Assembly (NCBI GenBank): GCA_040219735.1
Contig: JAVJRX010000129.1
Source: Coleofasciculus sp. G1-WW12-02
Lineage (GTDB): Bacteria; Cyanobacteriota; Cyanobacteriia; Cyanobacteriales; Coleofasciculaceae
Direction: 5' to 3' (one strand)
Length of the DNA stretch: 24,000 nt
Both the position numbers and the translations under genes were made by a program. The notes beneath the pieces are model-generated. The model made no database searches. It was not told the origin of the DNA and saw only the letters and a program-made list of their open reading frames with translations. Positions 1 through 24,000 of the stretch are shown piece by piece. Numbering within the stretch: position 1 is the first letter of the stretch; each line of letters begins with the position of its first letter.

Positions 1-208
1 GACGTTCATGAATGGCTAAAGGGGACATTATCGAGAGAATACCTTGGTAGTAGGCGATGCGGGTGTTACGTTGTTCGCCTAACTCCGCCAGAATTTGTTC
101 AAAGTCTTGCCAAGATATATCAGAAATCTGAATGGTGCTACCTGGAGTTAGTTTAATGGCGCGAATGGGAATAGTGACACTCAAGCTATTTTGCTCCAAT
201 CCATGCAA
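1..208 (-). CDS. Uma2-family (DUF820) putative endonuclease, N-terminal part only; the gene runs off the left window edge
   Basis: The minus-strand frame is open from an in-frame stop at 242-244 down to position 1. It translates to ...SVTIPIRAIKLTPGSTIQISDISWQDFEQILAELGEQRNTRIAYYQGILSIMSPLAIHER.., which resembles the N-terminal consensus of cyanobacterial Uma2/DUF820 proteins (W..ye.ll.elg...ri.Y..G.LeIMSP...He). There is no in-frame ATG, only TTG candidates at 208, 199 and 184, so the start is uncertain. It is absent from the ORF track because it is truncated. Confidence 0.5.
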   Translation of the reverse strand, partial: MHGLEQNSLSVTIPIRAIKLTPGSTIQISDISWQDFEQILAELGEQRNTRIAYYQGILSIMSPLAIHER

Positions 209-255
209 TTGATGATACCAAATCCACTGAAGCCACGGCGATTAAAATCGCTGCT

Positions 256-283
256 ACACAAACAAAGTCCGCCTGCGCGGACT
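256..283 (-). terminator. Putative intrinsic terminator downstream of leuA
   Basis: On the minus strand there is a GC-rich 7-bp stem (AGTCCGC / GCGGACT, 266-272 pairing with 276-282) with a 3-nt loop, followed by the U-rich run UUGUUUGUGU. A second 11-bp hairpin with one G-U pair lies at about 296-327, directly after the leuA stop. Confidence 0.45.
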
Positions 284-340
284 GGATTATAAATTAGATC
301 CCCGACGTCTTTAAGAAGTCAGGGATCTGGTAAGGATGGA

Positions 341-1978
341 TTAAACTGAGGCTACCGCTTTATCGGTCTCGCGATCGCTCTCGTCCTGATGTTGTCCCTG
401 TAACCAACCATAGAGTCGGTTCAGGGCATTCACATAAGCTTGGGCTGATGCCACAATAATATCGGTATTGGCAGCATGACCGGAAAAAACTCGACTGTTA
501 TAACGCAGGCGAATGGTAACTTCCCCTAGGGCGTCAATCCCGGCTGTTACTGACTGCACCGAATACTCAATCAGTTCATTGGGGACATTCACCACGCGGT
601 TAATCGCTTTATACACCGCATCCACTGGACCGGTACCAATCGCCGCATCCATCAGTTCCTCACCTTCGGGAGTGCGTAAGGTTACCGTAGCAGTCGGACT
701 GGCATGATCCCCACAGGATACCTGGACTAATTCTAGATGGAATAGTTCGGGAACTTGGCGGATTTCGTCGTTAACCAGCGCCTCTAAATCCCAATCGGAT
801 ACGTCTTTTTTCTTATCCGCCACTTCTTTAAAGCGGACAAAGGCTTTATTCAACTCTGTCTCAGACAGATCAAACCCTAATTCCTTGAGACGAGTGCGGA
901 AGGCGTTGCGCCCTGAATGCTTACCCAAGACAATCTGATTATCGGTTAAACCGATTAACTTGGCATCCATTATTTCGTAAGTCAGCTTATTTTTTAGGAC
1001 GCCATCTTGGTGAATACCCGATTCGTGAGCAAAAGCATTTGCGCCAACAATTGCCTTATTTGGTTGCACTAACATTCCCGTCAAATTAGATACTAACCGC
1101 GAGGTTTTGTAAATCTGGCGCGTGTCAATATTTGTTAAGGACTCCTCTGACTCAGGAGGACGTCCCAAATAGGGGTTGTAAAATTGCCGCCGGACGTGTA
1201 ATGCCATGACGAGTTCTTCTAGGGCCGCATTTCCTGCCCGTTCGCCAATACCATTAATCGTGCATTCTAACTGTCGCGCCCCATTTTTCACGGCTTCGAG
1301 GAAGTTGGCAACGGCTAATCCTAGGTCATTGTGACCGTGAACGGAGATAATGGCTTGGTCAATATTAGGGACGTTTTCTGTAATCCCGCGAATCAATGCG
1401 CCAAACTCACTCGGGGTGGTGTAGCCTACGGTATCGGGAATATTCACCGTTGTCGCCCCCGCCGCGATCGCACGTTCTAACACCTCGTACAAAAACTCTG
1501 GATCAGAACGCCCTGCATCTTCGGGGGAAAACTCCACATCCTCGACAAAGGATTTGGCATACGCCACCATTTCTTCTGCGATCGCGACAACCTCCGGTCT
1601 GGTCTTTTTCAGTTTATAGTTGAGATGAATATCGGATGTGGCAATAAATGTATGAATTCGGGCATTGGCGGCGGGTTTGAGGGCTTTCGCCGCCGCTTCG
1701 ATATCCTGACGGGTGGCTCTGGCTAACCCACAAATTGTCGGTCCCGACTCGATACCTACAGTTTTGGCTATCTTTTGCACGGCGTCGAAGTCACCCGCAC
1801 TGGCATAAGGGAACCCCGCTTCAATCACATCAACACCGAGTCGTGCTAGTTGCCGTGCGATCGTCAGTTTCTCCTCTACGTTTAAGGTGGCTCCGGGACA
1901 CTGTTCGCCATCACGAAGCGTAGTATCAAAAATAATAATTCGATTGGGTTGCTTGTTCATTCGATTCTCTCCGGTCAT
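341..1978 (-). CDS. leuA: 2-isopropylmalate synthase
   Basis: 545-aa ORF. It has the N-terminal TTLRDGEQ and [12 protein letters not shown] motifs of the HMGL-like TIM-barrel and a C-terminal LeuA dimerisation/regulatory region. The length is typical of cyanobacterial LeuA. Confidence 0.95.
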
Positions 1979-2035
1979 AAAGTTGTCAATTTTTAATGGG
2001 TCAAAGGATAAGGGTTAGTTTGTATCTGTCTTTAA

Positions 2036-2554
2036 TTAAGAATCTACTTTCTCGATCTGATCACGAATTTCATTTAAATCAATATACCGATCCGTAGCAT
2101 TTCTTAATTCTCTGGCAATCATCCCTTCAGTCGATACGACTGTAATATGAGTATTCTTTGATCGCAGCAATTCGATCGCCCGTTCAAAATCACCATCTCC
2201 ACTAAAGAGAATAACTCGATCATACTGTTCTACCGTATTAAACATATCAACAACAATTTCTATATCAAGATTGGCTTTTTGGGAATAACGACCTGAACTA
2301 TCATCATAATACTCTTTTAAAATTTTAGTTCTGACTGTGTAACCCAGACTAATCAGGGCATCTCTAAACCCTCGCTGATCTTGAGGATCTTTTAATCCGG
2401 TGTACCAAAATGCATTAACCAGAACAATATGAGGTTCTTTTTTAAAATGTTCTAAGACCCGCTTCGGATCAAAGAACCAGCCATTTTTTTGTTGAGCATA
2501 GAACATATTGTTCCCATCAACAAAAATAGAAATACGGTTCATAGAGCAAGGCAT
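2036..2554 (-). CDS. NYN-domain (LabA-like/DUF88) protein, PIN-related putative RNase
   Basis: 172-aa ORF with ISIFVDGNNMFY near the N-terminus and an ILFSGDGDF acidic motif, both typical of NYN/LabA-like proteins. The start could instead be the internal Met at 2542 (MNRISIF...). Confidence 0.8.
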   Translation of the reverse strand: MPCSMNRISIFVDGNNMFYAQQKNGWFFDPKRVLEHFKKEPHIVLVNAFWYTGLKDPQDQRGFRDALISLGYTVRTKILKEYYDDSSGRYSQKANLDIEIVVDMFNTVEQYDRVILFSGDGDFERAIELLRSKNTHITVVSTEGMIARELRNATDRYIDLNEIRDQIEKVDS

Positions 2555-3169
2555 ATAAACTCAGACCTAATATTTTTGGGAAATTTAAGTGAACTTCTTA
2601 TTTTAGCAATTTTAATCTAAATATTGACTGATAGTTAGTCTGTCGGCGTAATTCCTAAGCTTTTTAGCGCTATCTAAATTTTCTTACTCTCTCACCTCCA
2701 AGTTCAATCTCTTAGTAAAGAAACTCATGTCGCTAGATCTCTGTTTGCTTTCTTAAACCTTAGCGACTCTATAGGACGTAGACAGGGAGCTATCTTCAAG
2801 CTATCCTCAGGCTTGAGGATAACACCAGCCCATTCGCTGTAGATGTACTTTATCGAATTCGGCGATTCATCCCCAACTATACCCGATCAGAGTTAGTTGG
2901 GGATGAACCGCCAGTAACAGCAAACTTGCTTGAATTTAACTTAACAAGTGTGATACCATTACGTGATTTTCCATAAACATACTGATATAAGCACAATTCT
3001 ACCGTGGGGTACAAGGAAAGTCACGCCTAGACGAGAGATGGAACTCTATCTTGGTGGTTGTAAAGACTTAGCCTGCTACGTCTGGAAGTGAGGAGCATAC
3101 CAAGTTGCCTTCTAACATGTCATTGGAAAGCGTTGACCCAACCTACCCCGTTGGCTGTTCAAGGAAGCT

Positions 3170-4006
3170 TCACCCAGAGGTTTCTCTTAAGTAGGAACAC
3201 CAGTCGCTCCAACTTCCAGCATAAAGCTTACCCCTTGCCATTCCGGCTAATTCCAAGGATAAGAGATTCACGCAGGCGGTGACTCCAGACCCACAATAGA
3301 CAATGATCTCCGGTTTATCTTGGACATCATTCCATCGTTGTTTTTGCTGATCGGGGGAGTGTAGATAGCCTTGAGCATTAGTTACCTCTTGCCAAGGGTA
3401 ATTAATTGCACCAGGGATATGACCTGCAATTGGGTCAATGGGTTCATGCTCTCCTAAATAGCGATCGCGTGCCCGTGAATCGACTAAAGCGACGTCTGGT
3501 AAATCTTTCCTGGCTTTGACCGCATTGATATCAACCACCCACTCGGATCGCACTTGCGGCACAAACTGCCCAGGTTGAGGGGTTGGTAGAGCATCAGTTA
3601 CCGGATAACCTTGGGATTGCCATGCTCCCCAGCCACCATCCAATACCGCGACGCGATCGTGTCCCAGGTAACGCAGTAACCACCACAGACGCGCCGCAAA
3701 AGCACAACGGGAATCATCATAAGCCACGACTAAGGTTTCACCGAATCTGACTCCTATCGCGGCGAGTTTTTGGGCAATCTGGTTGGACTCAGGTAAGGGA
3801 TGACGCCCTCCATGACGTTCTACGGGAGCAGAAAGATCTTGGTTCAAATCCAAGTAATGCGCTCCCGGAATGTGACTCGTCTGATACTGTTGATATCCCT
3901 GTTGCGGATCGGCAAGGGCAAAACGACAATCGATGATCACCACTTGCGGATCATTAAGGTGTTCTTTTAGGAATTGGCTGGAAATAATCAAAGGATGATC
4001 ACTCAT
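3170..4006 (-). CDS. Tandem-rhodanese sulfurtransferase (3-mercaptopyruvate/thiosulfate sulfurtransferase type)
   Basis: 278-aa ORF with two rhodanese modules. The C-terminal active-site loop YCGSGVTAC matches the CG[ST]GVT signature of the MST/SseA class. Its start lies only 13 nt downstream of the stop of the preceding TpsB gene. Confidence 0.85.
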   Translation of the reverse strand: MSDHPLIISSQFLKEHLNDPQVVIIDCRFALADPQQGYQQYQTSHIPGAHYLDLNQDLSAPVERHGGRHPLPESNQIAQKLAAIGVRFGETLVVAYDDSRCAFAARLWWLLRYLGHDRVAVLDGGWGAWQSQGYPVTDALPTPQPGQFVPQVRSEWVVDINAVKARKDLPDVALVDSRARDRYLGEHEPIDPIAGHIPGAINYPWQEVTNAQGYLHSPDQQKQRWNDVQDKPEIIVYCGSGVTACVNLLSLELAGMARGKLYAGSWSDWCSYLRETSG

Positions 4007-4019
4007 TCGATGACATCAG

Positions 4020-6152
4020 TTAAAATGGGTTAATCGTTATCGAAAAATATACGCCATTTTCTTGCCAGGTATTATCCTCGGACTCAACAGAAATTAAGGG
4101 AATCCCCCAGTCTAAGCGAGCGGTGATGCGATCGCCTTGTTGCCATTGTAGTCCCAACCCCAGAGCCGCCAAACTGCTCGGGTTAGGAGCGTCTATCTCG
4201 CCGTTATTCCAGGTTGTGCCAACATCCACAAAGGGAGTCACCTGTAAAACACCATCCCACTCAGGAATGCGTAAAATGGGCAGCCGCACCTCGGCTGAAG
4301 CAAAGGCGCCATTATCAGTGAGTCGAATATCTTGGCGATAGCCGCGTACACTCCCTTGACCCCCTAAACCATACTGCTCCACAGGTAACAAGTCTTGAGC
4401 GGCTAGTTGAATGTCACCGCGAAGCACCAGTAATGTATCTGGGGCTAAAAGTCTTACCCACTGGGTTTGACCCCGCCAGGAAAAGAAGTGACTATCAGGC
4501 GCATCATCGTTGACTGTGGCATTAAAGACACCCAGACCTACATTAAACTGAGAGCGTAGGGCAAAGACTTCCCTCGCCCCTCGTTTAGTCCACTCTTGAA
4601 AGAATCGCAGGGCTGAAACTCGGATGCGCCCATCCTCATCAGCACCCAATGAAGGAAAACCAACTTCTTCTCCTATTAAGTCTTCTAAGAAAACGGTTTT
4701 TGTATTGCGTCGAGAGGCGGTTAAACCCACTGCGAATTCCTGGGTTGGTGTTTCCAGGAGGGGTTGACGAAATGTGAGGTCAAAACTGGTTGAGTCGGAT
4801 TGGATATCAAGAAAGTTAAATGGATCTTCAATAATCTCGCTGGAGGTGTTGCTAAAGCTAAAGCTAACCGTGCCATTACGCGGATTCACGGGTAGGGCGT
4901 AGTTAAATTCAATCTCATCGCTACCATCGGTATTGGTATAGCTGAGGGTTACGCCATCGCCGAATCCGAGTAAGTTGGCTTGAGTTATGGAAGCCCCGCG
5001 CCGGAAGCTACCCACACTGGGGGAACGCCCATTGTTGGCAACGAGTTGGTAACTCCAGGTGTTGGCTTCGATAATATCGACGATGAGTAAACTGGTACCG
5101 GGTCCAGAACCGGTCGAGAGTTCAGCCGAGATATTTTCGATGAGGGGATCGAGCTGCAAAAGACGTAGGGATTCGAGTAAATGCGGTACATTGAGGGGTT
5201 TGGGATTAGCGACAGCAATACGCGATCGCACGTAGTTGGGACGCAGGCGGCGAAGTCCATTCACCTGAATCTCTTCGATTCCGCCTTCGACAATTTCAAT
5301 AGTGACGGTATCCTGGTTTAGGGATTGAGGTGGAATGAAGGCACCGGATGTAGCATAGCCGTTGTTTACGTATAACTGGGTGATGGCAGTTCTGGCATTT
5401 AAGAGTTCAGCAAAGGTAATCGGGCGATTAGTAAACTCAGCTATCTCTTCGGCTAACTGTTCATCACTAAATGCTGTATTGCCGATAAATTCAAAATTTT
5501 TCACCGTAATTTGGTCTTGAGTGACACCCTCTGGCGTCTCCGGCGTTGTCGGTGTTAATTGAGGGGATTCTAGAAGCTGTTCTGGGGGGGGTAATGTAGG
5601 AGACGGTGTGGCTTCTGGCAGCCTAGAGGGAGGCGGTGGCTCAATGTCTTGAGGCGGAGGCAGTTCAGGAATTGAGGGACTCTCTCGAGGAGTCGTGCGA
5701 TCAGGAATTTGAGTGACGTAGAGGGGCAAGTGTTGAGTGTTGAGTGTTGAGATATGCCATGGCGCGTCTTTCGGGGCGGGTTTCATGAGTCTCGTTTCTT
5801 CCTTTACCCCGATGTGACTAAACCCGCCCCGACTGAGTTTTGAATGGGTGATCTCATGTCCGTCTAAACGGTTACCATTGTCTTCTACCTTCCCTTGTAC
5901 CCTGTGCCCTGTGCCCTCTGCCTTCGTGGAGCCTTCTGTCTTTTCTTCCTCAATTGTTCTCGATAAATAGTTTAGGTGTTCAGGGTGAGGTAAGACTGGA
6001 GACAAGGACGTCTTGATTGAGGCTTTAGCGTTTGTGGAGATAGGCAGATTTTGAGCGTTTACCGAGGGAGTTAGCCATAACACCGCTGACAATGTTGCTA
6101 TAGAGGTGAATAGAATTTGCCCGTTGGACTCTACACCAATCATATTGTTCAT
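4020..6152 (-). CDS. ShlB/FhaC/HecB-family (TpsB) outer-membrane hemolysin-activation/secretion protein with POTRA domain
   Basis: 710-aa ORF. It has a signal-peptide-like N-terminus (..LSAVLWLTPSVNA/Q), a Pro-rich linker and a POTRA_2-like segment (ITVKNFEFIGNTAFSDEQL...IEIVEGGIEEIQV). A long beta-barrel region follows and ends in a terminal aromatic residue (..ITINPF). Confidence 0.85.
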   Translation of the reverse strand: MNNMIGVESNGQILFTSIATLSAVLWLTPSVNAQNLPISTNAKASIKTSLSPVLPHPEHLNYLSRTIEEEKTEGSTKAEGTGHRVQGKVEDNGNRLDGHEITHSKLSRGGFSHIGVKEETRLMKPAPKDAPWHISTLNTQHLPLYVTQIPDRTTPRESPSIPELPPPQDIEPPPPSRLPEATPSPTLPPPEQLLESPQLTPTTPETPEGVTQDQITVKNFEFIGNTAFSDEQLAEEIAEFTNRPITFAELLNARTAITQLYVNNGYATSGAFIPPQSLNQDTVTIEIVEGGIEEIQVNGLRRLRPNYVRSRIAVANPKPLNVPHLLESLRLLQLDPLIENISAELSTGSGPGTSLLIVDIIEANTWSYQLVANNGRSPSVGSFRRGASITQANLLGFGDGVTLSYTNTDGSDEIEFNYALPVNPRNGTVSFSFSNTSSEIIEDPFNFLDIQSDSTSFDLTFRQPLLETPTQEFAVGLTASRRNTKTVFLEDLIGEEVGFPSLGADEDGRIRVSALRFFQEWTKRGAREVFALRSQFNVGLGVFNATVNDDAPDSHFFSWRGQTQWVRLLAPDTLLVLRGDIQLAAQDLLPVEQYGLGGQGSVRGYRQDIRLTDNGAFASAEVRLPILRIPEWDGVLQVTPFVDVGTTWNNGEIDAPNPSSLAALGLGLQWQQGDRITARLDWGIPLISVESEDNTWQENGVYFSITINPF
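5773..5830. repeat. 58-bp MITE-like inverted-repeat element (GGGGCGGGTTT...AAACCCGCCCC) lying inside the TpsB coding sequence
   Basis: The 11-nt termini are perfect reverse complements. Related copies lie at 10514-10570 and 18762-18819, sharing an internal ..cc(c/a)gatg(t/g)(g/a)actAAACCCGCCC(C).. arm. This copy is flanked by a gccatggc-centred palindrome (about 5749-5770) and a (GTGTTGA)x3 heptamer run (5729-5751). Confidence 0.8.
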
Positions 6153-6367
6153 TTATCAAAAATAAAGAGGCTGATTATCGAGGAAGTTGGTAAAGCAATC
6201 ATTGAAAGATAATCATCGGTTTGACAAAATCCTAGTATGGCATGGCAAGAATTATAAACCTATTCTCATTCATCCTGTGATTCCTGCGGTAAACCCCTGG
6301 AATAGTGGGATTTGGGCGTAGCAGGACTGTTTCTTTTTAGCGATGTTACTCTTACTAAGCTGTTCGG

Positions 6368-6447
6368 CATTTAAACCTTAATGTCAACAACTGCTCTCAT
6401 CGTTGTAATGCGAGCATCTTGCTCGCTACCCATTCCCAATTTAAATG
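6368..6447. repeat. ~80-bp MITE-like element with CATTTAAA/TTTAAATG termini and a central GCGAGCATCTTGCTCGC hairpin
   Basis: A homologous copy in the opposite orientation lies at 16529-16611. It shares the tagcgagcaagatgctcgca core and the catttaa termini. Confidence 0.7.
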
Positions 6448-6796
6448 CGGGATAGCTTACTGGCTAATGAACTACCCCACCTTGTAGAAAGAAAAAGCTA
6501 ACAAGAATTAGTCAACAATACTTGAAAATAAAAGTAGAGGGTGTTAATCCCCTGACTTCCTAACCCTTCCCACCCTGTAGACGGGTGAGAATTGGAGCGA
6601 GTTCAGTTAAACCCCTGATCTGATGAAGCTTTTAATTAGACCTGTTCAAATGTCGGCAAATCTTTGAAGTTTCCTTTGATTTTCTTTTCTGATTTCGGAA
6701 TAACTTCAGTGAGATATTTGACTAAGATTCTTGAATCAAATATAAATAATAGTTTCATTTTATAATAGCGTATTTGGGTTAGAGTGTCAAAACGTT

Positions 6797-7711
6797 TTAA
6801 ACTGAACAAACTGGTACAATCATACCCTCACGAGCTAATACATCATTGGGAAAGACAGATTTTAGTTGGGATTCCATCCAGTCAAGAAAGTCATCATCAT
6901 GGTCAGGATGGTAGTGAGACATAACAACCCGCTTAACTCCTGCTGCCTTAGCTGTTGCCATACCGGTTTGCCAGAGTTGGTCTTGCCAGTCTAGCGGCGA
7001 AGGCTTGAGAAAATCATCTGCACGAATATTACACGGGGCATCCAAAATGAGCAAGTCAGCATGGCGGGCTAAGTGTAACAAATTGTGATCCAATCGATCC
7101 GGCGATTGGGAATGAGCGATCGCGTAGACGGCAGAATGACCTTTCCAGGTGACACGGTAGCCCATTGAACTGGATGCCGGGTTAAGTAAAACCGCTTCAA
7201 CGACTAGATCATCCACGGTAATTTTATGACTCGAACCCAATTCGTAAAATTTTAGCTCCGATTGCATGACCTGAAGTGGAACGGGAAAATTAGGCGCTAA
7301 CATTTGCCCACCTAGGCGCTTTTCGATTGAGTCTCCATTAGTCGCCTTTGCGCCATAGATGTGGAAACAATTGCCGGGAATAAAGGCAGGTGTAAAAAAG
7401 GGAAATCCCTGAATACTGTCCCAGTGGCAATGAGTGAAGAAGATGTAGGCTTCTAGGGGCATTTGGCGGAGTAAATGGTTGCCGAGAAGCCGCAAACCAC
7501 TCCCCCCATCAAAAATCAGGCGTTTAGAGCCGACACGCATTTCTATACAGGAGGTATTGCCACCATAGCGTACCGTTTCTTTCCCTGGAGCCGAAACTTT
7601 ACCTCGAACGCCCCAAAATTGGACAACAAAATTGACGGTAGGGCCAGTTACCATGTTGGCTATAGCATTAAATGTGCGGGGGCTGGGTGACGCTGGATCA
7701 GAATCTGCCAT
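6797..7711 (-). CDS. MBL-fold metallo-hydrolase (Lactamase_B_2-like)
   Basis: 304-aa ORF with the FFTHCHWDSIQGFPFF motif-2 region, GGNTSC..DGGSG upstream and a C-terminal MSHYHPDHDD. Together these give the metallo-beta-lactamase fold pattern. Confidence 0.8.
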   Translation of the reverse strand: MADSDPASPSPRTFNAIANMVTGPTVNFVVQFWGVRGKVSAPGKETVRYGGNTSCIEMRVGSKRLIFDGGSGLRLLGNHLLRQMPLEAYIFFTHCHWDSIQGFPFFTPAFIPGNCFHIYGAKATNGDSIEKRLGGQMLAPNFPVPLQVMQSELKFYELGSSHKITVDDLVVEAVLLNPASSSMGYRVTWKGHSAVYAIAHSQSPDRLDHNLLHLARHADLLILDAPCNIRADDFLKPSPLDWQDQLWQTGMATAKAAGVKRVVMSHYHPDHDDDFLDWMESQLKSVFPNDVLAREGMIVPVCSV

Positions 7712-8158
7712 CGTTCGATTAAATGAGCTGCCCTTAGCCGAGCTTCACACCCAGCAATTTCCACTATATGATACTCAGATAGGGACACTTTGGGTGAGGT
7801 AGTCGCTAAGGCTTTTGCGTCCACGGAGGCAATAACGGTATTTTTAGAGAAAATAACCTAGGGAAAACTTGTACAAAAGCTATGAATTTCCGCCTTTCCC
7901 CTAGGTTGAATTTTCTAGCACCCTTATTTTGATCAGGAAGTTTCTCTCAAGTCTGTTAATTTTAGCGTGCTTGGTGGAGTTGCCTTGTGAGTTCTGTCAC
8001 AAAAAGCAGCGGTAAGCTGAGGGACTTGCGGCGATGGGATAGGAGGGATAGAACTTGGTTCATAATTCCTCCTTGATTGTTTAGGGTTTTGAACCATGAA
8101 CCCTTAATGGTGAATCCCACCGCTTTCCAGGGTGGGAGTACCTCAACTATCGGCTTGA

Positions 8159-8680
8159 CTATCTACCAGACTTGTTACCGGCGGCGATACACTTCTCCAC
8201 CAGTGGCATAACGTCCTTGATATCCTTCCAGCCTAGAATTTCCGTGACTTTTTTTTCTAGATTTTTGTAAGTCTTGAAAAATTCAGCAATTTCATCCAAC
8301 CGATGCTCAGCAACATCTTTGAGCGATTTCACTTTAGCATAGCGTGGATCTTTGTCAGGAACACAGAGGATTTTTTCGTCGCGATCGCCAGAGTCAATCA
8401 TCTCTAGCATACCAATGGGTCGGGCGGTAATGACACAACCGGGAAAGGTTGGCTGATCCATGATCACCATACCATCGAGTGGATCGCCGTCATCGGCTAA
8501 GGTGTTCGGGATAAAGCCGTAATCATAAGGGTATTGCACCGAGGAATATAAAACCCGATCAAGGGCGAAGGCTTGTAGATCTTTGTCGTACTCGTACTTG
8601 TTTTTACTCCCGGCGGGAATTTCAATTAAAACGTTGATCAGTCCCGGTTTGGGTTGACTTGGAATCCGTGATAAATCCAT
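8159..8680 (-). CDS. ppa: Inorganic pyrophosphatase, family I
   Basis: 173-aa ORF with the typical soluble PPase sequence (..[40 protein letters not shown]..). Confidence 0.95.
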
Positions 8681-8938
8681 GACAAAATTGTGTAAGCGAC
8701 ACAGCAGATGGGGGAAACCTAGCTATCCAAGGCTAAGTTACAAGGTTCAATCGTCCCGTATCGACGGTTGAAAAACCCCCGTGTAGCATTCTAAGCGAAG
8801 AGGGTCAATCTCCGCCTTAGCTTAAGGATTTTTATCTCCCAGACAAGTAGGAAAAGGCAACAGTAACAGTATTGCAACAGACAGAGTTATATTAAGTCCG
8901 GTAGCATCAGATTTATAGTATCCGAACCAATAAGAGTC

Positions 8939-9229
8939 ATGTCTGAACAGTTTACCCAACAAGTGAGCGATCGCATCTGTAAGCACATGAATGATGATCA
9001 TGCTGAGGCGATCGCGCTTTATGCCCGCACCTTCGGGAATTCTCCCGATACGGAGGCGGCTCAAATGCAATCCATTGATGCGACAGGGATGAATTTAATC
9101 GCCCAACGTCAGGGTGAGTCGGTTCCCTTACGCATTGAATTTGATCACACCCTCAAAGACTCTGAAGACGCTCACCACACGTTAATTGACATGGTGAAGC
9201 AAGCCAGAGGTGCGGCTAAATCAACCTAG
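8939..9229 (+). CDS. DUF2470-domain protein (HugZ C-terminal-like small protein)
   Basis: 96-aa ORF. The ..ICKHMNDDHAEAIALYARTFG.. motif is characteristic of DUF2470. Its 3' end overlaps the convergent DUF554 gene by 14 nt. Confidence 0.65.
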   Translation: MSEQFTQQVSDRICKHMNDDHAEAIALYARTFGNSPDTEAAQMQSIDATGMNLIAQRQGESVPLRIEFDHTLKDSEDAHHTLIDMVKQARGAAKST

Positions 9230-9971
9230 CGACGTGATAAATTAACGGAGCGGCTATTAACGCGGGTAAAAAGGACGCAACACGGATGTGGGTCAACTGT
9301 AACAGGTTGATTCCCGTCCCCAAAATCATTAATCCCCCCACCCCTGTAATCAGGAGAATTCGGGGATCAGTAGTGGGATCGGGGATTGCTTGCGCCAAGA
9401 CTCCCGCCACTAGAGAAATTCCGCCCTGATAGACTAGAATCACAACAATCGAAAAACCGACGCCAATTCCAAAACTACTCGAAAGTGCGATCGCGGCGAT
9501 TCCATCCATCACAGCTTTTAGCGTCAGTAAGGTATCGTCACCCGTCAAGCCATTATTCAGACTCCCCAGCAACGTCATTGGACCGACACAAAACAATAAG
9601 CTAGCCGCCACAAATCCTTCCGTGAAAGCACCACTTCCCCGAAACCGAGTTTTTAGCCAATTTCCCACCGAGTGCAGTCTAGCTTCAATTTGCCACCATT
9701 CTCCCAGTAATCCTCCCAAGACAATACTAATCAGCGCCAATACCACACCATCAATGCGCCCTGCTTGCACCTGAGTCATACTCGCCGCCATGGTAACACC
9801 CAGAAATAGGGTAAGAAGCCCTACCCCTTGGGTGATAATTTGTTGCATGGGTTTAGGTAAACGGTGTTTAAGTAACAACCCTACAGTTGTGCCAATAGCT
9901 ACCGTTATCACATTTATCCAAGTTCCGCTTGTCTTGGCAAAGAAATCAGTTAGCAAAACATTAACTGTCAA
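9216..9971 (-). CDS. DUF554-family integral membrane protein (YdfK-like)
   Basis: 251-aa polytopic hydrophobic ORF. The N-terminal GTWINVITVAIGTTVGLLLKHRLP resembles the DUF554 consensus. Confidence 0.7.
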   Translation of the reverse strand: MTVNVLLTDFFAKTSGTWINVITVAIGTTVGLLLKHRLPKPMQQIITQGVGLLTLFLGVTMAASMTQVQAGRIDGVVLALISIVLGGLLGEWWQIEARLHSVGNWLKTRFRGSGAFTEGFVAASLLFCVGPMTLLGSLNNGLTGDDTLLTLKAVMDGIAAIALSSSFGIGVGFSIVVILVYQGGISLVAGVLAQAIPDPTTDPRILLITGVGGLMILGTGINLLQLTHIRVASFLPALIAAPLIYHVARLI

Positions 9972-10020
9972 CGTTAATAGTGGCGTAGCATACTTAATTT
10001 AATACATTAACCATTAGCAA

Positions 10021-10169
10021 GTAGGTTGGGTTGAGGGACGAAACCCAACACCAACGGGTTAGCTGAAACATTTTGTGTTTTCACACTCCATGCTCCCCCA
10101 TAATAACTTGAACGCTAACAACAAACGCACAAGTTAGTAAATTTAAGGCTAAAGCCCTTACTACAAACC
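10021..10169 (+). repeat. Dispersed composite repeat: GTAGGTTGGGTT..AACCCAAC hairpin plus a GGCTAAAGCCCTTACTACAA box
   Basis: The same two modules recur in the same orientation at 11092-11152 and 16323-16387. An inverted copy of the second box lies at 11003-11023, and a solo reverse-complement arm (gacccaacctac) lies at about 3135-3146. Confidence 0.75.
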
Positions 10170-10214
10170 TCATCTAATATAGTATTTAATCCATCTTGGC
10201 TCAAGGAGTGTTCT

Positions 10215-10304
10215 ATGGCTTCTCCCTTTCCCGGCATGAATCCTTATTTAGAAAATCCGGCATTTTGGTCAGAAGTACATAATCAATGGATAATTAATAA
10301 TTGA
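10215..10304 (+). pseudogene. N-terminal remnant of a DUF4058-family gene
   Basis: The ATG at 10215 opens MASPFPGMNPYLENPAFWSEVHNQWIINN*, which is the highly conserved N-terminus of cyanobacterial DUF4058 proteins (PFPGM.PYLE.P..W..VH). It is cut off after 29 codons by an AT-rich heptamer-repeat tract (aattgat-like). Confidence 0.6.
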
Positions 10305-10513
10305 TAATTGACAATTGATTAATTGGGTCTAAGACCTCTTCGTTTACGAAGAAATTAAAAAAGATTTTCCTTAATTTCAATCCTCTTCTTTTAAGGAGAG
10401 GTCATTATCCATTGTCAATTTGTGAACCCCCTCCCGTCCCCCTTGAGATCCCCCTCCCGTCCCCCTTAAAAAGGGGGAGACCTGAAGAGTCTGGTCTGGC
10501 ACATAAATGTGTA

Positions 10514-10570
10514 GGGGCGGGTTTTACTACTCTCTTTTCGGTTGCACCCAGATGTAACTAAACCCGCCCC
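10514..10570. repeat. 57-bp MITE-like element GGGGCGGGTTT...AAACCCGCCCC (intergenic copy)
   Basis: It has perfect 11-nt terminal inverted repeats and belongs to the same family as 5773-5830 and 18762-18819. It is preceded by a CCCCTCCCGTCCCCCTT direct duplication (about 10427-10467). Confidence 0.8.
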
Positions 10571-10688
10571 GATTCGTCGGTTTCGTGAGTTTATTTAACA
10601 AGTCAGATTACCGTGAGGGTACACAACCCAAAAGGTTACCAATGTGAGTTTTTCACCTTAAGTAAAACCAAAGCTTCATGAATTTTCC

Positions 10689-10961
10689 CTACCCTCGCTT
10701 ATAACCGTAGTACCAACGACTCGTCCTATCCCCCACATTTTTAACCGTATGAGATTCTTTTGCCGGAATCAGCACTTCCTCTCCGACTTGAGGACGAAAT
10801 GTTTTCCCTTGAAACGATAACTCAATTTCCCCTTCCAAAAGCATCACCAGTTCATCCGTATCGTGGACATAATCTGCCCACACCTGTCCCGGTGAATCCG
10901 TCCAAATCCCACAACTAAAGCCTCGGTTTTGCCAGTCGTTTTTAACGGTAGAATAGTCCAT
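10689..10961 (-). CDS. Small cupin-domain protein
   Basis: 90-aa ORF. The pattern ..HDTDELVMLLEGEIELSF.GKTF....GEEVLIPAKESHTVKN.. is typical of a single cupin_2 barrel. Confidence 0.65.
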   Translation of the reverse strand: MDYSTVKNDWQNRGFSCGIWTDSPGQVWADYVHDTDELVMLLEGEIELSFQGKTFRPQVGEEVLIPAKESHTVKNVGDRTSRWYYGYKRG

Positions 10962-11002
10962 GGTGAACTGAAACAGCTAAAATTGTCGAATAGATTGAGT
11001 TC

Positions 11003-11152
11003 GTAGTGAGGGCTTTAGCCCTCTCAAGCTAGGCGTTAAAGCACTAAAGTGCTTACTACAAACAAAGCCCTATTTTAGTTGTGCCAAGCTAGTAGGTTGG
11101 GTTGACGCCAGAAACCCAACAAAAGATAGGGCTAAAGCGCTTACTACAAGCC
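11003..11152. repeat. Cluster of dispersed short repeats between the cupin and DUF1232 genes
   Basis: The cluster holds three elements. One is an inverted GTAGTGAGGGCTTTAGCCCTC box (11003-11023). One is an AAAGCACTAAAGTGCTTACTACAAAC box (about 11037-11062). The third is the full composite repeat attttagttgtgcca..GTAGGTTGGGTT..AACCCAAC..GGGCTAAAGCGCTTACTACAAGCC, ending at 11152. Confidence 0.75.
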
Positions 11153-11164
11153 TTACAGGATGGG

Positions 11165-11494
11165 CTATTCGACAGAAACGGATTTCACATCTACCGTAGC
11201 TTCCGGTGTCGTACTGGTTTCTTCCGTGACGATTCCCGCTTGGCGAGATTTAGCCAAATCAATCAACCACTGCGACATCTCAGACACCAGCAGCGTCAGC
11301 ACGACGACATCATCAATTTGCCCGACAATTGGAATAAAGTCTGGGGCGATATCAATGGGACTAAACACGTAAAGGAGAGTCCCTAAGACTATCCACCAAC
11401 GGTATTTAGGATTGCGAACCGCGTTACGATACCAGTTATATATGGATTGGATTGAAAAATTATTCATCAGTTTTTCCCGACAGCTACCTTTCAT
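11165..11494 (-). CDS. DUF1232 (YkvA-family) small membrane protein
   Basis: 109-aa ORF with WWIVLGTLLYVFSPIDIAPDFIPIVGQIDDVVV, the DUF1232 signature (SP.D.iPDfiP..G..DD). It lies 131 nt downstream of the TIR-WD40 gene on the same strand. Confidence 0.7.
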   Translation of the reverse strand: MKGSCREKLMNNFSIQSIYNWYRNAVRNPKYRWWIVLGTLLYVFSPIDIAPDFIPIVGQIDDVVVLTLLVSEMSQWLIDLAKSRQAGIVTEETSTTPEATVDVKSVSVE

Positions 11495-11625
11495 CTTGCC
11501 AAATTCATCCCGGAATCTCTATGGGGATAACCCACCTGTTCAGGTGCAGAACTTACACCTACTGACGTGAGGGGGAGAGTTTGATGGGATTGGGATTTGC
11601 TGGGGATGATGGGAATCGCGCTTTG

Positions 11626-14600
11626 TTACTGTTTTACATCATCACACAGAAACTTATCGCTATCTGGGGCGCTGTGCTTCAAATAATCCCCAACCCAATC
11701 ACAGGCTCTATGCATGAGTGCATCTAGCGTTAAATCCTCTAAATTCCACAGCTTCACTGTTTTATCCCCACTAGCAGAAGCAATCGTCTTTCCATCTGGG
11801 CTGAACACTACGCTATAGACTGCTTCTTCATGACCAGAAAGACTGTGGAGAAGTTCACCTTCTCGATTCCACAACCTGACTGTTTTATCATTACTAGCAG
11901 AAGCAATGGTGTTTCCATCTGGGCTGAACACTACCCTCCCGACTGTTTCTTCATGACCAGAAAGAATGTGGAGAAGTTCACCTTCTCGATTCCACAACCT
12001 GACTGTTGTATCTGTACTAGCAGAAGCAATCGTCTTTCCATCTGGGTTGAACACTACCCTCCAGACTGTTTCTTCATGACCAGAAAGAATGTGGAGAAGT
12101 TCACCTTCTCGATTCCACAACCTGACTGTTCCATCCCCACTAGCAGAAGCAATCGTCTTTCCATCTGGGCTGAACACTACACTGATGACTGTTTCTTCAT
12201 GACCAGAAAGAGTGTGGAGAAGTTCACCTTCTCGATTCCACAACCTGACTGTTTTATCCCAACTAGCAGAAGCAATCGTCTTTCCATCTGGGCTGAACAC
12301 TACCCTTATGATTGATGCTTCATGACCAGAAAGAATGTGGAGAAGTTCACCTTCTCGATTCCACAACCTGACTGTTTTATCCCCACTAGCAGAAGCAATC
12401 GTCTTTCCATCTGGGCTGAACACTACGCTCCAGACCTCGTCTTCATGACCAGAAAGAATGTGGAGAAGTTCACCTTCTCGATTCCACAACCTGACTGTTT
12501 TATCAGAACTAGCAGAAGCAATCGTCTTTCCATCTGGGCTGAACAATACGCTATTGACCCATGCTTCATGACCAGAAAGACTGTGGAGAAGTTCACCTTC
12601 TCGATTCCACAACCTGAGTGTTTTATCCCTACTAGCAGAAGCAATCGTGTTTCCATCTGGGCTAAACACTACGCTACTGACCAATTCTTCATGACCAGAA
12701 AGGGTGTGGAGAAGTTCACCTTGTTGATTCCACAACCTGACTGTTTTATCCCCACTAGCAGAAGCAATCGTCTTTCCATCTGGGCTGAACACTACGCTCC
12801 AGACTGATGCTTCATGACCAGAAAGGGTGTGGAGAAGTTCACCTTTTCGATTCCACAACCTGACTGTTTTATCCCAACTAGCAGAAGCAATCGTCTTTCC
12901 ATCTGGGCTGAACACTACCCTCCAGACTGTTTCTTCATGACCAGAAAGACTGTGGAGAAGTTCACCGGCTCGATTCCACAACCTGACTGTATCCCCACTA
13001 GCAGAAGCAATCGTATTTCCGTCTGGGCTAAACACTACCCTCCAGACTGGTTCTTCATGACCAGAAAGAGTGTGGAGAAGTTCACCTTCTCGATTCCACA
13101 ACCTGACTGTATTATCCCAACTAGCAGAAGCAATCGTCTTTCCATCGGGGCTGAACACTACGCTATTGACTGGTTCTTCATGACCAGAAAGACTGTGGAG
13201 AAGTTCACCTTCTCGATTCCACAACCTGACTGTTTTATCACCACTAGCAGAAGCAATCGTCTTTCCATCTGGGCTGAACACTACCCTCCAGACTGTTTCT
13301 TCATGACCAGAAAGGGTGTGGAGAAGTTCACCTTCTCGATTCCACAACCTGACTGTTTTATCACCACTAGCAGAAGCAATCGTCTTTCCATCTGGGCTGA
13401 ACACTACGCTAATGACTCGTTCTTCATGACCAGAAAGAATGTGGAGAAGTTCACCTTCTCGATTCCACAACCTGACTGTTTTATCATAACTAGCAGAAGC
13501 AATCGTGTTTCCATCTGGGCTGAACACTACGCTATAGACCAAATCTTCATGACCAGAAAGGGTGTGGAGAAGTTCACCTTTTCGATTCCACAACCTGACT
13601 GTTTTATCCCCACTAGCAGAAGCAATCGTCTTGCCATCTGGGCTGAACACTACGCTATAGACTGGTTCTTCATGACCAGTTAATCGATTCCGCTCTCTAA
13701 CGCTGTCGTCATAAATTACCGTCTGCAAGGTTTGATTAATTCGCCGCTTAATCTCCAATTTTTCTGAATTTGATTCTTTGAATAGCTCTCCTGCCCGAAT
13801 CCCTTCAATCAGAGCATCTAATTTCAGATTTGACTTAACCAATATCTGGGAAAAGCGGCTTAACGCATCAATTTGACCTGCCATCCTTTTTTCTGATTCC
13901 CGCCACTGGACTACCGCCAAGCTTGTTAAACCCATCAACCCAATCAAAGCAGTAACCGATACAACTATAATTCGGCGAGCTTGTTTAAGTTCTCGTTTAC
14001 GGCGACTTTCTTCTTGATGCAAATGAGTCTCTTTCGCCGCTATACTTGCTTCAATAAATGCGTTTTGCAAGTCGGTGGCTGAAGGCTTTTTCCGGCTTTG
14101 ATTCGTTTCCTGTAACCAGTCTTGAGCAATTGCTAATTCATTTCCCCGCAACAACAAATCATCACTTTTATCCTTCTGCTGCCACTCCAGCGCTCGCTGT
14201 GACCATTTGCTATGCAGGCGAACGTGTTCTCTATCCGTATCTAAAGCCCTGACCAATTGATTGAAATTGGCATTAAACTCCCGTTGATTCTGATTGAAAT
14301 CAATCCACTGGATCTGGGCTAACTCTGGATGTAAATTTGCCGAGTCTACGGGTTGATGTAATACGGTGATAAAACGCTTATTTAAACTGGCTGCATAGTC
14401 CACCTCAGCAGCACAGTACGGTGAATTAACCGAACGCGGTGAAAGAATAAACAAAAAGTTATCACAGGCTTTAATCCCTAACTGAATCTCCTGCTGAAAG
14501 TCACTCCCCGATGCAATACTTTCCTGGTCAAACCATGTCGTTTTTCCTTGCATCTGTAATGCATCATTTAGCTTTCTCGCCAAGTCTGAGTCAGCACGGG

Positions 14601-15930
14601 AATAAGAGATAAACACATCCAGCGACTCTAACGGCGGTTGTCGCAGGCTTTCAGTAATGAATTCTTCTTGTAAGGCGGTGGGTGGATGGTGTGTCCTTTT
14701 TTGTGCTACCTTTAACCACGCTTCAGCACTGCGTAAGTTATAGCCTCGTAGCAGAATACTAGGATTTTGGTATTGCTCTTTCCACTTCAGCGCTTTGGTC
14801 AGTAAAATCTTATGCTCTCGATAATAAGCCTCATCCTGATGTAGAATCCGTAATAACTGACTTTCATCAAGCCGATAATCCTCTTCCTTTACATTATCGG
14901 TGAGGTCAATATATTGTAATCCCTGTAGCGCGGGTGGGATTTGTTCCACTGGTGTTTCCCGTACCAGTACCGGAATAATCCGCTTGTGCAGTGATACCGC
15001 TAAGTCTAATTCTTGTTGACAGTAGGTTGAGTTTACGGAGTCGGGTGAAAGGAGATACACTAAGTTATCCGCCTGTTCAATTCCCCGTCTAATCGCGTCC
15101 TCAAAGGATTCTCCACTTTGAATATCTGTTGTATTTGTCCAAACGGTAATGCTTTCTCGCCTTAAACTGCGACGAATCTTTTCCATCGTCGCCTTATCTA
15201 CATCGCTGTAGGCAAGAACCACCTGAGTCATCAAGTTATTGGCATTTTTGATACTTTCGGTGATGTATTCGCAATGTAAGTCCGTAGGAAGACAAGGCGG
15301 TTGTTCATCTTTAAACCGTACCTTTAACCAAGCTTCTGCCTGTTGTCTCTCTGCGCCAACTAATAGCCAACGATGTTGCTTTTGATTCCTCTCCCATTCC
15401 AATGCTTTGGCTAGAAAACGGGTATGTTGTTCTACATAGTCGGAATGAGAACGGAGTAATTTTACTAAGTCAGCTAAGGATGCTTCAAAATTGTTTACCC
15501 CCTCCTGAAAATACACCCAGTTGAGTTTACGGATTGTTGGGTGCATGTTTTGATAGCTTTCATGTAACCCCTTTGCTTTATAAGCTTCCCACTCTGACTG
15601 AGTACCATTAGGATTACGCTGCTGCCAGGTTTCCTGGCTAATTCCCATAACGTGTAATATAGGAATAATCCGTTTATTCAGTTTAATCGCCAGTTCAATT
15701 TCTTTTAGGCAATAGGGAGAGTTGACGGAATGAGGAGAAATGATAAATAGGAAATGACTAGCTTTTTCGATGCCATCGTCAATTTGATTCTGGAAGTCTA
15801 CGGCTAGGGGAATATCATTGAAGTCAAACCAGACGTTAAACTTTTGTGCAGTTAGACGGGATTGCAGGGTTTGAGCGAAAGCTTTACTATCGGCTCGTCC
15901 GTAAGAGATAAAGGCATCAAAAATTGTCAT
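11626..15930 (-). CDS. Triple TIR-domain / single-TM / 16x WD40-repeat protein (1434 aa)
   Basis: Three TIR-like modules lie at about aa 3-140, 235-345 and 437-546. They carry the motifs DAFISYGRADS and DVFISYSRADS, plus SP.SVNS.YC..E with Glu77, Glu307 and Glu509. Each module is followed by a helical ALEW..LLRG..L..AE.WL linker. A hydrophobic helix spans aa 653-676 (nt 13903-13974). Sixteen repeats of the form LSGHE..V..VVFSPDG.TIASAS.DKTVRLWNREGELLH. run from aa 750. I saw no P-loop. Confidence 0.9.
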   Translation of the reverse strand: MTIFDAFISYGRADSKAFAQTLQSRLTAQKFNVWFDFNDIPLAVDFQNQIDDGIEKASHFLFIISPHSVNSPYCLKEIELAIKLNKRIIPILHVMGISQETWQQRNPNGTQSEWEAYKAKGLHESYQNMHPTIRKLNWVYFQEGVNNFEASLADLVKLLRSHSDYVEQHTRFLAKALEWERNQKQHRWLLVGAERQQAEAWLKVRFKDEQPPCLPTDLHCEYITESIKNANNLMTQVVLAYSDVDKATMEKIRRSLRRESITVWTNTTDIQSGESFEDAIRRGIEQADNLVYLLSPDSVNSTYCQQELDLAVSLHKRIIPVLVRETPVEQIPPALQGLQYIDLTDNVKEEDYRLDESQLLRILHQDEAYYREHKILLTKALKWKEQYQNPSILLRGYNLRSAEAWLKVAQKRTHHPPTALQEEFITESLRQPPLESLDVFISYSRADSDLARKLNDALQMQGKTTWFDQESIASGSDFQQEIQLGIKACDNFLFILSPRSVNSPYCAAEVDYAASLNKRFITVLHQPVDSANLHPELAQIQWIDFNQNQREFNANFNQLVRALDTDREHVRLHSKWSQRALEWQQKDKSDDLLLRGNELAIAQDWLQETNQSRKKPSATDLQNAFIEASIAAKETHLHQEESRRKRELKQARRIIVVSVTALIGLMGLTSLAVVQWRESEKRMAGQIDALSRFSQILVKSNLKLDALIEGIRAGELFKESNSEKLEIKRRINQTLQTVIYDDSVRERNRLTGHEEPVYSVVFSPDGKTIASASGDKTVRLWNRKGELLHTLSGHEDLVYSVVFSPDGNTIASASYDKTVRLWNREGELLHILSGHEERVISVVFSPDGKTIASASGDKTVRLWNREGELLHTLSGHEETVWRVVFSPDGKTIASASGDKTVRLWNREGELLHSLSGHEEPVNSVVFSPDGKTIASASWDNTVRLWNREGELLHTLSGHEEPVWRVVFSPDGNTIASASGDTVRLWNRAGELLHSLSGHEETVWRVVFSPDGKTIASASWDKTVRLWNRKGELLHTLSGHEASVWSVVFSPDGKTIASASGDKTVRLWNQQGELLHTLSGHEELVSSVVFSPDGNTIASASRDKTLRLWNREGELLHSLSGHEAWVNSVLFSPDGKTIASASSDKTVRLWNREGELLHILSGHEDEVWSVVFSPDGKTIASASGDKTVRLWNREGELLHILSGHEASIIRVVFSPDGKTIASASWDKTVRLWNREGELLHTLSGHEETVISVVFSPDGKTIASASGDGTVRLWNREGELLHILSGHEETVWRVVFNPDGKTIASASTDTTVRLWNREGELLHILSGHEETVGRVVFSPDGNTIASASNDKTVRLWNREGELLHSLSGHEEAVYSVVFSPDGKTIASASGDKTVKLWNLEDLTLDALMHRACDWVGDYLKHSAPDSDKFLCDDVKQ
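11743..13683 (-). repeat. Tandem array of 16 x 123-bp (41-codon) WD40-coding units, highly similar at DNA level
   Basis: The block catgaccagaaag..tgtggagaagttcacc..tcgattccacaacctgactgt..actagcagaagcaatcgt.tttccatctgggctgaacactac recurs with a 123-bp period. The plus-strand antisense ORFs restart at 11830, 12322 and 12814, which is 4 x 123 apart. One unit carries a 3-bp deletion (GDTV instead of GDKTV, at 12988-12993). Confidence 0.95.
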
Positions 15931-16322
15931 TTTCTGGTATCTGTCCCTAGCTAAACGTCAGGAATACAGCTTTGAATGTGGAGTATGTCACCGTTGTCGT
16001 AGCGTGACACACCGAATTGGGTGGAGGACGAACGAAAGCAATACCTTGATGCTAACCCCACCCTAACCCTCCCCTTTATAAGGGGAGGGAACCGGAAAGG
16101 AGCATTTCCCCCCAAAGCACCGGGGGGATTAAGGGGGGTTATTTTTAAGGCAACGAGATTCAAAGGCTCACTTAGTTTGCGTTTCCTCTTAAGTTGACAC
16201 GGGTGACAGACGTGCGCCCTTTTACCGCACAGACGTGCGTCCAAAACCGTAAAATCCATCCCATCATTTTAGCTGTGCCACGGCAGTAGTGGACTGACAC
16301 AGCTACAATCGTAGAATAGGTT

Positions 16323-16387
16323 GTAGGTTGGGTTTCGACTTCGCTCAACCCAACGAACTCTAGGGCTAAGGTTCCTTACTACAAGCC
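16323..16387 (+). repeat. Composite dispersed repeat (GTAGGTTGGGTT..AACCCAAC hairpin plus GGGCTAAGGTTCCTTACTACAAGCC), copy upstream of the TIR-WD40 gene
   Basis: It has the same modules and orientation as 11092-11152 and 10021-10169. Like the 11070 copy, it is preceded by cattttagctgtgcca (about 16265-16282). Confidence 0.75.
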
Positions 16388-16528
16388 GGAGCGATCGCAC
16401 ATGCCTAACCTGTAAGAACATTTTGTGCAAAAATTTAGGTTGAATGGTACTAAGTTAAGGCTGGTGGGCAATGCCCACCCTACGGTATATCAAGAGTTTC
16501 GGCGATTAAAAAATGCAAGTTTTCAGTG

Positions 16529-16611
16529 CCATTTAATTTAAAGTGAGTAGCGAGCAAGATGCTCGCACTACGAGAATTTTGCCACTATTGACAATAACAA
16601 TTAATTGAATG
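16529..16611. repeat. Second copy (inverted orientation) of the ~80-bp CATTTAA-terminated MITE-like element
   Basis: It shares the tagcgagcaagatgctcgca hairpin core and the termini with 6368-6447. Confidence 0.7.
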
Positions 16612-16837
16612 TTTTCTTCCCCATCTCCCAGACGCTTCAAAAGCGCGTCTCTACACCCCTTAACCGAACCGTATTGAGACAGTTGCCAAATCGCCACCCG
16701 TCTCTCCCGAATCCCGCGCTCTAGCCGCGAAAATTAATCAACCTCTTTGCAAGCGGCGATAAATCCCTAGAATTGGAGTGGCTTGCATTTTAGCAAAGAC
16801 AATTATACTTAGCAATCAAGGGAGGTTGAGAACCGAT

Positions 16838-17824
16838 ATGGATATTGTTGCGGTTATTGAAAAGGGCGGAATCGCCATGTGGCCCCTGTTAGGGCTTTCG
16901 ATCCTAGCAGTTGGTACAATTTTTGAGCGACTCTGGTTTTGGGCGGGAATCCTCTTGAAACAAGAGGAAATCGTCAATCGGGTGCTGGATGCAGGCGCTC
17001 AAAACTGGCAGGTGGCTAGAGAAATCGCGATGAAATCGCGGCGACAACCCGTGGGACGATATTTATATGCTCCCCTACGCCTGATCAGCCCAGAACCTGA
17101 ATTATTCCGCTTAGCTTTAGAAGGGGCGGCTGATGACGAGTTAGCGGCGATGCGGCGCGGCGATAAGCTATTAGAAGCGGTGATTGCGCTGTCTCCTCTG
17201 TTGGGATTACTGGGAACGGTACTCGGTTTAATCAACTCATTAGGCTCAATTACCATTGATCAACTAGGTACAGCCTCCACCGCTGGGGTAACGTTGGGAA
17301 TCGGCGAAGCGCTGATTAGTACCGCGACAGGACTGATTATTGCAATTACCAGTTTGGCATTTTATCGACTGTTTCAAGCCTTTTGGTTTAACCAAGTCAA
17401 AATTTTCCGTAAAGCGGGGACAGAGTTGGAATTACTGTATCGCCAAGATTGGTTACAAGCCGAAGATAGTGATCAAGTGATGAGCGATACCCTCCAAGAC
17501 CATACCATTAACGTTTACCAAGAGAGTTTTGAAGTACCCCAACCCCCCACTTCACTTCCCAAACCCCGATCCAAGCAGAAGCAGCCGCCAAAGCAGGATG
17601 ATCAGGTTTTACCGGCACAAAGCGATCGCACTCCCGTCGCCAATGCTAAAACAAACCAAGACGAACAGCTTTCCCCAGACAATCCTCAAGTCCCCTCAAG
17701 CGATCGCACTCCCGTCGCCAATGCTAAAACAAACCAAGACGATCCGCTTTCCCCAGACAATCCTCAACTCCCCCAAAGCGATCGCACTCCTGTCTCCAAC
17801 CCTCAAGGAAACCCAGAAAATTAG
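16838..17824 (+). CDS. exbB: MotA/TolQ/ExbB-family proton-channel protein with a ~110-aa repetitive C-terminal tail
   Basis: The core is typical of the family: [35 protein letters not shown]..., [15 protein letters not shown] and [18 protein letters not shown] prefer the ATG at 16838, which has a GGGAGG 11 nt upstream, over the track's GTG at 16778. It is followed by an ExbD gene. Confidence 0.85.
17621..17824 (+). repeat. 78-bp (26-codon) tandem repeat, about 2.6 copies, inside the exbB 3' region
   Basis: Units start at 17621, 17699 and 17777 and encode [14 protein letters not shown](E/D)(Q/P)LSPDNPQ(V/L)P(S/Q). Each unit begins with a HIP1 site (aGCGATCGCact). The first two units are nearly identical at DNA level. 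Confidence 0.9.
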
Positions 17825-17963
17825 AAGTCTTTTCCTTAGTTTTCCCGATATCCTTAGTGCTGCTTGGCTTCAAATTGCCACCCGTTAATGTATAGACAAA
17901 AAAGCAGACATCCTAAACAAGTGCAGCCCTGGAGCCTTCTTTGACCTTTTGGAACCCAAGACG

Positions 17964-18716
17964 ATGACAACACTACCCCAGCACCGGACGAAAAAAAAAC
18001 CTGCCGCTTCCTTCCCCACACTAACCCGCCCTTTAAACTTGCGGATGGATTCCCCAACTGAAGAAGTTCGGATTGAGATCGTACCGCTAATTGATGTTAT
18101 TTTCTGTATCCTGACCTTCTTTATCCTGGCAGCCGTGGGTCTATCGCGCCAACAAGCCATTAATGTTGATTTACCCAAGGCGAGTACCGGAACTGCCCAA
18201 GGACGGCAGATTCTGATGATTAGTTTGGATGAATTGGGGCAAGTGTATGTAGAAAAAAATCCGGTGATTACCCAAGAGCAGTTTATTCAACAACTCCAAG
18301 CTTACAAGCAACAAAACCCCAGTGGCGTATTTGTCCTCTACGCCTCGCCCAATGCCATGTATAACGAAGTTGTACAAGTCTTGGATTTACTTCGGGAAGT
18401 CGGGGGCGATCGCGTGGCGCTAGCCAATTCACCTGGACAATCGCCGCAAATTCCGGGGACGAATCCCCTTTCTCCCTCAACTGGAGTTCCCGAATTTAAC
18501 CCCAATCCTGGACAAATACCAGTTAATCCTGATGGCACATTTAATCCCAATTTTCCGCCTCAATTTCCGGGGGTTCCGGGTCAACCTCAATTTGGATCAC
18601 CCCCGACGAATCCCGGTACGTTACCACCTTCTCCTGGACAATTCCCCATCAACCCCGGTGGTTCTGTTCCACCCAATTTTGGCACACCGACGTCACCGCA
18701 GCCGCAAGGGGAATAA
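17964..18716 (+). CDS. exbD: ExbD/TolR-family biopolymer transport protein with a 95-aa Pro/Gly/Asn/Gln-rich C-terminal tail
   Basis: The core ..EEVRIEIVPLIDVIFCILTFFILAAV...INVDLPKA... and a periplasmic domain ending ..GGDRVALAN are typical of cyanobacterial ExbD. The ATG at 17964 is preferred, though the track's TTG at 17949 is possible. The tail spans 18429-18713. Confidence 0.85.
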   Translation: MTTLPQHRTKKKPAASFPTLTRPLNLRMDSPTEEVRIEIVPLIDVIFCILTFFILAAVGLSRQQAINVDLPKASTGTAQGRQILMISLDELGQVYVEKNPVITQEQFIQQLQAYKQQNPSGVFVLYASPNAMYNEVVQVLDLLREVGGDRVALANSPGQSPQIPGTNPLSPSTGVPEFNPNPGQIPVNPDGTFNPNFPPQFPGVPGQPQFGSPPTNPGTLPPSPGQFPINPGGSVPPNFGTPTSPQPQGE

Positions 18717-18730
18717 TTCATGTTGTTGTG

Positions 18731-18819
18731 TAGAGACGTGCCATGGCACGTCTGTTCTGTAGGGGCGGGTTTGACTATTATCATTGATCACCTCATCCCA
18801 GATGGGACTAAACCCGCCC
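18731..18819. repeat. Palindrome AGAGACGTGCCATGGCACGTCT followed by a third copy of the GGGGCGGGTTT...AAACCCGCCC MITE-like element
   Basis: The palindrome is 18731-18752 and the element 18762-18819. A solo AAACCCGCCCC half-site lies at 18863-18873. The palindrome-plus-element arrangement is the same as at 5749-5830. Confidence 0.8.
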
Positions 18820-18908
18820 GATTAAGGCGCAGATAGAGAGAATTGATGATAAAGTTTTCTCAAAACCCGCCCCGCTTAAGTGAGAGACTATTCAGTGTTA
18901 AGTGACTT

Positions 18909-20324
18909 ATGACCGATAAATCAGGTGCAGGATATCGAATCGAACGCGATTCTATGGGGGAACGGCAAATCCCTAACGATGCCTACTACGGGATTCAAAC
19001 CCTACGGGCAATTGAAAACTTTCCTATCAGCGGGATTAAACCCTTACCCACCTACATAGACGCCTGTGTGCTGATCAAAAAAGCCACCGCGATCGCGAAT
19101 GGTAATCTGGGCTGTATTCCCCAAGATATTAGCCAAGGGATTATCCAAGCGGCTGATGAAGTTCTCAAAGGACAATGGCGGGATCAATTTGTCGTCGATA
19201 TTTACCAAGCAGGCGCCGGTACATCCCACCACATGAATATTAATGAGGTGCTGGCAAATCGGGCATTAGAAATCCTGGGAGATGAGAAGGGTAACTATAA
19301 GCGGGTTAGCCCAAATGACCATGTAAACTATGGGCAATCCACTAATGATGTTATCCCCACGGCGATTAGAATCGGGGCGCTGTTGGCTTTAGAACATACC
19401 TTGTATCCGGCACTATCTGATGCCATTACCGCCCTGGATAACAAAGGGGATGAATTCCAAGATGTGGTCAAATCCGGCAGAACCCATCTGCAAGACGCTG
19501 TACCGGTGCGCCTGGGAGAAGAATTTCGGGCGTGGGCGCAAATTCTCAGCGATCATACCAATCGGATTGAACAAGCATCAGAAGATTTAATGGTACTGGG
19601 GTTAGGCGGAAGTGCTGCAGGAACCGGATTAAACACCCATCCCGACTATCGCCATCAGGTTGCCCAAATTCTTGCCCAACTCATTGATCAACCCCTCAAA
19701 TCTGCCCCCCATCTCATGGCAGCCATGCAAAGTATGGCACCGTTTGTTAATGTATCTGGCAGTTTACGGAATTTGGCACAGGATTTAGTCAAAATTTCCC
19801 ATGACTTGCGGTTAATGGATTCGGGTCCGAAAACCGGATTCAAGGAAATTCAACTTCCCCCCGTGCAACCGGGCTCATCGATCATGCCGGGAAAATACAA
19901 CCCAGTTATGGCGGAAATGACCTCTATGGTATGCTTTCAGGTGATGGGCTATGATAGTGCGATCGCCTTAGCTGCTCAAGCGGGTCAATTGGAGTTGAAT
20001 GTGATGATGCCGTTGATTGGGTATAACCTAATTCACAGTATTGAAATTTTAGGCAATACCCTATCTGCCCTAACTCAAAAGTGTCTAGCCGGAATTACAG
20101 CACGACGCGATCGCTGTTTGGACTATGCCGAAGGGAGTCTCGCATTAGTTACCGCCCTGAATCCCCACATCGGTTATCTCAACGCGGCGGCTATCGCCAA
20201 GGAATCTTTGGAAACAGGCAAATCCCTGCGACAAATTGTCCTCGACAAAGGCTTGATGAGTGCTGAGGACTTAGCCAAGGTACTCGATCTTGATAAAATG
20301 AGTGCTTTGTTCCCGAACCAATGA
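18909..20324 (+). CDS. aspA: Aspartate ammonia-lyase (fumarate-lyase superfamily, aspartase-type)
   Basis: 471-aa ORF. It has the fumarate-lyase signature GSSIMPGKYNPVMAE. The N-terminal ..IERDSMGERQIPNDAYYGIQTLRAIENFPISG.. and ..NPNDHVNYGQSTNDVIPTA.. look closer to AspA than to FumC (my recollection of the family consensus). Confidence 0.8.
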   Translation: MTDKSGAGYRIERDSMGERQIPNDAYYGIQTLRAIENFPISGIKPLPTYIDACVLIKKATAIANGNLGCIPQDISQGIIQAADEVLKGQWRDQFVVDIYQAGAGTSHHMNINEVLANRALEILGDEKGNYKRVSPNDHVNYGQSTNDVIPTAIRIGALLALEHTLYPALSDAITALDNKGDEFQDVVKSGRTHLQDAVPVRLGEEFRAWAQILSDHTNRIEQASEDLMVLGLGGSAAGTGLNTHPDYRHQVAQILAQLIDQPLKSAPHLMAAMQSMAPFVNVSGSLRNLAQDLVKISHDLRLMDSGPKTGFKEIQLPPVQPGSSIMPGKYNPVMAEMTSMVCFQVMGYDSAIALAAQAGQLELNVMMPLIGYNLIHSIEILGNTLSALTQKCLAGITARRDRCLDYAEGSLALVTALNPHIGYLNAAAIAKESLETGKSLRQIVLDKGLMSAEDLAKVLDLDKMSALFPNQ

Positions 20325-20344
20325 CAAAGGACAAAGGACAAACC

Positions 20345-20626
20345 ATGCAAAGTCAAGATAGTTTTACCCAAGTCACCTTTCATTACATCAATGGCGAAAC
20401 CGAATCCTTTGATATTCCCGTGACGCCAGAAGCTTTTAGCGAACAACTTGCTGATTTCCTCAGCCAACCTTGGTTAACCCTACATCTGTTCGATCAAACC
20501 GTGATCATCCTGACGTCTCAAATTGTCAAAGTGGAAGTGACACCGCCGATTCCTCAACTCCAAGGGGAGGGTGTCTTATCGGATTGTCAACGAGTCACGG
20601 CTCTGTCCCGTGGTGCTAAAGTCTAA
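20345..20626 (+). CDS. Conserved hypothetical protein (93 aa from the ATG at 20345; 101 aa if started at 20321)
   Basis: The ORF directly follows aspA. The ATG at 20321 overlaps the aspA stop (ATGA), but codons 2-8 are then just the (GACAAAG)x3 repeat, so the ATG at 20345 (MQSQDSFTQVTFHYINGE..) is equally plausible. I recognise no domain. Confidence 0.5.
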   Translation: MQSQDSFTQVTFHYINGETESFDIPVTPEAFSEQLADFLSQPWLTLHLFDQTVIILTSQIVKVEVTPPIPQLQGEGVLSDCQRVTALSRGAKV

Positions 20627-20645
20627 GATAAACTAAAGCTATTTC

Positions 20646-21614
20646 ATGACACTTATGTCTAGCGTTAGTTTAATTCGGGCACAGTCCTATAACCGACAGC
20701 CATTAAGAACCGCCGTAGAAACCTTGCTGGAACCGTTAGGCGGGATTAGGGCATTTGTCAAAGTGGGCGATCGCGTCCTCCTTAAGCCCAATCTTCTCAC
20801 GGCTGGACGTCCGGGTAAGGAATGTATTACTCGCCCCGAACTTGTGTACGCTGTCGCTGAGTTAGTCAAGGAAGCTGGTGGTCAACCTTTTCTCGGTGAT
20901 AGTCCCGCCTTTGGTACAGCTAAAGGGGTGGCGCAGGCAAATGGCTATTTGCCGATGATGGATGAACTTAACATACCCATCGTCGAATTCCATGGTCAGC
21001 GATATCAAACAGTTAGCCATACCTTCAACCACCTGCGGCTGTGCAAAGAAGCAATGGATGCTGATGTGGTAATTAACTTACCCAAGCTGAAATCTCACAC
21101 CCAGTTAACCCTGACTCTGGGGGTTAAAAACCTGTTTGGCTGCGTCCCTGGTAAAATGAAAGCCTGGTGGCATGCAGAAGCGGGTAAAGATGCCTTACGG
21201 TTTGGGGAAATGTTAGTGGAAACGGCGCGGGCAATTAATCCCAACTTAACGATTCTGGATGGGATTGTAGGTCATGAGGGTAATGGACCGAGTGGTGGAG
21301 AACCCCGACGCTTGAATATGCTAGCCGCGTCGGCTGATGTATTTGCTTTGGATCAGGCGGTAGTCAACTTACTCAATGTCGAACCCCTGCAAGTACCGAC
21401 TGTAGCCGCCGCGATGAAATTAGGATTAAGTCCAAATCTGGATACCCTGGAATTTCCCCACCTGCATCCCGCCGATTTAAAGGTACTCGATTGGAAGCTA
21501 CCGGATCGGTTAATGCCCATTGATTTTGGTATGCCCCGCCTAATGCGCTCCACATTTAAGCATTTTTACATCCGGTGGATCAAAGAGCCAATAAGTGTTT
21601 ATGCTCAGCGGTAG
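20646..21614 (+). CDS. DUF362-domain protein
   Basis: 322-aa ORF. The motifs ..VGDRVLLKPNLL.., ..GDSPAFG.. and ..LPKLKSHTQLTLTLGVKNLFGCVPG.. match the DUF362 pattern. Confidence 0.7.
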   Translation: MTLMSSVSLIRAQSYNRQPLRTAVETLLEPLGGIRAFVKVGDRVLLKPNLLTAGRPGKECITRPELVYAVAELVKEAGGQPFLGDSPAFGTAKGVAQANGYLPMMDELNIPIVEFHGQRYQTVSHTFNHLRLCKEAMDADVVINLPKLKSHTQLTLTLGVKNLFGCVPGKMKAWWHAEAGKDALRFGEMLVETARAINPNLTILDGIVGHEGNGPSGGEPRRLNMLAASADVFALDQAVVNLLNVEPLQVPTVAAAMKLGLSPNLDTLEFPHLHPADLKVLDWKLPDRLMPIDFGMPRLMRSTFKHFYIRWIKEPISVYAQR

Positions 21615-21750
21615 TATAATCATTTTTGGATTGTTGGTGAGCAAAATCTAACATTCAAAACTCAAAGAAGGAATTATTTGGTAAACATTGTTACAACCTC
21701 TACCCAAGGAGGGAACGTATGCTGATACTACCCTCCGATTGCTTAATTCC

Positions 21751-21778
21751 ACCGCCTAGTGTTAGAGGCGGTTTTTTG
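21751..21778 (+). terminator. Rho-independent terminator
   Basis: The stem ACCGCCT (21751-21757) pairs with AGGCGGT (21766-21772). The loop is 8 nt, and a T tract follows that includes the last stem base (TTTTTTG). Confidence 0.6.
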
Positions 21779-21884
21779 TATTTTCTGTCTCGAATTACGT
21801 ACTAGAGCGTCAGTTCAGTAATAGCAGGTCGTGGTTATGTACAGTGCCATATTAGGTAGAAGTTGGCTTACCCACCGATAACTG

Positions 21885-21989
21885 ATACCGAGTTGCGCTC
21901 AAACATAGTAGATAGGAAAAGCAGGGGAGGCAGGGGAGGCGGGGGAAGCAGGGGGAGAGAAAGTTATATCTTTGAATGCAACTTGGTAT
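21885..21989. repeat. ~105-bp element with imperfect terminal inverted repeats flanking a G-tract core
   Basis: ATACCGAGTTGCGCTCAAA (21885-21903) matches the reverse complement of TTTGAATGCAACTTGGTAT (21971-21989) at 16/19 positions. The core gcaGGGGaggcaGGGGaggcGGGGGaagcaGGGGGag (21921-21957) has four G-runs of at least 4 with 4-5 nt loops. Confidence 0.6.
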
Positions 21990-22302
21990 GAAGAGCAAAA
22001 TCTGTCATTTATAAGTAATAACAGGGAAGTATAGGTAGCGAATGTTACCTCATGTAGAGGATTTCAGTAGATGATTTGATGAAACTGACTGGTATTCTAG
22101 AACTCGCGTCAATCTATCTAAGGTCAGTTGATTTGGCAAAACCGATGTCCTTATTAATAAAGTGTAAGATTTTATTGAAATTGTTTACAGGAAAACAATC
22201 CTTGAACCAAAAACTTGTTAGAATATAGGATGTAGGGTCTTGAATTTGACCCGGTCTCAGATAAAATTTCAATTGACTCAAGTTCTGATTAAAACTTCAT
22301 TT

Positions 22303-22506
22303 ATGGAATCAAGTGGCTCGTCTGCCAACTCTTCTGACCCCTATCCTCATAGATGGGCTGAGATTATCGGTACGGTAATGGCGTTTTTGACTCTGACCTT
22401 ACCTTTCTTAGCCATTGCTTACTACTCTTCTAGCAGCCTTGATGTTTTGCAGACAACACCCTACTCGCTGCCGAGATCAGAAACAGCTAACTGGAAAAAC
22501 TTATGA
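22303..22506 (+). CDS. Possible small single-TM protein (67 aa from the ATG at 22303)
   Basis: The ORF contains one clear hydrophobic helix (IIGTVMAFLTLTLPFLAIAYY). I recognise no homology, and the track's TTG start at 22240 looks less likely. Support is weak. Confidence 0.3.
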   Translation: MESSGSSANSSDPYPHRWAEIIGTVMAFLTLTLPFLAIAYYSSSSLDVLQTTPYSLPRSETANWKNL

Positions 22507-22568
22507 ACTGAAGTTCCCCTTGGACAAATTGCTACACTGTATGCCCTCAAGGGGGGAAGAAACTAAAC

Positions 22569-23237
22569 TCACCAGTGCAGTTGACTCAAAATGTACCGCA
22601 AACGGTCATAATCATCTTTGAGTAAAACACTGAGGGTTCGCCCTGCTTGAACTAACCAGTCGCGATCGCCCTTGCGAATTTGATAGATATCTCGGATCGC
22701 CGCAGCCGTTAGGGCTTCCACTGGCGCTCCACTTACTAACAGGAGTGTTCGCAAAAAATCCAACTTTTCGCTAAAGTAAATGATCTCATCGGGCTGGCAT
22801 TGATAGACAGCCTGATGAATTTGCGGCGGACGGGGAGGTAGATATTGATAAGCCCGTCCCCTAGGGGGTTGGTCACCATTGTTTCCCTCTCCGGGCGGTA
22901 TAAACCCAACAATTGCCGCACGAAACTCAGTTTTAAGCATGGCAAAAATTTGCGGCTGTTGCTCCCGCAATTCTGCCAGTGACAATCCCAACGCGACAGC
23001 CCGGTGAACTGAATCAATCGGGCTAGTTGTAGCGTGGTAAACTACCGCCATAACCTGATTGCCAGATTCTTCATCAACGGATTTGACCCAACTTCCAAAG
23101 GGTGGCATTACCGGAAAGCTCAAATCCTCTGGCTCTAAACATTGTGCCAGAAATTCTGTGGTTGCCGTTTCAATGACTTCCGCAATGTGATTATCAGGGC
23201 GTTCTCCAGCCGTAAACTGGGGTAAAGGAAGACGCAT
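22569..23237 (-). CDS. Conserved hypothetical protein with a HAS-barrel-like N-terminal region
   Basis: 222-aa ORF. The N-terminal pattern ..IAEVIETATTEFLAQCLE......PPFGSWVKSVDEE.GNQVMAVVYHATT.. resembles the small beta-barrel found at HerA/ATP-synthase N-termini (recollection, not verified). The rest is helical with a Pro-rich insert. Confidence 0.55.
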   Translation of the reverse strand: MRLPLPQFTAGERPDNHIAEVIETATTEFLAQCLEPEDLSFPVMPPFGSWVKSVDEESGNQVMAVVYHATTSPIDSVHRAVALGLSLAELREQQPQIFAMLKTEFRAAIVGFIPPGEGNNGDQPPRGRAYQYLPPRPPQIHQAVYQCQPDEIIYFSEKLDFLRTLLLVSGAPVEALTAAAIRDIYQIRKGDRDWLVQAGRTLSVLLKDDYDRLRYILSQLHW

Positions 23238-23244
23238 CTTTTAG

Positions 23245-23283
23245 TCCTTTGTCTTTTGTCCTTTGTCTTTCGTCATTTGTCAC
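23245..23283. repeat. STRR-like heptamer tandem repeat (TCCTTTG/TCTTTTG units; GACAAAG/CAAAGGA on the minus strand)
   Basis: Five consecutive 7-nt units end 7 nt upstream of the ATG of the 222-aa minus-strand gene. The same heptamer (GACAAAG x3) lies at 20323-20343 on the plus strand, next to another start codon. Confidence 0.8.
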
Positions 23284-23481
23284 GACAAAATCTGCTGCTC
23301 CATTGGTCATTTATTTGTTATTTTCTTATATGGGGCGGCTCAATGAAATGTGAACAGACAATAAGATGAAAGCGGGAACATAAGAGAAATAAAACCACCT
23401 TTTTCTGTATTCAAAAAGCATCTATCTTTGTTCCCGGTTCATTTTCGTTCGCTATAACAGGTCAACGGTTACAGTTTGTTT

Positions 23482-23667
23482 TTATTTTTTGCCTTGAGGA
23501 TTCACCTCTTCGAGTTCCGATAAATTGAACGTGACAATTTTATCCCAGTTTCCACCTTCAAACAGCACACCCGCTTTTCCATCACCGATGCGCTGGACTA
23601 TCCCTTCAAATTTGTAGTAAGTGTCCTCGCCGTTAATGACGCGAACAATTGAGCCAGGAAGAATCAT
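23482..23667 (-). CDS. ndhS: NAD(P)H-quinone oxidoreductase (NDH-1) subunit S
   Basis: 61-aa [58 protein letters not shown]... This is the conserved SH3-like NdhS sequence (..[31 protein letters not shown]). Confidence 0.85.
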
Positions 23668-23778
23668 CTGTTTTCACCCATAAATCTCTTATCTTAGCTT
23701 ACTATAAATTGCTGATTTATAATTAAGCTAATTTCTTACCATTAATATTGGTCAGTGCGCTTCGTCCTTTGTTACCGA

Positions 23779-24000
23779 CTATTGGTAGATCACAATTGAC
23801 ACTCCCCGGTCTCGCATACACGGGGATTCTGCTGGCAGAGCAGGCTGTGGAAGTTGCCACAATCTAACTCTCGCTACGGTCGTCAAACACCGTCTACCCA
23901 GTCGGTTTAGGTCAATACCTAACTTTCTGGCTACTTTTCTTAAAATATTAGCACTGCCGTTTAAATCAGCATTTACAATTGTGCCATTTCCACTACGGTA
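23779..24000 (-). CDS. tnpB: TnpB (IS200/IS605- or IS607-family OrfB RNA-guided nuclease), C-terminal 73 codons only; the gene enters from the right window edge
   Basis: The minus-strand frame reads YRSGNGTIVNADLNGSANILRKVARKLGIDLNRLGRRCLTTVARVRLWQLPQPALPAESPCIRDRGVSIVIYQ*. The NADLNG.ANIL block is the third RuvC motif typical of the TnpB C-terminus. The stop is at 23779-23781. It is absent from the ORF track because it has no start codon in the window. Confidence 0.75.
   Translation of the reverse strand, partial: YRSGNGTIVNADLNGSANILRKVARKLGIDLNRLGRRCLTTVARVRLWQLPQPALPAESPCMRDRGVSIVIYQ

Follow-up and report, generated by a model that had tools for sequence, protein, structure and literature searches.

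A predicted single-pass membrane protein of Coleofasciculus with three TIR domains and a WD40 array: a candidate immune receptor lacking an NTPase module

Thoeris systems combine a TIR protein, ThsB, which produces a signal, with an effector that the signal activates; they comprise types I–XI, and type VII, formed by TIR plus SLATT, has been validated with cADPR as the signal (preprint 10.64898/2025.12.03.692087). ThsB is small, soluble and cytoplasmic and contains one TIR domain. Proteins of the STAND, NLR and Avs architectures require a central P-loop STAND NTPase and have a C-terminal sensor of superstructure-forming repeats, while Toll-like receptors consist of an external LRR sensor in type I orientation with a single C-terminal TIR domain. 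In PknB-type Ser/Thr kinases and ToxR/CadC, a single TM helix joins an N-terminal cytoplasmic output to an external C-terminal domain that consists of repeats or binds a ligand, and activation of the PknB-type kinases through ligand-driven dimerisation is established. The gene compared with these systems here lies in a window of 24,000 nucleotides (the whole stretch of DNA that was analysed) on a 31 kb contig of the metagenome-assembled genome (MAG) Coleofasciculus sp. G1-WW12-02.

A preliminary description of this DNA had claimed an uninterrupted ORF of 1434 aa at 11626–15930, encoding TIR domains, a hydrophobic helix and WD40 repeats without an NTPase. The ORF was confirmed, on the minus strand, and every element of the architecture was found. 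By NCBI comparison the product is identical to MEQ8755971.1 (WP_446337872.1), which NCBI labels 'TIR domain-containing protein'. The protein is giant and is predicted to cross the membrane once, with three TIR domains of the NAD-cleaving type inside and the WD40 array outside. We somewhat favour the reading that it is a bitopic inner-membrane protein acting as an outside-in, NTPase-free, Thoeris-like immune receptor. Its features are as follows.

11626..15930, minus strand: complete CDS, ATG start, 1434 aa plus stop
15451..15924, minus strand: TIR domain 1, aa 3–160 (Pfam TIR_2, unit alignment, AF2 model)
15235..15444, minus strand: helical module 1, aa 163–232 (unit alignment, AF2 model)
14839..15228, minus strand: TIR domain 2, aa 235–364 (Pfam TIR_2, E 8.9e-28, aa 237–351)
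14635..14832, minus strand: helical module 2, aa 367–432 (unit alignment, AF2 model)
14239..14622, minus strand: TIR domain 3, aa 437–564 (Pfam TIR_2, E 3.9e-31, aa 439–560)
13972..14232, minus strand: helical module 3 and long juxtamembrane helix, aa 567–653, ending C-terminally in the basic cluster SRRKRELKQARR
13909..13971, minus strand: predicted TM helix, aa 654–674, the only one in the protein (hydrophobicity, position in relatives, charge bias)
13687..13902, minus strand: three-helix 'stalk' between membrane and propellers, aa 677–748
11719..13683, minus strand: 16 WD40 repeats of 41 aa, aa 750–1404 (Pfam WD40, Tandem Repeats Finder)
11629..11718, minus strand: C-terminal helical cap with the conserved Cys pair C1410 and C1429

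Each of the three segments described as TIR domains was separately significant in Pfam TIR_2 (E 4.9e-24 over aa 7–94 for TIR domain 1), and each domain is followed by a helical module of ~70 aa. TIR domain 1 has an insertion of ~28 aa (aa ~97–125). Helical module 1 carries the motif H..L...ALEW......LL.G..L..AE.WL....P..L...FI.ES and matched no Pfam family. An AF2 model of aa 1–700 (pLDDT 85.5, pTM 0.77), in which the juxtamembrane helix spans aa 620–664, matched solved TIR domains with Foldseek target-normalised TM-scores of up to 0.88, including those of TLR1/2/6/10 and Hydra TRR-2. The TIR motifs quoted in the preliminary description were present, as were Glu77, Glu307 and Glu509, which occupy the catalytic position of the S..S.(W/Y)C..E motif in TIR domains 1, 2 and 3, respectively. 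Glu77 (codon 15700–15702) was invariant among relatives (174/174), while Glu307 (codon 15010–15012) was kept in 155/174 and Glu509 (codon 14404–14406) in 162/174. Glu509 and the Glu of the Cat1 motif align; for SARM1 E642, the apparent match comes from motif spacing and not from a HMMER alignment. Because all three TIR domains keep the enzymatic Glu, they probably act as enzymes and not as scaffolds. Like those of Thoeris, these Glu-bearing domains match Pfam ThsB_TIR as well as the ThsB models of PADLOC (E down to 4e-22). In contrast to the single TIR of ThsB, however, three to eight TIRs are tethered in this protein and its relatives to a TM helix and, here, a predicted external sensor of ~750 aa.

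The absence of a Walker A motif, also claimed previously, does not hold for the literal pattern [GA]xxxxGK[ST], which occurs once (ALQMQGKT, aa 457). This chance string is located within TIR domain 3, as part of the family-invariant GKTxWFDQES stretch, and no NTPase family was detected in a Pfam scan of aa 1–740 (E <= 1), so the claim stands in the sense that there is no NTPase module. The central P-loop NTPase of STAND, NLR and Avs proteins was thus not found in that scan; their C-terminal repeat sensor is present in the form of the 16 WD40 repeats. Judged from sequence, the absence of the NTPase is a real distinction, since the same cassette of TM helix, stalk, WD40 array and cap also occurs behind a caspase–nSTAND1 head. 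One such protein (L090, metagenome contig JAESGJ010000099.1) has the same succession of basic cluster, TM helix, stalk (45 % identity; the stalk is also conserved within the family), WD40 array and Cys-pair cap. Its head, in contrast, is a Peptidase_C14 caspase plus nSTAND1 P-loop NTPase (E 3.6e-103) rather than a series of TIR and helical modules.

The hydrophobic stretch noted at nt 13903–13974 was correctly placed for aa 653–676. Its best 21-mer (aa 654–674, IIVVSVTALIGLMGLTSLAVV) consists of 21 uncharged residues, with a Kyte–Doolittle 19-mer mean of 2.26 and a summed Hessa score of −1.2 kcal/mol, as against +13 for the next best segment of the protein. Among relatives, the TM helix is placed 10–20 aa past the last TIR unit whatever domain comes next, with its position conserved in ~85 %, and Lys plus Arg averaged 5.3 on the TIR side versus 2.7 on the far side (N>C in 201/228 relatives). 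CHASE2 and dCache are established extracytoplasmic sensor domains. In some relatives the place of WD40 is taken by CHASE2 (E 6e-57 to 2.5e-66) or dCache_1, each then with further TM helices. From these substitutions and the charge bias we infer an N-in/C-out topology, in which the TIR domains face the cytoplasm, whereas the stalk and propellers are periplasmic or lie within the cell envelope; the same topology had been proposed in the preliminary description, and conservation of the TM helix adds to its support. The nSTAND1 NTPase head that precedes this cassette in other proteins must be cytoplasmic. Past the TM helix, the ~760 aa contain no cysteines other than C1410 and C1429, a pattern that also supports an external location.

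It appears improbable that the hydrophobic helix fails to span the membrane, being buried or peripheral for example, and that the protein is an all-cytoplasmic TIR–WD40 sensor resembling a STAND protein minus its NTPase. WD40 blades of 58 % identity are indeed present in Npun_R6612, a STAND ATPase protein, and AF2 pLDDT is low (44–57) at the hydrophobic segment, a value that is uninformative either way. However, no other part of the protein comes close to the favourable insertion score, the conserved position is accompanied by a strong and consistent charge asymmetry, and the domains swapped in downstream lie between further TM helices.

The predicted membrane-spanning layout is that of the PknB-type kinases and ToxR/CadC, although the output here is a TIR array, not a kinase or DNA-binding domain, and there is no sequence relationship. 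Toll-like and IL-1 receptors share the layout predicted here, in that an external sensor made of repeats is connected by a single TM helix to TIRs in the cytoplasm, and the TIR fold is homologous. In the Coleofasciculus protein, however, the TIRs are N-terminal, in type II orientation, number three and carry the enzymatic Glu, and the sensor is built of WD40 repeats, not LRRs; the Toll-like receptor architecture was absent by Pfam, and the general logic alone is shared. The protein and its family look like a bacterial inside-out counterpart that is analogous, not orthologous, to Toll-like receptors.

The 16 WD40 repeats claimed previously correspond to 16 stretches in Pfam WD40, and Tandem Repeats Finder reported a period of 123 nt at 11743–13679 (15.8 copies, 91 % matches). 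Repeat 6 is one codon short. Mean pairwise DNA identity among repeats was 91 %, with variation mainly at codons 7, 9 and 25 and less at codons 6, 10, 27, 35 and 41. These codons map mostly to the d–a loop and b–c turn, which form the propeller top face; repeat-level dN/dS was ~1 overall, which does not formally test for positive selection. The AF2 model of the array contains 64 strands (pLDDT 82.5), and its best PDB match was 2YMU (58 % identity, E 8e-49). With near-identical blades at the DNA level and a propeller fold, the array belongs with the highly repetitive, recently amplified WD40 propellers. The WRAP protein represented by 2YMU (Npun_R6612) is also a cyanobacterial conflict protein with recently amplified, near-identical blades of 41–42 aa. 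Its 14 blades (2 x 7) follow a STAND ATPase and are almost completely identical, whereas the 16 blades here follow a TM helix and vary chiefly at three top-face codons. The STAND ATPase protein from which this closest solved array derives is presumed to be cytoplasmic, so WD40 blades of this kind are by themselves no sign of export.

Orthologues in other Coleofasciculus MAGs have 2, 7 or 8 WD40 repeats and an unchanged C-terminal cap. Together with the MAG source, this puts the number of 16 in doubt, and it is either evolutionarily labile or assembly-dependent. It is very unlikely that the long ORF arose as a chimera during assembly or is a gene in decay, with an array that is a short-read artefact of near-identical repeats. 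The origin from a 31 kb MAG contig and the orthologue counts of 2, 7, 8 or 16 would fit such an artefact, but the frame is intact across 4.3 kb, hundreds of relatives, some of them in complete chromosomes, are collinear in head, TM helix, stalk and cap, and the ~9 % of bases that differ between repeats are enough to resolve them. Doubt is limited to the copy number of the WD40 repeats and does not extend to the gene itself.

The triple-TIR protein is a member of a large, apparently undescribed cyanobacterial family, with >1300 cluster representatives and several paralogs per genome. The head is constant, consisting of n units of TIR plus helical module (three to eight TIRs) and then one TM helix, past which the sensor may be WD40 (the commonest), CHASE2, dCache, FGE-sulfatase, WG repeats or TPR. 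The matches listed were from cyanobacteria only, mostly filamentous genera. The large, paralog-rich family and the focus of variation on the propeller top face would be consistent with receptor-like evolution and were counted in favour of an immune receptor. An unlikely alternative is that the protein is a real receptor with a role other than anti-phage defence, such as developmental, kin-recognition or damage signalling in filaments, for example via a shared periplasm. The taxonomic range of the listed matches agrees with this, as does the genomic context, since no defence island surrounds the TIR gene and its neighbours in the 24 kb window are housekeeping genes by Pfam annotation. Fungal allorecognition NLRs are also reportedly marked by hypervariable WD40 arrays (Paoletti et al. 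2007). In contrast, the SLOG, patatin and SLATT genes linked to relatives represent effector modules of the cell-killing kind typical of defence systems, and an arms race fits both paralog expansion and top-face hypervariability.

As an immune receptor, the protein would use its propellers to bind a variable periplasmic or envelope ligand, probably proteinaceous and deriving either from an invader or from neighbouring cells that are damaged. Since one TM helix alone transmits conformational change poorly, activation would most likely occur via ligand-driven oligomerisation; like the preliminary description, we propose that such clustering may activate the TIRs. Active TIR NADases need TIR–TIR contacts, into which oligomerisation would bring the tethered arrays, and NAD+ cleavage by the activated TIRs would follow. 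For many relatives, the cleavage product may be a messenger to an LSDAT-type SLOG protein controlling a patatin phospholipase or SLATT pore whose gene adjoins that of the receptor. In the G1-WW12-02 genome the effector may be encoded elsewhere, or NAD+ loss may itself be the output. The affected cell would die or arrest.

A survey of homologue neighbourhoods, as had been suggested, identified an LSDAT-SLOG, patatin or SLATT gene beside the TIR gene in 31/80 related loci (~40 %), but none of the three in the 24 kb window (tblastn E > 0.09), where the same-operon signal-binding effector gene expected for a Thoeris-type system was not found. Of the 80 family loci, 20 had LSDAT_prok within 10 kb, 16 had patatin and 15 had DUF4231/SLATT. 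LSDAT and patatin occurred together in 12/80 loci, and at least 11 of those 12 (L001, L020, L025, L026, L040, L041, L044, L051, L053, L067 and L068) had the order LSDAT, patatin, TIR on the same strand, with LSDAT and patatin upstream. ADP-ribose is bound by TRPM2, a member of the SLOG family LSDAT (PMC13143021). The SLOG-, SLATT- or phospholipase-type genes adjoining many relatives follow the signal-to-effector logic of Thoeris, with the differences that the SLOG belongs to the LSDAT family and is a protein separate from the patatin, and that this window has no linked effector. The linkage in ~40 % of loci makes it more likely that the TIRs generate a signal, as in Thoeris, than that they do no more than deplete NAD+ as terminal effectors.

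The second of these outputs would retain the same topology and sensor logic, with the TIRs acting, at least in 'solo' copies, as an abortive-infection suicide enzyme that depletes NAD+ without messenger or partner. We regard it as a tentative possibility, in keeping with the window lacking an effector gene, with the ~60 % of related loci that have no linked LSDAT, patatin or SLATT gene, and with the many bacterial TIR proteins that deplete NAD+ (preprint 10.64898/2025.12.03.692087). However, relatives with ~70 % identity over the whole TIR head are found in LSDAT–patatin operons, so their enzymatic output is probably the same, and an LSDAT–SLATT pair is present, unlinked, in Coleofasciculus spp., where the visible side of the contig shows no TIR gene. 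In one of the related loci, LSDAT and SLATT are fused.

The gene at 11626–15930 was present as an uninterrupted ORF, as the preliminary description had stated, but on the minus strand. The exact protein is listed at NCBI as MEQ8755971.1 / WP_446337872.1 with the label 'TIR domain-containing protein', and its source is a 31-kb contig of a metagenome-assembled genome (MAG), Coleofasciculus sp. G1-WW12-02. Its principal features are as follows.

11626–15930, minus strand: ORF of 1434 aa with an ATG start
aa 7–94, minus strand: TIR domain 1 (Pfam TIR_2, E 4.9e-24, segment scanned alone)
aa 237–351, minus strand: TIR domain 2 (Pfam TIR_2, E 8.9e-28, segment scanned alone)
aa 439–560, minus strand: TIR domain 3 (Pfam TIR_2, E 3.9e-31, segment scanned alone)
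Glu77: kept in 174 of 174 aligned three-unit relatives
Glu307: kept in 155 of 174 aligned three-unit relatives, exceptions mostly Gln
Glu509: kept in 162 of 174 aligned three-unit relatives, exceptions mostly Gln
aa 654–674, minus strand: hydrophobic segment, IIVVSVTALIGLMGLTSLAVV (Kyte–Doolittle 19-residue mean 2.26)

Orthologues in other Coleofasciculus MAGs (approximately 90 % identical) have the same head, TM helix, stalk (the three-helix part at aa 677–748) and cap (C-terminal helices with the Cys pair C1410 and C1429), with only two, seven or eight WD40 repeats. This indicates that repeat number is either very labile or altered by short-read assembly. The gene itself is beyond doubt, while the count of 16 repeats may depend on assembly.

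The three TIR domains proposed from the sequence were each recovered by Pfam. Mutual alignment of the three N-terminal units identified a repeating head unit, present three times and consisting of a TIR domain and a helical module of ~70 aa (motif H..L...AL.W......LL.G..L..A..WL....P..L...FI..S), with a 28-aa insertion extra in TIR1. The helical module had no family match in a Pfam scan. All three TIR domains contain the S..S.(Y)C..E motif, whose Glu positions we take, from motif spacing, to be those of SARM1 E642 and the plant catalytic Glu; E509 also aligned (HMMER) with the motif Glu of Cat1, a CRISPR-associated TIR protein. The TIR domains thus look catalytic, with NAD+ cleavage as the predicted activity. 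An AlphaFold2 model of aa 1–700 (49-sequence alignment; mean pLDDT 85.5, pTM 0.77) contained three alpha/beta TIR folds with helical bundles in between, and a long helix (aa 620–664) that spans the basic cluster SRRKRELKQARR and continues into the hydrophobic segment. In Foldseek searches the TIR parts matched solved TIR domains with target-normalised TM-scores of up to 0.88, including those of Hydra TRR-2, SARM1, RPP1, SPARTA TIR-APAZ, AbTir, MyD88 and TLR1/6/10.

The single hydrophobic segment of the preliminary description was the one standout in the protein, with a summed biological-scale insertion value of about −1.2 kcal/mol versus +13 for the next best 21-mer. The claim that Walker A is lacking needed amendment, as TIR3 contains a single Walker-A-like string (ALQMQGKT, aa 457), but no NTPase families were detected. 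Exclusion from the STAND/NLR/Avs proteins therefore held, because the Pfam scan found no NTPase in this triple-TIR protein. The string is a chance part of a stretch found in the third TIR only, G-K-T-x-W-F-D-Q-E-S (aa 462–471), which is located at the expected beta-B strand/BB loop and is invariant at all positions but aa 464 in 49 aligned relatives (alignment A1). This stretch starts within window positions 14539–14568 (aa 455–464) and runs slightly past them.

With aa 1–740 as query, 1302 of the candidate proteins scored passed E<=1e-5. Named matches were all cyanobacterial and mostly filamentous (Coleofasciculus, Symploca, Scytonema, Rivularia, Calothrix, Microcoleus, Caldora and Anabaena). 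A full HMMER scan with aa 565–748 matched 1329 proteins, each representing a 50 %-identity cluster, with one to seven helical-module matches per protein. A homologue search with the TM helix and stalk alone (aa 625–748) gave no matches; since the HMMER scan gave 1329, the word index was probably the limit. A scan of one genome per species detected at least 587 encoding stretches, and those listed were all cyanobacterial. Several genomes hold several paralogs, some in tandem. Examples are three consecutive genes in Microcoleus sp. D2_18a_B4 (L032:376-13519) and two each at L050:5571-14065 and L020:4737-10735, which suggests local amplification of receptor genes.

Home-made HMMs, combined with a hydropathy scan, were used to tally architectures in 269 retrieved proteins. 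Three units followed by one TM helix and WD40 repeats was the commonest arrangement (112 of the 269 tallied), and versions with one, two and four to eight units also occurred. A hydrophobic helix was located 10–20 residues past the last unit in ~85 % of proteins (228 of 269), independent of the downstream domain. The following regions were found after this helix in relatives.

CHASE2 (Pfam E 6e-57, 2.5e-66 and 3.7e-53), then two or three more TM helices
dCache_1, then one more TM helix and a short basic tail
FGE-sulfatase, with or without WG repeats
TPR
WD40, then 9–13 TM helices
unassigned domains

Four relatives (P0171, P0215, P0216 and P0188) have an external region followed by a block of 8–12 extra TM helices without a Pfam match; the external region is WD40-like in the first three and has no assigned family in P0188.

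These exchanges bear on the orientation of the protein in the membrane. Two of the exchanged domains, CHASE2 and Cache, are established sensors on the extracytoplasmic side with TM helices before and after them, and because they occupy exactly the same position in relatives, the WD40 repeats would be expected outside the cytoplasmic membrane. Three further patterns agree with this placement. In the 15 residues next to the helix, Lys and Arg averaged 5.27 on the TIR side versus 2.74 on the far side, and 201 of 228 proteins had the richer flank on the N-terminal side. The median number of Cys in the outside part is two, confined to the conserved C-terminal cap, and Cys makes up 1.0 % of the inside part. 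The TIR domains also require NAD+, a cytoplasmic metabolite.

An independent argument came from a scan of metagenome contigs with a five-sequence stalk alignment. Six loci were recovered, of which four carry triple-TIR family genes and a fifth (L091) is an N-terminally truncated fragment with TM helix, stalk and WD40 repeats only. The sixth, L090 (3613–8016 of metagenome contig JAESGJ010000099.1), encodes a 1468-aa protein that starts with a Peptidase_C14 caspase and an nSTAND1 NTPase (E 3.6e-103); a basic cluster and a TM helix come next, then a stalk, WD40 repeats and a Cys-pair cap. Its stalk is 45 % identical to that of the triple-TIR family, and the Cys-pair cap is common to both. The TM–stalk–WD40–cap part is therefore a portable cassette, and since the NTPase of L090 must be cytoplasmic, its orientation would again be N-in/C-out. 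The presence of an NTPase in L090 also indicates that its absence from the TIR family is a genuine architectural difference. Taken together, the sensor swaps, charge bias, Cys pattern and L090 cassette favour the placement in the preliminary description, TIRs inside and WD40 repeats outside, and this comparative inference makes N-in/C-out topology quite probable. As a separate observation, L090 means that STAND proteins with a predicted external WD40 sensor coexist with the TIR family; the juxtamembrane region after its nSTAND1 domain was considered as a copy of the helical module and rejected (module family HMM E>1).

The count of 16 WD40 repeats was reproduced by Pfam, with 16 matching stretches, and agrees with Tandem Repeats Finder (period 123 nt, 15.8 copies, 91 % matches, 11743–13679). 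A model of aa 640–1434 (pLDDT 82.5) contained the three-helix stalk, 64 beta-strands forming 16 blades, and the C-terminal helical cap. The best PDB match of the WD40 model was 2YMU (58 % identity, E 8e-49), the 14-blade 'WRAP' array of Nostoc punctiforme Npun_R6612, which forms two 7-bladed propellers. The 8-bladed ODA16 superposes rigidly on about half of the array (368 columns, rmsd 3.6 Å), and this fit suggests, rather than shows, that the modelled array consists of two 8-bladed propellers. Repeat 6 (region of 13007–13069) provides the sole length irregularity, with 40 rather than 41 aa and a codon missing after 'SGD' (SGD-TVRLWN).

Identity between repeats at the DNA level was 85–96 % (mean 91 %). 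Almost no variation was found at 33 of the 41 repeat codons, each represented by one or two codons across 15 repeats, and variability was moderate at codons 6, 10, 27, 35 and 41. Codons 7, 9 and 25 were each represented by seven or eight different codons, and non-synonymous diversity was 0.61 at these three versus 0.018 at the 33 conserved codons. Nei–Gojobori dN/dS was ~1.0 overall, 1.35 for codons 7, 9 and 25 and 0.45 for the other 33, with synonymous counts that are unreliable at multi-hit codons. Variation is therefore concentrated at codons 7, 9 and 25, and falls short of proof of positive selection. Blade positions 6–9 form the d–a loop and the start of strand a, and positions 25–27 the b–c turn around a conserved Asp, both on the top face, which is the usual ligand-binding surface of WD40 propellers. 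These blade positions correspond to the WD40 hotspots 'R1-2, R1, D-1' that Wu et al. reportedly described in 2012. Fungal HET-E-type NLRs likewise have homogenised repeats with few hypervariable surface residues. This pattern is compatible with a receptor for variable protein ligands.

To identify recurrent neighbours of the family, ORFs within 10 kb of 83 loci were clustered. The only widely recurrent families were a ~245-aa protein with an LSDAT_prok domain (a SLOG domain; Pfam E down to 5e-69) and a ~380-aa patatin (E 4.5e-26), with a third recurrent set of DUF4231/SLATT_3 two-TM proteins. At least one of these occurred in 31 of 80 family loci (LSDAT in 20, patatin in 16 and SLATT in 15), and LSDAT and patatin occurred together in 12 of 80. 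At a minimum of 11 loci (L001, L020, L025, L026, L040, L041, L044, L051, L053, L067 and L068) both genes precede the TIR gene on its own strand, LSDAT first and patatin second, with short gaps. In Scytonema sp. NUACC21 (L001:5893-11792) the gaps between them are 20 and 189 nt. This LSDAT–patatin–TIR operon is a candidate for a complete signalling pathway, and at L080 LSDAT and SLATT are fused. Defence systems that signal with nucleotides use SLOG, SLATT and patatin as their sensor and executioner modules. Within SLOG, LSDAT is the family with a eukaryotic member, the MHR1/2 domain of TRPM2, that binds ADP-ribose (PMC13143021), and operons of TIR and SLATT have been validated as type VII Thoeris with cADPR as the signal (preprint 10.64898/2025.12.03.692087). 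The most economical reading of the gene linkage is that the TIR arrays would make an NAD+-derived messenger, LSDAT would read it and membrane destruction would follow.

The SLATT_3 proteins (360–520 aa; L059:14247-15803, L060, L065:14277-15821, L066:8904-10169, L043:6262-7353 and L080:8351-9700) have long C-terminal extensions of unassigned function, one with a weak chitinase-class-I match. At another locus, on a 9.2-Mb cyanobacterial contig (L003:10931-16826), genes for DUF5682, DUF4262, a NADAR domain protein and VWA_CoxE lie downstream of a family member. NADAR acts in NAD/ADP-ribose metabolism, and this neighbour may represent a second kind of linkage to ADP-ribose biology.

The co-occurrence of homologues with defence genes raised in the preliminary description thus applies to relatives and not to the window, in which no LSDAT, patatin or SLATT gene was detected in 24 kb (tblastn E>0.09); the gene is a solo copy. 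No remnants of LSDAT or patatin were found by tblastn in the upstream gap of ~850 nt (15931–16777), which contains no convincing gene, only a 102-aa ORF (15951–16259) without a Pfam match. In Coleofasciculus sp. S288, an LSDAT–SLATT pair lies beside cobalt-transport genes with no TIR gene alongside, on a contig that ends at the SLATT gene. Effectors may therefore act in trans; alternatively, solo receptors may kill via NAD+ depletion alone.

A six-step mechanism can be proposed. Comparative evidence argues fairly strongly for a bitopic receptor with TIRs in and propellers out. The top faces of the propellers would bind a variable periplasmic or envelope ligand, as the variability pattern suggests. 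By analogy with single-pass receptors, ligand-driven oligomerisation would pass the signal, in keeping with the TIR–TIR assembly that TIR NADases need for activity. The TIRs, given their conserved catalytic residues, would then cleave NAD+. LSDAT would read the messenger and patatin or SLATT would act, as gene linkage in relatives, rather than in this genome, implies. From the type of effector, the affected cell would die or arrest, providing population-level defence. Overall, we lean slightly towards this chain being correct. A broader reading is possible but on balance doubtful: filamentous cyanobacteria might possess a germline-encoded repertoire of outside-in innate receptors free of an NTPase switch, as TLR analogues. 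Hypervariable propellers or swapped CHASE2, Cache and FGS sensors would survey the periplasm, which reportedly continues from cell to cell along the filament, and one TM helix would connect them to tethered TIR arrays. The ADPR-derived messenger made by these arrays would act on shared LSDAT-SLOG/patatin or SLATT executioners, some encoded in trans. A few effector modules would serve many sensor paralogs, similar to the helper modules on which plant sensor TIR-NLRs converge.

The preliminary interpretation is thus supported and extended, and the finding is real. In kind it would be TIR-based immune signalling, which is not categorically new, and databases already label the protein generically. 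It resembles Thoeris in having a TIR sensor, here fused to a transmembrane receptor, but differs in that the window locus has no effector gene in an operon with the TIR gene. The receptor would work like a TLR of reversed polarity, but only the TIR fold is common to both. The literature covered included two eLife surveys (conflict systems in multicellular bacteria), a PNAS study of DGR-diversified sensors, a TIR divergence survey, WD40 surveys and a 2025 Thoeris survey that explicitly excluded standalone TIR proteins. No description of a multi-TIR–TM–sensor family or its LSDAT–patatin linkage was found by this full-text search; Burroughs et al. 2015 (NAR), who reportedly defined SLOG, LSDAT and SLATT, and Dunin-Horkawicz et al. 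2014 (JMB) lay outside it and may show related architectures. The data point to a large cyanobacterial family, rich in paralogs, whose members are predicted to be outside-in TIR receptors; their external sensors are exchangeable, and linkage to SLOG/patatin/SLATT effectors is frequent. Because it is large (>1300 clusters at 50 % identity and at least 587 stretches) and without description in the literature searched, this family is accessible to experiment.

To our knowledge, the bacterial TIR immune proteins characterised so far all sense infection in the cytoplasm. If the proposal is true, this would be the first bacterial TIR signalling set off from outside the cytoplasmic membrane and an independently arisen mechanistic parallel to TLR/IL-1R logic, and receptor clustering could gate TIR activation by itself, with no need for a partner such as a STAND NTPase, SAVED or Argonaute. 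The repeated linkage of LSDAT to patatin and to SLATT offers a concrete pathway to test. A ligand class is thereby also suggested for prokaryotic LSDAT domains, from which the ADPR-binding domain of TRPM channels descends.

A conserved partner gene was sought in the window and none was found, and an Rfam scan of the whole window gave no matches. Neighbours of the gene were housekeeping genes or genes of unknown function, as follows.

DUF1232, cupin, DUF554 and DUF2470
MBL-fold protein, inorganic pyrophosphatase, ShlB/POTRA transporter, rhodanese, NYN and LeuA
ExbB/ExbD, aspartase/fumarase-class lyase and DUF362

Synteny was common to the Coleofasciculus orthologue only, with unrelated neighbours in other genera. 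The ShlB/FhaC-type two-partner-secretion transporter (POTRA and Omp85; 4020–6152) has a Pro-rich N-terminal region of ~200 aa and no obvious adjoining TpsA-type cargo gene in the window. The ExbB-like protein (16778–17824) has a C-terminal extension of three tandem ~30-aa units with a pattern including (E/D)…SPDNPQ, and the adjoining ExbD-like protein (17949–18716) ends in a long Pro/Gly/Gln-rich tail.

Follow-up and report, generated by a model that had tools for sequence, protein, structure and literature searches.

How can the repeats of a WD40 array stay nearly identical at the DNA level while a few of their codons diversify, and what is such an array for? Fungal allorecognition receptors use near-identical WD40 arrays with variable contact positions as their recognition modules, and arrays of this kind have been noted, and left unexplained, in cyanobacteria. 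One such array is encoded in the 24,000-nucleotide stretch of Coleofasciculus sp. DNA analyzed here (the window), where it is joined to three TIR domains through a predicted membrane helix and without an NTPase switch (Table 1). The locus allows a clean test of repeat homogenization coexisting with site-specific diversification.

The array forms the C-terminal half of a single open reading frame that is unbroken across all of its units. Pfam assigns three stretches of this protein to TIR_2 (E 2.5e-82; E 1e-83 in a separate search) and 16 to WD40. Within residues 1-749 the Pfam matches are to TIR families alone, with no STAND ATPase, and no NACHT or NB-ARC match occurs anywhere in the protein. 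The three TIR modules are 33-39% identical in pairwise comparisons. The first consists of a TIR domain followed by a helical, Trp-rich spacer of ~90 residues. Rfam and tRNA searches return no match anywhere in the 24-kb window.

Table 1. Features of the TIR-WD40 gene, in window coordinates
Feature	Position	Strand	Basis or remark
Whole gene, TIR x3 - TM - WD40 x16	11626..15930	minus	Single 1434-aa ORF, ATG to stop
TIR module 1 (aa 1-232)	15235..15930	minus	Pfam TIR match aa 4-87
TIR module 2 (aa 233-433)	14632..15234	minus	ThsB_TIR/TIR_2 match aa 245-323
TIR module 3 (aa 434-650)	13981..14631	minus	TIR_2 match aa 439-560, full model
Predicted single transmembrane helix (aa 653-676, IIVVSVTALIGLMGLTSLAVVQW)	13903..13974	minus	Kyte-Doolittle
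Linker, helix to array (aa 677-749)	13684..13902	minus	Conserved FDAL..AIRAG..L motif in alignment consensus
16 WD40 blades (aa 750-1404)	11719..13683	minus	Tandem Repeats Finder, Pfam, AlphaFold, 2YMU match
Unit starts	13683, 13560, 13437, 13314, 13191, 13068, 12948, 12825, 12702, 12579, 12456, 12333, 12210, 12087, 11964, 11841	minus	
Unit 6, 120 bp	12949..13068	minus	Codon 27 deleted in B-C turn (GGG GAT / ACA), junction 12991/12990
C-terminal tail (aa 1405-1434) and stop codon	11626..11718	minus	Two conserved Cys, aa 1410 and 1429

Tandem Repeats Finder reports one array (11743-13679; period 123, 15.8 copies, 91% matches, score 3055), and the Pfam WD40 model (PF00400) matches it with an E value of 2.2e-212 and 679 bits, compared with a cut-off of 27. 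Each of the 16 translated units starts with L[ST]GHE; 15 are 41 residues long and unit 6 has 40. The residues of the Asp-His-Ser/Thr-Trp tetrad (H4, S22/S24, D26 and W32) are invariant across the units. Pairs of units share on average 0.896 of their nucleotides when all 16 are compared and 0.913 when the comparison is limited to units 2-15, and blades are on average 83% identical in amino acids and ~90% in nucleotides. Highly repetitive WD40 proteins have been defined by a median blade identity above 60% (PMC9218822), and this array belongs among them; it ranks second for internal identity among the 69 scorable related arrays. The preliminary description of this DNA, made by reading its letters, is confirmed in its claim of 16 near-identical 123-bp units, with the boundaries now refined to 11719-13683 and one unit of 120 bp. 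The in-frame 3-bp deletion that it placed at 12988-12993 is also real. It leaves unit 6 without codon 27, and this unit is the sole place where confidence dips in an AlphaFold model of the array (pLDDT 63-86).

The WD40 array is certainly a real feature, and only its exact unit count is in doubt. Arrays of this kind collapse or break in short-read assemblies. Syntenic orthologs carry 2, 7, 8, 14 and 16 units and apparently come from short-read metagenome-assembled genomes (k141_ and NODE_ contigs). Their arrays are not identical copies of this one, and their variable residues differ. The strain-to-strain polymorphism in repeat number that had been anticipated is thus seen as a difference in unit counts, but counts from such sources are unreliable. 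Mis-assembly of near-identical repeats might also have set the unit number, unit order or length of the array in the window. The authors of PMC9218822 warn of this hazard, and it would account for the apparent short-read loci with 2, 7, 8 and 14 units, for one orthologous contig that breaks off inside the array and for another that is frameshifted. Against such an artefact, all 16 units are distinct (the most similar pair is 0.959 identical in nucleotides) and the reading frame is intact across them. No exact repeat within the array exceeds 91 nt, which makes its assembly unambiguous when long reads or a k above 91 are used. The ends of the array also resemble those of related loci: the first units of orthologs L003 and L004 are the nearest relatives of unit 1, and the last unit of ortholog L002 is that of unit 16. 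We judge an artefact very unlikely.

Differences among the units are concentrated at a few codons. Amino acid entropy is highest at unit positions 7 (2.73 bits), 9 (2.31), 25 (2.20) and 41 (1.81), and lower at positions 6 (1.20), 35 (1.19), 27 (1.04), 10 (0.95) and 18 (0.81). Variation at the remaining positions is mostly limited to the two edge units. Variable nucleotide columns occupy 18 codons, compared with 23.4 expected at random (P ~0.001). The variable sites first listed by eye (6/7, 9/10, 25, 18 and 41) were correctly identified, but position 27, where K, N, G and T occur, and position 35, where E, K, A and Q occur, had been overlooked.

Most of the diversity falls where WD40 proteins are expected to touch their ligands. 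The V-R1-R2-V hotspot rule for WD40 ligand contacts (Wu et al. 2012, PMC3419727) equates R1-2 with position 7, R1 with position 9 and D-1 with position 25 of this unit, and these hotspots have the highest entropy of the array. DSSP analysis of the AlphaFold model assigns positions 6 and 7 to the D-A loop and 25 and 27 to the B-C turn, with 9 and 10 lying where strand A begins. These regions make up the top face of a WD40 propeller. The weakly variable positions 18 and 35 sit in bottom loops. The proposal that variable residues line the top face of the propeller therefore stands for 6, 7, 9, 25 and 27, and fails for 18 and 35. This pattern of variation at ligand-contact positions has already been described in fungal and cyanobacterial WD40 proteins. 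Codons 7, 9, 25 and 27 of the Podospora HET-E/NWD (HNWD) repeats are reported to be under positive selection (Paoletti et al. 2007, PMC1805685), and diversity at hotspot positions has been noted in highly repetitive cyanobacterial WD40 proteins (Hu et al. 2017, PMC5587647).

Diversifying selection on these codons, as the preliminary description proposed, is not proven by the Nei-Gojobori test, which gives a dN/dS of 0.98 for the nine variable codons together and 1.27 for the top five. Ratios of about 1 are what neutrality predicts. Purifying selection could hold the scaffold while the variable codons drift in unconstrained loops, with neither diversifying selection nor a role in recognition, and in the AlphaFold model all nine variable sites do lie in loops or at strand ends. 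However, other loop residues (14-17, 34 and 36) hardly vary, and the sites that do are the experimentally defined contact positions of PMC3419727, with aromatic residues in 14 of the 48 places at positions 7, 9 and 25 across the 16 units. The same sites (6, 7, 9, 25 and 27) also vary in seven other homogenized arrays of the family, which are independent. Nor does purifying selection on the protein explain the identity of the units at silent sites (pS 0.03). Drift in free loops is a quite unlikely explanation.

Within the window, the scaffold has a pS of 0.029 and a pN of 0.010, compared with a pN of 0.35 at the variable codons. The same scaffold is common to five lineages whose N-terminal halves are separated by a dS of 0.26-0.30 (about 0.28) and whose flanks are ~10% different in DNA sequence. 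No fixed synonymous difference in the scaffold was seen between these five lineages. At the variable codons, by contrast, change has reached saturation, whether units of one genome or of different genomes are compared. Synonymous variants are present at six of the nine variable codons and at four of the 32 others (P = 0.003), many pairs of variable codons violate the four-gamete rule, and the edge units are more diverged than the rest.

Some of these observations are open to another account. In the model that Pereira and Lupas put forward for the WRAP propellers, which are close relatives (PMC9218822), one blade is amplified recently and its copies then diverge without continuing homogenization, the fastest surface positions changing first. 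Near-identical units with few silent scaffold differences are expected in this case. Across the family, internal identity forms a continuum between 0.42 and 0.90, and 14 is the blade number of most members, which fits cycles of amplification and decay, and an ortholog with an in-frame stop resembles the 'disrupted propellers' of that work. The model meets difficulty in the scaffold, which shows no fixed synonymous difference among lineages so far apart elsewhere in the gene, even as their variable codons are saturated. Since the five lineages share it, amplification was not independent in each. The enrichment of silent variants at the variable codons, the four-gamete violations between them, the greater divergence of the edge units and the kinship of units 1 and 16 with the edge units of orthologs also speak against it, and we consider recent amplification an unlikely explanation. 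The lack of lineage-fixed silent differences contradicts simple independent re-amplification, and for the same reason neutral concerted evolution is not an explanation. Judging from the sequences compared, an extra factor is needed, which may be exchange between lineages or constraint on silent sites. Homogenization by recombination, another early proposal for this array, is suggested by the silent-site identity but is short of proof, with the published amplification model as its rival.

Targeted hypermutation would also confine variation to a few codons and enrich silent variants among them, as is seen here. Multicellular cyanobacteria use diversity-generating retroelements on putative sensors (PMC10907252), and such an element could write the variable codons from a template copy. 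This hypothesis was rejected as highly improbable, because the 24 kb contain neither a reverse transcriptase gene nor a second copy of the unit outside the array, and because the changes are not adenine-specific, with all four bases varying at the three codon positions.

The fold of the array is modeled with confidence. An alignment-based AlphaFold run that starts past the first 54 linker residues yields a pLDDT of 91.6, with all 16 blades folded at high pLDDT. The rest of the linker is modeled as a helix (model residues 4-13, aa 734-743) followed by coil. Every unit has strands at positions 8-13, 19-24, 28/29-33 and 38-41, except that a helix replaces strand D in the last, and the C-terminal tail is also modeled as a helix. 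The nearest solved structure is 2YMU (phmmer E 7.4e-247 over 571 residues; 58% identity by Foldseek). A template with eight blades fits better than those with seven. The 16 blades would thus form two propellers, probably 8+8, which is the first of the two arrangements raised in the preliminary description.

Only one segment of the protein exceeds 1.6 on the Kyte-Doolittle scale (maximum 2.26). The basic stretch RRKRELKQARR lies directly N-terminal of this predicted helix. One such hydrophobic segment is present in 49 of 52 TIR-WD homologs, and in 48 of the 49 K and R residues are more numerous on its N-terminal side than on its C-terminal side. Of the 120 proteins whose arrays are most similar to this one, 99 likewise have a helix immediately ahead of the array. 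In some paralogs the place of the array is taken by CHASE2, an extracytoplasmic sensor domain (E 8e-54). The conserved helix, the charge bias and the CHASE2 paralogs suggest that the array faces the periplasm, in the layout of a Toll-like receptor.

The Glu of the TIR motif is kept in module 1 (SPHSVNSPYCLKE) and module 2 (SPDSVNSTYCQQE), and the corresponding motif of module 3 is SPRSVNSPYCAAE. Each of the three modules thus has this residue, putatively catalytic by its motif, and it lines up with the WCWDE motif of Cat1. Module 3 aligns with the Cat1 and SARM1 TIR chains in the PDB (E 1e-5), and the phmmer alignment to SARM1 puts the motif Glu elsewhere. Matches to NCBIfam models are below their cut-offs (ThcB4 scores 98.6 bits, compared with a cut-off of 220). 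PADLOC returns mainly matches to TIR domains together with matches to repeat models, and no complete defence system at the locus.

The family comprises 1249 proteins at E <=1e-20, annotated only as 'TIR domain-containing protein', and the named matches listed and genome loci fetched are all cyanobacterial. No description of a TIR-TM-WD40 architecture was found in the open-access papers searched. Arrays of orthologs are 81-84% identical to this one, and every other match is <=67% identical. No paralog shares the scaffold, with the best non-orthologous arrays at this lower level of identity, and there is thus no sign of exchange between loci. A metagenome scan for further alleles gave one close ortholog, which ends before the array. 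The neighbors of the gene are housekeeping genes, with no defence-island context. DUF1232, ExbB, ExbD and cupin genes are kept at orthologous loci of Coleofasciculus only, and neither they nor any other neighbor are conserved outside this genus as family-wide operon partners. Between orthologs, the most diverged part of the gene is the C-terminal tail (82-91% nucleotide identity). The two Cys residues in it are each at least 90% conserved in the protein alignment.

The reading that best fits these results, to which we assign a probability of roughly 0.6, is that a single-pass membrane receptor of a filamentous cyanobacterium uses the array as its ligand-recognition domain, in the following way. 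Its top faces would carry 16 different combinations of residues, rich in W, Y and R, that set binding specificity. Recombination between units, by gene conversion or unequal exchange, would keep the scaffold uniform, reassort the variable patches and alter unit number, and selection would maintain the differences at the contact codons. Going by the charge bias around the helix, the TIR domains would be cytoplasmic and the array would lie in the periplasm or the thylakoid lumen. Binding of an outside ligand would cluster the receptors and bring their TIR domains together. These domains would then cleave NAD+ or signal, as can be proposed because none of the three has lost the Glu of the S-x-x-(Y/W)-C-x-x-E motif. 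The role may be in defence or in self/non-self discrimination. Membrane topology, a disulfide, NADase activity and a ligand are all predictions. Counting against this reading are the dN/dS of about 1, the variable bottom-loop positions 18 and 35, the lack of a defence-island context and the NCBIfam matches that stay below their cut-offs. The absence of the lineage-specific scaffold differences that neutral concerted evolution predicts is a further point against it.

Known systems share parts of this design. The WRAP propeller Npun_R6612 of Nostoc punctiforme (PDB 2YMU) belongs to the same blade family, and the present array aligns across its 14 blades with a single one-residue gap. Both arrays have a 41-residue unit, a cyanobacterial host and high internal identity, and orthologs of both are disrupted by stop codons or frameshifts (Pereira and Lupas 2022, PMC9218822). 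However, the present array has 16 blades instead of 14, and it follows three TIR domains and a predicted transmembrane helix, whereas WRAP has a STAND ATPase. Its units differ far more than the 10 point mutations reported for WRAP, and its scaffold is shared across diverged lineages rather than independently amplified.

The HET-E, HET-D and NWD NOD-like receptors of Podospora anserina (Paoletti et al. 2007; Chevanne et al. 2010) vary at codons of the same numbers (7, 9, 25 and 27) and conserve 8 and 26, the numbers here being read in the register of the present unit. In both systems the scaffold is near-identical, alleles differ in repeat number and the variable patches seem to be reassorted. 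In contrast, the Coleofasciculus protein lacks a NACHT or any other NTPase as well as a HET domain, its host is bacterial and its array is probably outside the cytoplasm. It also lacks a paralog sharing its scaffold or any sign of exchange between loci, and its dN/dS of 0.98-1.27 (Nei-Gojobori) does not demonstrate the positive selection reported in fungi. The analogy with HET-E/NWD receptors drawn at the outset holds for the evolution of the array, but not for family membership, as the protein is not an NLR. Instead of a NACHT or other NTPase, it has three TIR domains and a predicted transmembrane helix.

Toll-like receptors have the same predicted layout of a repeat sensor outside, a single helix and TIR inside. 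They differ in using a leucine-rich-repeat solenoid instead of WD40 propellers and in domain order, which is inverted here, with TIR at the N-terminus. The present protein also has three TIR domains, all belonging to the bacterial TIR_2 type. Beyond the TIR fold no homology is shown, and the resemblance is one of design only. TIR effectors such as Thoeris ThsB, TIR-SAVED, Cat1 and AbTir share the TIR_2/ThsB_TIR match and the Glu motif. Unlike them, the Coleofasciculus gene has no ThsA, SAVED, CRISPR or other partner gene beside it, and its three tandem TIR domains are part of the same protein as their sensor.

Should the predicted topology hold, a bacterium would possess a repeat receptor that faces outward, diversifies rapidly and feeds into TIR signaling. 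This layout is familiar from animal Toll-like receptors, and no bacterial example was found in the open-access papers searched. A broader and more doubtful conjecture is that cyanobacteria have a large class of such proteins, each with a cytoplasmic domain, a transmembrane helix and a WD40 array, that act as surface-facing pattern or kin receptors. In the present member, a hypervariable double propeller in the periplasm would read foreign or non-self molecules and trigger three cytosolic TIR domains across the membrane. It might then be a bacterial counterpart of Toll-like receptors built from WD40 blades, with exchange of array DNA keeping the scaffold identical even between diverged lineages and giving populations a common pool of blades.

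Three open reading frames on the plus strand of the array (11830-12315, 12322-12807 and 12814-13683) are treated as a probable by-product of a stop-free antisense frame that is repeated 16 times, and not as genes.

The WD40 repeats of the receptor gene form one strong tandem array (see table below), and the single long ORF that hosts it runs unbroken through the repeats. In translation there are 16 units, each beginning L(S/T)GHE, and the Pfam WD40 model matches 16 stretches (E = 2e-212). When units are numbered in coding order and codons 1-41 within each, 15 of the 16 have 41 residues, and unit 6, from which codon 27 is absent, has 40. The preliminary description of 16 near-identical 123-bp units, one with an in-frame 3-bp deletion, is confirmed in detail. 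Nucleotide identity between pairs of units has a mean of 0.896, which rises to 0.913 when only units 2-15 are considered. Every unit differs from all the others and exact repeats within the array reach 91 nt at most, so the array would assemble unambiguously with longer k-mers or long reads. Three antisense ORFs also span the array. These most likely just reflect a single stop-free antisense frame that was copied 16 times.

Coordinates of the array, its gene and other features of the window
Feature	Position	Strand	Details
Receptor ORF	11626-15930	-	1434 aa
Tandem array	11743-13679		Tandem Repeats Finder: period 123, 15.8 copies, 91% matches, score 3055
Units 1-16	13683 down to 11719	-	aa 750-1404
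Unit 6	12949-13068	-	GGG GAT ACA; deletion junction between 12991 and 12990
Antisense ORFs	11830-12315, 12322-12807, 12814-13683	+	161, 161 and 289 aa; start MTRK.VEKFTFSIPQPDC
DUF1232 gene, spacer and C-terminal tail of the receptor gene	11165-11718		
ShlB/FhaC-type transporter gene	4020-6152	-	POTRA_2 + ShlB
Intergenic tandem repeats, DUF554 to cupin	10280-10325, 10420-10467		One AT-rich (AATTGAT, 5.7 copies), one C-rich (23 bp, 2.1 copies, CCCCCTCCCGT)
ExbB-like gene	16778-17824		
78-bp tandem repeat	17618-17799	+	2.3 copies, 91% identity

Differences between units are concentrated in nine codons. Entropy is highest at positions 7 (2.73 bits), 9 (2.31), 25 (2.20) and 41 (1.81), and lower at 6 (1.20), 35 (1.19), 27 (1.04), 10 (0.95) and 18 (0.81). 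Of the other 32 positions, the scaffold, most vary in the first or last unit alone. Among units 2-15, 30 variable nucleotide columns fall in 18 codons, compared with 23.4 expected at random (P ~0.001). The variable sites proposed earlier were mostly correct, with positions 27 and 35 missed. Nei-Gojobori counts among units 2-15 yield pS 0.35, pN 0.35 and dN/dS 0.98 for the nine variable codons, versus 0.029, 0.010 and 0.33 for the scaffold, a contrast of about 35-fold in amino-acid-changing differences. The dN/dS ratio is 1.27 for the top five codons (6, 7, 9, 25 and 27) and 1.09 for all 41. With these values, omega greater than 1 is not established by classical counting in units 2-15, and positive selection is unproven.

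In WD40 propellers, the top face is built from the D-A and B-C connections and the bottom from the A-B and C-D loops. An AlphaFold model of the array reaches pLDDT 91.6 and pTM 0.66 with a 49-sequence alignment, whereas a single sequence gave pLDDT 50. In this model, DSSP assigns every unit the same strands (A 8-13, B 19-24, C 28/29-33, D 38-41), separated by D-A (2-7), A-B (14-18) and C-D (34-37) loops and a B-C turn (25-27). Contact hotspots of WD40 proteins can be read from a V-R1-R2-V motif plus the tetrad Asp (Wu et al. 2012; PMC3419727). Here V8-x9-x10-V11 and D26 place R1-2 at position 7, R1 at 9 and D-1 at 25, and these predicted hotspots coincide exactly with the three codons of highest variability. 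Judged from the secondary structure of the model and canonical topology, positions 6 and 27 adjoin the hotspots on the same face, and 41 lies at the end of strand D, beside the D-A loop. The proposal that the variable residues form the top, ligand-binding face is borne out for 6, 7, 9, 25 and 27. Positions 18 (K/N) and 35 (mostly E), which vary little, lie in bottom loops.

A parallel with fungal HET-E/NWD repeats had been drawn, and rightly so. In HNWD repeats of Podospora, positive selection was found at codons 7, 9, 25 and 27, and purifying selection at codons 8 and 26 (Paoletti et al. 2007; PMC1805685). In our own unit register, which may start at another residue than theirs, the variable and conserved positions have identical numbers. 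The same top positions vary in seven other homogenized arrays of the bacterial family. Unlike the fungal receptors, the protein described here is not an NLR. Highly repetitive cyanobacterial WD40 arrays with variable hotspots are already described (PMC5587647; PMC9218822).

The nearest solved structure is 2YMU, a 14-blade WRAP propeller from Nostoc punctiforme (E = 7e-247, 571 residues, a single one-residue gap). Two 8-bladed propellers, or two 7-bladed ones plus extra blades, had been suggested for the 16 units. In the model, pLDDT is high for all 16 blades, with a sole dip (63-86) in unit 6, and this speaks against two 7-bladed rings that leave two blades unfolded. Unit 6 carries the deletion and is also the site of a two-unit alignment gap of 14-blade homologues; the dip there is a possible boundary between propellers. 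Foldseek aligns the model with ODA16 (5MZH), which we take to be 8-bladed, over 329 columns (rmsd 5.0, TM 0.62). Seven-bladed WRAP-T designs, at 59-66% identity, reach a TM of merely 0.64-0.76, and 2YMU merely 0.38. WRAP blades form rings of 7, 8 and 9 (PMC6805158). The best guess from the model is that the 16 blades would be arranged as 8+8.

Six other Coleofasciculus assemblies carry the receptor gene at a syntenic position. The array has 14 units in L001 (Coleofasciculus chthonoplastes F2-STO-03), 7 in L002, 8 in L077, 2 in L004 and about 4, frameshifted, in L076; in L003 a contig end interrupts it. Variable residues differ throughout between these orthologous arrays, which are thus not identical. 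Unit counts differ as well, but contig names (k141_, NODE_) point to short-read assemblies in which counts may be collapsed, so real polymorphism is unproven. At 12691-12693, L001 has an in-frame TGA at codon 27 of unit 4, where other units read GGA; ten more in-frame units and a normal tail follow. The stop represents either a very recent inactivation or a MAG consensus error.

Comparison of these arrays bears on how the repeats evolve. In internal units, scaffold codons differ across genomes (pS 0.015-0.083) about as much as within them (0.03-0.076). Consensus scaffolds of different lineages have no synonymous differences, versus about 5.5 expected (Poisson P ~0.004 per comparison), and we did not find such silent-site identity between otherwise diverged lineages described in open-access papers. 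The nine variable codons have pN 0.30-0.44 both within and between genomes. Silent variants occur at six of them, compared with 4 of the 32 scaffold codons (P = 0.003); for example, three codons (ATT, ATA and ATC) specify Ile at position 9. Many pairs of variable codons occur in all four allele combinations. Divergence within the array is greatest in its two edge units. The closest matches of unit 1 are the opening units of L003 and L004, and that of unit 16 is the final unit of L002. A rare F-N-PDG variant is common to unit 14 and L002 unit 6.

The scaffold's silent-site identity, the silent variants at variable codons, the allele combinations and the kinship of edge units argue against a recent amplification that took place independently in each lineage. 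These patterns fit repeated homogenization of the scaffold, during which contact codons would be kept different and reshuffled. Neutral concerted evolution is not enough as the sole account of the scaffold, since it should fix lineage-specific changes and none are present. A further factor has to be invoked, either transfer of array DNA from one lineage to another or constraint acting on silent sites. The locus itself is a mosaic. Downstream, the DUF1232 gene and the spacer match L001 at 99% identity, whereas the adjacent 93-bp C-terminal tail is 82-84% identical to L001, L004 and L077 and 91% identical to L002. Such an abrupt shift in divergence hints that recombination breakpoints lie at the array's 3' edge. 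The TIR modules of orthologues are 88-94% identical.

Residues 1-650 of the receptor consist of three copies, 33-39% identical to each other, of a module that combines a TIR domain with a Trp-rich, helical spacer about 90 residues long. All three retain the motif S-P-x-S-V-N-S-x-Y-C-x-x-E, whose Glu we take to be the putative catalytic residue from the motif in plant and bacterial TIRs; phmmer pairs it with the Glu of WCWDE in Cat1, a CRISPR-associated TIR protein. PADLOC and NCBIfam match the TIR domains alone, and the NCBIfam scores are under cut-offs. The sole strongly hydrophobic segment (aa 653-676, IIVVSVTALIGLMGLTSLAVVQW; Kyte-Doolittle 2.26) directly follows RRKRELKQARR. The array is followed by a 30-residue tail, in which two cysteines show conservation of at least 90% across the alignment.

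A search with the N-terminal 749 aa finds 76 loci in species-representative genomes, all cyanobacterial, with Coleofasciculus MAGs as best matches (88-92% identity). The protein database contains 1249 relatives (E <=1e-20). Where these bear a name, it is just 'TIR domain-containing protein' or 'WD40 repeat protein'. Most family members have 14 WD units, and internal nucleotide identity of their arrays is continuous from 0.42 to 0.90, this array being second highest (0.897). In some paralogues, CHASE2 replaces the array, as in P0208 (three TIR domains, CHASE2 at 649-992, E = 8e-54); P0234, P0153, P0206 and P0213 share this architecture. In P0154, the triple-TIR module precedes two WD40 repeats and then TPR repeats, and P0155 lists the same families. 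One protein (P0191) has five tandem TIR_2 domains. At six loci from other genera (L017, L021, L028, L032, L035 and L039), two or three same-strand tandem genes with 14-unit WD40 arrays adjoin the TIR-WD gene.

Exactly one hydrophobic segment lies ahead of the array in 49 of 52 TIR-WD homologues. In 48 of these 49, K+R within 15 residues is higher before the segment than after it (means of 4.8 and 2.6), which by the positive-inside rule would put the TIR domains in the cytoplasm and the array outside it. CHASE2 is a known extracytoplasmic sensor domain. Among the 120 proteins whose arrays are most similar (P0001-P0120), 99 likewise have a strongly hydrophobic segment ahead of the array. Its median distance to the first blade is 114 residues, and the charge bias is the same (69 versus 12). 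Most of these 120 are annotated 'AAA-like domain-containing' or nSTAND1. The charge bias, the CHASE2 replacement and the similar segments lead to the prediction that the array is what a single-pass receptor exposes to the outside. WD40 arrays that are anchored in the membrane and possibly face outward may form a class that is general among cyanobacteria. In open-access papers, we found no description of this predicted orientation as common to a large cyanobacterial WD40 class, or of an array fused directly to three TIR domains via a membrane helix.

The gene neighbours are housekeeping genes, and there is no reverse transcriptase gene in the 24-kb window. One flank encodes leuA, NYN, rhodanese, the ShlB-type transporter, a metallo-beta-lactamase-fold protein, pyrophosphatase, DUF2470, DUF554, cupin and DUF1232 proteins. 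The transporter is of the two-partner-secretion type, with no obvious large TpsA exoprotein gene beside it within the window. Two short tandem repeats separate the DUF554 and cupin genes. The opposite flank encodes ExbB, ExbD, a class II fumarase/aspartase, DUF362 and a HAS-barrel protein. Inside the ExbB-like gene, a 78-bp tandem repeat gives this MotA/ExbB-family protein a repeated Pro/Gln-rich stretch in its C-terminal tail.
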